Of a stretch of DNA of 64,000 nucleotides, positions 1 to 64,000 are shown piece after piece. The stretch lies in the NCBI GenBank assembly GCA_004022145.1, contig RCNU01000001.1; one strand, written 5' to 3'. Both the position numbers and the translations under genes were made by a program. Under the pieces are notes generated by a model. That model was given only the letters and a program-made list of their open reading frames with translations, searched no databases and was not told the DNA's origin. Within the stretch, counting starts at the first letter, position 1. Each line of letters starts with the position of its first letter. The DNA comes from Paecilomyces variotii (lineage: Eukaryota).

Positions 1-243
1 GATACAGAGCAAGAAGAAGTTGAGGTTGAAATCCAAGCCCGACAGAACATATTTGTTCATCACCGTCATCAAGATCGATGAACCACAGTATGCGAGAACC
101 GGGAGAATCGGATTGTTGGAGATAGAGCCCGATGGATGCGTGGATCTTGTCTGGTGCACAGGCGCAGCCTCAAAGGCCTTGCTGCCCTGGTCGAGCTTGT
201 CCATCTCGATGGTGTAGTCGTCTCTCTTCTTATCTTCGGCCAT
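1..243 (-). CDS. VRG4: Golgi GDP-mannose transporter (Vrg4/GmtA family), 5' part; gene continues off the window edge
   Basis: Manual minus-strand translation from ATG at 243: [20 protein letters not shown]...[41 protein letters not shown]-x-SSILMTV-x-NKYV is the first transmembrane signature of Vrg4. Not in the ORF track. Confidence 0.92.
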
Positions 244-1798
244 GTTGACAATGGTGCTGGTGTACGGAGAAGAGCGAGAGGGTTAACGGAAAACGAGACA
301 AGAAACGTGGTCGGTCGCGGGACCGCAAGAAGAAGAACTAAGGAACGTGGGAAAGTTGGCCACGAGACGCCCTCCACAAGGTGAGAAAGAAGAAAGAATC
401 TGGAAGGAAAAAGGGTGCTTCGAACGCGGAAAAGGGACGTTCTGGCAAAGGGATGGAGTTTTGCTGTCCAAAACGTCCGAGTCTCGCCTGGCGCTAATTA
501 ATTTCCGGCCTGCGACCTCCGGGCGAGGCTCTGCATCTCTCTCTATCACTTATTATTATTGGGGGCGGTTGGGATATTCGACAGCACATACGCCCTCGAT
601 TCTTAGCTTTGCTTGTTTGTTTTCTACTTCCTATTGCATCTGTTCTATTATCCTTCTTTCAATGATGTCCAGTAACTAAACCCACGGTGGCTGACCTCCG
701 CGCCCACAGTCCCGCCACCTTCTGATCTAAAAACTGAGACATAAGATATTTTTAATGCAAGACGAGAACCTATGGATTATTATTCCCCCGTACGGTTTAG
801 TCTTGCCGCCTTCGGCATCGTCGCTCTAGTACGCTGTATTATAATCACTACCGCCTGCTTCACCTTGAATATACTGGTATAGATAAGGCGTGAATTAGCG
901 TGGTATCATGGAATTCCTCGTCGGCATTATGTATACTGAATTCACTAGGATTGATCAATGCTATCGATCCTCATATTATATTGAATTTAGGGCGGGGGTT
1001 TATCTATATTAGTTTAGGTGGATGTTGGGATTTATAGGGAATATTCTCTTACCCTATTATATATCACTTTCCTATGAAAGAGACGCCAATTAAGTGCGCA
1101 GTTCTGCCGGATGAGCTATATAATTTGAGAGAGATAATTATTAAACGTATAGAGCTAGTGCCAAGGAACGAAGAAAAGATCTATATAGGGGGGAGGATCA
1201 CTAACGCAGTGGAGATCTATAAGAAGAGTATATTTATTCAAGAGGCTTGTCAAGGGATGGATCAGATTTTGTAGTTTTCTCTCTTCTATTTTCATCTCTC
1301 TTTTATTGTTATACTCTAGGGAGATATGATTGTTACGATCCGGACCCAGAGAATCTCATGGCTCTCTTTCGAGAATAAGCTCATCGCCGGGCTTAATATT
1401 GAGGACAGTCGAGAAACTGTGGAGGAGTTAGGTAGAGCCTTTCCTTGGCCTGGTGCCTGGCTTCCTGCCTACTATGCAACATTAGGCATATAACAACTGC
1501 TCCTTTTCTTTTTCTGGAACTCAACCTCAATCTCATCTTTCTCCATTTCACTCCAATCCATCATCTCTTGACTCCACGTTTTGTCTCGTCGAGCAACAGT
1601 GTCTATCGCAGATAAACTTCCTTCTGGGGTCTGATAATCTTGCCTTTCCTCGTGTCTAACATCACTTCTCACCCTTACTAGAGCCTCTTCTTTGCTTCTA
1701 TCGAGCTCACTTGTCCATTTCTGACGACCTCATTGTTCTCTTGTCTGACATAGATCTCCGTCTTTTTTAAGCCCGCTTCGCTCTCGAAAGACTTCACC

Positions 1799-2781
1799 AT
1801 GTCTCAGATTGCCCGTCGGGTGCTCAATAGAGCCAGAGCGATGCTGCATTCTCTGAAGGAGAGGCTTACGGAGGAGCCGAATGCACGTCAAGAAGTGGAC
1901 GAAATCTCGGAGGAAATGAACAAACTACTGACCTTGGCAGCTAGCAACTTAAGATTGCCAGACGTAACGGACATGTTTGGTCTGTCGCTAGACAAGCGGT
2001 TGGAGATGTGGAAGTTGGACAAACGGGATATCATCGCAGTGCCGGAAGTTGTTCGTAAGTCTATATATTTTGAACGCTATTGCCTTGTGAAGATTCCCTA
2101 GCTTCTGACTTTCCCAGTTTCCTGTATTGAGGAGATAGAGCGAGTGACGGGAAGAGCTCCAGTTCGCGGGCGGTCCAACATCATGTTACAAGCGTGCGTC
2201 AGAGGAGAACAGCAACGTATTGCTGCTATCGATACAAACAGACCGAAAAAGCCTATCACCCTCACCGCTAACACGCAGCTTGAGCTCCCAATTATGTACA
2301 AAGGCCAACCCGTCCTTCTGAGTGGAAAGTCAGATTATAGCATATGGCACGGTGACCGTGTAATGTCTACCAGCCTGGTAATCTGCGAAGTGAAAGATAA
2401 TAGCTTCGCCGAATGCCTGGCGTATATGGGTATGTTGAGTAAGAATATCACGTCTCTGAATGTAACTAACTAATCATATTATATAGCTATGGTACGCAAG
2501 ATCCGGAGACAAGAGTGCAGAATAAACACTAAGATTTACGGTTGTGTCACTGATGGCCAGGAGTTCACTTTTTTATACATCGATGAGAATGACAAGGTAA
2601 CCTATACTCGGTTTATTCTATATGACAGCGCTGATGCTTGCATTCACAGTACTCTGTCTGGCGAAGCCAATGCTGGGATATGCATCTAGCGAAAGATGAG
2701 ATATGGACGCACTTAGTCCGTATCACAAGATTCGCCAGTGCACTTTCTGAGTACTTCGGTGAAGACAGTTATGCCATTTGA
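1799..2781 (+). CDS. PD-(D/E)XK (restriction-endonuclease-like) domain protein, 269 aa, 4 exons
   Basis: Exons 1799-2054, 2118-2429, 2487-2596 and 2650-2781 are joined by GT-AG introns and total 810 nt in frame. Motifs LSGKSDY...VICEVK...ECLAYMAMV...IYGCVTDG..F.F resemble fungal REase-like families. Confidence 0.7.
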
Positions 2782-3463
2782 ATATACCTTATCGCACCCC
2801 TAGAGTAAGAGTAAAATGCTGTTTTATATTATCCCCGATTAAAGCTAGATCAAACTTAGAAGGATCTGGGTTCAACTGCAGAGGGTTTTTTAGCATCATT
2901 TTAGTTGTGAGTTAAAATGCAATCAGGATCCCTCCAGTATAAGCATTCTCATAAGAAAGGCAAGTAAATGATTCTCGGTGGATGCAGAATAGTGGCCCAA
3001 AACATATGACAGAGCTTTAAAGCGACAGCTTGCCACTGGGAGTTACTGTACAAGTAGAAGTATACAGACTCCATCCATGGTCGTCATTTTTGGCATCGTT
3101 TTCACAGGTCTTTATATTCTAGATGTAATTGAGAATACGATCCTAGTACAAATCATTCAAATAAGATACGTTTGTAGCTACCGTCTAGCGATCAAATCCA
3201 ACTGAAGCGCTGTCTGTAAATCCACATGGCAGATATGCATATCTAACTTTTAACTAATCGGCCATAAACGGTCCGTTTTCAGGGACCAACGTTGATCAGG
3301 CGGGTCACGACCATCCGTTCGCATGGGATAATTTGGCGAGCAATAATAAACAAGATCGACCCTCGTCCATTCCTCTCCTGTCTCATTAGGAAAAGGTTCT
3401 AAGTTAACCAGCAAAACGATTCCTCCGTGAGCCTTTGTCCGAACACACATACAGACACACACA

Positions 3464-4225
3464 ATGTCCGCGCCCCTCGACCCCGTGGTCTCCTCCATCA
3501 TCGACCGCAACAATCCCGTCACGAACTCTGAGGAATTCGACGAAGACGCGATCTTCGAAGCTCTCGAGAACGAAGATGACTCTGCATACCGGTCGCGTCG
3601 TGTTGAGCAGCTCTCTGCTGAATTAAAATCCGCCCAAGATGCCGTGCGTTCCATCCAGCGCGACGCTGCCTCGAACATTACGACCGTCCACGACGCGCTC
3701 TATCCTACCTTATCGAATGACCAGGCCCTTCTCGATTTCACAACCCAGAATCAGCGGTGCGTTGTACACTTCGCCCATCCAGATTTCGCAAAGTGCGGCG
3801 TGATGGATGAGCATCTCCGTCTCTTGGCATCACGGCACTACGAGGTGCGGTTCGCCCGCGTTGATGTGCGCGATTGTCCCTTCGTCGTGGAGAAATTGAA
3901 CGTACGCATCTTGCCGTGTGTCATTGGCTTCGTTGATGGCGTTGGTGTCGAACGAGTTCTGGGATTCGAGGGGCTGGGATCAGGAAGTCGGGACGGCGTT
4001 AAAGGCTTCAGGACTGTCGAATTGGAAAAGAGACTGGTTACCAAGGGTGTGCTCTCCAGGAGAAAACTGGCTGAGGATGGAGGACCTGGTATCTCCGGGC
4101 CAGGTGACAGCGATAGTGAGAGTGAGGACGACCGTCAGCGGAGAGGTCAGCGCGGAGCGATTCGCAGTGGGAACGCGAGGAATAGACATGCCGCTGAGGA
4201 TGACGACGATGATGATTGGGACTAG
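3464..4225 (+). CDS. PLP1: Phosducin-like/thioredoxin-domain protein (Plp1/TXNDC9 type)
   Basis: Single-exon 253-aa ORF with an acidic N-terminal helix (EALENED..YR..RVEQL), then VVHF.HPDF.KC..MD.HL and PFVVEKLNVRILPCV..F.DG...ERVLGFEGLG. Confidence 0.88.
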   Translation: MSAPLDPVVSSIIDRNNPVTNSEEFDEDAIFEALENEDDSAYRSRRVEQLSAELKSAQDAVRSIQRDAASNITTVHDALYPTLSNDQALLDFTTQNQRCVVHFAHPDFAKCGVMDEHLRLLASRHYEVRFARVDVRDCPFVVEKLNVRILPCVIGFVDGVGVERVLGFEGLGSGSRDGVKGFRTVELEKRLVTKGVLSRRKLAEDGGPGISGPGDSDSESEDDRQRRGQRGAIRSGNARNRHAAEDDDDDDWD

Positions 4226-5169
4226 GAATGGAATTCCCAGAGTGGGTTGCTTCCTACAGTACTTTAACATGCGGCCCCTAGATATTTTTGGGTTGCTTCT
4301 GATTCATCGATACCCCGAAACGAGAAAATAGCAATTAACAGACAAAAGATATGGAGACAAACTTCCATGACTTTCAAGGAACACTGAGAAAGAAGTGCGT
4401 ATTACTGCCTTAATCAACGGAAACCTGTAGATATTATAGATGTATATTTGCATATATTATGACTAGATAGATCCCGCAAGAAGGAATGAGAACCGCTGGG
4501 CTAGACTAGAAACTTTGGGAAAGGACAGTCTTATATATAAAGAAACAAAAAACACATGACATTGCGAGTTTAGAGCGCATAGAAGAACAAACATACTGTG
4601 TGCAGAACGACTATCCATTCATTCCTCTGGTCCCCTGTAACACCATCGATCCCACCGACGCCTTTACGCTATGGCTGTTCCTCTGTGTACACTAGGAAAA
4701 CGGCAAATAGTAAGAGAAGATTCACATCAGCCGTCATAGGCGACCTCGACACACCCAGGCCCTAAGTACCTATCATGGTTCACTTGCATTAGGGAACAAC
4801 AGATAACTTGGGAAAGACGCCACGTAGCAAGCAACGCGCATTGCATGATCGTACAGTTACAGAAGGCAGCCTATCTGATGCTAATATGGGGAAAAGTAAG
4901 AAAAGGGGAAAAAAAGGCAACGAAGCAACGAGAAGAGAAAAGATGAGGGGAAGTCTCCAGATGTGTAAGGAGACCAGTCGTTGCAATCAGAAAACAATGA
5001 TAGAAATAAGCGTAGAAAAGGAAAATGTTAAAATCTATACAAAGGGACATGAAATACTACTGCCTAGAAAAGTGCCGGCTGTGCTCGACGCAGACAGCTG
5101 AAAGAATTTCAAGTCCTGAAAAAGACATCGTAGAGAATTGCAATCCAGGGGAACATGGATGGTGGACTA

Positions 5170-6790
5170 TTATATGGCCACGTTCTTCATCTCGCCCTCA
5201 ATGTCGTCAATGACAGAAGCCCGCTTGGCGTCCTTTTCAGAAGCCTTTTCCTTAGCAGTATCCTGTTCCTCTTTCTCCGTCTCCGAAGCGGCCTTCTCAG
5301 GTGCAGGCTCTTCCTCCCCAGTAAGGACGCGCGGGGTCGTCACCTGGATGAGATCTTCTCCGTTGTCTTTGGTGGCAGCATCTCGGCTAGTCTCTCCCAC
5401 AGCAGTCGTGGAGATAGGGCTCGCTGCCTCTTCCGTCACACGAGCGAGAGGACTTGAAATGCCGAACTGACCCTTAGGGCTGTGGTTAGGGCCACGAGCA
5501 GAGAGGCGATGCGGCGATCTCCCCCGTTCCTCACTGGGAGTTGGGCTGCCGTAAGGAGACTCCCTGCTAGCTCTGTTCGGGTTTGTATTGACACCCAGTC
5601 CATTGGGAGCCTTGCGGCGCGGTGGTCTTCTGCCGTATTTCTGATCCGTTCTCCACCGCAGAATTTCGAGATATGGAGGCTCGACGTTCTGGTTTTTGAA
5701 TTCCTTCAGCTTGAGCTCACCGGTTTCCTCGTCCACGAAGACCTTGTCACTAGTGATATCGTCCGCGACAGTTGCGAGGAAAGAAGCCCAGGAGCGAGCA
5801 ACTACGTATTTGCAGTCGTAGTCACGACCGAATATGATGACCTGTCCCCACTTTCCTGCCGGTCCCGGTGCCAGGTCGACGGCGATACAGTTTCCACCCC
5901 AGTCGCGTGCAAGAGGGATCCAGCCGGGGTGTGCGTAGGCCTTCTGGATAGCTCGTGGAGGTTGAGAATCCTGGCGGTCAAGGAGCTCCTGCCGCCACAA
6001 TGGGTTGGACATTTGTTGAGCGGGGGAGGCGGAGGAAGAACCACCAAAAGCCTTTGGAGGTGGCCCTTGACTGAGCGTGGTTGAGCCTAGAAACTCCTCG
6101 TTGACTGTCCGCCAATTCTTCCATTCTTGGACAACCTCTTCACAGTCCAGGAGCATACAACCAAAGATGATACCCGTCGGTAGACCGCCACGCTCTTGAC
6201 CGTCGTGAATCGACAATGACTCGCGGACCTCCAATGGCAGAGTGCAGTCCAATTCATGCTCCAACTCATTGATATCGTTCTGGGTGCAGCCTTCACAAAG
6301 CTGGTCCCAAAGTTCTTCGTAGTTCTTTTCCGCCCATCGGTCAATTTTGCTCCACGAATGGGTGACTGGAGGGGGTGGTGGAGCGCCCGCATGGAAGCTT
6401 TGCATCTGGATCTCTCCGGCACCATCTGCACCCTGGTCATTCGATCTCCGCTTCTGGGAGGAGAGAGATCTCATGCCAGGAGAGTATGGACGCGTGGGGG
6501 AACCGAGACCGGTGGGCGATCCGTTTGTTGGGTATTCCTCTTCATAAGGGGAAGTAAGATCGGCTCGCGACTCGAGTGCACTCGTAGCGACAGACGTGAG
6601 AGGTTCATGGCGGCTCTGGCTTAGAGGCACATGCTGGCCAGTTCGATAAGGGGAATCATGGGAAGCGTGTCGGTCATTAGAGGTCATCGTATGCCAGAAC
6701 GAACGCCATGCTGACCCGATTCTACCTAGGGTCAGAACCACCGGTGGAAAGACAGATAGGGCGGCCAGAGGTTACTCACGCATTTGTCAT
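5170..6790 (-). CDS. SMI1: Glucan synthesis regulatory protein Smi1/Knr4
   Basis: 11-nt first exon 6780-6790 (ATGACAAATGC|gtgagt) splices to 6721, giving MTNAIGSAWRSFWHTMTS. SMI1/KNR4 motifs HDGQERGGLPTGIIFG, WIPLARDWGGN.IAVDLAPG and GQVIIFGRDYD. Confidence 0.95.
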
Positions 6791-9733
6791 GGCGGGCAGA
6801 GAAGCCGAACCGGCAGAAACTTGACAAAAAGGACGATCAAGGTGCGTGTGCCCCAGGGGTGTTCATGGACAGGCCCCAGACGCGATAGACACCGCAGGAA
6901 GCAACAAGCGACGAGACTAGTAGGATGGAGGGAATGCGAGAATGGAACAACGGCAGGGTGACATGAACAATGTACAGGGCAGCAGAAGCGACAGTAGCAA
7001 AGCCAGAGTGTGGATGGATGGACAGCCGTAGATGACTTCTGGAGACTGAAGGTTAGGGAGAGGTTATACCTAGAAAAAGCCAAAGACGGGGGAGCGTGCA
7101 CCACGGGCGGAGGATTGGGCTCGCCGGTGTTCTTCGCTGTGCCTTCTCCTGGATCTTCTTAGCGTGTGCCGGGGCAGGAGACAACTTCGCCCGCCCGGCA
7201 TCTGCGACCGCCCCTGGGAAGGCGGAACTCATTCATTTATTATTGTTGTTATTATTATTGTTATTCTTGTCCAGTGCTTCATGATTACTAGGAGGATTGC
7301 TTTCTTAGTTGCTTACTATCGTTGCCAGCTAACTAATTGTATCGTCTCCATCGGGCTCCTGGCTGTCCTATGCTCTAGAGAAGTCCTGATTGCAGTGGAA
7401 AGTAATAGACCACCCCAATTGCTTTCCCTTCTTGTCTACAGAGACCAAGACTGACCTCAGATTTCTTCAGCAGTCATAACAATAATCATCACTCACCATC
7501 ATCACTGTCATCATCCTATCCTCTCCTATGAACAATCCAATAACCTGGAATCAGACAGTAGTTATTATTACACGTCAGCACTGAACATCAGCCATCTCTG
7601 TCCCATCCCCTGATTCATCAGTCTTGGAAGGATAAGATCGATTCGTCCAGAGGTATGTACATCAAGAATCTGACCATACTTGAAATCCCTGGCAATGACG
7701 GATTCTTCCTTGGAAGGGATCAATTGATACGCACGCATACTACCCTTCTTCAAATTGACTTTGATCGGGAAAAAACCACGATCTCATTAATTCAACCCTA
7801 TTTTAGCTCTCTAATCTTCTTACCCGGGAGAACACGCGAACTGTGGCGGTTCCTAATGTATGCTAGTATTTCAGCCTCAACTGGCGTATTTAATCTATCA
7901 TATATCTCTTTGCAACTAATACGGGAGTTCTCCGTGCAATAATCAATCCATCTTGTCCCTACCAGACCAAACTCTTATGGAGACCGGAAACACCACCACT
8001 AACTAAACTAACAATGGGACCCTTTTTTCCTTTTCTCTTTTCCCTTCTGTCTCCAGCGGGTCTTGCTTTTCCAAATAATAATCTACGTACCACCGTTTCT
8101 CTAGTCGACTGTCACTAAGGACCTCCTCTCTAGGGCGGTTGGTTTCACCACTCACGCGCCGCAAAAAAAAAGAGATAGTTTTAAAATTCAACGGTTGTTG
8201 ATCTCAAGATCTAGGCTCAGGTGGAGTTTTGGCTCGCTAACTTGGCTTGGCGGCGCCGCCTAGCACTGTTCTGCGACTCCATCTTCGAGGCTGCTAAGTT
8301 AGTTGGTAGTTTAGCAGCGCCCCCTGGTCAGTAGTAGTAGGTGACCAAATTTAATCTAGTATTCTGTTTGCCGTCCCACTGCCTTGTCTGATTAGTGAAA
8401 TAAGCCGGAAGTCCCGACAGGAGGAGGAAGTTATGTAGATCTCCTTTTCTTTTCCAGATTGATTCTAGAATAAACTGAGAAGCTGTTGGATTTTAGTCCT
8501 ACGTATCTACCACGAGACCACGGCGTTAAGCGGGCCGTTTGATACACCGGGAAGGAAGCCACCGCATCGCATAAAAACCCACCGTTTCCACTGACGTGTC
8601 CCCTATCTACCTATCTACTTTGAACATGGAGGAAAGGATGTCTGAGCCCTGAGTCCTGACAAAGCTGGCTATGATCGCACCAAGCATGACTGAGAAGTTT
8701 GGAACCCTCTGTAGATCAAGTCCGCGACCCGCAGCAATTATTAACCTAGATAGAGTAGTTAACTAGTTATTATTATTATAGATAGAAAAAGGCGGTTGCT
8801 GACTTATTCCTTGGAATCTAAAACTTGACTAGTTCGTTAACTTAACCCCTACTTAATAATAATAATAATAATGTCCTCGTGGCTAGGAAGGAGCAGCTAT
8901 TAATATCACTGCATTACCTTGACCTCTCAGTGAGCCTTGAATTCAATAATTAATATCTCCGAAGACGATACTATTGTTGCTACTGTCTCAATTTCATTTT
9001 ATAGTGATCGTGATCAGCTTACTCGATACAGTTTTAATGGAGATTCATCTGAAAACGAGCGTGATGATTTCGGATGGTCTAACTATGCGGCTAGATACGC
9101 CAGCATCGACATGTCATGAACCTCGAAGAGCTCGAAAGTCCCGACAGGAAATGCAAACTGTCACGCACGGAGAACTCCTTCTCACAACCTGCATGCCAGG
9201 GGCGCCATCTAACAAAAAATCGAAAGGATAAATCCTCTCATGGACGACAAGCGAGAGATGCCGTTCTCTGAGGAAAGCCAACAAAAGCAGTTAACACAGA
9301 TTAAAAGAATGGTTCAAGAAAGCCACTAGGAAAGTCCACCCAGACGACCAGGCCGCGATAGGACTCAGAAAATGGTTCCAGACTCCGGGTAAGATGCAAG
9401 AAAAAACATCCAGCCACTCTGAACAAAATTCAAGGTAGCAAATCTATCAGGAGTCACCCCAAAACCCCAGAACTCACGACAGTGCCCTTTCCCTAAGTGA
9501 AGGTCAAGTAGAGACTCCGCAGGACCGAAAGACAAGAGATCAAACCGGGAAAAGACGAACGACCGACGGAACAGCAAAGAAAGGGAATAAGGAAGGACAA
9601 CAGGAGTATTCCCAACAGAATCCATCCCAGTTGATGCACAAACCCGTGAACAGAAAAGGCCGCCTCCAAACATAACTCCGAGGACGCTTCCTGCAGTCAA
9701 GGAATGACAAAACAATTATGCGAGAGGGCTCTA

Positions 9734-11176
9734 TTATGCAAGGGAACTCTGGACCTCATTTGAACGGAGGCCACTGGCCATGTCGAGTTTCAGGATTCTC
9801 CGAAGATCGTCCTCCATCCTCTTGGTATCCAGCTTCGTGGAACCGTTCGTGGAGGGGTTGGAAGATGCATCGCGAGAAGGGACAGCCCGCGGAGCTGTGG
9901 GAGACCCATATCCGTATGCGTATGGGCTTCCGCGATTATTAAGGTAACCAGCTTTATTAGAGGGTGCTGGTGATGGAGAGGCTCCGGATGAGAGCATTAC
10001 CGAATTCGCCGCTCTGGGAGGCGTCACTTCGCGCCGTAGAGCAGAGGAAGAAGCGCGGTTTTTCTGAGCGCTGCCTGAAAGCGAAGGCATATACTGATAC
10101 CGAACGCCATTTGGCGAGCCATATGCCGTATTAGTTTTGTTCGGATCGTAATTTGAGAAAGATACCGGCGTCGGTGGACCTGAGGTAGTTCGGATAGGCC
10201 CATTGCGGTGACCAGCATTTGGGCTGAGGGTTGACGGGCCATTCGGCACGTTGGGTTGCGTGCGTACGAAAGGTGAAGCAGATGCAGGACGCTGAGGACG
10301 AGGATTGAGTAACAAATTCTTCAAAGCTTGGGTCTTCGCCCGTCGTTGAGCTTCGTCAAGATCAGCTGCTGATTGCGAAGGCGACTCGCCAGATCGGAGC
10401 GCATTCATCCGATCACGGTAAGGTGTAGCAAAAGAAGGACCTATAGCCATAGAGTGCGATTCAGAGCCTTCCAGCTCAAGCGGGAAAATGCCTCCGGAAG
10501 AGGCATCTGGCGTCCTCTGAGCTGGATACGCGTTTGAATAAGAGTTATACGGAGAGCCTTGACCCTTGTAAGCTTCCGGACTGCGCTGGGATCTCTCCCT
10601 AGCTTCGACGGCAGCTTTAAACAAGAAGTCAAGCGGCGACGACTCCCGTCCTTCGTCGCTGCAAGGGTTCCGTGGCTTTGGTTTGGACGGGGTAGCTTCG
10701 GTCACATGGTCCAATTCGGGGGAATCAGCGTCTAATTCTAGAGGAGGAGCAAGATCCGAGTCAGGCACCGATTTGGAGAAGAAACTGGGCATCGGAAGGG
10801 CAGAGGGTGCCGGAGATGCATGGAATGTCGGGCCAGCATAATGCGGGCTGTCCTTGAGCTGAGAGGGAGAAACGACGTTGGGTTGAGAGGAGGTATGGCG
10901 GTGACCGTTGGGCCGATTGGGAGCAGGAGAGCTGGGTGGTTTGGAAAAGTCCCGTTGTTTCTTTGCAGACCGTCCGTTGTTCTTCTTCTTGGAGGCAGCT
11001 CCGTTGATGTCGTTTCGATAATCGGCGGCCACTATTCCGGGACTAGAGGTTTGAGGCGGTGAGGCTGGAGGAGTTCTCAGAGGGATCGACTTTGGCTGAG
11101 AAGGAGTGAAGTTCTTCTTCTGCTGACGTCGACCGTTCCGCTGGCCCTTCGGCGTGGGAGGGGTCTGAGTAGACAT
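9734..11176 (-). CDS. Proline/serine-rich disordered protein with PNRC/Edc1 decapping-activator motif
   Basis: Single long ORF with first ATG at 11176 (MSTQTPPTPKG). Contains YAGPTFHASPAPSALPMPSF (10781-10840) and a C-terminal helix MEDDLRRILKLD. Confidence 0.8.
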   Translation of the reverse strand: MSTQTPPTPKGQRNGRRQQKKNFTPSQPKSIPLRTPPASPPQTSSPGIVAADYRNDINGAASKKKNNGRSAKKQRDFSKPPSSPAPNRPNGHRHTSSQPNVVSPSQLKDSPHYAGPTFHASPAPSALPMPSFFSKSVPDSDLAPPLELDADSPELDHVTEATPSKPKPRNPCSDEGRESSPLDFLFKAAVEARERSQRSPEAYKGQGSPYNSYSNAYPAQRTPDASSGGIFPLELEGSESHSMAIGPSFATPYRDRMNALRSGESPSQSAADLDEAQRRAKTQALKNLLLNPRPQRPASASPFVRTQPNVPNGPSTLSPNAGHRNGPIRTTSGPPTPVSFSNYDPNKTNTAYGSPNGVRYQYMPSLSGSAQKNRASSSALRREVTPPRAANSVMLSSGASPSPAPSNKAGYLNNRGSPYAYGYGSPTAPRAVPSRDASSNPSTNGSTKLDTKRMEDDLRRILKLDMASGLRSNEVQSSLA

Positions 11177-12036
11177 CGTGAGGTTTGGTGGCTTAATAAA
11201 TAGGCAGCCTTGTAGAGAATATCGATAGAAAAAAAGGAAACAAAACAAAGTGAGAGGCGCAGAACGCTATATGAATAGGTAGAAACGGCAGAAACGGCAG
11301 CAAATAGATCGCAATACCGCACAGCGGCCGAGAGAAGAGGGTTATTATCAGGTAACGAGAGCCAACGATATCGCCAGAATGTCGTGACAAAGGTTGGAAA
11401 TGCAAGGCGCAGCGGTGATGTGTCGTCTTAAGAGCGGCTCGTCCCGGGCAGGGATGAGGAACAAAGTCAATGAAGGGCGGATCCGAGAGTGCTTGAAGTC
11501 GACAGTAGAGCGCAAAGAGAAAAGGGAGATCTCGTTAGTCTGTTCATGTCTGATTGAAGAGATCGATCGAAGGGTAGAGGAGATGGAAAGACTACAACTG
11601 ACGTTCGGTCTGTAGCTTTGAGTAGCCATGGAAGGGAAGGCTGGGGTCAGGCGGGGAGAGGCAGTGCTGAGTCAGGCTTGCCACACGCCACCAACAAGCA
11701 AAGAGCAGAGCAAAAGCAAAGCAAACAGCTCAGTACTGTAACTACCAGGCAACTAACTAACCAACTAGCGGTATCTCGAGTCTCCCGGTCCTCAAGTTCC
11801 CCGCGACGGATGCTACTGTAGGTTAAACCTCGAGGCTGTTCCCTCCCAACCGTGACGATATCCACGTCTCCCTTCGCGAACACGTCGTTCACCGTCTGCC
11901 ACTCCGCCTTTGTCGTGTCCCGGCTATTGCATCAATAGATTCCCGCTGCTACACCGGTGCCGCCTCGAACCAGCGTTGTCCTCTCCACCTCTTCCCTATC
12001 CGAGACTCTCAGCAACCCACGTCGGAATAAACTAGG

Positions 12037-12599
12037 ATGGCCGACGTCGAAATGAAAGATGCCGTTGCTGGCTCAGCGGCCAAGGCGAAGAGCGTATCTA
12101 AATCCGCCAAGTCTGGCACCGCTGAAGGCGGAGCTGATGGCAAGAAGAGATTCGAGGTCAAGAAGGTTCGTTTGCTTCACATAAGAAACAGCAATCCATG
12201 GCCCAATATTAATTCTCTCTATCTAGTGGAACGCGGTCGCTTTGTGGGCGTGGGATATCGTCGTTGACAACTGTGCTATCTGCCGAAACCACATCATGGA
12301 TCTATGTACGTGATGCAGCCTCCGTAATTTAGCCGGCATTCGAATAAACTAATTGTCCCTGTTCAGGTATTGAATGCCAAGCCAACCAAGGCTCATCTAC
12401 AACTGAGGAGTGTACAGTGGCCTGGGGGATTTGCAATGTAAGTGTCTTTTCTATCTACCGTCCCTATTCGCAGATAGCTAACATGTGTCACGCTGTGCAG
12501 CACGCATTCCACTTCCATTGTATCTCTCGATGGTTGAAGACCCGTCAGGTGTGCCCATTGGATAACAGAGACTGGGAGTTCCAGAAGTACGGTCGATGA
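12037..12599 (+). CDS. RBX1: RING-box protein Rbx1/Hrt1 (SCF/cullin RING subunit), 4 exons
   Basis: Spliced: [42 protein letters not shown]...[42 protein letters not shown]. Confidence 0.98.
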
Positions 12600-12953
12600 T
12601 TTCTCTTCTGGTGACGAGGATATGTGATCTTTATGCGGAGATGGGCCATACCAAAGCGAGTGGCTTGAGACGCCATTTGCTCAAATACTTGTCCATATGC
12701 CCTTTGCATATATCTGAACGGCAGGGCCACATGATCTCCAGGGGGTTGATTGAAAATCCGGACAGAAAGATTACTGCCGGCATGGCGTTCAGGCGATTAT
12801 TGTTTTGCTGCAGCGGTGTTTCTCTGTAGTCTAGGGTACTGCCCATAGAAATGAACGAGCCTTTTATGTCCCTCTACCCGAAAAAGAACAAAAAGACCAT
12901 AGCACTATACGCCGTCGAAATTGTAATAGCTGAACCACCTAGCATCATCTGTC

Positions 12954-13450
12954 CTATGCAGCCTTGGACCTTTCCACTATTATCGCCGGCCCCCCAGCCG
13001 TAACACCAGACGGCACCAGCCATTTCTCCGGATGTTTATTGTACACCGGCCAAGGAGGGATGACCACGAGAGCCGTCAAAAGTGTACCTGCCAGACCGAC
13101 CCATAACGTCAAGTAGACATCTCTGCTAACGAATCCCACGATAAAAGCGACGACCTTTTGATCCCCAAACGTGTCAGTAACTTGCGCCAGTTTGTCCCAA
13201 GAATCGAATTCCGACCACGTACCCCGGAAAGAATGAGCAAGACCGTGCTCAGTATCTCAGCCAAGCGCTGACCATGGAAGTCCTGTAGTTCGAGAAGAAA
13301 AGAAGATGCCAAGTCAGCGTTAAATGGACTTCAGCGACGATGATGATGGGGGAGCAAGGAGATTGGACGCGCAGTGATCAGAATGAGTATTTCGTTACTT
13401 ACTATTTGGCCTTCAAAGGCATTTTGCAGCGGCGCAAGGATGTCATCCAT
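12954..13450 (-). CDS. SPC1: Signal peptidase complex 12-kDa subunit Spc1, 3 exons
   Basis: MDDILAPLQNAFEGQI|DFHGQRLAE...SG|VVAFIVGF...LVVIPPWPVYNKHPEKWL. Shows the DF.GQ and PPWP.Y..HP SPC12 signatures and two transmembrane segments. Confidence 0.93.
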
Positions 13451-14102
13451 GGTGTGTAGTTTGTAGAAAACAGATTATTCCGGCTGCTGTGGTATGTTCG
13501 ACGTTCGTACAGTGAGTCTTTGGATATGCGTACCGCCCAGATTAGACAAGGTGGCCCATGCCACGGGAACTGCGGTCCGGGACACCTACTGTACTTAGAT
13601 CACATGTCAGTTCTGCGTCTTTTTCGATCTTATCGCTGCACCAATTTCTGACCAGAATATCGGATTCTTATAATTCAAATTAAAGATGGTCGTTGAAGGC
13701 ATGCTATGATTTTCTCTTCATTTGGCTACAAAAGTTGCTGGATTTCCATGCACTATTTGTTCTATCTCCCGGACTCAGGGCCTCACTAATGTCTTTTCCA
13801 ATCCAGACGTTATGGCTACTCTGATGGTCCTCTAATTGCTTCGCCGCTGTGTTTTCTGACCGGATACCAGAAATAAACAGGTTGAAGAATGAGGTCATGG
13901 CATGAAATATACTGAGAGTTTCAATTGCATACCCTTCAGACCTCCCTTTCCTGCTCAGAGGGCCACTTGCATGATCTCTGGTGATGCTCAACTTCCATGG
14001 AGGCCTTAGATCTAAAATAGAGGGCTGGAATGCATCAAGAGGTTCAAGCGAGAACGCAACCCTACAAGGGTGTACAGACATACTCTGAAAACGGCGTATG
14101 AT

Positions 14103-14990
14103 TCAAAAGAGATCATCAACACCCTTATCAGCGTCCTTTTTGATCAAGTCGACCATTCCCTACTCTTGGGTTAGCTCTTACATACCTACTTGGACAAAGG
14201 GAGAATATATCATACCTCTGGCATGATTGGTTGACCATCACTGCCCTTCACGTACCGGAAGGGCATTTCAGTGCTTTCGTTCTTGTTGACGCGCAATTCC
14301 GGATTATCGATATAAGGAATCTCCTCCAAGGGGACTACAGCATGTAAGTCTAGTGGCCACTGTTTTTCAAGGTGAATACGCTATTACCTTTTCCCTGTGC
14401 GATCATGCGTGTCACTCTTACCGCGGTGTCTGTTGTCATCTGTTTGGGCCCGAGGCGTCGCCCCGTGTAGCCTTTCTTTCGCAATTCAGAAGTGCGGTCT
14501 ATTTTATCGTTAGTTCGCAGTTTCCATATTGTCACTTCTTATCGCTCAACCGACCTCGTGGAGGGTCGTCACCTAGAAGAATGAGATGTCAGCATTTCCT
14601 ATCCGCCTTCTCTGGCAAAGCATATCACGGGATCTGTGGTCACTCCGCACCCAGGATGCCACCAAACAAAAACACATCAAACTGATCTCCGTCGGCCGGT
14701 GATAGTTCGACCTTTGCGGCAGGGTCCAGAAGACAGACCCTCGACTTCCGATCGGCGAAGATTTCCTCTACACTGCGCTGCTCAACCTCCAGCTCCTCCA
14801 TCTTGGCCAGATCTTCAGGCAGCTGCAGTTCAGCTGGCACTGAGGAGAGAAGGAACCTGGCACCCGCAGCCCGTGATTCTCTAGCAATGCAGCCATACTC
14901 GAGGGCGGACCATGGGCCGAGTTCCGTATCAAGGTGCTCGACGACATAGGTCACTGGACCCCCGGCTCTGGATTGCTTTTCATCACCCAT
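14103..14990 (-). CDS. SFM1: SPOUT-family protein arginine methyltransferase Sfm1, 5 exons
   Basis: YVVEHLD.ELG.WS.LEY, LLDPAA..ELSP.D...FDVFLFGGILG|DDPPR|DRTSELR, RRLG..QMTTDTAV and EMPFRYV. Stop TGA at 14103-14105. Confidence 0.93.
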
Positions 14991-16318
14991 TTTGGGACGA
15001 ATCAGAACTCGTGGTTGAGCAGAAAAGTGGCCAAAGATTCTGGTAACTGGTCAGAAAGGGAATATTGGCCTATTTAGAAAAGAGAAGAACAGCGGACGTC
15101 ACAAAAGTCACCTAGTGACGGAGCACTTGGAGCAGTGGCAGATGCCCTGCTGGTGGCGCTAGAAATAGAAATTGAGATCGTTGATTGCAATACGAGACAC
15201 GAGGTCGATCATACGCGTGCTTTTGTCTCCCCGTCTTTGCGTTTGGACTTGGGAGGCTTCCGTGAGCTACAGGGTGTATCCTCTGCTACGGCGAGATCTG
15301 ATAGAGTATCAAATTTCATGTGGGGGAAGGGAACGGCGGCGTAGCGCAGCGCTCATTGGCCAGGAGCACATGTTCCAAGAAAGCGCCTCCCATAGGCTGG
15401 AGGAGAATTGGACGCCGCGACGCCAAAGAGATCGCATAGAGTTGTGCAAAGACCGTGGATGGCGCATTCTCCAACCGTGAGATTCCATCTTGAATGATGA
15501 CGAAGGGTGATCTGCTGACCAGGAGTGGCCCTGCCGATCCAGATGCTGGGAGATTAAGACCCGTGAATTATTTCGGTGGCAGAACCCCAGAGAATGCGTT
15601 GTATCACTACTAGACAAAAAAGGTCCCATGTATGGTAGGATCTGCTATACGCAGACCAGCCACAGATGGCCAGCCAAAGATCGTTCTGTTCGCTGTGCTC
15701 CTTTCTGCCCACGTCAATAATAATAATAATCCGATGGTGTTAAAGTAAATAATAGTAAATGATTAGCAGCAGTGGGAATCGCAGTGCTGGTGAGTTGGGG
15801 CTTGGCTGCAAGCGGTTACGCTCTCCCTCCCACTTCCCTCGCCTGCTACCGTCACTCCCCCGCCCTCCCGACCATACTAACGGGTGCTTTATCGATACCG
15901 TCCAGAAATTCCCCCTCTGCCCAACTTCTGAGCCACGAGATCCCCGATCAGTCATTCCCATCCTCACGATTAACAACCGCGCTTCCCTGTGGTTTCGCTC
16001 ACTATCCTGGAGGACCACCCTTCTCACGTGCGGATAGCTTAGAAGCTGAACCCATTCGTTGCCTCGATCCTCTTCGTGTCGACTCGCGGGACAGTGTGAC
16101 GTTTCAAGGTCCTGCATTCTCAACCAAACAACATACGCTCAACCAGTCTGGAAACTCGTCTCCATTATCTGCGAGTAGCTGCGTTGGCGGAATATCTGCG
16201 ATAGCAATTGCTCGGCCCTGGTGCTGCCCCACGCTGCCAGTCAGGTACTTCACCCCGGTGGTGAACGAAATACCCAACTCAGAGGCTTGACGAAACTATC
16301 AACAGCCCGACCTTCAAT

Positions 16319-16951
16319 ATGAACCCCCACCAGCAGAACAAGGTGGATGTCAACGTAATTCTCCACTGAACCCCCGGAAAGTCTGCGTGCGATGCTGTTG
16401 ACACTGTTTCTTCTCCTAGTCCTTGAGCCCGGATGAACAACGACTCTTGAAGCTTTATGGCAAGGTCCCGACCAAGAAGGATCTGCTTCAGAACAAGCTC
16501 AAGGTACCTATCATCTCTAGCCCCGTTGTTGTCTGTTATCCCTCGAGGTTAACCATCGTCATGGTAGGAACGGAAATACTTCGATTCGGGTGACTATGCT
16601 CTTAGCAAGGCTGGCAAAGCGTCAGATGTCGGAGTAACCAACGTCGGTTCGCGTCATCCTCTTCCTGAGAACATCCCTCACCTCACGGCCACTTCACCTG
16701 GTGCGAACAATCCGGCTCCCCCTAATGGAGGCAGTGTCGGTTCTCAAGGACAGCCGATTCCTGGAAGTATCAGCGGCCACCCTGGCTCCATTGGATTCCA
16801 GAGCAGGAGCCCAATCAAGGAAGGTAGCTTTCTTCATCGTGGAAGCAGCCTCGATGAGTCGGAAGCAGCTGATGAGACCGGCAAAGACAAGGAAAAGGAA
16901 CTGAGCGTTAGCCCGCCTCCAGCGAGAGAGGGAGTTCCGATCCGGCGATAA
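16319..16951 (+). CDS. IGO1: Endosulfine/Igo1 (Greatwall-Rim15 substrate, PP2A-B55 inhibitor), 167 aa, 3 exons
   Basis: Exons 16319-16354, 16420-16503 and 16568-16951 give MNPHQQNKVDVN|SLSPDEQRLLKLYGKVPTKKDLLQNKLK|ERKYFDSGDYAL. The FDSGDY motif is diagnostic. Missed by the ORF track. Confidence 0.95.
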
Positions 16952-18778
16952 GTAGCCAGCCTCAGCATGTCGTTATCGAACTAAGTTCTTTACTGTTTCT
17001 CCTTCTCTATGTCTATGATCGTTGTCTCTTAGAATGATGCCCGGCGCTATGGTTATGTTTTCCTTTCCTTCCTGAGTCGGTTGCCAGCGGTTGAGAACGG
17101 CGGTTCTACACCGTGGAGCGGGGTAACGAGACGAAAAGTGATGAGTGGAAAGGACTCGATGGGGGAAGAATGAGGATACGGAGCCCCTGCCTCCCTCCCT
17201 TTGGTGTATGAAAGGACGTCTGTCGACAAACCACGGCACTTGGAAAACACTTAGCAGGTCGTACTGGGCAGTGTAAGTTGACAGGTAGCTTTTCTCCATG
17301 AGCATTTCCACTCTTATTCTATTCGAATGTCCATCGAACTTTTCCCCTTTCATCTGGTTTACGGTTACATATCCCGAATGTGTTATGTTTGTGTGGTTGG
17401 ATCTGGAGAAAGTATCAAATGTTCCCAGTCGTCTCACTCGCGTTATGGTATTTTTTATTCTTTCTATTCTTCATGTCAATATCATAAGTTGAAGCTAGGT
17501 CAAGAATGCCTGGGTGTTCTTCCCCTTGAAAATAAAAAGCACTCAATTTCAACTACTATTCCCGTCATCTTTAGCCTCCCTCCCGTATTGGCATAGTCCC
17601 ATTCAAGATAGTGAATGCTAAGATCTACTACCGTGGTAATGGTGAGTGAATCCGTCCATTTCCTTCCCTTAGTCAGCTGATAGTTAAAGTGGCCACCAAA
17701 TCCCTCTTAAGTGCGCAAATTCCCTTATCTATCGGACAGAAGACATATTTTAAAAAGATAGCTCTTTCCTTTCCTGAATAGCTCCTTCCCCAAAGCCCCT
17801 CTTCACTCTTTTTCCAATGTCCAAAAAAGGAAACGGCACATGTCTTGATGTCCTCTCACACTTCCAACTCTTCAAAGAGCGCTGTTGAAAGCCTTTGGGA
17901 AGATATGATGCTTATCCGTTCGAGCGTAGTTGTGACCTATCATACCATCCATTTGCGTCTATAACTGTGATTCACATAAGCTTTATGATTTCTTGAATTG
18001 TTAAGGTAGAAGTAGCTATATACGTGATTATTGTTGGTTTCGGTAAAAAAAAAAATAGAAGAAAATGACCTGAAGAGGAATAAGCACCTAATGGGTACAA
18101 ATAGCGAGGGTATATCGGGTACGGTAGGTGACCGATTTGCAGCAAGGGCAAAGGGTGTGTGAGTGTGAGGGTGTACAGTTAACCTGGGGGTGTTCAAGGG
18201 AATTATGCAATTATGCACCAGCGTTCCTCCCGGTTCTTCAAATCTCCTTCTCGGCCTGTGCGCGCTTCTGCGCAGCACCCGTTCCCCCACCCGAGTTAAA
18301 CGACATGCGAGTCGATATTCATCAATTTCATTCCAAGGATATGGGAATCTCATCACCTCAGCAGCAATTGTAGGGAAATGAGGACGGGCCACAGGCTCGC
18401 CAGGGGCGGAGGACGTTGTGGGATCGGATTGGTGTCAATATACCCTGTCAGGTGGGCGAATCGATCATGTAGCCAAACCATAAGGGATTTTGCTTTATGC
18501 TTGGCCATGCCGTTCAAACCTGGACGTCTTTTCTGATACAGTCTGTGCCATGACGATCCAACGTAAGCCAGAACGTTCAAGTCTGCTGACGGGCAAGGTC
18601 CAGGGCTTAGACGTTCTGCAGCCTCGACAATGAGTCCACGTTAAGCCTCCAACTCCTGTATCAATGGATATAGCTTCCGCAAGGAGCAATTTCCCAACAG
18701 TTATCCAGTATAGTACCGGTCCACTCCGAGAATAGGCGGGGGCCCGAACTCTTCATCTTGATGGCCTCCTAGTGTCAT

Positions 18779-20153
18779 TCAATCTGTCTTCCAATGACCA
18801 GCTAATCCCGCGTCGATATCATCCTGCTTGCCGAGCCATAGTTCTACTGCGTAGAGACCCATCGTACAAGCAAGGTTGATCCATCTCCAGAAGTTTCCTC
18901 CACCGCCTCCTTGGCTGCTCCACCATTCTCCGCTCCCGCCCATCGCTTGTGAGGTGGACGCGAAATGTTGCATCAAAAGACTAGTGTAGACTGCAACGAG
19001 GATGGAAGGAGAGAACCAACTCAGAAGGCCGAGGAATTGCCCCGCACCGTCTGTATCATCGAGAGACGCTTCCTGTGACAGAGCTCGCGCTCCTGATTCA
19101 CGGACTGCGGGTATTATTCTGGTCGAGGCGTATAGAACAAAAAGACGGTACGCGAGAGATATCAGGACTGACGGGGTGACAGCACTGAATGCAGCGGTGA
19201 CAACATTGAAAGCCCCATGAATGATTGATGGCAGGAGAGACAGCGCATGCATAATCGTGGTATATGAGGCCATGATGATCGGCGGCAGCGGAGGGAAATC
19301 CGCAGCCGTTGGCGGGGTGGCCTGCTCAATCGGGTGAGAGGGCTGGTAGTCTGTGAAGATCTGATAGATACAGAGCACAATATATGCGAAAAGCAGAGAG
19401 CTCTCCACTGCATTTCCACGGCCACTGCCAATTCCCCAAGCACATAATATCACTGCGCAGGTGATAGCCACACCGATCAGAGCAGAATCTACATTAGATA
19501 TCCCAGGAAACTGCAGGACACGCCAAAGGAAGTAAACGGAGCTAGAGATGATCGACGCGGAGAGCACTAGTAGCCCGATCTGACTCGAAGTTAGCGGAAC
19601 CTATGGAAGAGAGGAAAACAGGATCACTCACCATCCAGCTGTCACTGCGTCCTCCTCTGTTGACCAGCCATCGAGTGATCTGGCCTGCAGCCTGGATGAC
19701 CAGTAAGCTGCAGAAGCCTTCGACCAGCTGGAATACTGGAGTGGACCACGTCAAGAACTTGTCCCAGCTTCCAAGTGTCATGGCCTCGAGAAGCCCGTCC
19801 GGTCCCAGGATCCACGAACGAATGGAGGTATCCTGCGCTCGCTTCCCGCTGAAAGTACGTTCCACCCATCCGCTGCTATTATCCGAATCGACCGAGAACC
19901 TATTCAGCGACCAAATGAGGAGCGACGGGACGATCAGCCACTGTGTCGACTGGATGAGCACCACCAGGGAGTGGCGGAACCATGACCGCTCCGGCGTCGC
20001 GAGCTTCAGGATCGAGAAAAAGAAGTAGAAGCCCGCGAGGGACAGAGAAAAGGCCAGACCGCATGTTCTACCACCCACATCGAAGGCAAGAGGAATGGAC
20101 AGAACGATAACGGTGAGGAAGAGAGCCGAGGAGAGGATTCGAAAGAGCCACAT
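18779..20153 (-). CDS. ICE2: ER membrane protein Ice2 (SERINC-like), 2 exons
   Basis: LSIPLAFDVGG..CGLAFSL, STPVFQLVEGFCSLLVIQAAGQ, ESSLLFAYIV.C.Y and SP.ILVAVYTSLLMQH. Multi-pass membrane protein with one intron at about 19583-19632. Confidence 0.92.
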
Positions 20154-21111
20154 CGGCGCTGCGGGCTGGTTTACTGTGCGGTGGGCGTTGAGTCAAAGAT
20201 GATAATCGAGGACGTCAGAGCCCAGTAATAACACCCAGCACTCCACAGCAAGCAGCTTTTTCCCAGAGAACTCCAGAGCATGCAGTTTTGCTGTGGGTCA
20301 AAGCGCACAGGGTGTTTTGGTAGCAGTTTAGCACGCGATCCGTCTGCGCTTGGATGATCTTATCTGGCGAGCGGGACACGATATCTTCACGTGCGACACC
20401 ACGCAGCTGCTGGAGGAGAGAAACGACTGCACCACGCGGTCGAGTGGTGTGTCTCGTAGTATAGTAAATATTGAGTCGCACAAGGAGCTGCGTCTCTTGT
20501 CTGTTCCTGAGATCGTTGAGGCCCCTGAGTGTTGCGCGGAGTAGAAAATCTCCTTAGCGTGACCGACAGGCACCTGCAGTTCGCGCGTTGCTGGAAGTAA
20601 TATGTATTAATCTGTTGCAAGGACAGGCAGGGAAGGCTTGACGCAACTCCGGATTCCGAGAGCACGGACGCGTCTAATGAGAGAAACACCAGGGAAGGAA
20701 TCAAACAGCAGTCCGCTGGGAGAGCAGGAAAAAGGAAAAATCGCAAAAGGGTGGAAGAGCGGTGTTGTGCTCTCTATCAGAAATGCTAACTACGATAACT
20801 AGTCCACCTTCTAGTTAGTTGACTGATTTCCCTTCTGATTTCATCTCACTTTCTGCTCCAGGGGCTCTTCCAGGCTGAACTGTGACGGGACACCGCCTGC
20901 TGTCCCCGTCGAGGACGCCGATGACTGGCTGGAATGTGCGGGTGTAATACGCGCTAGTGTTGTTTTAGGGATAGCTCCGTAAATTGATGTAACAATGGTA
21001 TTGTCATCACATGACAGCCCATGCGCCGCAGAAACCCTCATCCCAAGCCCTAAAAGAAAGCCCAATCCAGCATCCGATAACTTCGTCGTCCTGCTGGTTT
21101 GTTGTTGTTAT

Positions 21112-22329
21112 ATGTTCCGACTACGGCACTTATTCAAGATGACCGAGGAAGCCGCCGCAAAGAAGCTCAAGACCGCCTCTCCCCTGATCGGGACTCACAA
21201 GTATGCAGTCGACTTCCCATCCTGATGTTTGACGTTTTCCCTGCGATGCTCTGTAATTGCCCTTTCATGATTGGAACTGATCTGTTCCAGCGGCCATTTC
21301 CATGCCGATGAAGCTCTCGCCGTCTACCTCCTCCGTCTTCTGCCTGCCTACCGTTCCTCTCCGCTAGTGAGGACGAGAGATCCTGCTGTTCTGGCAACAT
21401 GCCACACGGTGGTCGACGTTGGCGGGGAATATGAGCCTGCCAACAACCGCTACGACCATCACCAGCGGACCTTCACGACGACTTTCCCCCAGCACTCCAC
21501 TAAGCTCTCCTCTGCCGGACTGGTTTACATGCACTTTGGCCGTGCCATTATTGCCCAGCACACCTCTTTGCCGCTGGACCATCCCGACGTCGACCTATTG
21601 TACGAGAAGCTTTACTCGGACTTTATCGAGGCACTCGATGCCAACGACAACGGGATTCCCGTGTATGACCCTGCCCAGATCTCTGCAGCGGGAGTTCAGA
21701 AGCGTTTCAAGGATGGAGGAATCAACTTGGGTTCTCTGATCGGGGACATGAACCAACCTGACCCGACTGCCTCCCCAGGCGAGCCGCAGGACGAGGATAG
21801 CCTCTTCGCCAGAGCCAGCACCTTCATTGGAGATGTATTCCTCCGCAAGCTGCGCAACGCTGCTGCGTCGTGGCTTCCTGCGCGCGCTAGCGTCGGATCC
21901 GCATATCAGACTCGCAAGGATGTCCACCCGTCCGGTCGTATCATCGTCTTGCCGCAGGGCGGCGTTCCCTGGAAGGAGCACCTCTACAACTTCGAGAGGG
22001 AGGCTTCCGGAGGTGCTGAACCGGCCGCGGAAAACCAGGTGTACTACGTTCTCTACCCTGAGAGTGCTGCCGAGGGAGCCAAGTGGCGCGTGCAGTGTGT
22101 CCCTGTTGACGAGGGCAGTTTCCAGTCGCGGAAGCCCCTGCCAGAGTCCTGGAGAGGCGTTCGTGACAACGAGCTGGACAGCGTTCTGGCCTCAGAGGCA
22201 GAGAAGGCAGGACGTCCGAAGATCCCTGAAGGTGCCGTCTTCGTCCACGCCAGCGGCTTCATCGGTGGGCACAAGACGAAGGAGGGTGCCCTGGCTATGG
22301 CCACTCGCAGCCTGGAGGAGTCGGTTTGA
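21112..22329 (+). CDS. MYG1: MYG1/UPF0160 DHH-family 3'-5' exonuclease, 2 exons, two in-frame ATGs (21112, 21139)
   Basis: IGTHN|GHFHADEALA, RTRDP, VVDVGG.Y......YDHHQR, LSSAGLVY, DANDNG and FVHASGFIGG. Intron 21201-21290. Confidence 0.95.
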
Positions 22330-22585
22330 AACAGAGACGTTTTCTTTTCCTTACCTGACGCCAGGGGAAATAACGGACAGCTCTAACATGGATCAGAGCT
22401 GCATGAAAGAAGAAAAAAAAGTCAATTTCTCGGAGTTTAAATTTACGGACCGGACGTTATTGGAATGACTAAATAGAGGAATAACACCTATTACTAGTGT
22501 TGAATTCAAGTCTCGAGCAGAATTATATACTGGAGCACTTCACGTAGAGTACATCCCCAACATCAACAACTGCAAAAAACCAAAA

Positions 22586-24049
22586 TCACTTCAATTCCTG
22601 CCCCTTCAGCTCCCACTCTACCTTACTAATTCCACCCTGCCCTACCAGCCACAATGTCTTCAGCTCCGGTCCCGTCCACGCAAAGTTCTGAACCGTATAA
22701 TTCGTCTGCACCGTCAACAACAACTGTCCCGCGGGATCCACAACATCAACACCTCTCCCATTCGCAGTCAAAATGTACCCATTCGCCGCGACTTTCAGAC
22801 CATCGGGTACATATGCCGCAGTGAGGTAAACAGCACGCTTATTCGTGATCTTCGTCCCATCGGAACTGACGTCGAACGCGTAAATGGTCCTGTGGCCTGT
22901 AGCATTGAACGGCGTGCCCGGGTGTCCGTACTTAGGGTCAACGGGGCCAGTTACGGCACCTGAGTCGCTGATATAGAGGATTGAATCGTCGGGACTTAAT
23001 GCGATTCCGTTTGGTTGGCTGAGAGTATCATCGATGAGAAAGACAGCGCCTGATGTTTGATTATATCTGTAACTCGCGCAGGGTAGTTGGGGAGGTGTGT
23101 CGGTTAGGGAATTGAACCATGAGTACTCTGTCAAATGCCGTGATTAGTTTGCTGCAGTAAGTATTTCTCGAATTGTGATATCCTATCCTAGTAGTACTAA
23201 CTAGTAACTAGTATGTCATATACCATTTCTACCGTAGAAACGGTATCGGATAGAGAAAGTAGGGGGGAATAACTCACGAGGATCAGTAAAATAAATATCC
23301 CCCGTCTTCTTATTCACCGCCACATCATCAATCGTATTAAAATAAAACCCAAAATAATTATTCACCAGCGTCGTCGTCTTATTCGTCTCTGGATCAAGCA
23401 CGCGAATCCCCTCACGCTGCTCGCCCCCTTCTATAGATCTATTCCCGCCTGAAGCGGCCCAGATGATTTTCCCATCGTAGAATGTACCCCCATTCGGAGC
23501 GTACACGGGCGGATCAGAGAGGAATTCAGATAGCGTAGGCGGATCCTGATTCAGGTCGATGACGAGCTGTGGGAGATATCCTGGCGGGGGAGAGAGTTGC
23601 GATAGATATAGTTTGTTCTGCGAGGGGACGTAGACGGGGGCTTCGTGGACGGCTTTCGAGACGGAAAAGACGAATTCGTATGTTGGGTTCGAGCCAAGGA
23701 TCTCCAGGCCTCTGTCCTGGTCGAAGACGAGGAAGGAGGCGTTTTGTACGTCCTTGAGTTGCGTCCCGTTTGCTATGGTTGTATCGCCGAAGGTGGATGC
23801 GTCGGAGCTGGTGGAGAGGTTGCGGAAGAAGTGATATCTAAGTAAGAATTTAGTAATGCTGGTTTTTTCTGTATTGATGTAGTGGTTATAGTGTTTCTTT
23901 TTCTTTGCTCACGGTAGGACATTGGCATATTTGTTAACGCAGACGACAGAAGGTCCGCACTTCGTCGTTAGAGGATTGGTGATGCCGGTCTGCGCGCGAA
24001 CTAGACCGGCAATGAGGAACAGAGGACATGAAGAAGATAGAATACGCAT
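22586..24049 (-). CDS. Secreted SMP-30/gluconolactonase/LRE-like six-bladed beta-propeller protein, 3 exons
   Basis: Signal-peptide-like start MRILSSSCPLFLIAGLVRAQ. Motifs HEAPVY, PNGG, FNTIDDVAV....DIYFTDP, QPNGIALSPD...LYISDSG and VPDGLKV. Confidence 0.88.
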
Positions 24050-24617
24050 CGTGGTTGTTTTTGATTGCTATATAGAGGCTGTACTATATGACAAGACGCA
24101 GAGAGAGCAGGATGTGACCCGATCCTCTGTCCTGGATCAGGGCTGTCTGATATATTGCGGTCCATCATACACACAGACTACTGAGGCTATGACAAGAGAA
24201 GCCCGAGGATAACAACGCTCGGATGCTGATCTGCAGTGTGCTGCCGGTGATGATGGACAAAGAGGAGTCAATGCAGGCTTGTAAGATCCCCGGAGAGAAA
24301 AGCCTCAGTTCTTTGCGGGGAAAAGTCCCCTCTCTCATGAGGGGGCATATCCGGAGAATCTGCGCTCTGAGGAAAATAATCCAAAGCAGCAAGCTTCTCG
24401 TGCAGCAGACCTCTCGAAAGAAACGAGCTGCACGGAGCTGTCTCGTAAGCAATCGGCTTTCCGTGACGAGGACTCGCGTGGGATGGAGATGGCAGGATGT
24501 TGGTCTGCCCGATCTCGGAGTAACCCCGATATGCAAACGGATGGCAGAAGATGTAAGATCAAGAAGAAGCGGAGAAGACAGGAAGAAATCTCCTGAAAAG
24601 CCATCACGAATTGCAGA

Positions 24618-25220
24618 TCAGTGCCTAATAACCAAGGAACTAATATCCTCAATGCTCCCGGTCCCATCGCCGGCAGGCCGAGGAGCCTCAGGACCCTGCG
24701 GGTTAATATCCAGGGTATCCTCACGTTCACCCAGGGCTCGTTGGACGAGTTTTGCTTTCATAGACGCGGTCTTCAGTCGTTGATCAATATCAGAGACAGC
24801 ATCTTCGGTGTTTTCCATCGAGAGTTCAGCCGGATCTACCTGGTCGAGAAGATTGCGGATATTTTTCGCAAGCCTCGAATTCGCCGGGAGACTGGACATG
24901 TCCCGACAGATAGAGGGGCCGATGGGGATTGCATCTGTGTCTTCAGACTCCTTCTCTGCGTCTGTCTTGGAGATATCCGCTGCTTTCTCTTGGTTTTGGT
25001 CACCCAGCTCTGTTTTGGGACCGGCAAGTCTTTGTGTCCAGACAAGAGCTTTGCCGTAGAGTCTTCCGATTTCGAGGAATTTCTCAAATCCCTTCTCGAC
25101 AGCAAAAACACTGCCTTCGGTATAACCTGCTAGAGAGCCGTCTGCAACTCCAAGTTCGTATCCTTCTTTGTAAAAGCCTTCTTCGAGATCAAGGAGGCTG
25201 TCGAGCAAGTCCTGGGCCAT
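24618..25220 (-). CDS. LTO1: Lto1/ORAOV1-like protein (Yae1_N, repeated GX3), CIA adaptor for Rli1/ABCE1
   Basis: From ATG 25220: MAQDLLDSLLDLEEGFYKEGYELGVADG..AGYTEG..FAVEKGFEKFLEIGRLYG, the typical Lto1 N-terminus. Confidence 0.8.
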   Translation of the reverse strand: MAQDLLDSLLDLEEGFYKEGYELGVADGSLAGYTEGSVFAVEKGFEKFLEIGRLYGKALVWTQRLAGPKTELGDQNQEKAADISKTDAEKESEDTDAIPIGPSICRDMSSLPANSRLAKNIRNLLDQVDPAELSMENTEDAVSDIDQRLKTASMKAKLVQRALGEREDTLDINPQGPEAPRPAGDGTGSIEDISSLVIRH

Positions 25221-26045
25221 TTTTAATAATCGATATGATAAAAGACTCGCGTGTCTCAGAGAGAAGAATAGTCTGGGAAGGAAACAGGATAATATGTCCG
25301 ATGGGAGAATTTCAAAACAGCAGCTCTCTGTTGAAAGAGTGATTGATGGTAAAGACAAGAGGAACAGGCTTCAAGAATGATGTTCTACTACTGATGTTAT
25401 TCTGCGGGATCTGCGACAGAACTCTTTTTTTTCTTTGCCCCTCCGCGACCCCGCCACGCGATGTTATATAGGCAGAACAGAGATTCAATACACAAAATAA
25501 TTACAATTCACGATAGTATTTGTCGCTATTTATAACTAGTTCTAGTAGCTACTGGCCTACGTGTATTTTACTGTTGAGAAAAAAGCAGCAAAGGAAGTGC
25601 TGGCTCTACTATTCCGCTTACTTATACGTCTGCATCCAAGATATAGTCCCGATTTTGCCATTTTTTTGTTATTCATAGCTTGTTACCCTTATGATAAACA
25701 TCACTACATATCCGGCCCCAACCTAGAAAAAAGAGACGGGCTATTATAATGACATGCCAATGCTGTAAAGAAACCCACCACAAATCATGATCATAGGTCA
25801 TCGACTCCAAGTTCGCCTAATTGGATCTCCATGAGGTACTGCGACGCTCACGGCACCGTCGACTCGTTGCAGACATTCCCCAAAATTTGGGAAGCTAGAG
25901 GAGAAGAAAAAAGAAGAAGGCAAATTTTCTTTGCCATCTGGAGGGGTGTTATTTCTTCGTAGTCATGAGTCCCTTGGGTCGATAATCGCAGCCGTACGCT
26001 TTTGTTGACGAGAAAGTAGTTTACACGGATTTCCAGCCAGCTCCA

Positions 26046-27209
26046 TCACCTCGTCTTCCTAGTACCAGGTCTGGGCTTCACCTCTTCAGGAGTAACGGGG
26101 TGCAGCATGACCTTGTTGGGCGTCTGAGGAGTGTTGGCCGAGTAACCTTTGCTCCAATCGTAGCTGACCGCGTACGCGAAGATATCACCGGTGCGGTTGA
26201 ATGCAGTGCTCGATATTGTCCCGCCAACTGAGGGGTATCCCTTGAGACGATGCTTCGCATCCTTGTCCCAGAAGTGGAACGTACCATCGCTACCAGCAGT
26301 GCTGAAAGTGCCATGGACGGGGTGGAACGAGATAGAATTGACAGAGTAGATGTTGCTGATATCGCGGTTGTTTGCGGGTGTTTCTCGGTGACACTTGAAA
26401 CTGAAGTTCGAGCTTGAGTCTTTGTCTTCGACGTACTGAATGGCACAGCGACCTTCGATACTTCCGACGGCGAAACCTGTCGCGTCAGTGAAGCAGCTTA
26501 CGACTCGTGTCTGCCACTTCAAAGGAGACTGCATCGTCTTGTAGAACTTGGTCGGGTTATCCAAGTTTATAATGTTGATGTAGCGGTCAGCGGTACCGAT
26601 CACGAGGAGTTTGTTCTTGACGTCCATCGTGTAGACGCGTTCCTGGCACTCGACCGTGGCAATAGGCGTCGACTGTCGAAGATCCCAGTACTTCACTGTC
26701 TTATCCCACGAACCGGTAATCAGCAGCGGCGACGCTGCATTTCCGGGGTTCGGAATCATGTGGCAGCATCGGATAGGAGCTTCATGCGCAGCGACTTGCA
26801 CAGCCGTCGTGCCACCGGCGCCAAGGTCAAGCATACGGGCGGCCTTGTCTGCGCCGGCACCGACAACTTTGGTTCCATCCTAGACAATCACCCGCGTTAG
26901 AAAAAATGGATGTGTTCGCCGGACCCGACACGCTTTATGACTTACCGGAGACCAGCAGCAGTTGAGAACCGGTGCTTCATGCTCGAAGAGAGCTTTCCCT
27001 TCACTCTGTCCCTGGCCATTGATCTCATAGATGCGCACTTTCTTGTCCCACGAAGCAACCGCCAAGTGCTCGCTTACAGGAGAGAAAGACAGATCTGAAA
27101 TGCTATCTTCCGGGGGAGCTGTCAGGGCGACATCCTTTGAGATATCCCCCGTGGTGTTGGTTTGGGCCGTCGTGGCCGACGTGGTGCCCACAGAGCCGAA
27201 GAGCGACAT
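26046..27209 (-). CDS. RAE1: mRNA export WD40 nucleoporin Rae1/Gle2 (SONA), 2 exons
   Basis: PPEDSISDLSFSP, SWDKKVRIYE, GSWDKTVKYWDLRQ, SPLKWQTR, GSIEGRCAIQY, FSFKCHR, WDKDAKHRLK and YAVSYDWSKG. Confidence 0.97.
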
Positions 27210-27434
27210 CGCACGTCCTCTCCGCCAGTGAAACGAGACGGCAACTCAAATCCCTCTCTGCAGAGCAGTATACCTGGTCAAATGAAGGCGAAGAAGAGGT
27301 GAGGTTGAGCTGCGAAGCTTGCAGGCGAGGCGCGTACGGTGCGGATGGGATGTAGACTAACTAAACTATTTCGAAGGCTTCACCGCCTGCAAACACGGCA
27401 AATATATTTCTGCCTGGGTGCCTAGCAAAGTATG

Positions 27435-27469
27435 TACAGTACAATACAATACAGTACAGTACAGTACAT
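27435..27469. repeat. Pentanucleotide microsatellite, 7 TACAN units (TACAG/TACAA/TACAT), upstream of RAE1
   Basis: tacag tacaa tacaa tacag tacag tacag tacat, read directly. Confidence 0.85.
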
Positions 27470-29151
27470 AGGGAAGCCCGCGATAAATAATAATAGTTTT
27501 TCTTCCTTTCGAGTGTTTCTCGGCTTCCCCTGTATACAATAAATACGGGCTCAGTGACTCGCTCAGTGTTGACCTCGAGGAGCGAGAAATAAGCATTCTC
27601 CAAAAAAAGTAAATTACCGACAGAGCTACTTAGCGGGTACTTCTCTAGGCCGATTACTTCTTCTGTGTATGCTTTCCTTCATAGAGAAAGAAGCATTGAT
27701 TCCTAGTTCTTAAATAATCAGCATAATCGACTCCGTCCCCCGCAGAGCGTGTAATCCATCTTTTTTGCCAGGAGAAATCTTCGCTACTCTTTGCTCAATC
27801 CCCTGGGATCTCAACTTAAGCTTCTCTCGAGATGAGGTATCTAGCACCTAACTAGCACTAGGCATTTCCTTCTCACCTTAAGCGAGCGATTTAGTTTCGA
27901 TTTTATACATTGTCATTTAAATAGGGGCTCCTCTCACATCCTAGCTGACTTTGATGAGAGATTTTCTGCGGAGATGTGTCTTGAACGCAGTATAGCAGCA
28001 CGAGGAGACACTGGATGGAGAAAACGAGGCTGCAAGAATGCTGGAAGGATCCATGGTGACGAGTTCGCGTGATTCGGTATTTCTCCATGGATGAACAACA
28101 GCAGGTGCATTGATGGTGTACAATGGACGGAATGGACGGGTGCTGGATCCGGCGAGAGGATCGACGAATTGAGCTTCACTGCTCGAGCTAACTCCCGGCT
28201 CCTACTTCCATGCGCCGTACTAGTCTGGCAGCATAACATAGGGCGCAGTCCCGAATAACCTAGATACTAGCAGCGTCCTGTAGAGTCGCGTGTCCAAGTG
28301 TAAGAGTTGCTGCTAGTAGTAGTAGATACCATATCTAGTCCAGCTTGATTCCCCGCAAACGAGCCAAGTGGAGCCGAACGGAGGCCAAGTGGGAACGCGG
28401 GGTGCAGGCTTAGTGTCATCATGTTGTTGTGATGTGATCCGGCTCGCTCGGGTTCGACAACGGCCACTGTTATCCAGGGATGTCGTGATGTTCAATGAGA
28501 GAGCTGGCCACCTCTGTACCCTGGATGGTACTGTACCATACTAATTGGACTCATGCTGGACTACCAGAAGTATGTACAAGGTAATCACTGGCAAAAACCA
28601 AGTAACTATCAAAGGCAAGGGTAGCTACAGACAATGAATGAAGAATCCAGCGAGTTCATAGGATAGATAGACTTCCAGCTGCGATGGAGAGAGTTGGCGG
28701 CATCGAGTGGCATTGGCTGTAATCGGCATGTCCTGAGGTCATCGGCGGACAGACAGGGAAGTCTAACTCATGAAGCGTTTCGTATTGTCCCAATCCCATC
28801 CAGGGAGAGAGTCGGCGGCGAGCATGACCATCTCTTTTCCCCTCCTACCCTGGCCTGGTCACCTGGCTGCTCGCTGTCCGGGTCTGCCGTCTCTCCTCCC
28901 TTCTATCTTCTTCTCGAGCCTGTCTTGTCTTCCTTTTTTCTCTCTCCCTGTGCATCGATTGCATTTCGATACTACTGATCTAACAAACATCTACTTCCAC
29001 CGGCTATCTCATCCGGCTATACTGAGGTAGGTTCTATTATCCTGAGGAGACTCAAACAGCACGAGGACTCGTAGTAGTTCTGGTTCTGCCGCTGGAATCC
29101 CTGTAGAATACGTGTTCTGAGCATTGCTATAGAGCTATCCAACCACCCATC

Positions 29152-29935
29152 ATGTCAGAAGAACTCACCAGAATCGACTCCGCCGTCGCTGGCCTGTCGA
29201 TATCTCCTCCAGACGAAAAGCATCTTGACAAGAAGCCCATCAAGAAGACTCACAGGAGGACATCCTCCACCGCAGAAGGTGTCCGGAATATCAATGACCT
29301 AGGTGAGTATTCTCGACCTCTGATACTTCAATGTGGACAATACTAAAGAAACTTCTCTACAGAAAAGGAAGGGATTGAACTGGAGATCCCGATAGAAACG
29401 CAGAAACTCGGCTGGTAAGTGCTAGTTAGCAAGCTATACAATACCTAATTACCGGAGGCCAGACTAACTGACCACGATATCTTACAACAGGCGACTCAAC
29501 ACCTCACCGTCAAAACTGGAGGACCAAGATGTCCTAAAAAAGTTCCTAGTCACACCACCCGTGAAGAAGATCGACCTGGTCTGGCCGTTGGGTCTGCATG
29601 TAACAGCACGGAATATGAAAGGAGTAACCATCAGGGATGCGCTGGACGCAATCTACAAACAGTTCAAGAAGAAGGTGGGAGCAACCCCCCCCCCCCCCCC
29701 CCCCCCCCCAAGCCTCTCTCCATGCCAATATCGAATATCGAATTCGAATCTCACTAACAAATCCACCCTTCTTTCTCAGGCTGACGACGAGTTGGAAAAT
29801 CCCGTCCTCGCTGGCTTCGAGTGGGACAAGGAAGAATGCTGGACACGACTAATCGTACACCAGAAGAAGGAAGGCGCTCCACCCCCAAGCACCAAAAAGT
29901 CCAAGAAGAAGGCCGCCGCCAACGGTGAGGCATAG
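29152..29935 (+). CDS. Small protein of unknown function (probably conserved in fungi), 4 coding exons
   Basis: Exons about 29152-29302, 29362-29414, 29491-29674 and 29780-29935 splice in frame: MSEELTRIDSAVAGL...HRRTSS...INDL|EKEGIELEIPIETQKLG|WRLNTSPS...KGVTIRDALDAIYKQFKKK|ADDELENPVLAGFEWDKEECWTRLIVHQKK. Probable 5'UTR intron 29027-29132. Confidence 0.85.
29685..29709. repeat. C25 homopolymer within intron 3 of the 29152 gene
   Basis: 25 consecutive C starting 10 nt after the GT donor (gtgggagcaa). Confidence 0.9.
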
Positions 29936-30885
29936 AAAACTCCTCGTCGACGCGGTACAATCACTACCTATCTGGAGGAAATATCCCTCCCTTCCCTAGT
30001 AAGCCCTGACTTGTACCCTACCCTTTGTAAGAGAAGTGTAATCACCTACTGGTGATTACAGAACTATATACAGAACCCCCATCCCCATCTTGGTGTACCG
30101 TCACTACTGTACTCGTCCACACTGGGGCGGTTCTATCCAGTGTTGCTTGTTTATGATAATCTCCTCATCTTTCAAGTGTGTTTCCCTTGTTGCTGTTGCC
30201 GTTGCTGTCCGGCGTGCTGACGTGTGGTGTTTCGTGGAATTGATTTCCTATTCATCATCTTATCCTATCCTAGTGTGATACTGACTTGAGCATCTTTACA
30301 CTCCTTGACACGATCTGTATGTTCCAGCTATGCTCTTGTCACAATGCAGGAAAGTTGCTGTCAATCCCTTGTATGATTTACGGGCCATTTTATGGATAAT
30401 CAATCATTTAGGCCAAATTAATACTGGTGCTAGGAACCACCAGTTTATACATGATGTCACTCTTATGAGTAGTAGTGCACTCTCATGATTGCTCCATGAT
30501 ACAGAGCATAAAGACGTGATCATTATCCTTTCGCAAATTACCCACTTGAGCTAAAATGGGTTTTGATTAAAGTAGCATCGTCTGCTACTAACTATATAGT
30601 ACATAAGGATATCGTTGCTCGAGACTTTAGCAATGTAATATGAACATGTCATACGTGGGGAATATTGTATAAAGAATCGCTCCCAAAAAGTAATATCGAC
30701 AATAGCAAGAAAGAAAGGAAACAGAAGCTGAGAACCAGACACTGTTTCAAAGGACCCCCAGTCCCGTAACGAACGCCATCTAGTAAGTTGAAAACCGTCT
30801 TTTCCATCCGATACTCATTCAGTATTAGCCATCAGCATTACGCGGGTAGTGAGACAAGTGAGAAGAATGCCTCGATTCAAAGGTG

Positions 30886-33800
30886 CTATCGTGCCCGTAC
30901 AGAGTCGGCCCCTCCAAATAGCACCATAACGATCTCATCGAGGATAGTAAATACTAGATGCATGTTTAGTCGTGGGTTATTCAACGTCGCAAAGATCCTA
31001 CGGGAGGCTGCCTGTGCGTTTGCTCGACCAACGACATTGCCCGCCAGATCTGGAATGAGTGTTGCGAGCACAAGACTGGCCTCCGTGCGACTCCTAGACT
31101 TTTCAGCTGGCGTGCGCACTTTCGGCCCGCGCAGTACGCCCTCAGGCCACATGGTATCTTTGACCATGGTGATGTAGCGAAGCAGAGCGTCGTCTTGAAT
31201 GAGAGACTTGGCACTATCACGGACTTTTCTTTCGATCGTGCCACCTAGGAGCTGATGGAGAACAACGACGACTGCCCGTCCACGCAACCAGTTGTTACCT
31301 TTGTTGAGTTCGAATGTCTCGAGGAAAAGGTCGCAGATCGGCTTGATAAAAGGCTCGAGTTCGCGATTCTCAAATGCATTGAGTTCCGCTTCCGCTTCTG
31401 CGGCAGTCAATGTGTCCTCCGTGGCAAGACCTGGTTCTGACGCGCTTAGCTGGCTAGTAGCAGCAGAAATGAGACTCTGTCCGGCTGCTGAAAGCTGATC
31501 CAATACGGCAATGTTACCAAGAAAGTCATCCATCCCATCCGCAACCGAGTTGTAGATGCGAGATACGATGTCTTTGGCATCATCCTCGCGGGGCGCTTCC
31601 CCTTGCTGCCCAATGCTCTGCTGCGAGAGGAATGCACGAAGATCACGGCTTCGACAAACTTCTGGAAGCAGAAGAAGGTTTTGCAAGTAAACTTCTAGAG
31701 CAGCTCGCCTTTTTTGTAGAAAATCTCTTTGCAATTTCATGACGACCCTTCTCCTAGGAAACTCTAGATGACGTACGGAGGGATATCTCGTACGCAATCT
31801 CTGGTGAAGCTCGTGAAATTCACTATATCTTCGAGCAACGGCCCACGTTGCGGCTGGCATCTGCTCTCCTGCCTTCCTTTGTACCTCGATAACATCTGGG
31901 CACGGTCAGCTACGTCGTGGGGAGGGCTAGAGGGAGACGCCACTTACACAATGCAAACTCTCGGCCATCCTCCTCCTTTCCAACCATAATTGACTTGATT
32001 CTAACGGTTGCTCGACCGTACAGACTATTATCGCTTTCCTGGATCATGTACTGCTGTCGCTGTAACTCCTTGCGGCGAATCTCACGGTGGATACTCGACT
32101 TAGATTTCCCCAGGATTCTGAGCTCCGCGGTATTATTTGTGAGCTCAGCCTTCCTGGTTAATGCATCGACTACTGCTTCCTGGGCAATTAATTTGTCGAT
32201 GTCTTCTGTCAGGGCTGAAATTGCTTCTGCGAGTCCAAGGTCTCCCGGAGCTGCCTCATGTATCTCATCTGCAGGGTCCTTCTCATTTTCGTTTTCTTCA
32301 GGGTCTGCATATTCATCTTCGATGAATTTTTGTTCATCCTCGAACAGGTTATCATCGGAGAATACGCCGTGCCTGGAAGATGGGCCGATAAGGCCCAGTG
32401 AAGCGATGCTCGGCTTGAATCTTCCAGGAGCATTCTGCTCAGCCCGGGAAGACTCGGACGACAGGCGTGTTGAGTCAGTGTCCTTGTCGCTGGAAAATAA
32501 CGAAGCAGGTCGGCCTTGCGCGGGAGATTTGTTGTCATCATTCTTCCCCGGTGCTGGCTGGTTGGTGATGATATCGTTCAACGCAGCTTCCATCGACTCT
32601 ATGACACTAGTCTGATTGGCATCATTCTCCCCATTCTGGGAATCTTTGCCTATGCTATGGGTAGACAACGCAAGAGGATCAGTGTCGTAATCGTCATCGA
32701 ATAATGGCACGGAATTTTCCGAATCAAGGGAACGCCTGGGGACATCAGCGTCGTCGAATAGCTTCCCTGAAATTCGTACATCGGTGGATGAGACAGCAGC
32801 CCTCCGCAAATCCCTGGCTTTCGGACCAGTCTGGGATGGGGTTCGACTCATGCTTAGCGGAGGGAGAGGCCGCCGCGCCGATGTGTCAGATGCCGGTGAA
32901 CCGGTCATGTTGCGCGGAGGAGCACTTTGAGAAAGGGTGTTTGAGGCTGCTTCATCGGATGCAAGATACTTATAGTAGAGATCGGATTGTTTGAACTTGG
33001 GGAAGTATATGTTCTCCATCTCTTCCAGGACAGCCGACTGCGTACACAGAATTACCGTGCGAGCCTTGCGATACTGCTCCGGAGTCGCTTTCTTCCCTGC
33101 TGCCAGAAAAGTCTTCACGAGCTTACGGTTCTCCTCTGGCACCTTAAGTTCTGGCCTCGACAAATACGTTTCGCTGATGACAGCGATGTCATTTCTGTCC
33201 GCAGAAGTCCAGGTGATCGCGATCGAGGATGTCTCGTCTCCAAAGTCGTCTTCCAGCGGACTGCGGAACCCATCGACAACTACCCAGAATTGGACCAGGG
33301 ACATCATATGGTGCCGATCCATAAATTCCATGAAATAGGACAGCCCTGCTGCACTGTGCATGATATCAATCAAGGAAACGTCCTGAGGCCGTGGAGAGCC
33401 GGTACGGGGTATCTCAGCAGGGGCAGCTATGTTAGGCGGCGATCCGCCTACGGCAGACATGCTAGCCACCTTTTGATCCAAGATTCGTTTTCCTGTTTCC
33501 AGGCGTCGAAGATAGACCTGGTCCTGTCCATCGACTAAGCTTGCTTTTTTAAGCTGGCTCGCAACATGAGCGCGGAATCTCCTCGCATCAGAGATATTAT
33601 TGCACCGTCTGATTGCTCTGATAAATCTCTCGAACGACCGTTCTGAATCATTGGGTGCCAATCTGGGAAATGACTGTGTATGTTTTGATTTCGATAGCGG
33701 CGCCGCATGCTCATCGAGTGCTGCACGCAGTTTCTGCACGGTCTTCCGGTCTTGTATGGCGGCCCGTCCATAAGCTTCTATTAGTTGATTCCAGGTGTCT

Positions 33801-34627
33801 GGATCCGATAGCACCGTCAGCGCAGGTAGAAACACAGCACAGGTTGCAATTTCCCTTATCAAAATGGAGACGGCACGGCTGTTGATGAGACTGTCTGGCA
33901 GTAGTTGCGGGAGCAGACGGACGACCACTTTGCGTATATAGTCCTGCTGGACCAGCTTCTGATCTGAGAAATGGACCGTTGCGGCTGGATGCAGCCTCCC
34001 TTCGCGGTACTTGCTTGCAATCGCCAGGTCCAGTTCTTCCGACTCAGTCACATTTCGCGACAGGTTCCTTCCACGTACTGATTTCTCTGCTATATCGAAC
34101 TCTCTGAGATGCGTCGTCAAGATGGGTACGATTCGTGACACCGCCACCGAAACCAGGTCTTCCCTCGTCAGTCGATCACGCAGATTCCCAAGAGCCACCC
34201 TTATCGCCCTGTCCACCTCATTGACAAACACTGGATTCGGGCTGACGTTTCGATACCACGTCGAAATGAAATCGCGGGAGGCAAAGGCCAGGAGTTGGTC
34301 GATAGCTTCCGAAACGACGAACGAGTCGGGGTAAAGCGAGGGTGGTTTATAGACGGAGCTCTGTCGGATATTCTCGACTCCTTTCTCCCAGTGACCTGGA
34401 GCAAGTAGCGACAGGGGCGCGAGGACTGCATGCCGTCGGTTTGACGCCCCATTCGGTCCCCTTGTCGTGGAGATGACCAGAATCAACAGCGAGACGGAGG
34501 TGAGGACGACCCCGAAGGCGAACGCGTAGCCCAGCCATCGGACAATGGGTAACCACTGGACGACCAGACCCCAAGAAATAAAACCGCTGAGTCCAGCTAG
34601 AATAATGTGTCGACGGCTGAGGGCCAT
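30886..34627 (-). CDS. MDM1: Mdm1/Snx13-14-type PXA-RGS-PX-PXC ER-vacuole/lipid droplet tether, 2 exons
   Basis: Two N-terminal transmembrane segments; PXA (RDFISTWY..VS..P.F), RGS (GLSYFMEFMD...LVQFW), PX (W.VARRYSEFHELHQRL...FP) and PXC (NNWLRGRA). Intron about 31896-31947. Confidence 0.95.
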
Positions 34628-35557
34628 TCTCCCCGCGTAGACTCCAGAGCCGGCAAGCCCATGTCGAGCTATGCGACAGTGCTCATCGGATGCTGCAGCG
34701 CAATACGCTTTCGAATACTGGGGCGCGTGTGAGGATAGGATCAGGAAGCAAGCGACGATTAGATAACCCCCATGAGAGGAATTAGTTATTAGTTAAGAGG
34801 GGTACATGGACTGCAGGGTCTAGTAACTATTACGGGGTTATCTAGAGGAAACGCACGCGCGTGGTGCCTGCACTAAATAGCTGGTCATAATCACAGCGGC
34901 GATGATGCGCCTCACTTGCAAGACCGTCACCGCCTCGGCCGGAACAGTTTGGCTTTTGCTCCGCTTCGGTCTGCAATTGCAGTCCGTGCTGCAGACTTGA
35001 AACCGAGGAGGATGCGTTTCTGTGCGATCAGCGCTTTTTGTGTCGTTGAAGGGATAGGAGACCCAGAGGATGCTGCGAATTGTGCTGGACAGGCTGCAAC
35101 GACGGGGAAATAAAGGTGGATTAGTATGTAGATAGATACCTAGTCAATCCAAATCGTTGTTTACTACGAGTACGGGGTCATCATGCTTCTCTCAGATCAA
35201 AACGCGGAGGAGTATATGCGTATTGAGATAAACAGAGTAAATAGAGTAATGATTAGCTGTCACATAGAAACATACTTTACTTGCAGTATCTCAGATTTAA
35301 ATAATAATTGTTAGTTAAATAATAATAAATGATGATTCCAACGCTTTCGTTGTTCTAGCGCTCGGATCCCGTGACCCAGCAGACTCAACGTCATCGGCGA
35401 TTATTGGCTGTAAAACTGATTACCTACTACTACTGTACGGAGCCTACCTAGGTAGTTAACTACCTAGGTAGTTATTGTTTTCCTTCTTCGTCCGCTTCTC
35501 CGCAATTCCAACCTCGCACCTCCAGGGACAAAGAAAGAACAGGAACCAGCTTGCACC

Positions 35558-36490
35558 ATGGCCTCCCTAACCGACTACATCGACTTCTCCCAGAAGAGTC
35601 TACAACGTACGTCCCTCTAGCCATTTCCCAAGCCAATTCCTCTGAATTATCCTTCTCCATACTGACGTCTCCGCTTCGGCTGAAGTCTCCGCACTGGCCA
35701 TTGCGTTCAATCCGATCTTTTGGAAGTAAGCTATTCCCCTGCCTTACAAATATTCTATAATACTGCAACGAAGTAGACAGAAGCTGACCGCAAACAACAG
35801 CGTTGTCGCACGTACAGGTTTGTTCTTCCTTGCTACGGTGGAACTGTTTCCCGGACTGTTCTCCCCGGTGAACCCGAAATAACCTCTACCAGAGTACCAC
35901 AAGCGCTACCTGACTCGCATCTTCGGGAGCCCCTACTATGGCTGCTACTTTCTCGCAGTCACCATCTTTAGTCTGGGAATCCTTCGAGACCACCTGTACA
36001 ATGAGGCCTTGAATGACCAGCCCTACTACGCTCCCCTTCACCAACCACTGCTCGCCTACGTCCTCTTCGGAGTTGGTAACGTCCTGGTCCTGTCCAGTAT
36101 GTGGGCACTCGGTGTAACCGGCACCTACCTGGGTGACTACTTCGGGATTCTGATGGACGCCCCTGTCACTGGCTTCCCGTTCAACGTCTCCGGAGCTCCC
36201 ATGTACTACGGAAGCACACTGAGCTTCCTCGGTGTTGCGTTGTACAAGGGCAAGGTGGCAGGATTACTTCTGACCGCAGAAGTTCTCATCCTGTACCTGA
36301 TTGCCCTCAGATGGGAAGAGTGAGTTTCTTTCTCTTCCACGAGAACATCCCACCCCACCCCTCCAGTCACCTCGTCAAGGATATTTTATAACTGACGTCA
36401 CAATCCGTACTATATAGCCCCTTCACGGCCGAGATCTACGCCAAGCGCGAGCGCGAGAGGGCCAAGTCTCGCGGCGGCAAGAGCTCGTAA
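35558..36490 (+). CDS. OPI3: Phosphatidyl-N-methylethanolamine N-methyltransferase (Opi3/ChoC), 5 exons including a 17-nt microexon (35801-35817)
   Basis: IAFNPIFWN|VVART|EYH, LGILRD, LVLSSMWALGVTGTYLGDYFGILM..PVTGFPFNV...PMYYGS and EE|PFTAEIYAKR. Confidence 0.96.
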
Positions 36491-37393
36491 GCGACCTCTC
36501 TTTGTCAATATCCTGCGACCCAGTAATCCCGTCTAGAAAGGCTTGACGAGGGCTTTTCAACATCATCTCTCAAAATTTAAGCCAATACACAACTGGGACC
36601 AAAGCAAAGGATGGCTCCCAAGATCCAAGTATACTGCCTAGTATAGCTAGCCCACATCGATGCGGAGCCCGTTAAGAACGAAAAAAACAACCCCAATGGC
36701 CGAACGCGACAACACAAATCACGAGTGCATCTTCAACGATGGAGTTAAAGAATTGTGGATACCCTATGCGACTTGTATTTTTGATCACCATATTATCTCG
36801 ATTGCTCTTTTAGATAAGCAGTACGTACTGTACCTGGAGGGGACGACGGTAGGCCCAGCTGGGGCCTTATAAAAAGTGTGCTAGTTTGAATAATATTAGT
36901 TTATGGAATGTTATTATTGCCTCTGTTTCACAGCTTATTTCTCATTTGAAACTGAACTGAACTATCCTCTCCTTCTATGCTGGCTATCAAGGTATAAATA
37001 AATGACTTCGGCTAGACTGAACCCGACTACATACCCCGCATAGCGAATCTAGTCCTATGTGCAGCACCAAAAGATAAGCAAAGCAAGGATAACAAATCAA
37101 ACAGTACGCCACCAACTCCATATTCACATAGATACCGCTCTTCCCCAACTAAATGATCCATTAACAGTTGAGGTACCTTCTTATGGATATCGTCTTCCCT
37201 TACTCTTTGGCAAGAGTGTTTGGTTCCACGGAAAGAACCCACATGCAGGATGTTGTCCATAGATAATAAACGCCATATGATCCCAGATATCGAAAGAGTA
37301 TCACATCGGTGAAGAAGAAGAAGAAGAAGGAAATCGAAAAAAAGAGCAGATATGTGCTGAAAGATCAAGTGACGAGCAAAGCAAAGACATGGC

Positions 37394-39065
37394 TCATTGT
37401 CTTCGTCCTCGGCCTCTTTTGCCTGTTGTTCTGTGCTCGTCGACTGCTTCCACTTCATCTTCGTCCGCGCCTTTTTTCAGATCTTCTCCCTCCGCAAGAC
37501 CCCATTTCTCCCGGTCATACCAATCTTCGCCGTCGCTCATCTCTCCGAGATGTCCTTCGGCCTTGCACCACTCGAACACTTCGTCTTTCATCCGGCATGC
37601 CTTCAATAAGGACTCTAGCATGTGTTCAAAGCCGCGCACCGTCTCCTCTTGCTTCTGAATATAGGACCAAAGAAGTCGCCGTGTGTCTTCAGCCTCGTTT
37701 GGTGGGAGGCCAAAGTTGGCGTCTTGACGGATAGATTCAGGGACGAGGAAAAGCGGATGAATGCCGGGGAGGGCGCTAGATCCGTCGTCAGAGGGAGAGG
37801 GAGGATCGCTTGAGGAAGCATTCCCTTGCTGTGGGTTAGCAGCGTTTGTCTGGGCACGAGTTGTCATGCGTCGTGGCGGCTCGGGAGAGGAGCCTTCGTG
37901 AGCCTCATCGTGTTCATCCTGCCCATCTTTCGACTCGTGGCCATTTTGATCCTCAGTGTCCTGTTCATTGAACGGCCCCTCACGAGCGTCTTCGCCATGC
38001 GAGGGGGCCTCCGTAACCATTGCGTCGGTATCCTCAGACTTTGGTTTCTTTGTATCCTTCTCATCGACATCGTTACCAAGCTCAGTGGGAGCGTCCGTCA
38101 TGTTAACATCCCGTTCAGCGGGCCGCGAATCCTGCCCGCTCCCGTCGTGCGATCCGTCGCCATGGGAGCCAGCTTCCCCACGATCTTTAGGCACGCCCGT
38201 CTGGAGTGGGGTTGCTACACGACTTTGTTCTTGCCCGGTAGTAGACGAGCTCTGCCCACCACCATTGACAATCCTGGGTTCGAAAAGAAACTTGTCTTCC
38301 GGTGTCTCGACCTGTCCACACGACATCCAAGCGCTATCGCCTAAAAACAGTCGATGCAAATTCCTAGCCCGCCATAGTAGGTTCCGCTCCTGCCATAATT
38401 TTCTTTCAACAGCTGTAGCCATTGTCTTGAGGGCCTTGGATGTATAGGGCTGAGACATCGACGGGTGAGTGGGCAATTCGGACGGATGCTTGATAGGGCA
38501 CAGAAGTTCTAAACAATGGAACCCGCCAAGTTAGTAAATCTCACCAAGTCAGTGGAGTATCGAAGTCACCAACGTTCAAGCGCAATTTCAGCGAATGGAT
38601 TTTCCTCCGCTGCAGCAGCATCGGCTTCTGAGTCTACGTCGTCCTCATCGAGCTCGTCCCCTTCCGAATCATATCGGGGCGGATTGCGTTGCAATATATA
38701 CCGTCTGTAGCCAGCGTGCTCGATTTCCTATCGTCGGTAATGGATCAGTACTGTCAGCCCCAGATCCAGACTGTCACCAGCCCGCACGAGCAGACACCAA
38801 AAGACTCACCTCCTTGTACATAGCCTGTGGATTCGTGTATCCCAAAACCCCTTCATGAACATATTGCGCATTGGCCTTGAGCTTATTTCCTCGATTTGTC
38901 GGCTGTGTGATGGGGGAGTCAGGTCCTGAAACTAGCAACGACGTCAGCAGCCTCTCTCAAGAGATCAAAGACAGCGGCAAAGAAAAGCTCACTCTCATTC
39001 TCCCGGCGCAGAGCCTTCTTCATGCCCATGATCGTATCTGCGATCAGGGCTGCTTGCGTCGCCAT
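37394..39065 (-). CDS. RXT2: Rpd3L histone deacetylase complex subunit Rxt2, 4 exons
   Basis: MATQAALIADTIMGMKKALRRENE|ISGPDSPITQPTNRGNKLK, then NPFAEIALE|LLCPIKHPSELPTHPS and IQKQEETVRG..CRMKDEVFEWCKAEGH. NRGNKL is the RXT2_N signature. Confidence 0.85.
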
Positions 39066-39617
39066 TGTGAAAGGAAGGTGTACGAGGTGTCCGACTAGCA
39101 GAACTGCAACAAGGAATAAACGGGCGAGTGGTTTGAAGCACTCGAAGAAAGCAGATTCAAGCGCAAGAACTCCCCACTTGAAAAAAGGAAAAAAGAAAAA
39201 TGCGATTCAATGTCGCAGGCTATCCGCGGTCATGGATCAGGGTGTCTCATTGAAGAAGGGGAAGTTTTGCTCCATGAATCGAGAGCTTGATCTTGAATAG
39301 AATCAATCACTCTTCTCCGCCTGACGGATATCGCGTTGCTGCTCCGGCTGCGGGCAGCGATCGGCGCCGCTAAGCTGTTTTGGGCGACTGCCTGCAATCA
39401 AAGGCTCAGACACGTGATCAAGAAATCAATTACTGCCGTTTAAGAACTAGATAAATTTAACGAGACAATGCGTTTGAATATCTGTATTGAAGAGTCTATT
39501 ATGGACTAACTGATCCATTGCACCGTGGTTTACCATACAACATCTATACTCGAGTCATGCCCAGTATTCTTTCCTCATCATCGTCACACATGGAACAAAA
39601 GAACCAGAGCTATTCAT

Positions 39618-42600
39618 TCATTCATCAGCATCAACCCAAACAAGAATGCCTCTCTTGTCAGACCGCATTCCCTCAGTTGGAAGAATCCTGAGGGTCTTGT
39701 TGAAGTACGTGTCTATTACAACCAGCTGTGGCTGGATCCATTGACCCCGCTTGGAGGCCAAGAGATTGTAGCGTATCGTGTGCCTGCTGAGAGGGACGAG
39801 CTGAACGGTGGTCGACTTCGGCCCGCTGAATGCGAACTGGTCACTGACCTCCATTGTCAAACTGAAAGTGAGGAAATGCAATGAGGGGTTCTCCAGAGTG
39901 TAGTCAAGATGAATGAATCCCGGAATTGTCTCTGAAGAGATGACAGAAGCCAGGATACGAGGCTCCCCTATCGGCACGAGAAAACGCGGAATGGCCAGAG
40001 GGGTGGTTGCGGAAAGAGTAGTCGAAGATTCAGAATTATCTTCAGAACTCGCACGTCGCCATTGGATTTCCAAGGCCAGGTTCAATGATACTGAGCGTCG
40101 GTCCTCCAGGCTCAATTTCTGTATATTAAGGACGAATTCCGATTCGCGCAGCTCTTCAAGAGCGATCACCGGCGCTTCAGGGCTAAGCAAAGTCTCAGAA
40201 CTGATCTCGCAATTCGCCCCTCCACTTATTCCAAGTAGGACTAAAGCCACCTTCTCGACAACAAGGGGTTCAGGAGCGAATGAGACCAACTTTGAATTCA
40301 GACACCATTTCTGCTGAAGACCATTGGGAGGGCTACTTGTAGATTCCTCCCCGGACTCTTCATCAACGCGGAAAAAGTTAGGCCACGGTTGCGGATGAAG
40401 ACGAGGGAGGAACTCGTAGTTCGCCTCAAACGGCCTGATGAAAGAGAGATCCACAGTCAAGGTCTTAGATATCGGTGTTTCCGGATCCGAGACGAGATGA
40501 TAGAGCACTGATAGCTCAAGCTCATAGTCAAATGCGTCGGTTGTGTCGGAAAGCACCAATGAAAGATTCTGCGTGGAGGCACTTTCCATCGTGCCAATTG
40601 AGCGTCTCAAAGAATGACGAGCTCTTCCCATCGGTGAGCCGTCGGCCGCATCTCCCTCAGGACTCTCGGGATGGGCCTCTTCATCAGCCCAAGCGAGCTT
40701 GGCTACTGACTCTTGATGCCCAAAAAGCCTCACATCTATAGATAAGTCTGCCGTTTCATCTTCCTCGTTCTGAATTGAAATGTCGAGAGCCACTCGTTCA
40801 TTAGTATAGTACGCTTCTCTGAGATTAGGAATTGCAAGGCGGATTTTGGGTGGCTTAGGTAGGATCTTGCACGCATGGGTGTCGCGATCCTTGCCAATTC
40901 TCCTTCGAATCGGGCCTTTTACTGTATCCTGCCACCAGAACGATTCTGGCTGGCTCTGGTCAGTGATAGAATACGCCAGGTCGAATTTCTCCTCCTCAAT
41001 CATAAGAGTGATTGAAGCGATCCTAGCCTCGCCTGCCTCTCGAGGAATAGACGTCAAATCAAAGGCCTTTGTTTGACAAGGTTGGAATGAAAGGTCTGTT
41101 GTTCCAGTCACCGACGCCAGGGAGTTCGTAGGGGATTGTAGCACAGAAGAATCGGTCGACGTCACCGAGTCGCGCAAAGTCACAGGAAGTATTAAGACAC
41201 GTTCTGTAGAGCTCCCTGATGCGCTCTCATCAGACAATAGCTTGATCGGACGCAGGCCGCCCTCGAATACAACTTTTACTTCTGAGAGACGGATGGGAGT
41301 AGATTCTGGTTGTGCGCGGGATGTGATAGCCAGCTGTAGTCGCAAGGGTTCTCCGACATTGCCATGTGGACGTTCGAAGACGAGTGAAGCAGTAACTAAA
41401 GTAAATGAGCGCCTGCAAATCCTGGCCAGAAGAACTGATGGATACTCACGGCATGAGACAACATCCTCCGATCTGAGTGCAACAGCTGGTTTGGGCCGTT
41501 CCTGCGGGAAGCTGTCAAGACTCTTGTGAAGATTATAGTCCCAGTCAGGTCGCCGAGAAAATACTGTGATATGTCAGACCAACAAAAGGCACAGCCATGA
41601 CAAGGCAGGTTTGCGCACCATCATTTAGTAGCTCCCAATGCACCCGTAATAGAGATTCACTGTCCTTAAGCTGCAAAGCACACTCCCGCAATGCCCAGCC
41701 AAATTCTTCCATAAGCTGCCACCAGCCAGCAGATCGCCAGCTAAGTTGTGGCCACAGCGGCTGGAGTATCTGCATCGCTTCTGACCAAGAACCAGCTTTC
41801 ATATATTCCTTCGCCATCTCTAGACTGATTTGTTCTACCTTTCTTATCTGTCCTCTTTTAGAAAATTCCTCCATGGCTGATTTTAAGGCGTCAACAATCA
41901 GACGACAGTGGTCGAAGCCTGGCTTCCCAGGCTGACCGGCTTCGACATGCGGCTCCGGTACTAGGTAGGTGTCATATAAGTGACTCTTGTTTGCAATTTG
42001 AGAAGCAGGAGACTGTCCAGGCGGAATTCGGTCCTCCGCTGGGATTTGGTTCGCTAATATGCGCCGACGTATGGAGTGTCGGGCCGATTGATGTATCCAG
42101 TAACCCTCATGGTGAAGGAGCTGCCACGGCATTATCCTTTCGCCCTCGGGCACTGTCTTCTCCACGGGGATGAATATACCGCCCGTGAAGCTAGACAGAT
42201 CCTCAACTGGGGGTGGGAAAGCTAGTTCGGGTATCTCAGCTCGTCGTATAAGTTGCGCCATTACCATGGCCCATCTAGCTTCCCACGCTTGCCATCCGTA
42301 ATTCTTTGTCCCCTTGCCTCGACGGTTGACGATGTCCCGCGTGCGATGCTTGTGGGCGACCCATGACCGTACCGCCACAGTATGCTGACCATTCCAGAGC
42401 AAGCACCGCAGAATACGCAACGCTAGGACATCTCCAAGAAGACGCGCTTCGTTGAACCTCGGATTCCAGCCGGCAATTGTTTCGAACACTTCTTGTCCAA
42501 AAAGAGTCTCATATGCGCTTTCGTAGTTTCGACAAGCGGCATCCATCTCCTGACGGAATTCGGCCAATATCCCCAATTTAAATTCATACCGCACATTCCA

Positions 42601-43715
42601 GCCCTGAAAGGATAAAGTTTGAGAGGTACCAGTTGTAGGAGGCGCAGTTGGCGGCGGGATACTGCCTCGATTCCGCTTTCGCCGTGCATGTTTTGAGAGA
42701 TCACGGTAGTACTCGACGATTGTCGGTTGTAGAGAAGAGAGCAGTGACCTGGCAAACTCTTTTGTTTCGAGAGGCGTCAAATCCGACGGTAAAACATGTA
42801 TCGACCTCGGATCCAGGTTCGTCGCTTTTCGAATGCTAGCCACCCGCTCCTCAGTATCGACTACGTAGCTGCTCTCGCCCTCTTCGGACAACAGAACAAC
42901 CACAAAGCGGGTTTTACAGCCGGAGGCAACCCAGTCCTTCTTCAGAGTATTTATCTCAGTTTTAAGCTGGTTGTCGCGGAGGGTGCTCAAGTTCGGGTCC
43001 GAGGTGAAAGAGAAGAAGTTGATGGTGACAGCGGGTATGAGGTTCTGATGTTTCGTGACCCATAATGGCGTAAGCAGTCCATCTGGGAAGACAGGCGAGC
43101 TAGGAGTCAATGGTGAGATTGGGGAATGCAAGACGACTCCAGAAGATGTATTATCGCTTCGAGCTCCTGGTGGACTGGTTGGGGGAGAGGATGACGGAGG
43201 ATCAGCCTTCCGCGGAGGCAATCTGTATGACTGTGCACAACGAATTAGCTCTATGATTCAACTGTTATCATGCGGTTTGCCTGAAGCGCTTTATTGAATA
43301 AGGTCCAATTGCTAGTAATCTCAGATGTGGTGGAATTCAACACCGCCGGCGTTCTTCGACTACCGGCCACTTGTAGTGCGGAGCAATTGTGCCAACTGAG
43401 TACTGCCTTGAGAAGCTGCTAACCTACCCGTCCAATGCTTTTCACTTTAAGTCGTATCCCACCGGACCTCCTAATGTCATTCAGTGAGTTCCATGGCGCC
43501 TCCGACGCATCTTCCTCGAGAAACACCTTTCGTAACTCCTCCGCGACTGGTCCGCTCACAGGAGGGAGATCCGAGGAGATCTTAGTCCCCTTTGTGAAAA
43601 GATATGGGTATTGCACATCGGAGCTCTCTGTGGGTTCTTCGGGATCAGCATCTAGGCCGCAGAGTAGCACGTAGGGAAGGTTGTGCGCGATGTAATCTTC
43701 GGGATAGGCGTCCAT
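39618..43715 (-). CDS. TRAPPC11: TRAPP complex subunit 11 (Foie gras + Gryzun domains), 4 exons
   Basis: MDAYPEDYIAHNLP, HSPISPLTPSSP.FPDGL, YYRDLSKHARRKR, GWNVRYEFKLG..AEFRQE and C-terminal FAFSG...QL.P..HTIRYNL. Introns about 43231-43427, 41564-41618 and 41396-41449 were checked in frame. Confidence 0.92.
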
Positions 43716-44489
43716 TGCGGACTGTGGCTGCTTCCACGAGCCCAAGTCATCGCATGTCTAAACGGCGCGAGATGGGCCTGGGCCCAAACAAGGGTCCTGT
43801 TGTTGTGTAGTGGCCGAGCAAAAGAAATGGCAGAATGTCCAGCTAATGGGCTGAGACCTGTAGGTGTTCATATAAATGGCCTGCGAACTTAGTAGTCGTT
43901 CTGGCATGTTTAGACACCTTGACGCCGAACCGAGGCGATGCCAAGCCTTTCATCAGCGGGACTTCCGTCAAGCGTCAGAGAGCTCTCGTTTGCGCTTGAC
44001 ACGAGTAGTTTGATATGGGAAACCAAAAGGCACTACAGCTGACTGGTAATTAAAGCGCTTACTTATGCACATCTAAGTCAGGTTCTTCTCGATACAAGGT
44101 TTCTCAACGTAACACATTATATGTTGATGTGAAGATGCTTCCGACAATAATTTCCGCGCGGGGCACCTTCGATTAAATATAGTAGTGTCAACATATGCGC
44201 AATGGGCTGCAGGAACAACTCAGATTTATGAGTTTATGGGGGCATTAGTTATTCACTCGACTTAGTCAAGTCTCCCACTCGAAGGACAATTTGCACTCGT
44301 AAATACATGATCATAAAACGTGCATAAGCAACGAGGCCCATTAGCGTAGTAGAAATACATAATGGTATATTCGAATTTATACAGCGTGCGTTGGAGTTTG
44401 GGCAAGATAGAAGGGATTAATTTGTCATAATCCAATAGGAGAACTCCTAGCTAGTCATTCCAAGCGTCCTGGTACGCCACTTTGCGTTT

Positions 44490-45610
44490 ATATTATCTCG
44501 CTATGTACGAACATAACTGGGAAAGTCTCCATCTGCAGATATTCGGGATGTCCTGATTCGAAGCACCTGTCCATGCAGCCTGCACACTGAAGATCCTATA
44601 ACCACGCCAGAGAACTGCAATCCATTCTCGACAGATAGTGAAAGCGAACGATATTGTTGCCTCCTTGACAAAGCGAAAGCTATTCGTCCTTGAATTATAC
44701 TTTGGGGAGAGGGACCTTGCTCTTATTCTCGCACTCGAATCGTCTGCCTGCCTGATCATGCATATTAGTTGACCTTACTGCGGTAGTTGACCTCTTCCAT
44801 GATCTGCGCAATCACAGTAGTGAGGATGATATCTCTAAGCGTGCATGAAACTCGTCTGACCAGCCTTTCCGTTACTTCCGACTCCACATGTCTGGCAATC
44901 CCTGTAGATATTTGGGACCATACACTGGAGCATAGATCCCTACAAGTATCGATATGACCTGCGAACGATCCTCTCTCTTTCCCTGATAAGGTTATACAGC
45001 TTGGGTGTCCTGGTCAATGCTGCGCAGAGAAGGCTTAGGGTCCACCAAGGTGCTTCCTTTCAGATAATGATTGGATTTCATCGTTGAAGCAAAGACATCA
45101 ATGGTCGGTCCGACGTAGCCAAGGGACCCAGAGAATTATCGGTGTATGAGCACACGTGCTGTGAGGGATAAGGCAACTCTGGAGGACGCAGTAGTCAAAA
45201 AAGGCCGATGCTCGTTTCTGCTGCCTGCATAAGGGTCTGTACATAGGTGGCGTCGAAGGTAAGAGAGCGGGATAAGTAGTCGACTTGTAGAGATTATGAC
45301 AGGTGAGAAAGATACGTAGATCCGACCGTCTTGTGATGTTGCAGCTCGCAGCGTCGCCCTTGACCTGGACAAACATGAGCAAATCAACGAGATCCATCTT
45401 CGCGAAGTATGTGCAAGGTTCAGCCTATCAACAATTTCGATAGATCTTCCATAGCGGCAACTAAATTAGCCCTGTTGACCCCCTGAAATCTTGTCTTCTT
45501 CACCACAGCAGATATGGTTATATCGTTCGCACATAGGAGTAGAGTTCACATGAATTAAGGAAAAAGGGCAAGGCAGAGCACAGGCGGTAGATGTAATAGC
45601 CATTCCAGGC
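44490..45610 (-). pseudogene. Probable decayed protein-coding relic, possibly F-box
   Basis: Protein-like fragments in different frames, broken by stops: WLLHLPPVLCLALF, IEIVDRLNLAHTSRRW, KEAPWWTLSLLCAALTRTPKLYNLIR and RLVRRVSCTLRDIILTTVIAQIMEEV. No continuous model could be built. Confidence 0.3.
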
Positions 45611-46581
45611 CAAATCTCTCGCTTGTAGTATATCAAGTAGAGTAGTCGTGGTGGCGTGCGGTCAGTTGCTTAGGATGTGTGATGCTGTGGAGTCCATAGA
45701 CCCTGAGCTTAGAGTGGGTTCAACGGTTCAAGCGAGGGTTCAAGAAAATAATAATAATAATGCCGATTGTCCAACAAATGGCAGCCCATACGTTGCTGGT
45801 TCTCCTGTTGTCTCCCCGATGTCCCCACCAAGTTTCCTGTGAGACTTCATTAGGAGTTCGTCTTAAACGAACCTGAGCCGCCAGTGCTGCGATCTAGTCT
45901 GCTACAGGCTAGAGGGCCAGGAGGGTAATATGGTCATTTATGCCTCCTTTCTCCTGAGAGTTCGAAGCTCGGACTATCTAACCGTCATCTCGTGGTCTTA
46001 GTCTCCTGTACCCAACCTCCCGTTACTACTGGTCGTTGTCTAGAACTAATTTATCAACGCCGAAAAAAAGTATTGCCAGTCCCCCCCCGGCTTGCGCGCG
46101 CTACAGTATCAAAGCTTCATATCGACCGCTCGACGACATCATTATTATTATTGAAGCGCTAGAACCCTCTTCGAGGATTCCAATAATCTGCGCCGCCTTT
46201 CCTCCCGTGGTGATTCTGGAGACGTCCGTTTTCACATCACATTTAGACCCCGCGCCTCCCTTTCTCCCAGGCTCTTCCTGTTTTTCTTTGGCCCTTGTCG
46301 GCGCCGTTCGCGCGGCGACTTTCGACCGCGTCACTTTGCTTCACCCCTGGGCGTCTGCAAGGGACATTAGAAACGGAAAAGGGGCCGACAAGCGTCGTTC
46401 TGGACGTTCATAGGCCATCCCAGGTTGCGTTTCCCCAGACCTGGATGTGGCGGTTTGGAAGAAACCATGCGATCCTCATAGATTTTCCTTGTGTGATTTC
46501 TCTGTTGCAGTTCCGGTTGTGAACGGCGGCCCCCTCGCCCAATACTACTCTCAGTCGGTCCGGCCTTTATTACCCAACAAG

Positions 46582-49380
46582 ATGGACGCGCTGGATGAGT
46601 CTTTGGCACCAGATACACATCCGTCGCGACATCGCAAGTCCCTCCCCTCCCCGTCGACGAGCGCTCCGGCACCTCAGTCGGCAGACCGTGCCAATGTGCC
46701 TCCAGCCTCTCCTGAGGTCATCTCCTCGTTGATATCGTCGCTGTCGGCTATCTCAGCCCCCGCGCAGAGTCTTTTCGATAGCTTTCCCAACATCGATGAC
46801 CACCTAGGACAGCCATTGCCCAATTCGCCGCAATCGGAAAGCTCGCGGGGCCGCCCGCAGAGCGGTCGTTCGAAGTCGAAGGCGTCGAATGAACATGGGT
46901 TTGGCATGGACTATGGTGCATACAAGGTCCTGGAAGAGAATAACGATAACCCGTTCCTGCATCCTGACGATGCGGCCATTGCACCAGTCGTTCGTATGGC
47001 ACCTCCTCCCTCGTCATCCAAGCCCAAAAATAATTCAGGACAAGAGGCGCCGCCATTGAGACCCAGCTCTGTCGGATCGTGTACTCCATCGACGGCAGCC
47101 TATGACGAATTCTCTGGATTTGGCATGATCTCGACGGAACCCGGTCCCCGAGTATCCACTGCAAATAGCATCGCATCTTCCAGTTCCGGAGGACGAAGGA
47201 GCCTTAAGGGCCAGTTGGGATTGCTGAAGAGAGCATCCCGAGAATTTCTGCAAGATAAGGAATCTGATCGATTGAAGAAGACGTCCAGCCAGAACGATAG
47301 CCTGAAGCTTAAAATGCCCCGAAGCAGAGCAAGCTTACATTCAATTCGTTCCATGGCAGATCTCACAGAGGAGATCGCAGATGACGGCGATATAGGAATG
47401 CGAACGAAAGACAGCAGAGGGTCGTCCGACAGACACAGGGTTTCATCGCTGCCTCTAGATACGCCAGCGGCCGGACCCGGCGGTATAGGAAGCGGGAGAT
47501 TGATCCCTACGCGTGAATCCTCGTTACGACATAGCTATGGTGGTACCTCAAACAAGAAGCGTAGACCTCGTCATACCCGCTATTCATCTACCGGGAGCAA
47601 GGACCTAAAGATTGAGGGCGGTATTGCTGAAGCCAGTAACGAAGCAGAGCAAGTGACAAAAAGAATTCAACAACTGAAAGAACAGCAGAAAAAGATCAAA
47701 TCAGAGCTTGAGATCGATGATACTCCTTCAAAGCCTAGGCGTTCACACTCAGCGTCACGGCCTCAAGCATCGCGGATGTCCAGCGAGACACGTCCGAAGC
47801 GGTCATCGTATAGTGGTGACAGTCTCTTGCACAAGGTGGAGGAGAGCGGTTTCGATTTCCAGGATGAAAGCGCGCCTGCCCCAGCGGTCCTGACCGGGAC
47901 AAGCAGCAAATCTATGAAGCGCAACAGCGGTCCTCTTGCATCAAAGACAACAGACCTACAGCCCATACTGGGGAAAAAGTCGTTTGATAAGTCCTCTCGT
48001 CTGGATAGGAGTCATTCGCACCGCTCAGCAGAGTTCTCCCCAGTCTCAGGTGCCAAGCAACACAAACGCACCCCCTCCGGACGGCTATCTCAGAGACGAC
48101 TCTCCATGTCCGACGAACGCCCGTCCAGTGCGGATTCGATTGACCTCGCGGTGGAGGCGTATATTGATTCTCCAAGACTGACGCGGAGGGTGGCTCATCC
48201 GACCACAGGTCGCGTAATAGCTTTCTCTGACGTTGGAGACCCGAAGGGCTATGTTGTCGTCTGCTGCTTGGGAATGGGGCTTACGAGGTATCTGATGGCC
48301 TTCTATGATGAACTCGCAAGAACTCTGAAGCTGCGGCTGGTCACGCTTGATCGTCCTGGTGTTGGAGAGAGTGAGCCCTGTCCGGATGGGACTCCCCTGG
48401 GCTGGCCGGGTAAGTACCGTATCTCATCAAAATTGGTCGAAAAGCGTGTTTCTAATATACGTATAGACGACGTTGCGATTGTCTGTAATTATCTGAAGGT
48501 GACAAAGTTCTCTATCCTTGCGCATTCTGCTGGTGCTATCTACGCATTGGCTACGGCCCTGCGGATGCCACAACACATTCGCGGTCGCCTGCATCTTCTG
48601 GGTCCCTGGATCCCTCCTTCGCAGCTATCGGCTATCGGAGCTCACAAGGAACCGGCTCCTAGCAACGCAGTCCCCTACTCACAGAGGATACTACGTGCCC
48701 TACCAACTCCTATTCTCAAGGTTGCCAACTCGAGTTTTATGAGCGCTACCAGTACAAGCATCACAACAAGTTTGCCTAAGTCACCTCGTCGATCCAAGCG
48801 GAAGGCTGCCGTCAAGGATACCCCGGGACCTGTGGCAGCAGAAGCTTCTTCAAGTAAGACGTTAACGCAAGGGGGGCCAGATAAAGATGCGGGAGCCGCA
48901 CAGTCGTCGACAGGTGTTCTTGGTTCTCCTGATGCAAATGGCCAGGGCACTGTGACTATGTCGGCCACAGATGACCGCGAGCGCCAGTCTGACTACGACA
49001 ATAAGTTGACCTACAAGATTTGGGAGTTGGCAACAACGAACGCTAACCCAGCCGTTGATCTATTGGTCTGCCTAGAGCGCAACCAGCCGATTGGCTTTCG
49101 TTACGTTGATATTACTCGAGCAGTAGTCATCCATCATGGAAGCAGGGATACTCGTGTACCCGTGGATAATGTGAGGTGGCTGGGGAAGACAATGCGAAGA
49201 TGCGAAGTGCGCGTGCTCGAGGGCGAAGGCCACGGCCTCATGGCATCAGCAGTCGTCATGGGGAATGTCCTTACTGAGATTTCTAAAGAATGGGAAGACT
49301 GGACCACTATCGTGCAGGGCAAGCGGGATGGTCGCAGACCGACTACCAACCACTCTTCGCGGCCGGGCATTGTCATCTAA
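46582..49380 (+). CDS. Alpha/beta hydrolase with long disordered Ser/Arg-rich N-terminus
   Basis: First in-frame ATG at 46582. C-terminal domain FSDVGDP.G, LVTLDRPGVGES, AHSAGAIYAL (nucleophile elbow), HGSRD..VP and EGHGL. 57-nt intron 48410-48466. Confidence 0.88.
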   Translation: MDALDESLAPDTHPSRHRKSLPSPSTSAPAPQSADRANVPPASPEVISSLISSLSAISAPAQSLFDSFPNIDDHLGQPLPNSPQSESSRGRPQSGRSKSKASNEHGFGMDYGAYKVLEENNDNPFLHPDDAAIAPVVRMAPPPSSSKPKNNSGQEAPPLRPSSVGSCTPSTAAYDEFSGFGMISTEPGPRVSTANSIASSSSGGRRSLKGQLGLLKRASREFLQDKESDRLKKTSSQNDSLKLKMPRSRASLHSIRSMADLTEEIADDGDIGMRTKDSRGSSDRHRVSSLPLDTPAAGPGGIGSGRLIPTRESSLRHSYGGTSNKKRRPRHTRYSSTGSKDLKIEGGIAEASNEAEQVTKRIQQLKEQQKKIKSELEIDDTPSKPRRSHSASRPQASRMSSETRPKRSSYSGDSLLHKVEESGFDFQDESAPAPAVLTGTSSKSMKRNSGPLASKTTDLQPILGKKSFDKSSRLDRSHSHRSAEFSPVSGAKQHKRTPSGRLSQRRLSMSDERPSSADSIDLAVEAYIDSPRLTRRVAHPTTGRVIAFSDVGDPKGYVVVCCLGMGLTRYLMAFYDELARTLKLRLVTLDRPGVGESEPCPDGTPLGWPGKYRISSKLVEKRVSNIRIDDVAIVCNYLKVTKFSILAHSAGAIYALATALRMPQHIRGRLHLLGPWIPPSQLSAIGAHKEPAPSNAVPYSQRILRALPTPILKVANSSFMSATSTSITTSLPKSPRRSKRKAAVKDTPGPVAAEASSSKTLTQGGPDKDAGAAQSSTGVLGSPDANGQGTVTMSATDDRERQSDYDNKLTYKIWELATTNANPAVDLLVCLERNQPIGFRYVDITRAVVIHHGSRDTRVPVDNVRWLGKTMRRCEVRVLEGEGHGLMASAVVMGNVLTEISKEWEDWTTIVQGKRDGRRPTTNHSSRPGIVI

Positions 49381-50316
49381 GCCTATACACTTATCTCCGA
49401 AGGCGATATATGTGTCCTCAACGAAACTCTACGAGCAAATCAGCATTCTGCTCATCTAACACATTTCGCACCAAGTCCAGAGCTGGCCTTCTGCCCAAGC
49501 CTTTGGCATACGTCGAAACAAGTGCGAGAATCTCTCATGGCAGTTGTTCCGTTTTCGACTCTCACCATCGTCGTATTCCTCATCATCCATCTTTCCGTTG
49601 GTCGATCTTGGCCGACATAAACCGAGACACGTTGCTGCAGGTTTTGCGACGCCTCGTTCCCCTCTAGTGTGTTATAATCTTCTTTGAAGATTCAGCGATT
49701 ATGGTCTTCTGCTAAGCGTATATGACTATGTAGATGTTCTGCTGATGCCCCTTTTCTTTGGCGTTGCTATGCTTGTTTCCGTCGGTGTATGAGATACCAC
49801 CTATTGTTTGTTAGCCTGATGCCTGGTTCCATATTAACTAATTCAGATTAATCTAGTTATATCATTAGAAACAAATTCGTATAATCTCTCAAGCTGCAAA
49901 TAGAAACCGCAGTGTGTAAACAGAAAGCGATAAATTCCGTGTAATATCGATTCATTGCATGGGATCTATTTATGGTTCGACTTCAATAATAACGGTGGCC
50001 GCCAGAGTTGAGTTTAAGGAACCGTCCAGGCCTCCAGGGGCTCTCCCGCTGTGACGTACATAGCTTAGTCGTCAGCGCTTCTCCGCGTCCACTGGCCGAC
50101 TGCACGCGACAGGACTGTTGCTTCATGGCGCCAACCTCACTGGGCGTCTAAAATCATCGACGGACAGTTTCTTTGCTCTGTTTTCTCATTCGTGTTACAT
50201 TCTATATTGACTGTTTGCGACTACTGTCATTTCAAAAGTACTTTTCGACCGCTCGCTTCCCCTCAAAAGGCCCCTGGCGGCGAGAGAGAGCCCCATCGGG
50301 GGTAGCAGTTCACACA

Positions 50317-51237
50317 ATGCCTTCCCAACGTCGAATTAAGATCTTTTTGGTCGCTATTGTGACAGTTGTCTTCCTGTATATTTACTACACGGTAAGTTGG
50401 GTCCTACCTATTCTATCTTACGGGATGGAATGAACCATGAAGTTGCGACTCGAAGCTGATCCGGTGTCATGTAGAGCGATGCGCGACAACTCCAGAACCA
50501 GAGATTCTATCGCTCGACAGTCCAAGCGATGGACGCACACGCAGCAGCGAAGGATTCCGCGAGTGATGATAGCAGTCTGTTCCGAAAGCTGCAGCCGAAC
50601 CGTACGCCGCCGGTCGATAAGGAGGCGTTGAAGGCGAATCAGGATAAGTCGGGCGCGAGCCCGCAGGACAGTGATCAAGAAATGGAAGAGATATCTATCG
50701 CAGGGAGGACTAAAATGCAGGTTCCCAAGCCTAAGTCGAGTGTTGCGCCGGTAGAGCAGAAAGAGGAGCCTAAGAAGGAGAAGACTGAGCCTGAAGATGA
50801 CCCTGAGATCAGGGATGAGTTGAATGGGATTCTCAAGATGTCTCCAAGTACGTTGAACTCTTTGCCTTTACTTTTTTCTTTTTTGATGCCAAGAGCTGAC
50901 GTATGCTGTTTCTTTTCTTCCAGTTATCATCTTCTCTAAATCCTACTGCCCGTACAGCGCAAAGGCGAAGAATATCCTCCTGGAGAAATATACTATTGTG
51001 CCAGCACCGTTTGTCGTTGAGTTGGATCAGCATCCCATGGGTCAGAAGCTACAGCTCCTCCTAGCGAGACAAACCGGTCGGAGAACCGTCCCGAACATCC
51101 TCGTCAATGGACGGAGTATTGGTGGCGGAGACGACATTGCGGCGCTAGATCGAGAGCAGCAGTTGGGCTCGAAGCTCAAGTCATACGGAGGAAAACGCAT
51201 CATGGAGGTTACACCGAAGGCATCGAAGGAGGTCTGA
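50317..51237 (+). CDS. Membrane-anchored monothiol glutaredoxin (Grx6/Grx7 type), 3 exons
   Basis: N-terminal transmembrane segment (RRIKIFLVAIVTVVFLYIYY). Exon 3 (from 50924) has IIFSKSYCPYS, TGRRTVPNILVNG.SIGGGD and a CPYS active site. Confidence 0.92.
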
Positions 51238-51868
51238 ATTATCTTATATTATAGACGTTGGTATTACTATCTTATGCTTCGGATCTGGCCAGTTGATATC
51301 CGCGGGTTGGAGGAACTGGACTAGCGCCGTGCAGAAGGGATGCATGATAGGGCGTTCTTGGTTGATAGTGAGTATATGAGTTTGGATATCATTGTATATA
51401 TAGTCAGATTTTATGGTATTGATGCTCCAATTGGAGTCATAAGAAGACATTCTTCATTCTTTCGTTCAAGTCACAGATTCACCGAGGGTGCCGTGTCGAT
51501 GAAAAACCATAGAAAATGCCATGAGAGTGGATACTCAACAAGCCAAATCTATGCAAATGCTCAGATCATGATACAGAATGTTAACTATTATAGAATGAAA
51601 GAAAACGAAACAAAGACTGGAATCGAACTGATCGTACAGTACAAGAAAACAATATTGCATCTGTCCCGTCGGCGTCCGAAGCCCGAAAAGTTCGATCAAC
51701 CCTAGACCCAACCGGCGCTAAACCCAAAACATCAGCTAAGCGACGCACAACCCGCCCACCTGCAATTTCGCTCCACCAGGCCTCGTTGAATTTCGATCTT
51801 CTCGACGACCGATCGCACGACGACAACGACGACAGTTCTCCCCTCGGACACTTCACAGCACAGTCAAG

Positions 51869-52984
51869 ATGCGGTACATCCACTCCGAGGAAACGTTGCC
51901 AATCCCCGAGAATGGTGAGCATTTGGAAAAACAATCCTGCATTTTCTTGATCCGAGTGGAAATTTGGGAGGATATCGCGAAGGGCGGACTTGTTCCTTGT
52001 TTAGCTTGTCGTCCACATGGGGGAATTTCCTCTGAGGCGATGAGGAAACATAGGAGCAGCGGCGTGCGATTATTGGGAATATTCGATTTGATGGGCTGGG
52101 GCTGACCGATGGGCTTTTTTATGCAGTGAAAATTCACATTCGTTCGCGGGTTGTCACCGTTGAGGGACCTCGAGGTACGCAACAGAAATCTACCCGACTG
52201 GCATATGTGTCGAAGGACGGAGGAAGAGAATTCTTCATCGTCCTTTCTTGCAATGGGGAGGAAGTCATGGGCTGACATTGGATTCCAGGCAAGCTCACGA
52301 AGGACCTGTCTCACATCGCTGTCACCTTCGGCCGCCCCGAGAAGAACGTCATCTCGATTGAGCTGCACCACGGTGCCCGCAAGGGAGTCGCTACTCTCCG
52401 AACTGTCCGCACTATCATCAACAACCTGATCATCGGTGTTACCCGCGGCTTCAAGTACAAGATGCGCTACGTCTACGCACATTTCCCCATCAACGTCAAC
52501 ATCGAGAAGAACAGCGAGACCGACTTGTACGAGGTTGAGATCAGGTATGATGAGACCTACCATTGAATTCCAAGTTCTTGTGGAGGAAAGACACTGGGGA
52601 ACTCTGTGCAGATAGAGAAGGCCTACTGTGTCGCATCAGACATGGGACGACTGTTGGTATTGGTTAGGAGCGTTTGCTGATGGATTATTTCTTCGCAACA
52701 GAAACTTCCTCGGAGAGAAGATCGTCCGCCGTGTCACTTGCCAGCCCGGTGTCGAGGTCATCACCTCGCCCAACGTCAAGGATGAGCTCCAGCTGTCCGG
52801 CAACTCCCTCGAGGGTGTCTCCCAGAGCGCCGCCGACATCCAGCAGATCTGCAGAGTCCGCAACAAGGATATCCGAAAGGTCAGCCATCCTCTGTTTCAA
52901 TCTTCCACATTTATAATGCTAACACTCACATAGTTCCTTGACGGTCTGTACGTGTCGGAGCGGGGCAACATCATTGAGGAGTAA
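51869..52984 (+). CDS. RPL9: 60S ribosomal protein L9 (uL6), 5 exons
   Basis: MRYIHSEETLPIPEN|VKIHIRSRVVTVEGPR|GKLTKDLSH...YKMRYVYAHFPIN...EIR|NFLGEK...KDIRK|FLDGLYVSERGNIIEE. Introns 51915-52126, 52175-52288, 52545-52701 and 52880-52933. Confidence 0.98.
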
Positions 52985-53875
52985 AGAGTGACTGTATTTT
53001 CTGCTTGGGGTGTCTAGTTAGGATGTCCGGAGAAATTTCGCATGCCTATGATGCTAGCAGGGCGAAATAAAATGACCATGGAATGCAAATCCTTGTGCGT
53101 GTCCACGGCAATAGCTTGTATCAGCTGGAAAACGTGACATGTAGAAAAGTTCAGCTTTCATGAGACGACCAAATTTCAATTTTTTTACACGGAGTCTTGT
53201 TCGCTCATCTGAATTGCTTGACGTCGCATGTACAAAGAGCTCCAGACAGAGCCTCGCCTTACCTAGTTACCAAGTTGGTGCTCATTTGAGGCAGTAGACT
53301 CCAGCGTCCTGGCTAGATCACCCAATGCGAGATAATTCGAGCACGCTTCTTTCCTGTGTAAACTTCTGAGATCATTGCCGGTGGTAACATCTCTGTTTTA
53401 GGAACGCAACCACTGCCCTGGCTCCGCTTGCTTTGAGCAATGATCAATGATATATCTAGGAGGCATATCAATCATTTAATCACACTTTTGAGACTGTAGT
53501 GATCACCTGGGCCGAGACTAAGTATCGTTTCTCGTGGCGTTTCGGATACTGTGGGGTATTAGAATAGGAACGGCCCTGTTCTGGATCGCGGTTCCTACCC
53601 CATCACTTTCCTTGGCCGTCATCAAAGGACCCGGCCTCCCCCTCCAATTCCTTGCCGTGATATGCATTCAGCCCGATATCCAGAATAGAAACTGAGGTTC
53701 TGGTTGTGTCGCGAACACAAGGCTAGGAATTGACGGTATCTTCCTTCACCAAGAGTTCCTGCGTTGACTCCATCCCCGAAAGGCGGAAAACATGTGAAAG
53801 CGCGTCATACAACGCCGAGTACTACAACCACCACAGGCATCCAACTTCACAACCTCCTCTCTGTCAGAAAAGGGC

Positions 53876-55895
53876 ATGGAATCTTGGATAAGTGTCTACG
53901 GGCTACTAGCCGCCTTGATGGGCATGCTAGTTGAGGTTGCAGAATTCTGGAAAACGGTAAGCCCCCCTGACGCTTTCGTCTCTAGCAGCTCTCCTTCGCT
54001 CGAGGAGTTGGTTCAACTGGATGATTGAAAACTAATATTATGATTTTCTCTGTTTGTTTGAATATAGAAAATTCTCTCATGGTGGATTTCTCGGTCGCCT
54101 AAAGATGAGCTGTTCGACAAGCTGGCGACAGCAGAGACGTTCGATGAATGGCAGGCGGCGGCGTTTCGTCTGGATGAACTTTTAAGTCATGATCTCTGGT
54201 AAGGAACCTCGTTTTTTCTTTAAAGAGAGGTTATCTTCGCTTGCATCTTCTGTTTTAACATTTGTCAATGTCTTGCTTACCGATTGCTGCAGGCGCCAAA
54301 ACCCTGTCAGCAAACACTATGATCATCGACTCATAGTTGGCAGACTGGAAGCTATCGTTCACTCTAGAGAGGAGGAGGATGTCCTCACGCTTGTCAATCT
54401 CTTGAGATCCGGGCTTGTTCGCAATCTGGGCAATATCGCTTCCCCGAAATTGTTCAACCACGCATTCGCAGGCACTAAACTGCTCATCGACGACTACATC
54501 ACTCAGGTTGCGCGTTCCATTAAGTACGTTGCTGCGCTAGAGACAGCATCTATTCACGATAGTGGGTTCACATCCCAAGCCAAGCTTGAACTTTTACACG
54601 ACGCACGACAGGCCTTTGGCAGATCGACGCTCGTACTTCAAGGAGGCTCCATTTTCGGACTATGTCACCTTGGAGTCGTCAAGGCATTGCACCTTCAAGG
54701 ACTCCTTCCGAGAATCATCACAGGAACAGCTACTGGCGCTCTGGTTGCTGCTTTGGTTGGAGTTCATACAGAAGATGAGCTCTTGGATTTCCTAGATGGC
54801 GACAGCCTCGATCTGACAGCCTTTGACCGTGCCAGGAAATCCGATCCCGGTGAGGATGTCAATGGGATTGTCGTAAACGAACAAGAGGGATGGACTGAGA
54901 TACTGAAAAGGCGGGTGAAGCGGTTCCTTCGAGAAGGATCTTTTTTCGACATTCGGATTTTGGAAGAATGCGTGCGAGCCAACGTGGGCGATATGACTTT
55001 CGAGGAGGCCTATAAGAAGTCCAAGAGGATACTTAATATAACCGTAGCTACCTCAGCAAAGAGTGGCTTCCCCAACCTCTTAAACTATCTGACTGCTCCG
55101 AATGTGGTAAGTAGTATGTCATGTGTCGTTTAGTGATGTCTGCTGATTCTTTCATAGTTGATATGGTCTGCTGCTCTTGCTTCAAACGCATCTACCACAA
55201 GCCTGTATCACCCTGTAAAGCTGTACTGCAAGAATGACTCAGGGGCAATAATTGCATGGCCGCACTCTGAGGATATTATCTTCAAGTCCTGGCGCCAGAC
55301 GACTTACACGGATCGGGAGTCACCACTGGCCCGTATTGCTGAGCTCTTCAATGTCAACCATTTCATAGTGTCTCAGGCACGTCCATACGTTGTCCCTTTC
55401 CTTCGGTCAGACCTTCAGCGCCCCGATCAAAGACAGGGCAGCGTCTCACAATCCATCATGCGTCTTGTCCTTGTGGAAATCTTCCACCGGCTGAAGCAGC
55501 TCGATTATCTTGGTCTCCTCCCCACTGGCCTGCGCCGGCTACTTATCGATGAGACTATCCCGGGTCCTAACCTGACCATTCTTCCAGATCTCTCATTAGC
55601 AGATCTGACCAAGCTCCTCCACCGCCCAAGCAAAGAGGGGCTGCGATATTGGATCCTGCGCGGTGAACGGGGGGTCTGGCCTGCAGTCAGTGCCCTCAAA
55701 GTTCGCTGTGCTGTTGAAATCGAGTTAGACAAGGGGTATCAAGTTGTCCGGAGACGTAGAGACAGCTCATCAGAGTCTGGACGCACGCAACTAGATCATG
55801 CGGAGGACGAGGAAGAGTCCGTCATTAGAAGACGCAGGGCTTTGAGTTTCGATGTAGCCCAGGGGAGACACTTTGCCATGTCCAGTTCCCCATAG
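53876..55895 (+). CDS. Patatin-domain Tgl3/4/5-family lipase-like protein with degenerate catalytic motifs, 4 exons
   Basis: Exons 53876-53956, 54068-54198, 54293-55106 and 55158-55895. Motifs LRSGLVRNLGNI, RQAFGRSTLVLQGGSIFG..HLGV, LLPRIITGTATG, TFEEAY...RILNITV, LNYLTAPNV and ELFNVNHFIVSQ. Confidence 0.92.
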
Positions 55896-56858
55896 CGTCA
55901 AGGACAGGACTTCAGTAAGCATGTCATTTTCAATGCAAAAACGACTACAAAACAAACATCAAAGCACATCTCATAGAAATTCAAAATATAGAGGAAGATT
56001 AGTTTTTTATTGCATGTAGTAATCATTTCTAAACCTACTTACAGCAAGAAAGACATTTACAGACCATGTTTATTTGATGTGGTGTTCCTCCTCAGAATAA
56101 CATGGACCGGTGCCCCCTCTCACACATCACACGCGCTTCACAAATGACGCCGAGACATATCTACGGCTCTATCAGATGAAGCCTCACGCGCAATGATGTC
56201 GTTGTTTATATGAGGTCCTGTACTACCACAGCTAGATTAGTTCAATAGAAAAATGAGTAGGAAAAAGCCTTCATATTGACCCTTTTCACGGACATCTATC
56301 TACCTTGTCTACCTACATACCTTAACTCTCTGAGAACAATAACATCAGACGAATATCGTGACCTCGCTTAGAGCTGATGTTACATTGAAAGAAAGTAACA
56401 GAACCCGCCACACTGTTTTTGAAAAGAATCTCTCTGGGTCTCTCACTTCGGTGTTTCGTCTTCTCACACTCTCTGGCACCACCCACGGAGGATATCCTCA
56501 AGACAAGTCCTGTTCTGTTCCCTTTGGACAGTCAGCTGGGTGAGAGACCTTTAGTTGGGCCTTTCTGCAGAGTTGCCTAGTCTCTGAAGGTATCTTCCAA
56601 TATTGCCGCCCACTTTGATCCTTGAGGCTGTCCTCATTCACTCTTTTCGTCAACCCCGACTCTGCTGTCTTTCCCTCCTGAGACACGTTATTAGACTGGA
56701 CAGTAGTCTGAAACACGCTCTTTGCAGTTCTTGAGCAAGAATTCAGTATCAGACTCTGCTGAGAAAGAGTTTCTGTACTTCTATCAGGTCTTGTAAGTAA
56801 CAGGATACCTCTTCGATGGAGTGAGCTTACAACGACATTCAGCTTGACATCCGCCAAT

Positions 56859-58625
56859 ATGACTCGTCAGGAGATCGTTGCCGTCTTCAAGTTGAAGAGA
56901 AACAAGAAAGAGATCGCCCGTCTCCGTGAAGACTCTGACCTTGGAGAGAGAAAGATATCTCTCGGCCAGATGATTGCCGAAGCGTTCCCAGACGAGGAAT
57001 CACTCTTCAGGGACGATGAAGAGGATATGCAGGACTGGTTCGGGTTCGAGAATGAACCAGCTGAACAAGCTAACCCAGCTGTTGAGGACCCTGAAGCCAA
57101 CGAGTCGGCTGAGTCGACGCCAGCCGTGACTGAAGAAGAACAGTCTTCTTCCCAGGCCGCGATGAAGCCCGATGAGGACGGTGATTTCGAGAAGCCGAAG
57201 GAGACCAATATTGTTCACCCCTGGAACATTGTTGATTATCACCTCTATCTGACCGCCATCGAAAATGGCGCAGGTGAGCATATCAAACGTCATTGTATGT
57301 ATTTGTTCGACGGGAGCTGGTGCCGTCCTTTTCTCTACCGCAACTTCTTCGAGAAAGAAGGAGAGGAAGGAGACGCGTTCTCCCCTGACAAGGTTGGCCC
57401 AGCGCCGCAACTCTTGTTCGGGATTCTTCCCATCGCAGAACGAGGCCCCTACTTCAACGGTATGAAATATCTGCTGGGTTTCGACTGGAACGCAAAGAAG
57501 ATCTTCGCTCGCCGCTTCACTTGGATCCCAGATGAGATTGAGGACATATGGACTGTTTGGGAAGAGGGCCAGATCGTCTACCAATTTTCGATCCCAGAGC
57601 TCCGGCGTATGATGAGGGCTAGTATCAGCAACGGAGACGGGAGCATAGATGTCACATGCTTAGGCTCAAGCGACCATTGCCTGGTCAAGGGTGTCGGCGA
57701 CGGACCTGGATTGGAGATGGTTATTGTCATACAGTGCTGCCAGTGGGTCACTGACCTGGCGGAGGTCTTCTGGAAGAACGAAGACGAGATCCGTTGCGTG
57801 AAGGAGGAACTCATTGGTATCGCACACGAATGGCAGCTTGTCCTCCAGCGCGCTTCGCACAGGGCATGGTTCGCTTTGGACGATGGTATGCCAAAAGATC
57901 CAGATGCCAGGAAGTTCTTGATGGATGAAGTTATTAGCGACCTGTGTAATTTCAATCAGTCAAAGATGCTTGAAAACGTGTACGACAACTCATGGCATGC
58001 CCCATCCCAGGACACCTGCGAGAGGATCCGCCAGCGCTGCTGGGACCAATACCGGGAGGAAGCTATGGAGCGTGTTGGGAAGAAATACGAGCGCGTCTTC
58101 AGTCCGACGTACAGTGCAATTTCAACAATGTCACCGGGGAAGACACTTGGGAACATAATAGGTCGTGCTGGAAGCCTTGCAGGGCCGGCAGCTTCCTTCC
58201 TGGACATTCCCAGCACTCCTCCTCCGGCTGAACCTTTCTGGATGCCTCCGTCTCCATCCTCTGACTCGTCTGAGGAGATCGTCTCTCCAGCCACAGGAAA
58301 ATATGATAGTCAATATGACGGGATCAGACTATGTGCTATGCTGAGTGTCCTGACCGGCTTCATCGAGCAGAACCCAGCGTTGGACATCCCTCACTATCGC
58401 CGCAGACTTGGAGCCTTGATGGATTATATGGGCCTCTCTCTGGTGAACCGCGAGCCTCCCAGGGAAGAACGTCGTTCTTTGGCTCAACAGAAGCGCGATT
58501 CCGGATTCGGATACAATGAGGAGGAATGGGGAGAAGAGTTGAAAGCGATGGGAGACACCGAAGAGAGCGACGAGAACTTTGTCGCCCGCGTTCCCGCCCT
58601 CCTTCCCAGTCCCATTCTCGACTGA
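56859..58625 (+). CDS. Intronless hypothetical (orphan) protein, 588 aa
   Basis: 1767-nt uninterrupted ORF from ATG 56859 with coding-like composition and pyrimidine-rich UTR-like flanks. No family recognised. Confidence 0.8.
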   Translation: MTRQEIVAVFKLKRNKKEIARLREDSDLGERKISLGQMIAEAFPDEESLFRDDEEDMQDWFGFENEPAEQANPAVEDPEANESAESTPAVTEEEQSSSQAAMKPDEDGDFEKPKETNIVHPWNIVDYHLYLTAIENGAGEHIKRHCMYLFDGSWCRPFLYRNFFEKEGEEGDAFSPDKVGPAPQLLFGILPIAERGPYFNGMKYLLGFDWNAKKIFARRFTWIPDEIEDIWTVWEEGQIVYQFSIPELRRMMRASISNGDGSIDVTCLGSSDHCLVKGVGDGPGLEMVIVIQCCQWVTDLAEVFWKNEDEIRCVKEELIGIAHEWQLVLQRASHRAWFALDDGMPKDPDARKFLMDEVISDLCNFNQSKMLENVYDNSWHAPSQDTCERIRQRCWDQYREEAMERVGKKYERVFSPTYSAISTMSPGKTLGNIIGRAGSLAGPAASFLDIPSTPPPAEPFWMPPSPSSDSSEEIVSPATGKYDSQYDGIRLCAMLSVLTGFIEQNPALDIPHYRRRLGALMDYMGLSLVNREPPREERRSLAQQKRDSGFGYNEEEWGEELKAMGDTEESDENFVARVPALLPSPILD

Positions 58626-60504
58626 ATCAAGGAGGAATCGAACAATCTTCAATAATACCTTTGTCCATCTTCACTCATCTCTCGAATTTTTGTCGAAGTC
58701 CAGTTTCAATTTCCTCGTGATTTCATGCCTTTGTACCGGTGTCCATCTCTTTTTACAACCTTTCTGCATGTTCTCCAGTTTCCCCTTCATTTCACCTCTT
58801 TATGTCTAAAAAACAACACCTTTCTCCATTCCCTTTAGCATTGCAGTCACTAACCCCCTTTTCATCACTTCTGTGTCTTGTATTGGGTCACTATTTTCTC
58901 AACAGACCACTCATCAGGTAATATGTCAGGCAGCTGGGCTTGTCGCCAACCCTTTTCTTTCGACTTTTGTGTCTGAATACCCTCCCAGAACGTGTTTTTG
59001 AGCTTTCACTTCAAGCATTCAGTTTGTCTCGTTCTGTTTGGTGTACTCTCAAGCGTGTCACTGGTGACGGCTGAGAACATGATTTGTCTATCGAGTATTT
59101 GGTTTCTTTTCTTTCCCTGTCTTCTCTCCTTCCCCGAAATGGTTCTCTTTCACATGGATGGTCATACCGTTGCTTTCGGTGGCATGAAGATAACTGTATC
59201 CGTACTGCATTCTGCACGTATGGGGTCCCCCTTCTTCGTGCATGAAGTGAGCGGCAGACCGACCAGTGTACTGTACCTAATGGGAGATGAAGAGCACGAG
59301 TTACAGAACAATGAAAATCTCAAAACATTGCTAGTAGTATCTTGATTAGAGTGCTCAAGCGTCTGACACGGATAACCACTGTCCTGATCCCAAACAGGCA
59401 GATAGTTTGTAGCTCTAAGCACAAGAATCGTACCTCTCACGCCACAAATTCTTGACTCGCGAATTGCAGCCCGTGGAAAAATCTGATGGTGATCTTATCT
59501 TAGCGCTCCGGTGAAATACCAAGTAGTAGCTGAGTGTACAGCTGTGTCAAATATCAGGCCGGCGGGAACCTAGATAGCAAATGTGTGCGGCGCCCGAGTC
59601 CAGCTATATGCACGTGTGCGATAAGATCTAACACCAGATGCATAATGGAAGGTAATAATATACTGGCGGTCATCGATGATGCTTAAAAATGCTCCATACC
59701 TGTCATTTTGTTTATGATCTGTCCCGTGATGTCCAGTAGATGTTTGGATATGCACATCATACACCCTAGCAGAAACGGATCATATTTCGTGTCGGGCATA
59801 GGTTGGTATAATAAATCAAAATATAGGAAATACTAGGAGTTACAATAATCCATAATCTTAGGTTGCACTGAGCTCCTAGGATAAGTCTCTAGAACTAGAA
59901 AAGATTAAATATGGGATAGTTTATGTTTGACTTTATACTCATTTAAGTTGGCCTGCAATCCCACTCTAAAGGCGTCGCGCATAGACCTAATAGTTACTTA
60001 TGCTTATACTATACAAAATGATGAAAAGCTCTTGAGAAATTAGATCAGACCATGCAATATCTTTACTAGCTTCTTGCTGCATAATGAAGCCCATAAATAT
60101 ATGACCCCCTAACATCATATCTGGAGAGATAGAAAACTTTAATAACTATCTTAATAGTACCTCAACTAGCTAATAATAATAATAATACCAGTAGTGAACT
60201 AAACCAATAACACAGCTATTCCTTAATGGTTATTCCTCAACCTCTGGGTACATCCCCCATTTATAGTTTCAAAATCTTCCACAGCTGGCCTTACTATCAG
60301 TGACGTAGGTTCGCTACCATCGCAGAAGCCTACAACGCGAGTAAGAATTAGGTCATCCCTCATAGAATCAGTTACCAGGTAGAAACAACTTGCTACTGAA
60401 TCTCACTCTCATTTCCATCTGTCGCTCTTGTCTCTGCGTCCACTTTGTCAGGGTCGATAGTGATTGATACACTAAGTGCTGGTTTACTCCAAGAAACAAT
60501 CAGA

Positions 60505-60901
60505 ATGGAATCGTAAGTATACACTTGAGTCGACTATTTGAGGACAGAACGCCCTAATCATGAACTAGTCTCACGGCTCAAACCACTCCTAAAGCTGATC
60601 GTGCCTCCAACACGAAAGATGGCGCTCAACCCAACTCATCAGACCAGCCTGCAAGTTGCGTCCCAGGCCAAGGGCAGAGAGAATCATAAGAAGCTAACGA
60701 AATGTATAGGAAACTCCTTCAACAACATCGCTGTCTCCGCCTCACCGCTCCTCCATTCCAGACTGGCACGGTAATTATGATCGCAGACCTTCATGGGACA
60801 TAAACTAAATGATATTCACCGCAGGGGACCCCCGCGCCTTCAAATGTGTTTTGTGTCAGAATTGGCATACGGCCCGGTGTCCTTGGCTCCGAAATTATTA
60901 G
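60505..60901 (+). CDS. Putative 75-aa microprotein with C-terminal C-x2-C-x3-H-x3-C zinc-knuckle-like motif, 4 exons, one GC-AG intron
   Basis: Exons 60505-60512, 60569-60650, 60710-60770 and 60825-60901 total 228 nt in frame. Introns are 56, 59 and 54 nt with donors GTAAGT, GCAAGT and GTAATT. Product ends ...DWHGDPRAFKCVLCQNWHTARCPWLRNY*. Confidence 0.55.
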
Positions 60902-61554
60902 CTTGGCTTATGGATAATACGTTTGCTTTCCTTTCTGAAGGAGTCGTGGGTATGTGGGAATCTTTGGTAGATTGGTGTGGCTTTCGAGTAATCAGCAGCT
61001 TAATGATAAGAATTTGGACCTAGTAAGGAGAAGAAATAGTATTTAGATTCCAGGCTTGTAACCGCACATCAGAATCATGCACTGGAGACGTCTCTCCGTA
61101 GAATTACTTGTAAGGACTCTACGTTACAAAACACTACTAGACTGGACAACACGAGCGTAACGGCACATGAAATGACACCTTCATAAAACAGTGCAGTGAG
61201 GAACTGATATAGAGTATATACTTAAGGTTAGAATGACGAGCTTCTCCGGTTCATGTCTCATCTTCTGTACTGCTCTTGTGAGGTCGACCAGAGGCCCTAT
61301 CTTCATGACAACCACATAGTGGTCGATCACAGTTGAAGTATGGTCCTCGGTAAAGGACCAGGAGGGAATTCGTGCGCTTGCCCTCGACTAAGTTGCCAAT
61401 TTTGCTGTATTACCACAGCAGCATAACGAAACTGAATTTATAGACCGACTAGAGCAGGATCCATTTTCTGGCTCATTAGCGGTCAAAATCAGTACCCGGC
61501 TTTCGCTAGCCGCTAGCCTATCAAAGAGATCTAGCACAGGGCTGAGTGGGAGAC

Positions 61555-61810
61555 TGTTGATAAATTGATATGGTTTGTTAAAGCGCTTATATTAGGCTTA
61601 AAATATTAAAGAAAAGATTAGACGCTAAGCTAGCTAAATAGCTAAAAGGAGAAAATCAATGCTTACTGGAGTTACTTAGTAAACTCTTTATAATGCTTAG
61701 TATAGGTCAAATACATATATTAATATTAGTGAGCATCAAGTCGCTTAGCATTAGCTCAGTGAGTGCTCGGCATTGCCCACCAAGCGAGTTCATCTGTAGT
61801 TAGATGGACT
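61555..61810 (+). pseudogene. AT-rich, TpA-rich relic consistent with RIP-mutated coding or transposon sequence
   Basis: Sharp rise in AT and TpA content. One frame reads YIRLKILKKRLDAKLAK*LKGENQCLLELLSKLFIMLSIGQ with a single TAG that could derive from CAG. Confidence 0.35.
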
Positions 61811-63030
61811 CTTATGAAAGCAGCACGGAACAGGAGAGGAAGCCGGGAGGTCGTTGCATATATTTGCTACATTGGATGGATATGCCACGTAGATACTCTG
61901 TTGGTGATAGCGGGATTCCCTGGTCCATGGGAGGTCGGTGACCTGTGCGTATCATGTGCAGTAGCATACCACACATCACATCTAGTATTATGTATCCAGT
62001 TACCCACATCGAGTTCATCCAGTCTATCAAACTGGAGAAAATTTTCTGTGCGTTTGCAGTTCCGCCTTGGCGAGACAACTGATAATCACACAGTGGGGAG
62101 CGTGTCCGCCGCCAAGTAAGGTAGCGGATGCCTTCCGGGTCCCAGTAGATTGTACAGTAGTTATCAGATACTACTAGTTAAACTTTGAAGCTGTGCCCCC
62201 AACGAATTTAGCGAACGTGGTGGAGACGAGCTGAATATGTTTGAGGGAGCGACACTAATCATAGAAAGAGGCTTTTGAGAAGAAGAAAAACCGTGAGATG
62301 GACAAATTACCTAGTTAACTAGTAGATTGTCATCAAAGATTCACATGACGGCAAGTTCCTTCTGCTGCTCACGAGGCAGACTGGTCAACTCAACGGATAG
62401 ATAATAATGATTCAGCCACGAGCATCCAGCACTGTGTTTTCGTGGATGCGGATGAGGGCGTCTTACGCAACTTCGAAGGCTTCGTTAACTAACTAGTATT
62501 TCTTTCAGCTGCGCATCACATGATTCATATCAGATCTGAAAATGCTGTGGGGCCGATCAGCTGAGGCCCCACCCCGCTAGCGCCGCAAGTGGCTCCCGGC
62601 GTGGCTTGCGAGTGGCGGTGCTGAGGCTGGGCGGTTCCCCCCGCGCGAAACGGGCTGTGGCTGATTGGCCCGTATTATCCAGAGGTAGGGCTTGGCATCG
62701 TCACTTCCTCAAGCCGGTGCTTCGAGGCATTCCTTACTAGTGCTGCCCGCGCGGGTCTTGACGGCCCTGCCATTATTTCCCCCTGCGTCGCCTGCTGCTG
62801 CTCCCTTTCTTTCTTTCTTTCTTTCTTTCCTCTCCGGATCGTTCTTTTCCCTCATCGCCTTTTGCTCACTTTTCTTGTCACTCTCTTACAATTCCATTGT
62901 CCCACTTTCCTTTCAGACCTGAACCGACCCCTCGTCGCGGCACCGGGAGATCTTTGCGCGCTGAGTGGTTCTGGTACCATTGCGTTGCCATAACGCCCAT
63001 TTGCGCACCTGGAAGAGGTCCCCTTAGATC

Positions 63031-64000
63031 ATGGCGGATTACGAGTCGCAGCAGGCAGGCCAGAATGGCTATGGTACATACGAGAAGGCAGTAAATGGTG
63101 CGTTTGGAACGTGTTGCTCGCGAGGGCGGAACCACTGACACTCCTCCTTCTATCCAGGGAACGGTACCCCTTTCGACCTCCAGAACGCGGGAGTCAAAAG
63201 TACCGCAGTGTCTCCGGCAGAGCTAGCATCTGGATATCAAGCTGGGGGCACCGGTTCTCAGCTGGATGTTATCTGCGGCCCTCTGATCAACTATAAATAC
63301 ATGGAGTTGGATCCCGGCTCTCCCGTCTGGCAGGGAAGTGTTCTGATCGTTACTACTCCAACTCACCAGCAGCAGCCGCATTTACACTTGCGCCAGGCGG
63401 GTCCTGTGTCGCATGCGAGCAATGGTGCGCAGAATGGTGGCACGTCGGGCCGCGAGGGAACCATTGATGGTATCAAGCTCTACGAGGACCCGGAAAAGAC
63501 GTTCTGGCGGTTTTCTCTCACGGTCCCGATTGAACAATTCGAAGCTCGTTGGGAGTACACTATCCCTGGCTTCAAATATGCCACTGGAGACCCAGTAAAA
63601 GCGCCCTGGACCTTTGTGGTTCCCGCAGCCGACCAATCCATGCGCCTCATGTTCCATTCCTGCAATGGTTTCTCGGTCGGAACGGACACGGAGAGCTGGG
63701 CTGGTCCGGCGCTCTGGAACGACGTCCTGAGGATCCACGAAAAGCGCCCTTTCCACGTCATGATCGGAGGCGGTGACCAAATCTACAATGATGGCATCAG
63801 AGTCGACGGTCCCCTCAAGCAGTGGACAGATATCACGAACCCCCTGACGAGAAGGCACCATGATTTCAGCGAGCACATGCGGTCCGAGTGTGACAAATAT
63901 TACTACAAAAATTACGTGAGGTGGTATACCTCTGAGCCGTTCAAGACCGCCAATGGACAGATTCCTCAGATCAACATCTGGGATGATCACGATATCATTG
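63031..64000 (+). CDS. PhoD-like metallophosphatase (fungal type), 5' part; continues off the window
   Basis: Exon 63031-63097 and intron 63098-63157, then open to the end: ICGPLINY, WQGSVLIV, FWRF, MRLMFHSCNGFS.G, LWNDVLR.H...PFHVMIGGGDQIYND and IWDDHDII. Full gene not in the ORF track. Confidence 0.9.

Follow-up and report, generated by a model that had tools for sequence, protein, structure and literature searches.

The window, by which we mean the whole 64,000-nucleotide stretch of Paecilomyces variotii DNA that was analysed, contains a small gene of four exons in a 4.5-kb gap between two plus-strand genes, and its transcription and splicing are shown by one contig of one sequencing run. 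We judge it probable that this is a genuine microgene of the Eurotiales, with a 75-codon frame that would encode a disordered leader and a conserved tail predicted to bind one metal ion and a partner. The gene is already annotated as hypothetical and its intron type is familiar; what is new is modest, namely a small, conserved family of microproteins whose Cys2-His-Cys tail is unusually compact and for which the searches made here found no Pfam model, structure or literature. Otherwise the finding is an ordinary one. Short multi-intron genes are those that gene finders most often miss, and a reading of the raw sequence recovered this one exactly, GC-AG intron included, in agreement with RNA data and with independent annotations.

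Gene model, transcript and neighbourhood

The frame opens at the ATG at 60505, which stands in a good context (cagaATGG, with A at -3 and G at +4), and the coding segments listed in Table 1 join to 228 nt that read in frame through 75 residues to a TAG stop. This join reproduces exactly the peptide that the sequence-only reading had predicted from four segments, and the splice joints found in RNA agree with it. The same reading spoke of an 8-nt first exon, which is right for the coding part; exon 1 as a whole is at least 95 nt long, since the contig described below starts at 60418. Its 5’ untranslated part, 60418..60504, is without any ATG. Intron 3 contains an in-frame TAA at 60806, and the contig has no further intron in the 3’ untranslated region as far as 61021.

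Table 1. Features of the microgene and of the genes on either side, in window coordinates
Feature	Position	Strand	Basis or remark
620-residue uninterrupted ORF with acidic stretches	56763-58625	+	upstream of the microgene; contigs of runs X1, X2 and X3 cover it
5’ UTR part of exon 1	60418..60504	+	minimum extent; X2 contig begins at 60418 after adapter letters
Coding 3’ end of exon 1, 8 nt including the start codon	60505..60512	+	joint 60512/60569 in X2
Intron 1, 56 nt, GTAAGT...TAG, CCTAAT near 3’ end	60513..60568	+	GT..AG joint skipping 56 in X2
Exon 2, 82 nt, polar Ser/Thr/Pro-rich region	60569..60650	+	sequence and X2 contig
Intron 2, 59 nt, GC-AG type, GCAAGT...TAG, branch-like GCTAAC upstream	60651..60709	+	GC..AG joint in X2
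Exon 3, 61 nt	60710..60770	+	sequence and X2 contig
Intron 3, 54 nt, GTAATT...CAG, phase 1	60771..60824	+	GT..AG joint in X2
Exon 4 coding part and TAG stop; encodes the conserved C-terminal block	60825..60901	+	sequence and X2 contig
C-x2-C-x3-H-x3-C motif	60845..60880	+	invariant in 7 of 7 aligned members
3’ UTR	60902..61021	+	minimum extent (at least 120 nt); X2 contig reaches 61021
PhoD-like phosphatase	from 63139	+	downstream of the microgene

For the region 60200-61300, 24 runs were listed; the stretch or part of it was present in 19 rows, 7 of which are on record as RNA. Contigs of runs X1, X2, X3 and X5, which come from three studies, were compared with the window between 58000 and 63400. 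A single X2 contig of 457 letters (depth 31.9, 0 differing letters) spans 60418-61021 and carries all three junctions that had been predicted: 60512/60569 (GT..AG), 60650/60710 (GC..AG) and a third that appears as 60769/60824 ‘cut +1’, which is 60770/60825 (GT..AG). The proposed GC-AG intron, with its GC donor and AG acceptor, is thus seen to be removed, the contig skipping 59 nt at that joint. The label ‘RNA?’ that X2 bears is a guess in the record. The run behaves as RNA or cDNA, because it also contains the joint at 63096/63157, which comes from an intron in the PhoD-like gene nearby and is found in the declared RNA run X5 as well, and a CT..AC joint at 62190/62311.

The other runs have less to say about the microgene. 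X3, a metatranscriptome run, has a 900-letter contig from another strain (9 differing letters) with adapter letters at both ends; it covers 59772-60629, including the AT-rich region upstream, and continues into exon 2 with intron 1 unspliced. This may reflect a retained intron, carry-over of genomic DNA, or another transcript or one initiated upstream. X1 and X5 have no contig over 60418-60900, where absence of a contig does not mean silence.

A GC-AG intron is uncommon yet ordinary, and is of note for gene finding rather than for biology. According to PMC7072748, 98.7% of the splice-site pairs of fungi are GT-AG, and among the non-canonical classes GC-AG is the major one. Intron 2 resembles the U2-type members of that class: its donor GCAAGT departs from a strong fungal donor at position 2 only, and it has a CTAAC branch-like site, a length of 59 nt and a product from which it has been removed in RNA. 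Nothing in it sets it apart from them.

Around the microgene, the 620-residue ORF upstream matches no Pfam family above threshold, the only row being Fas1-AflB-like_hel at E 0.1 and 12 bits, where the cut-off is 25. The remaining long ORFs that were scanned look like housekeeping genes (an alpha/beta hydrolase, a patatin, Foie-gras/Gryzun trafficking proteins, RXT2 and PXA-RGS), and there was no sign of a biosynthetic cluster among the window ORFs scanned. Directly upstream of the microgene, the stretch 59600-60400 is AT-rich, with a GC content of 0.33-0.38 against 0.50 for the window, and may be promoter or degenerate repeat DNA.

A second transcript lies on the minus strand at 61554-62605. 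Runs X1, X3 and X5 each have contigs that begin at 61554, and in X5 a loose end of 23 T letters before that position corresponds to a poly(A) tail on the minus strand; the CT..AC joint of X2 mentioned above is a 120-nt GT..AG intron when read on this strand. In the spliced form the longest ORF that begins with ATG has 68 codons and is preceded by several short ORFs, and between strains the transcript carries indels of 7, 3, 8 and 4 bases. It looks like a spliced, polyadenylated non-coding RNA that is convergent with the microgene.

The homologue family and its C-terminal block

We searched 60710-60898, read through the retained intron with X at the stop, against proteins of 34-111 residues, and obtained a sole match, the 75-residue NCBI entry ‘hypothetical protein DTO212C5_560 [Paecilomyces variotii]’ (here P0001). 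It differs from the window peptide at two positions, T9A and P24S, both in exon 2; the last 51 residues are identical, and the residues across all three junctions, that of intron 2 among them, are the same. The same four-segment model, with its GC-AG junction, is therefore already in public annotation. The sequence-only reading had called the gene hidden and unannotated, and this description has to be dropped, given that entry and the relatives annotated in six Aspergillus species. The 41-residue frame of exon 2 found no match at E ≤10 among proteins of 73-2000 aa, which is a limit of that search, since P0001 exists.

A full HMMER scan with the 30-residue ORF 60809-60898 against 1.84 billion representatives returned 5 proteins at E ≤0.001, two of which we take as real. 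These are P0001, the near-identical counterpart, and P0003, a protein of 95 aa whose match, at 71% identity and E 4.4e-5, runs to its last residue; in a BLASTP comparison of the two, 18 of 26 residues were identical. The remaining three were rejected as relatives. P0004 has CCCH fingers and P0005 C2H2 fingers. In P0002 (1971 aa) the ligand pattern is absent from the 37 stretches that matched, which belong to a unit of about 53 residues repeated in tandem; the repetition raised the summed score to E 1.5e-22. This predicted protein probably stems from the translation of a tandem repeat in DNA, and shows that repeats can head searches with a short query.

A profile search with P0001 and P0003 yielded 16 candidates, of which 8 belong to the family; their species are P. 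variotii, A. luchuensis, A. tubingensis (two), A. vadensis, A. niger, A. eucalypticola and A. neoniger. All 8 are named hypothetical or uncharacterised, and the locus tags of five Aspergillus members (that of A. niger not being among them) and of the P. variotii protein occur in no main text of the literature searched, supplements being outside its scope. These hosts include moulds of food fermentation and food spoilage, and they are genetically tractable. Family members are 75-99 aa long with a polar, poorly conserved N-terminal part that is predicted to be disordered, a description that the window protein fits. The Aspergillus proteins P0003 and P0006-P0010 (85-99 aa) share the small size, the polar N-terminal part and the terminal block; they differ from P0001 in being 10-24 residues longer, and their N-terminal parts are 25-33% identical to it in the alignment.

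The block, AFKCxLCxxWHTxRCPWLxNY, lies at the extreme C-terminus in 7 of the 8 proteins, and the last exon in the window is identical to P0001 over it. The exception is P0011, which diverges from the others just past the His encoded before intron 3 in the window and has a different C-terminus; to judge from the sequence, it is probably a gene model that has retained the last intron. A further candidate came from a metagenome scan with 7 rows (P0011 dropped), which matched 103 stretches; a single one, the locus L001, passed tblastn. Its positions 2-832 hold a long, prokaryote-like open frame of 276 residues that matched the back-translated pattern KC[AV]LC[RQH][QN]W with a C-x3-C-x2-C followed by ‘QNW’. 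We take the C-x3-C-x2-C to be a radical-SAM activase signature; the locus is a chance match and not a relative.

Within the block, all four Cys/His positions are kept in the seven aligned members, always at the spacing C-x2-C-x3-H-x3-C. The sequence-only reading had named loss of this frame in relatives as grounds for giving the gene up, and the frame is kept in every family member other than P0011. The ligand positions are C57, C60, H64 and C68 in the numbering of that reading and C58, C61, H65 and C69 in the alignment, and the residues invariant in all seven are A, F, K, C, L, C, W, H, T, R, C, P, W, L, N and Y. Among the six Aspergillus sequences, 58 of 78 columns vary in the N-terminal part and 2 of 21 in the block (Fisher p 8e-8); between P0001 and each Aspergillus member, 16 of the 21 block residues are identical. 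A frozen block behind a variable N-terminal part argues for a translated protein. Such a pattern, in which the leader is free to change while the tail is frozen and has the same final residue in both genera, is the one expected of a translated, functional C-terminal module.

The motif is rare in the window, with one occurrence (60845-60880) in 127,996 six-frame residues. AlphaFold2, run on the 8-row alignment, gave pLDDT values of 48-53 for residues 1-40 and of about 82, which is moderately confident, for residues 51-70; in the model (mean pLDDT 60.8, pTM 0.29) residues 56-57 and 64-65 form two short strands and residues 70-73 a short helix. Foldseek against the PDB gave no match better than E 1.9, and its weak, non-significant rows, useful as a lead only, were mostly zinc fingers (U1-C, C2H2 and PRDM9), those to C2H2 fingers having E 5.7 or worse. 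VIA-align found no Z ≥2 among 48,161 chains. In the ESM Atlas, the best score for residues 48-75 was 0.80, within the range of shuffled proteins; one row there, again a lead only, has zf-CCHC on 26% of its members. Searches of PDB sequences, with a single sequence or a profile, returned nothing relevant.

Readings of the frame and of its tail

On the strength of this conservation we think it very likely that the gene is protein-coding. The opposing view is that it gives rise to a spliced non-coding RNA or is a young, non-functional ORF, its 75-codon frame yielding no working protein and having merely been annotated by gene predictors. Length alone is weak evidence of coding: in dinucleotide shuffles of the spliced contig, the first ATG opened an ORF of at least 75 codons in 260 of 5000 cases (about 0.05), and some ATG did so in 692 of 5000. 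Codon usage is intermediate, with a per-codon log-likelihood ratio of 0.057; real coding windows have a mean of 0.14, with 12% lower than the ORF, and nearby intergenic ones a mean of 0.014, with 17% higher. The third codon position is low in GC, at 0.49, where the window's long ORFs have 0.55. The frame matches no known family, its predicted proteins were found, among the proteins searched, in P. variotii and black Aspergilli only, and the minus-strand transcript nearby, if non-coding as it looks, means that such RNAs exist at the locus. Set against these points is conservation of a protein-like kind, in which none of the Cys, His, Trp, Phe or Pro residues of the block changes in any of the 7 sequences, which come from two genera, and the variable columns are concentrated before the block. 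The ORF also begins at the earliest ATG in the spliced contig, at offset 87 or window position 60505, and has its stop in the last exon. We therefore regard a transcript with no working protein as improbable. It is less probable still, and in our view very unlikely, that the tail is switched by a GT donor 4 bases downstream of the GC donor, as the sequence-only reading had suggested, in a regulated swap of the Cys-His block for another C-terminus. The join from that donor, after 60654, does open the other frame that had been quoted, which stays open for about 117 codons, so the alternative frame exists; the X2 contig, however, contains the joint of the GC donor only, contigs being prone to drop rare variants so that minor isoforms are not visible in them. 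Moreover, no homologue with the alternative tail was found, the block being present in all family members but the one that looks like a retained last intron, and the TGCG that follows the GT makes a poor donor.

If the protein is made, we propose the following course for its expression and action. A plus-strand mRNA would be freed of three short U2-type introns, one of them of the GC-AG type, and its first AUG would open the 75-codon frame, which would then be translated. The product would consist of some 50 disordered, fast-evolving, polar residues followed by the conserved 21-residue block, and the block may fold as a minimal hairpin-plus-turn module, holding one metal ion, most likely Zn(II), through its Cys-Cys-His-Cys residues and presenting to a protein or nucleic-acid partner the side chains of its conserved aromatic and basic residues (F, K, W, R, W and Y). 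Zinc binding by the tail is plausible from its sequence, and, granted that the protein is made, we lean slightly towards such a minimal site for one Zn(II) that displays side chains to a partner. The block might instead be something other than a structural zinc site: a redox dithiol/disulfide, a set of Cu(I) or Fe-S ligands, or the core of a processed or modified peptide. Such functions would suit a spacing that fits no described zinc-knuckle family and occurs, as C-x2-C-x3-H-x3-C, in no paper of the literature searched, and a variable leader before an invariant C-terminal 21-mer resembles, in form, the leader-core precursors of peptides. But on reading the sequence we saw neither a signal peptide nor, ahead of the block, a dibasic site for processing, and the neighbours (the PhoD-like phosphatase, the patatin-like lipase, the alpha/beta hydrolase, the trafficking proteins and the unassigned 620-residue ORF) are unlike those of a biosynthetic cluster. 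The weak Foldseek rows, for what they are worth as a lead, also point towards zinc fingers. Taking these together, we consider a role other than a structural zinc site unlikely, though not as remote as a transcript with no working protein, and we continue with the zinc-binding module as the preferred reading. More tentatively, and with rather more doubt than conviction, we suggest that the tail is an undescribed minimal metal-binding module, shorter than the catalogued zinc knuckles, and that it may define a lineage-restricted microprotein family of Eurotiales moulds, namely Paecilomyces and the black Aspergilli, with a disordered leader and a 21-residue zinc-dependent recognition tail.

Comparison with known zinc modules

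The tail had been described as a zinc knuckle. Its spacing is as that description gave it, C-x2-C-x3-H-x3-C, but membership of the family did not hold up: the tail falls outside the classical CCHC zinc-knuckle family, PF00098. Classical knuckles, which are of the retroviral type, are spaced C-x2-C-x4-H-x4-C. The tail shares with them the order Cys-Cys-His-Cys in a very short stretch, the C-x2-C at the start, and aromatic and basic residues around the ligands. It differs in its spacing, with x2/x3/x3 where the family has x2/x4/x4, and in that it occurs once, at the very C-terminal end of a microprotein. Nor is there a profile match: none of the seven members matched any Pfam family at E ≤10, zf-CCHC included, and for the window protein 0 families were found at E ≤1.

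C2H2 fingers, which have the form C-x2-4-C-x12-H-x3-5-H and a beta-beta-alpha fold, are the other natural comparison. The tail lacks both the 12-residue spacer and the H-x3-H helix of these fingers, its third and fourth ligands following after 3 and 3 residues, its last ligand is a Cys rather than a His, and it has no Pfam match to them. Its opening, AFKC-x2-C-x2 followed by an aromatic residue (W), nevertheless resembles their hairpin, which explains the weak match to the multi-finger protein P0005. The tail combines a C2H2-like opening with the ligand order of a CCHC knuckle, at an x3/x3 spacing that suits neither; if it does bind zinc, it would be among the shortest such modules.
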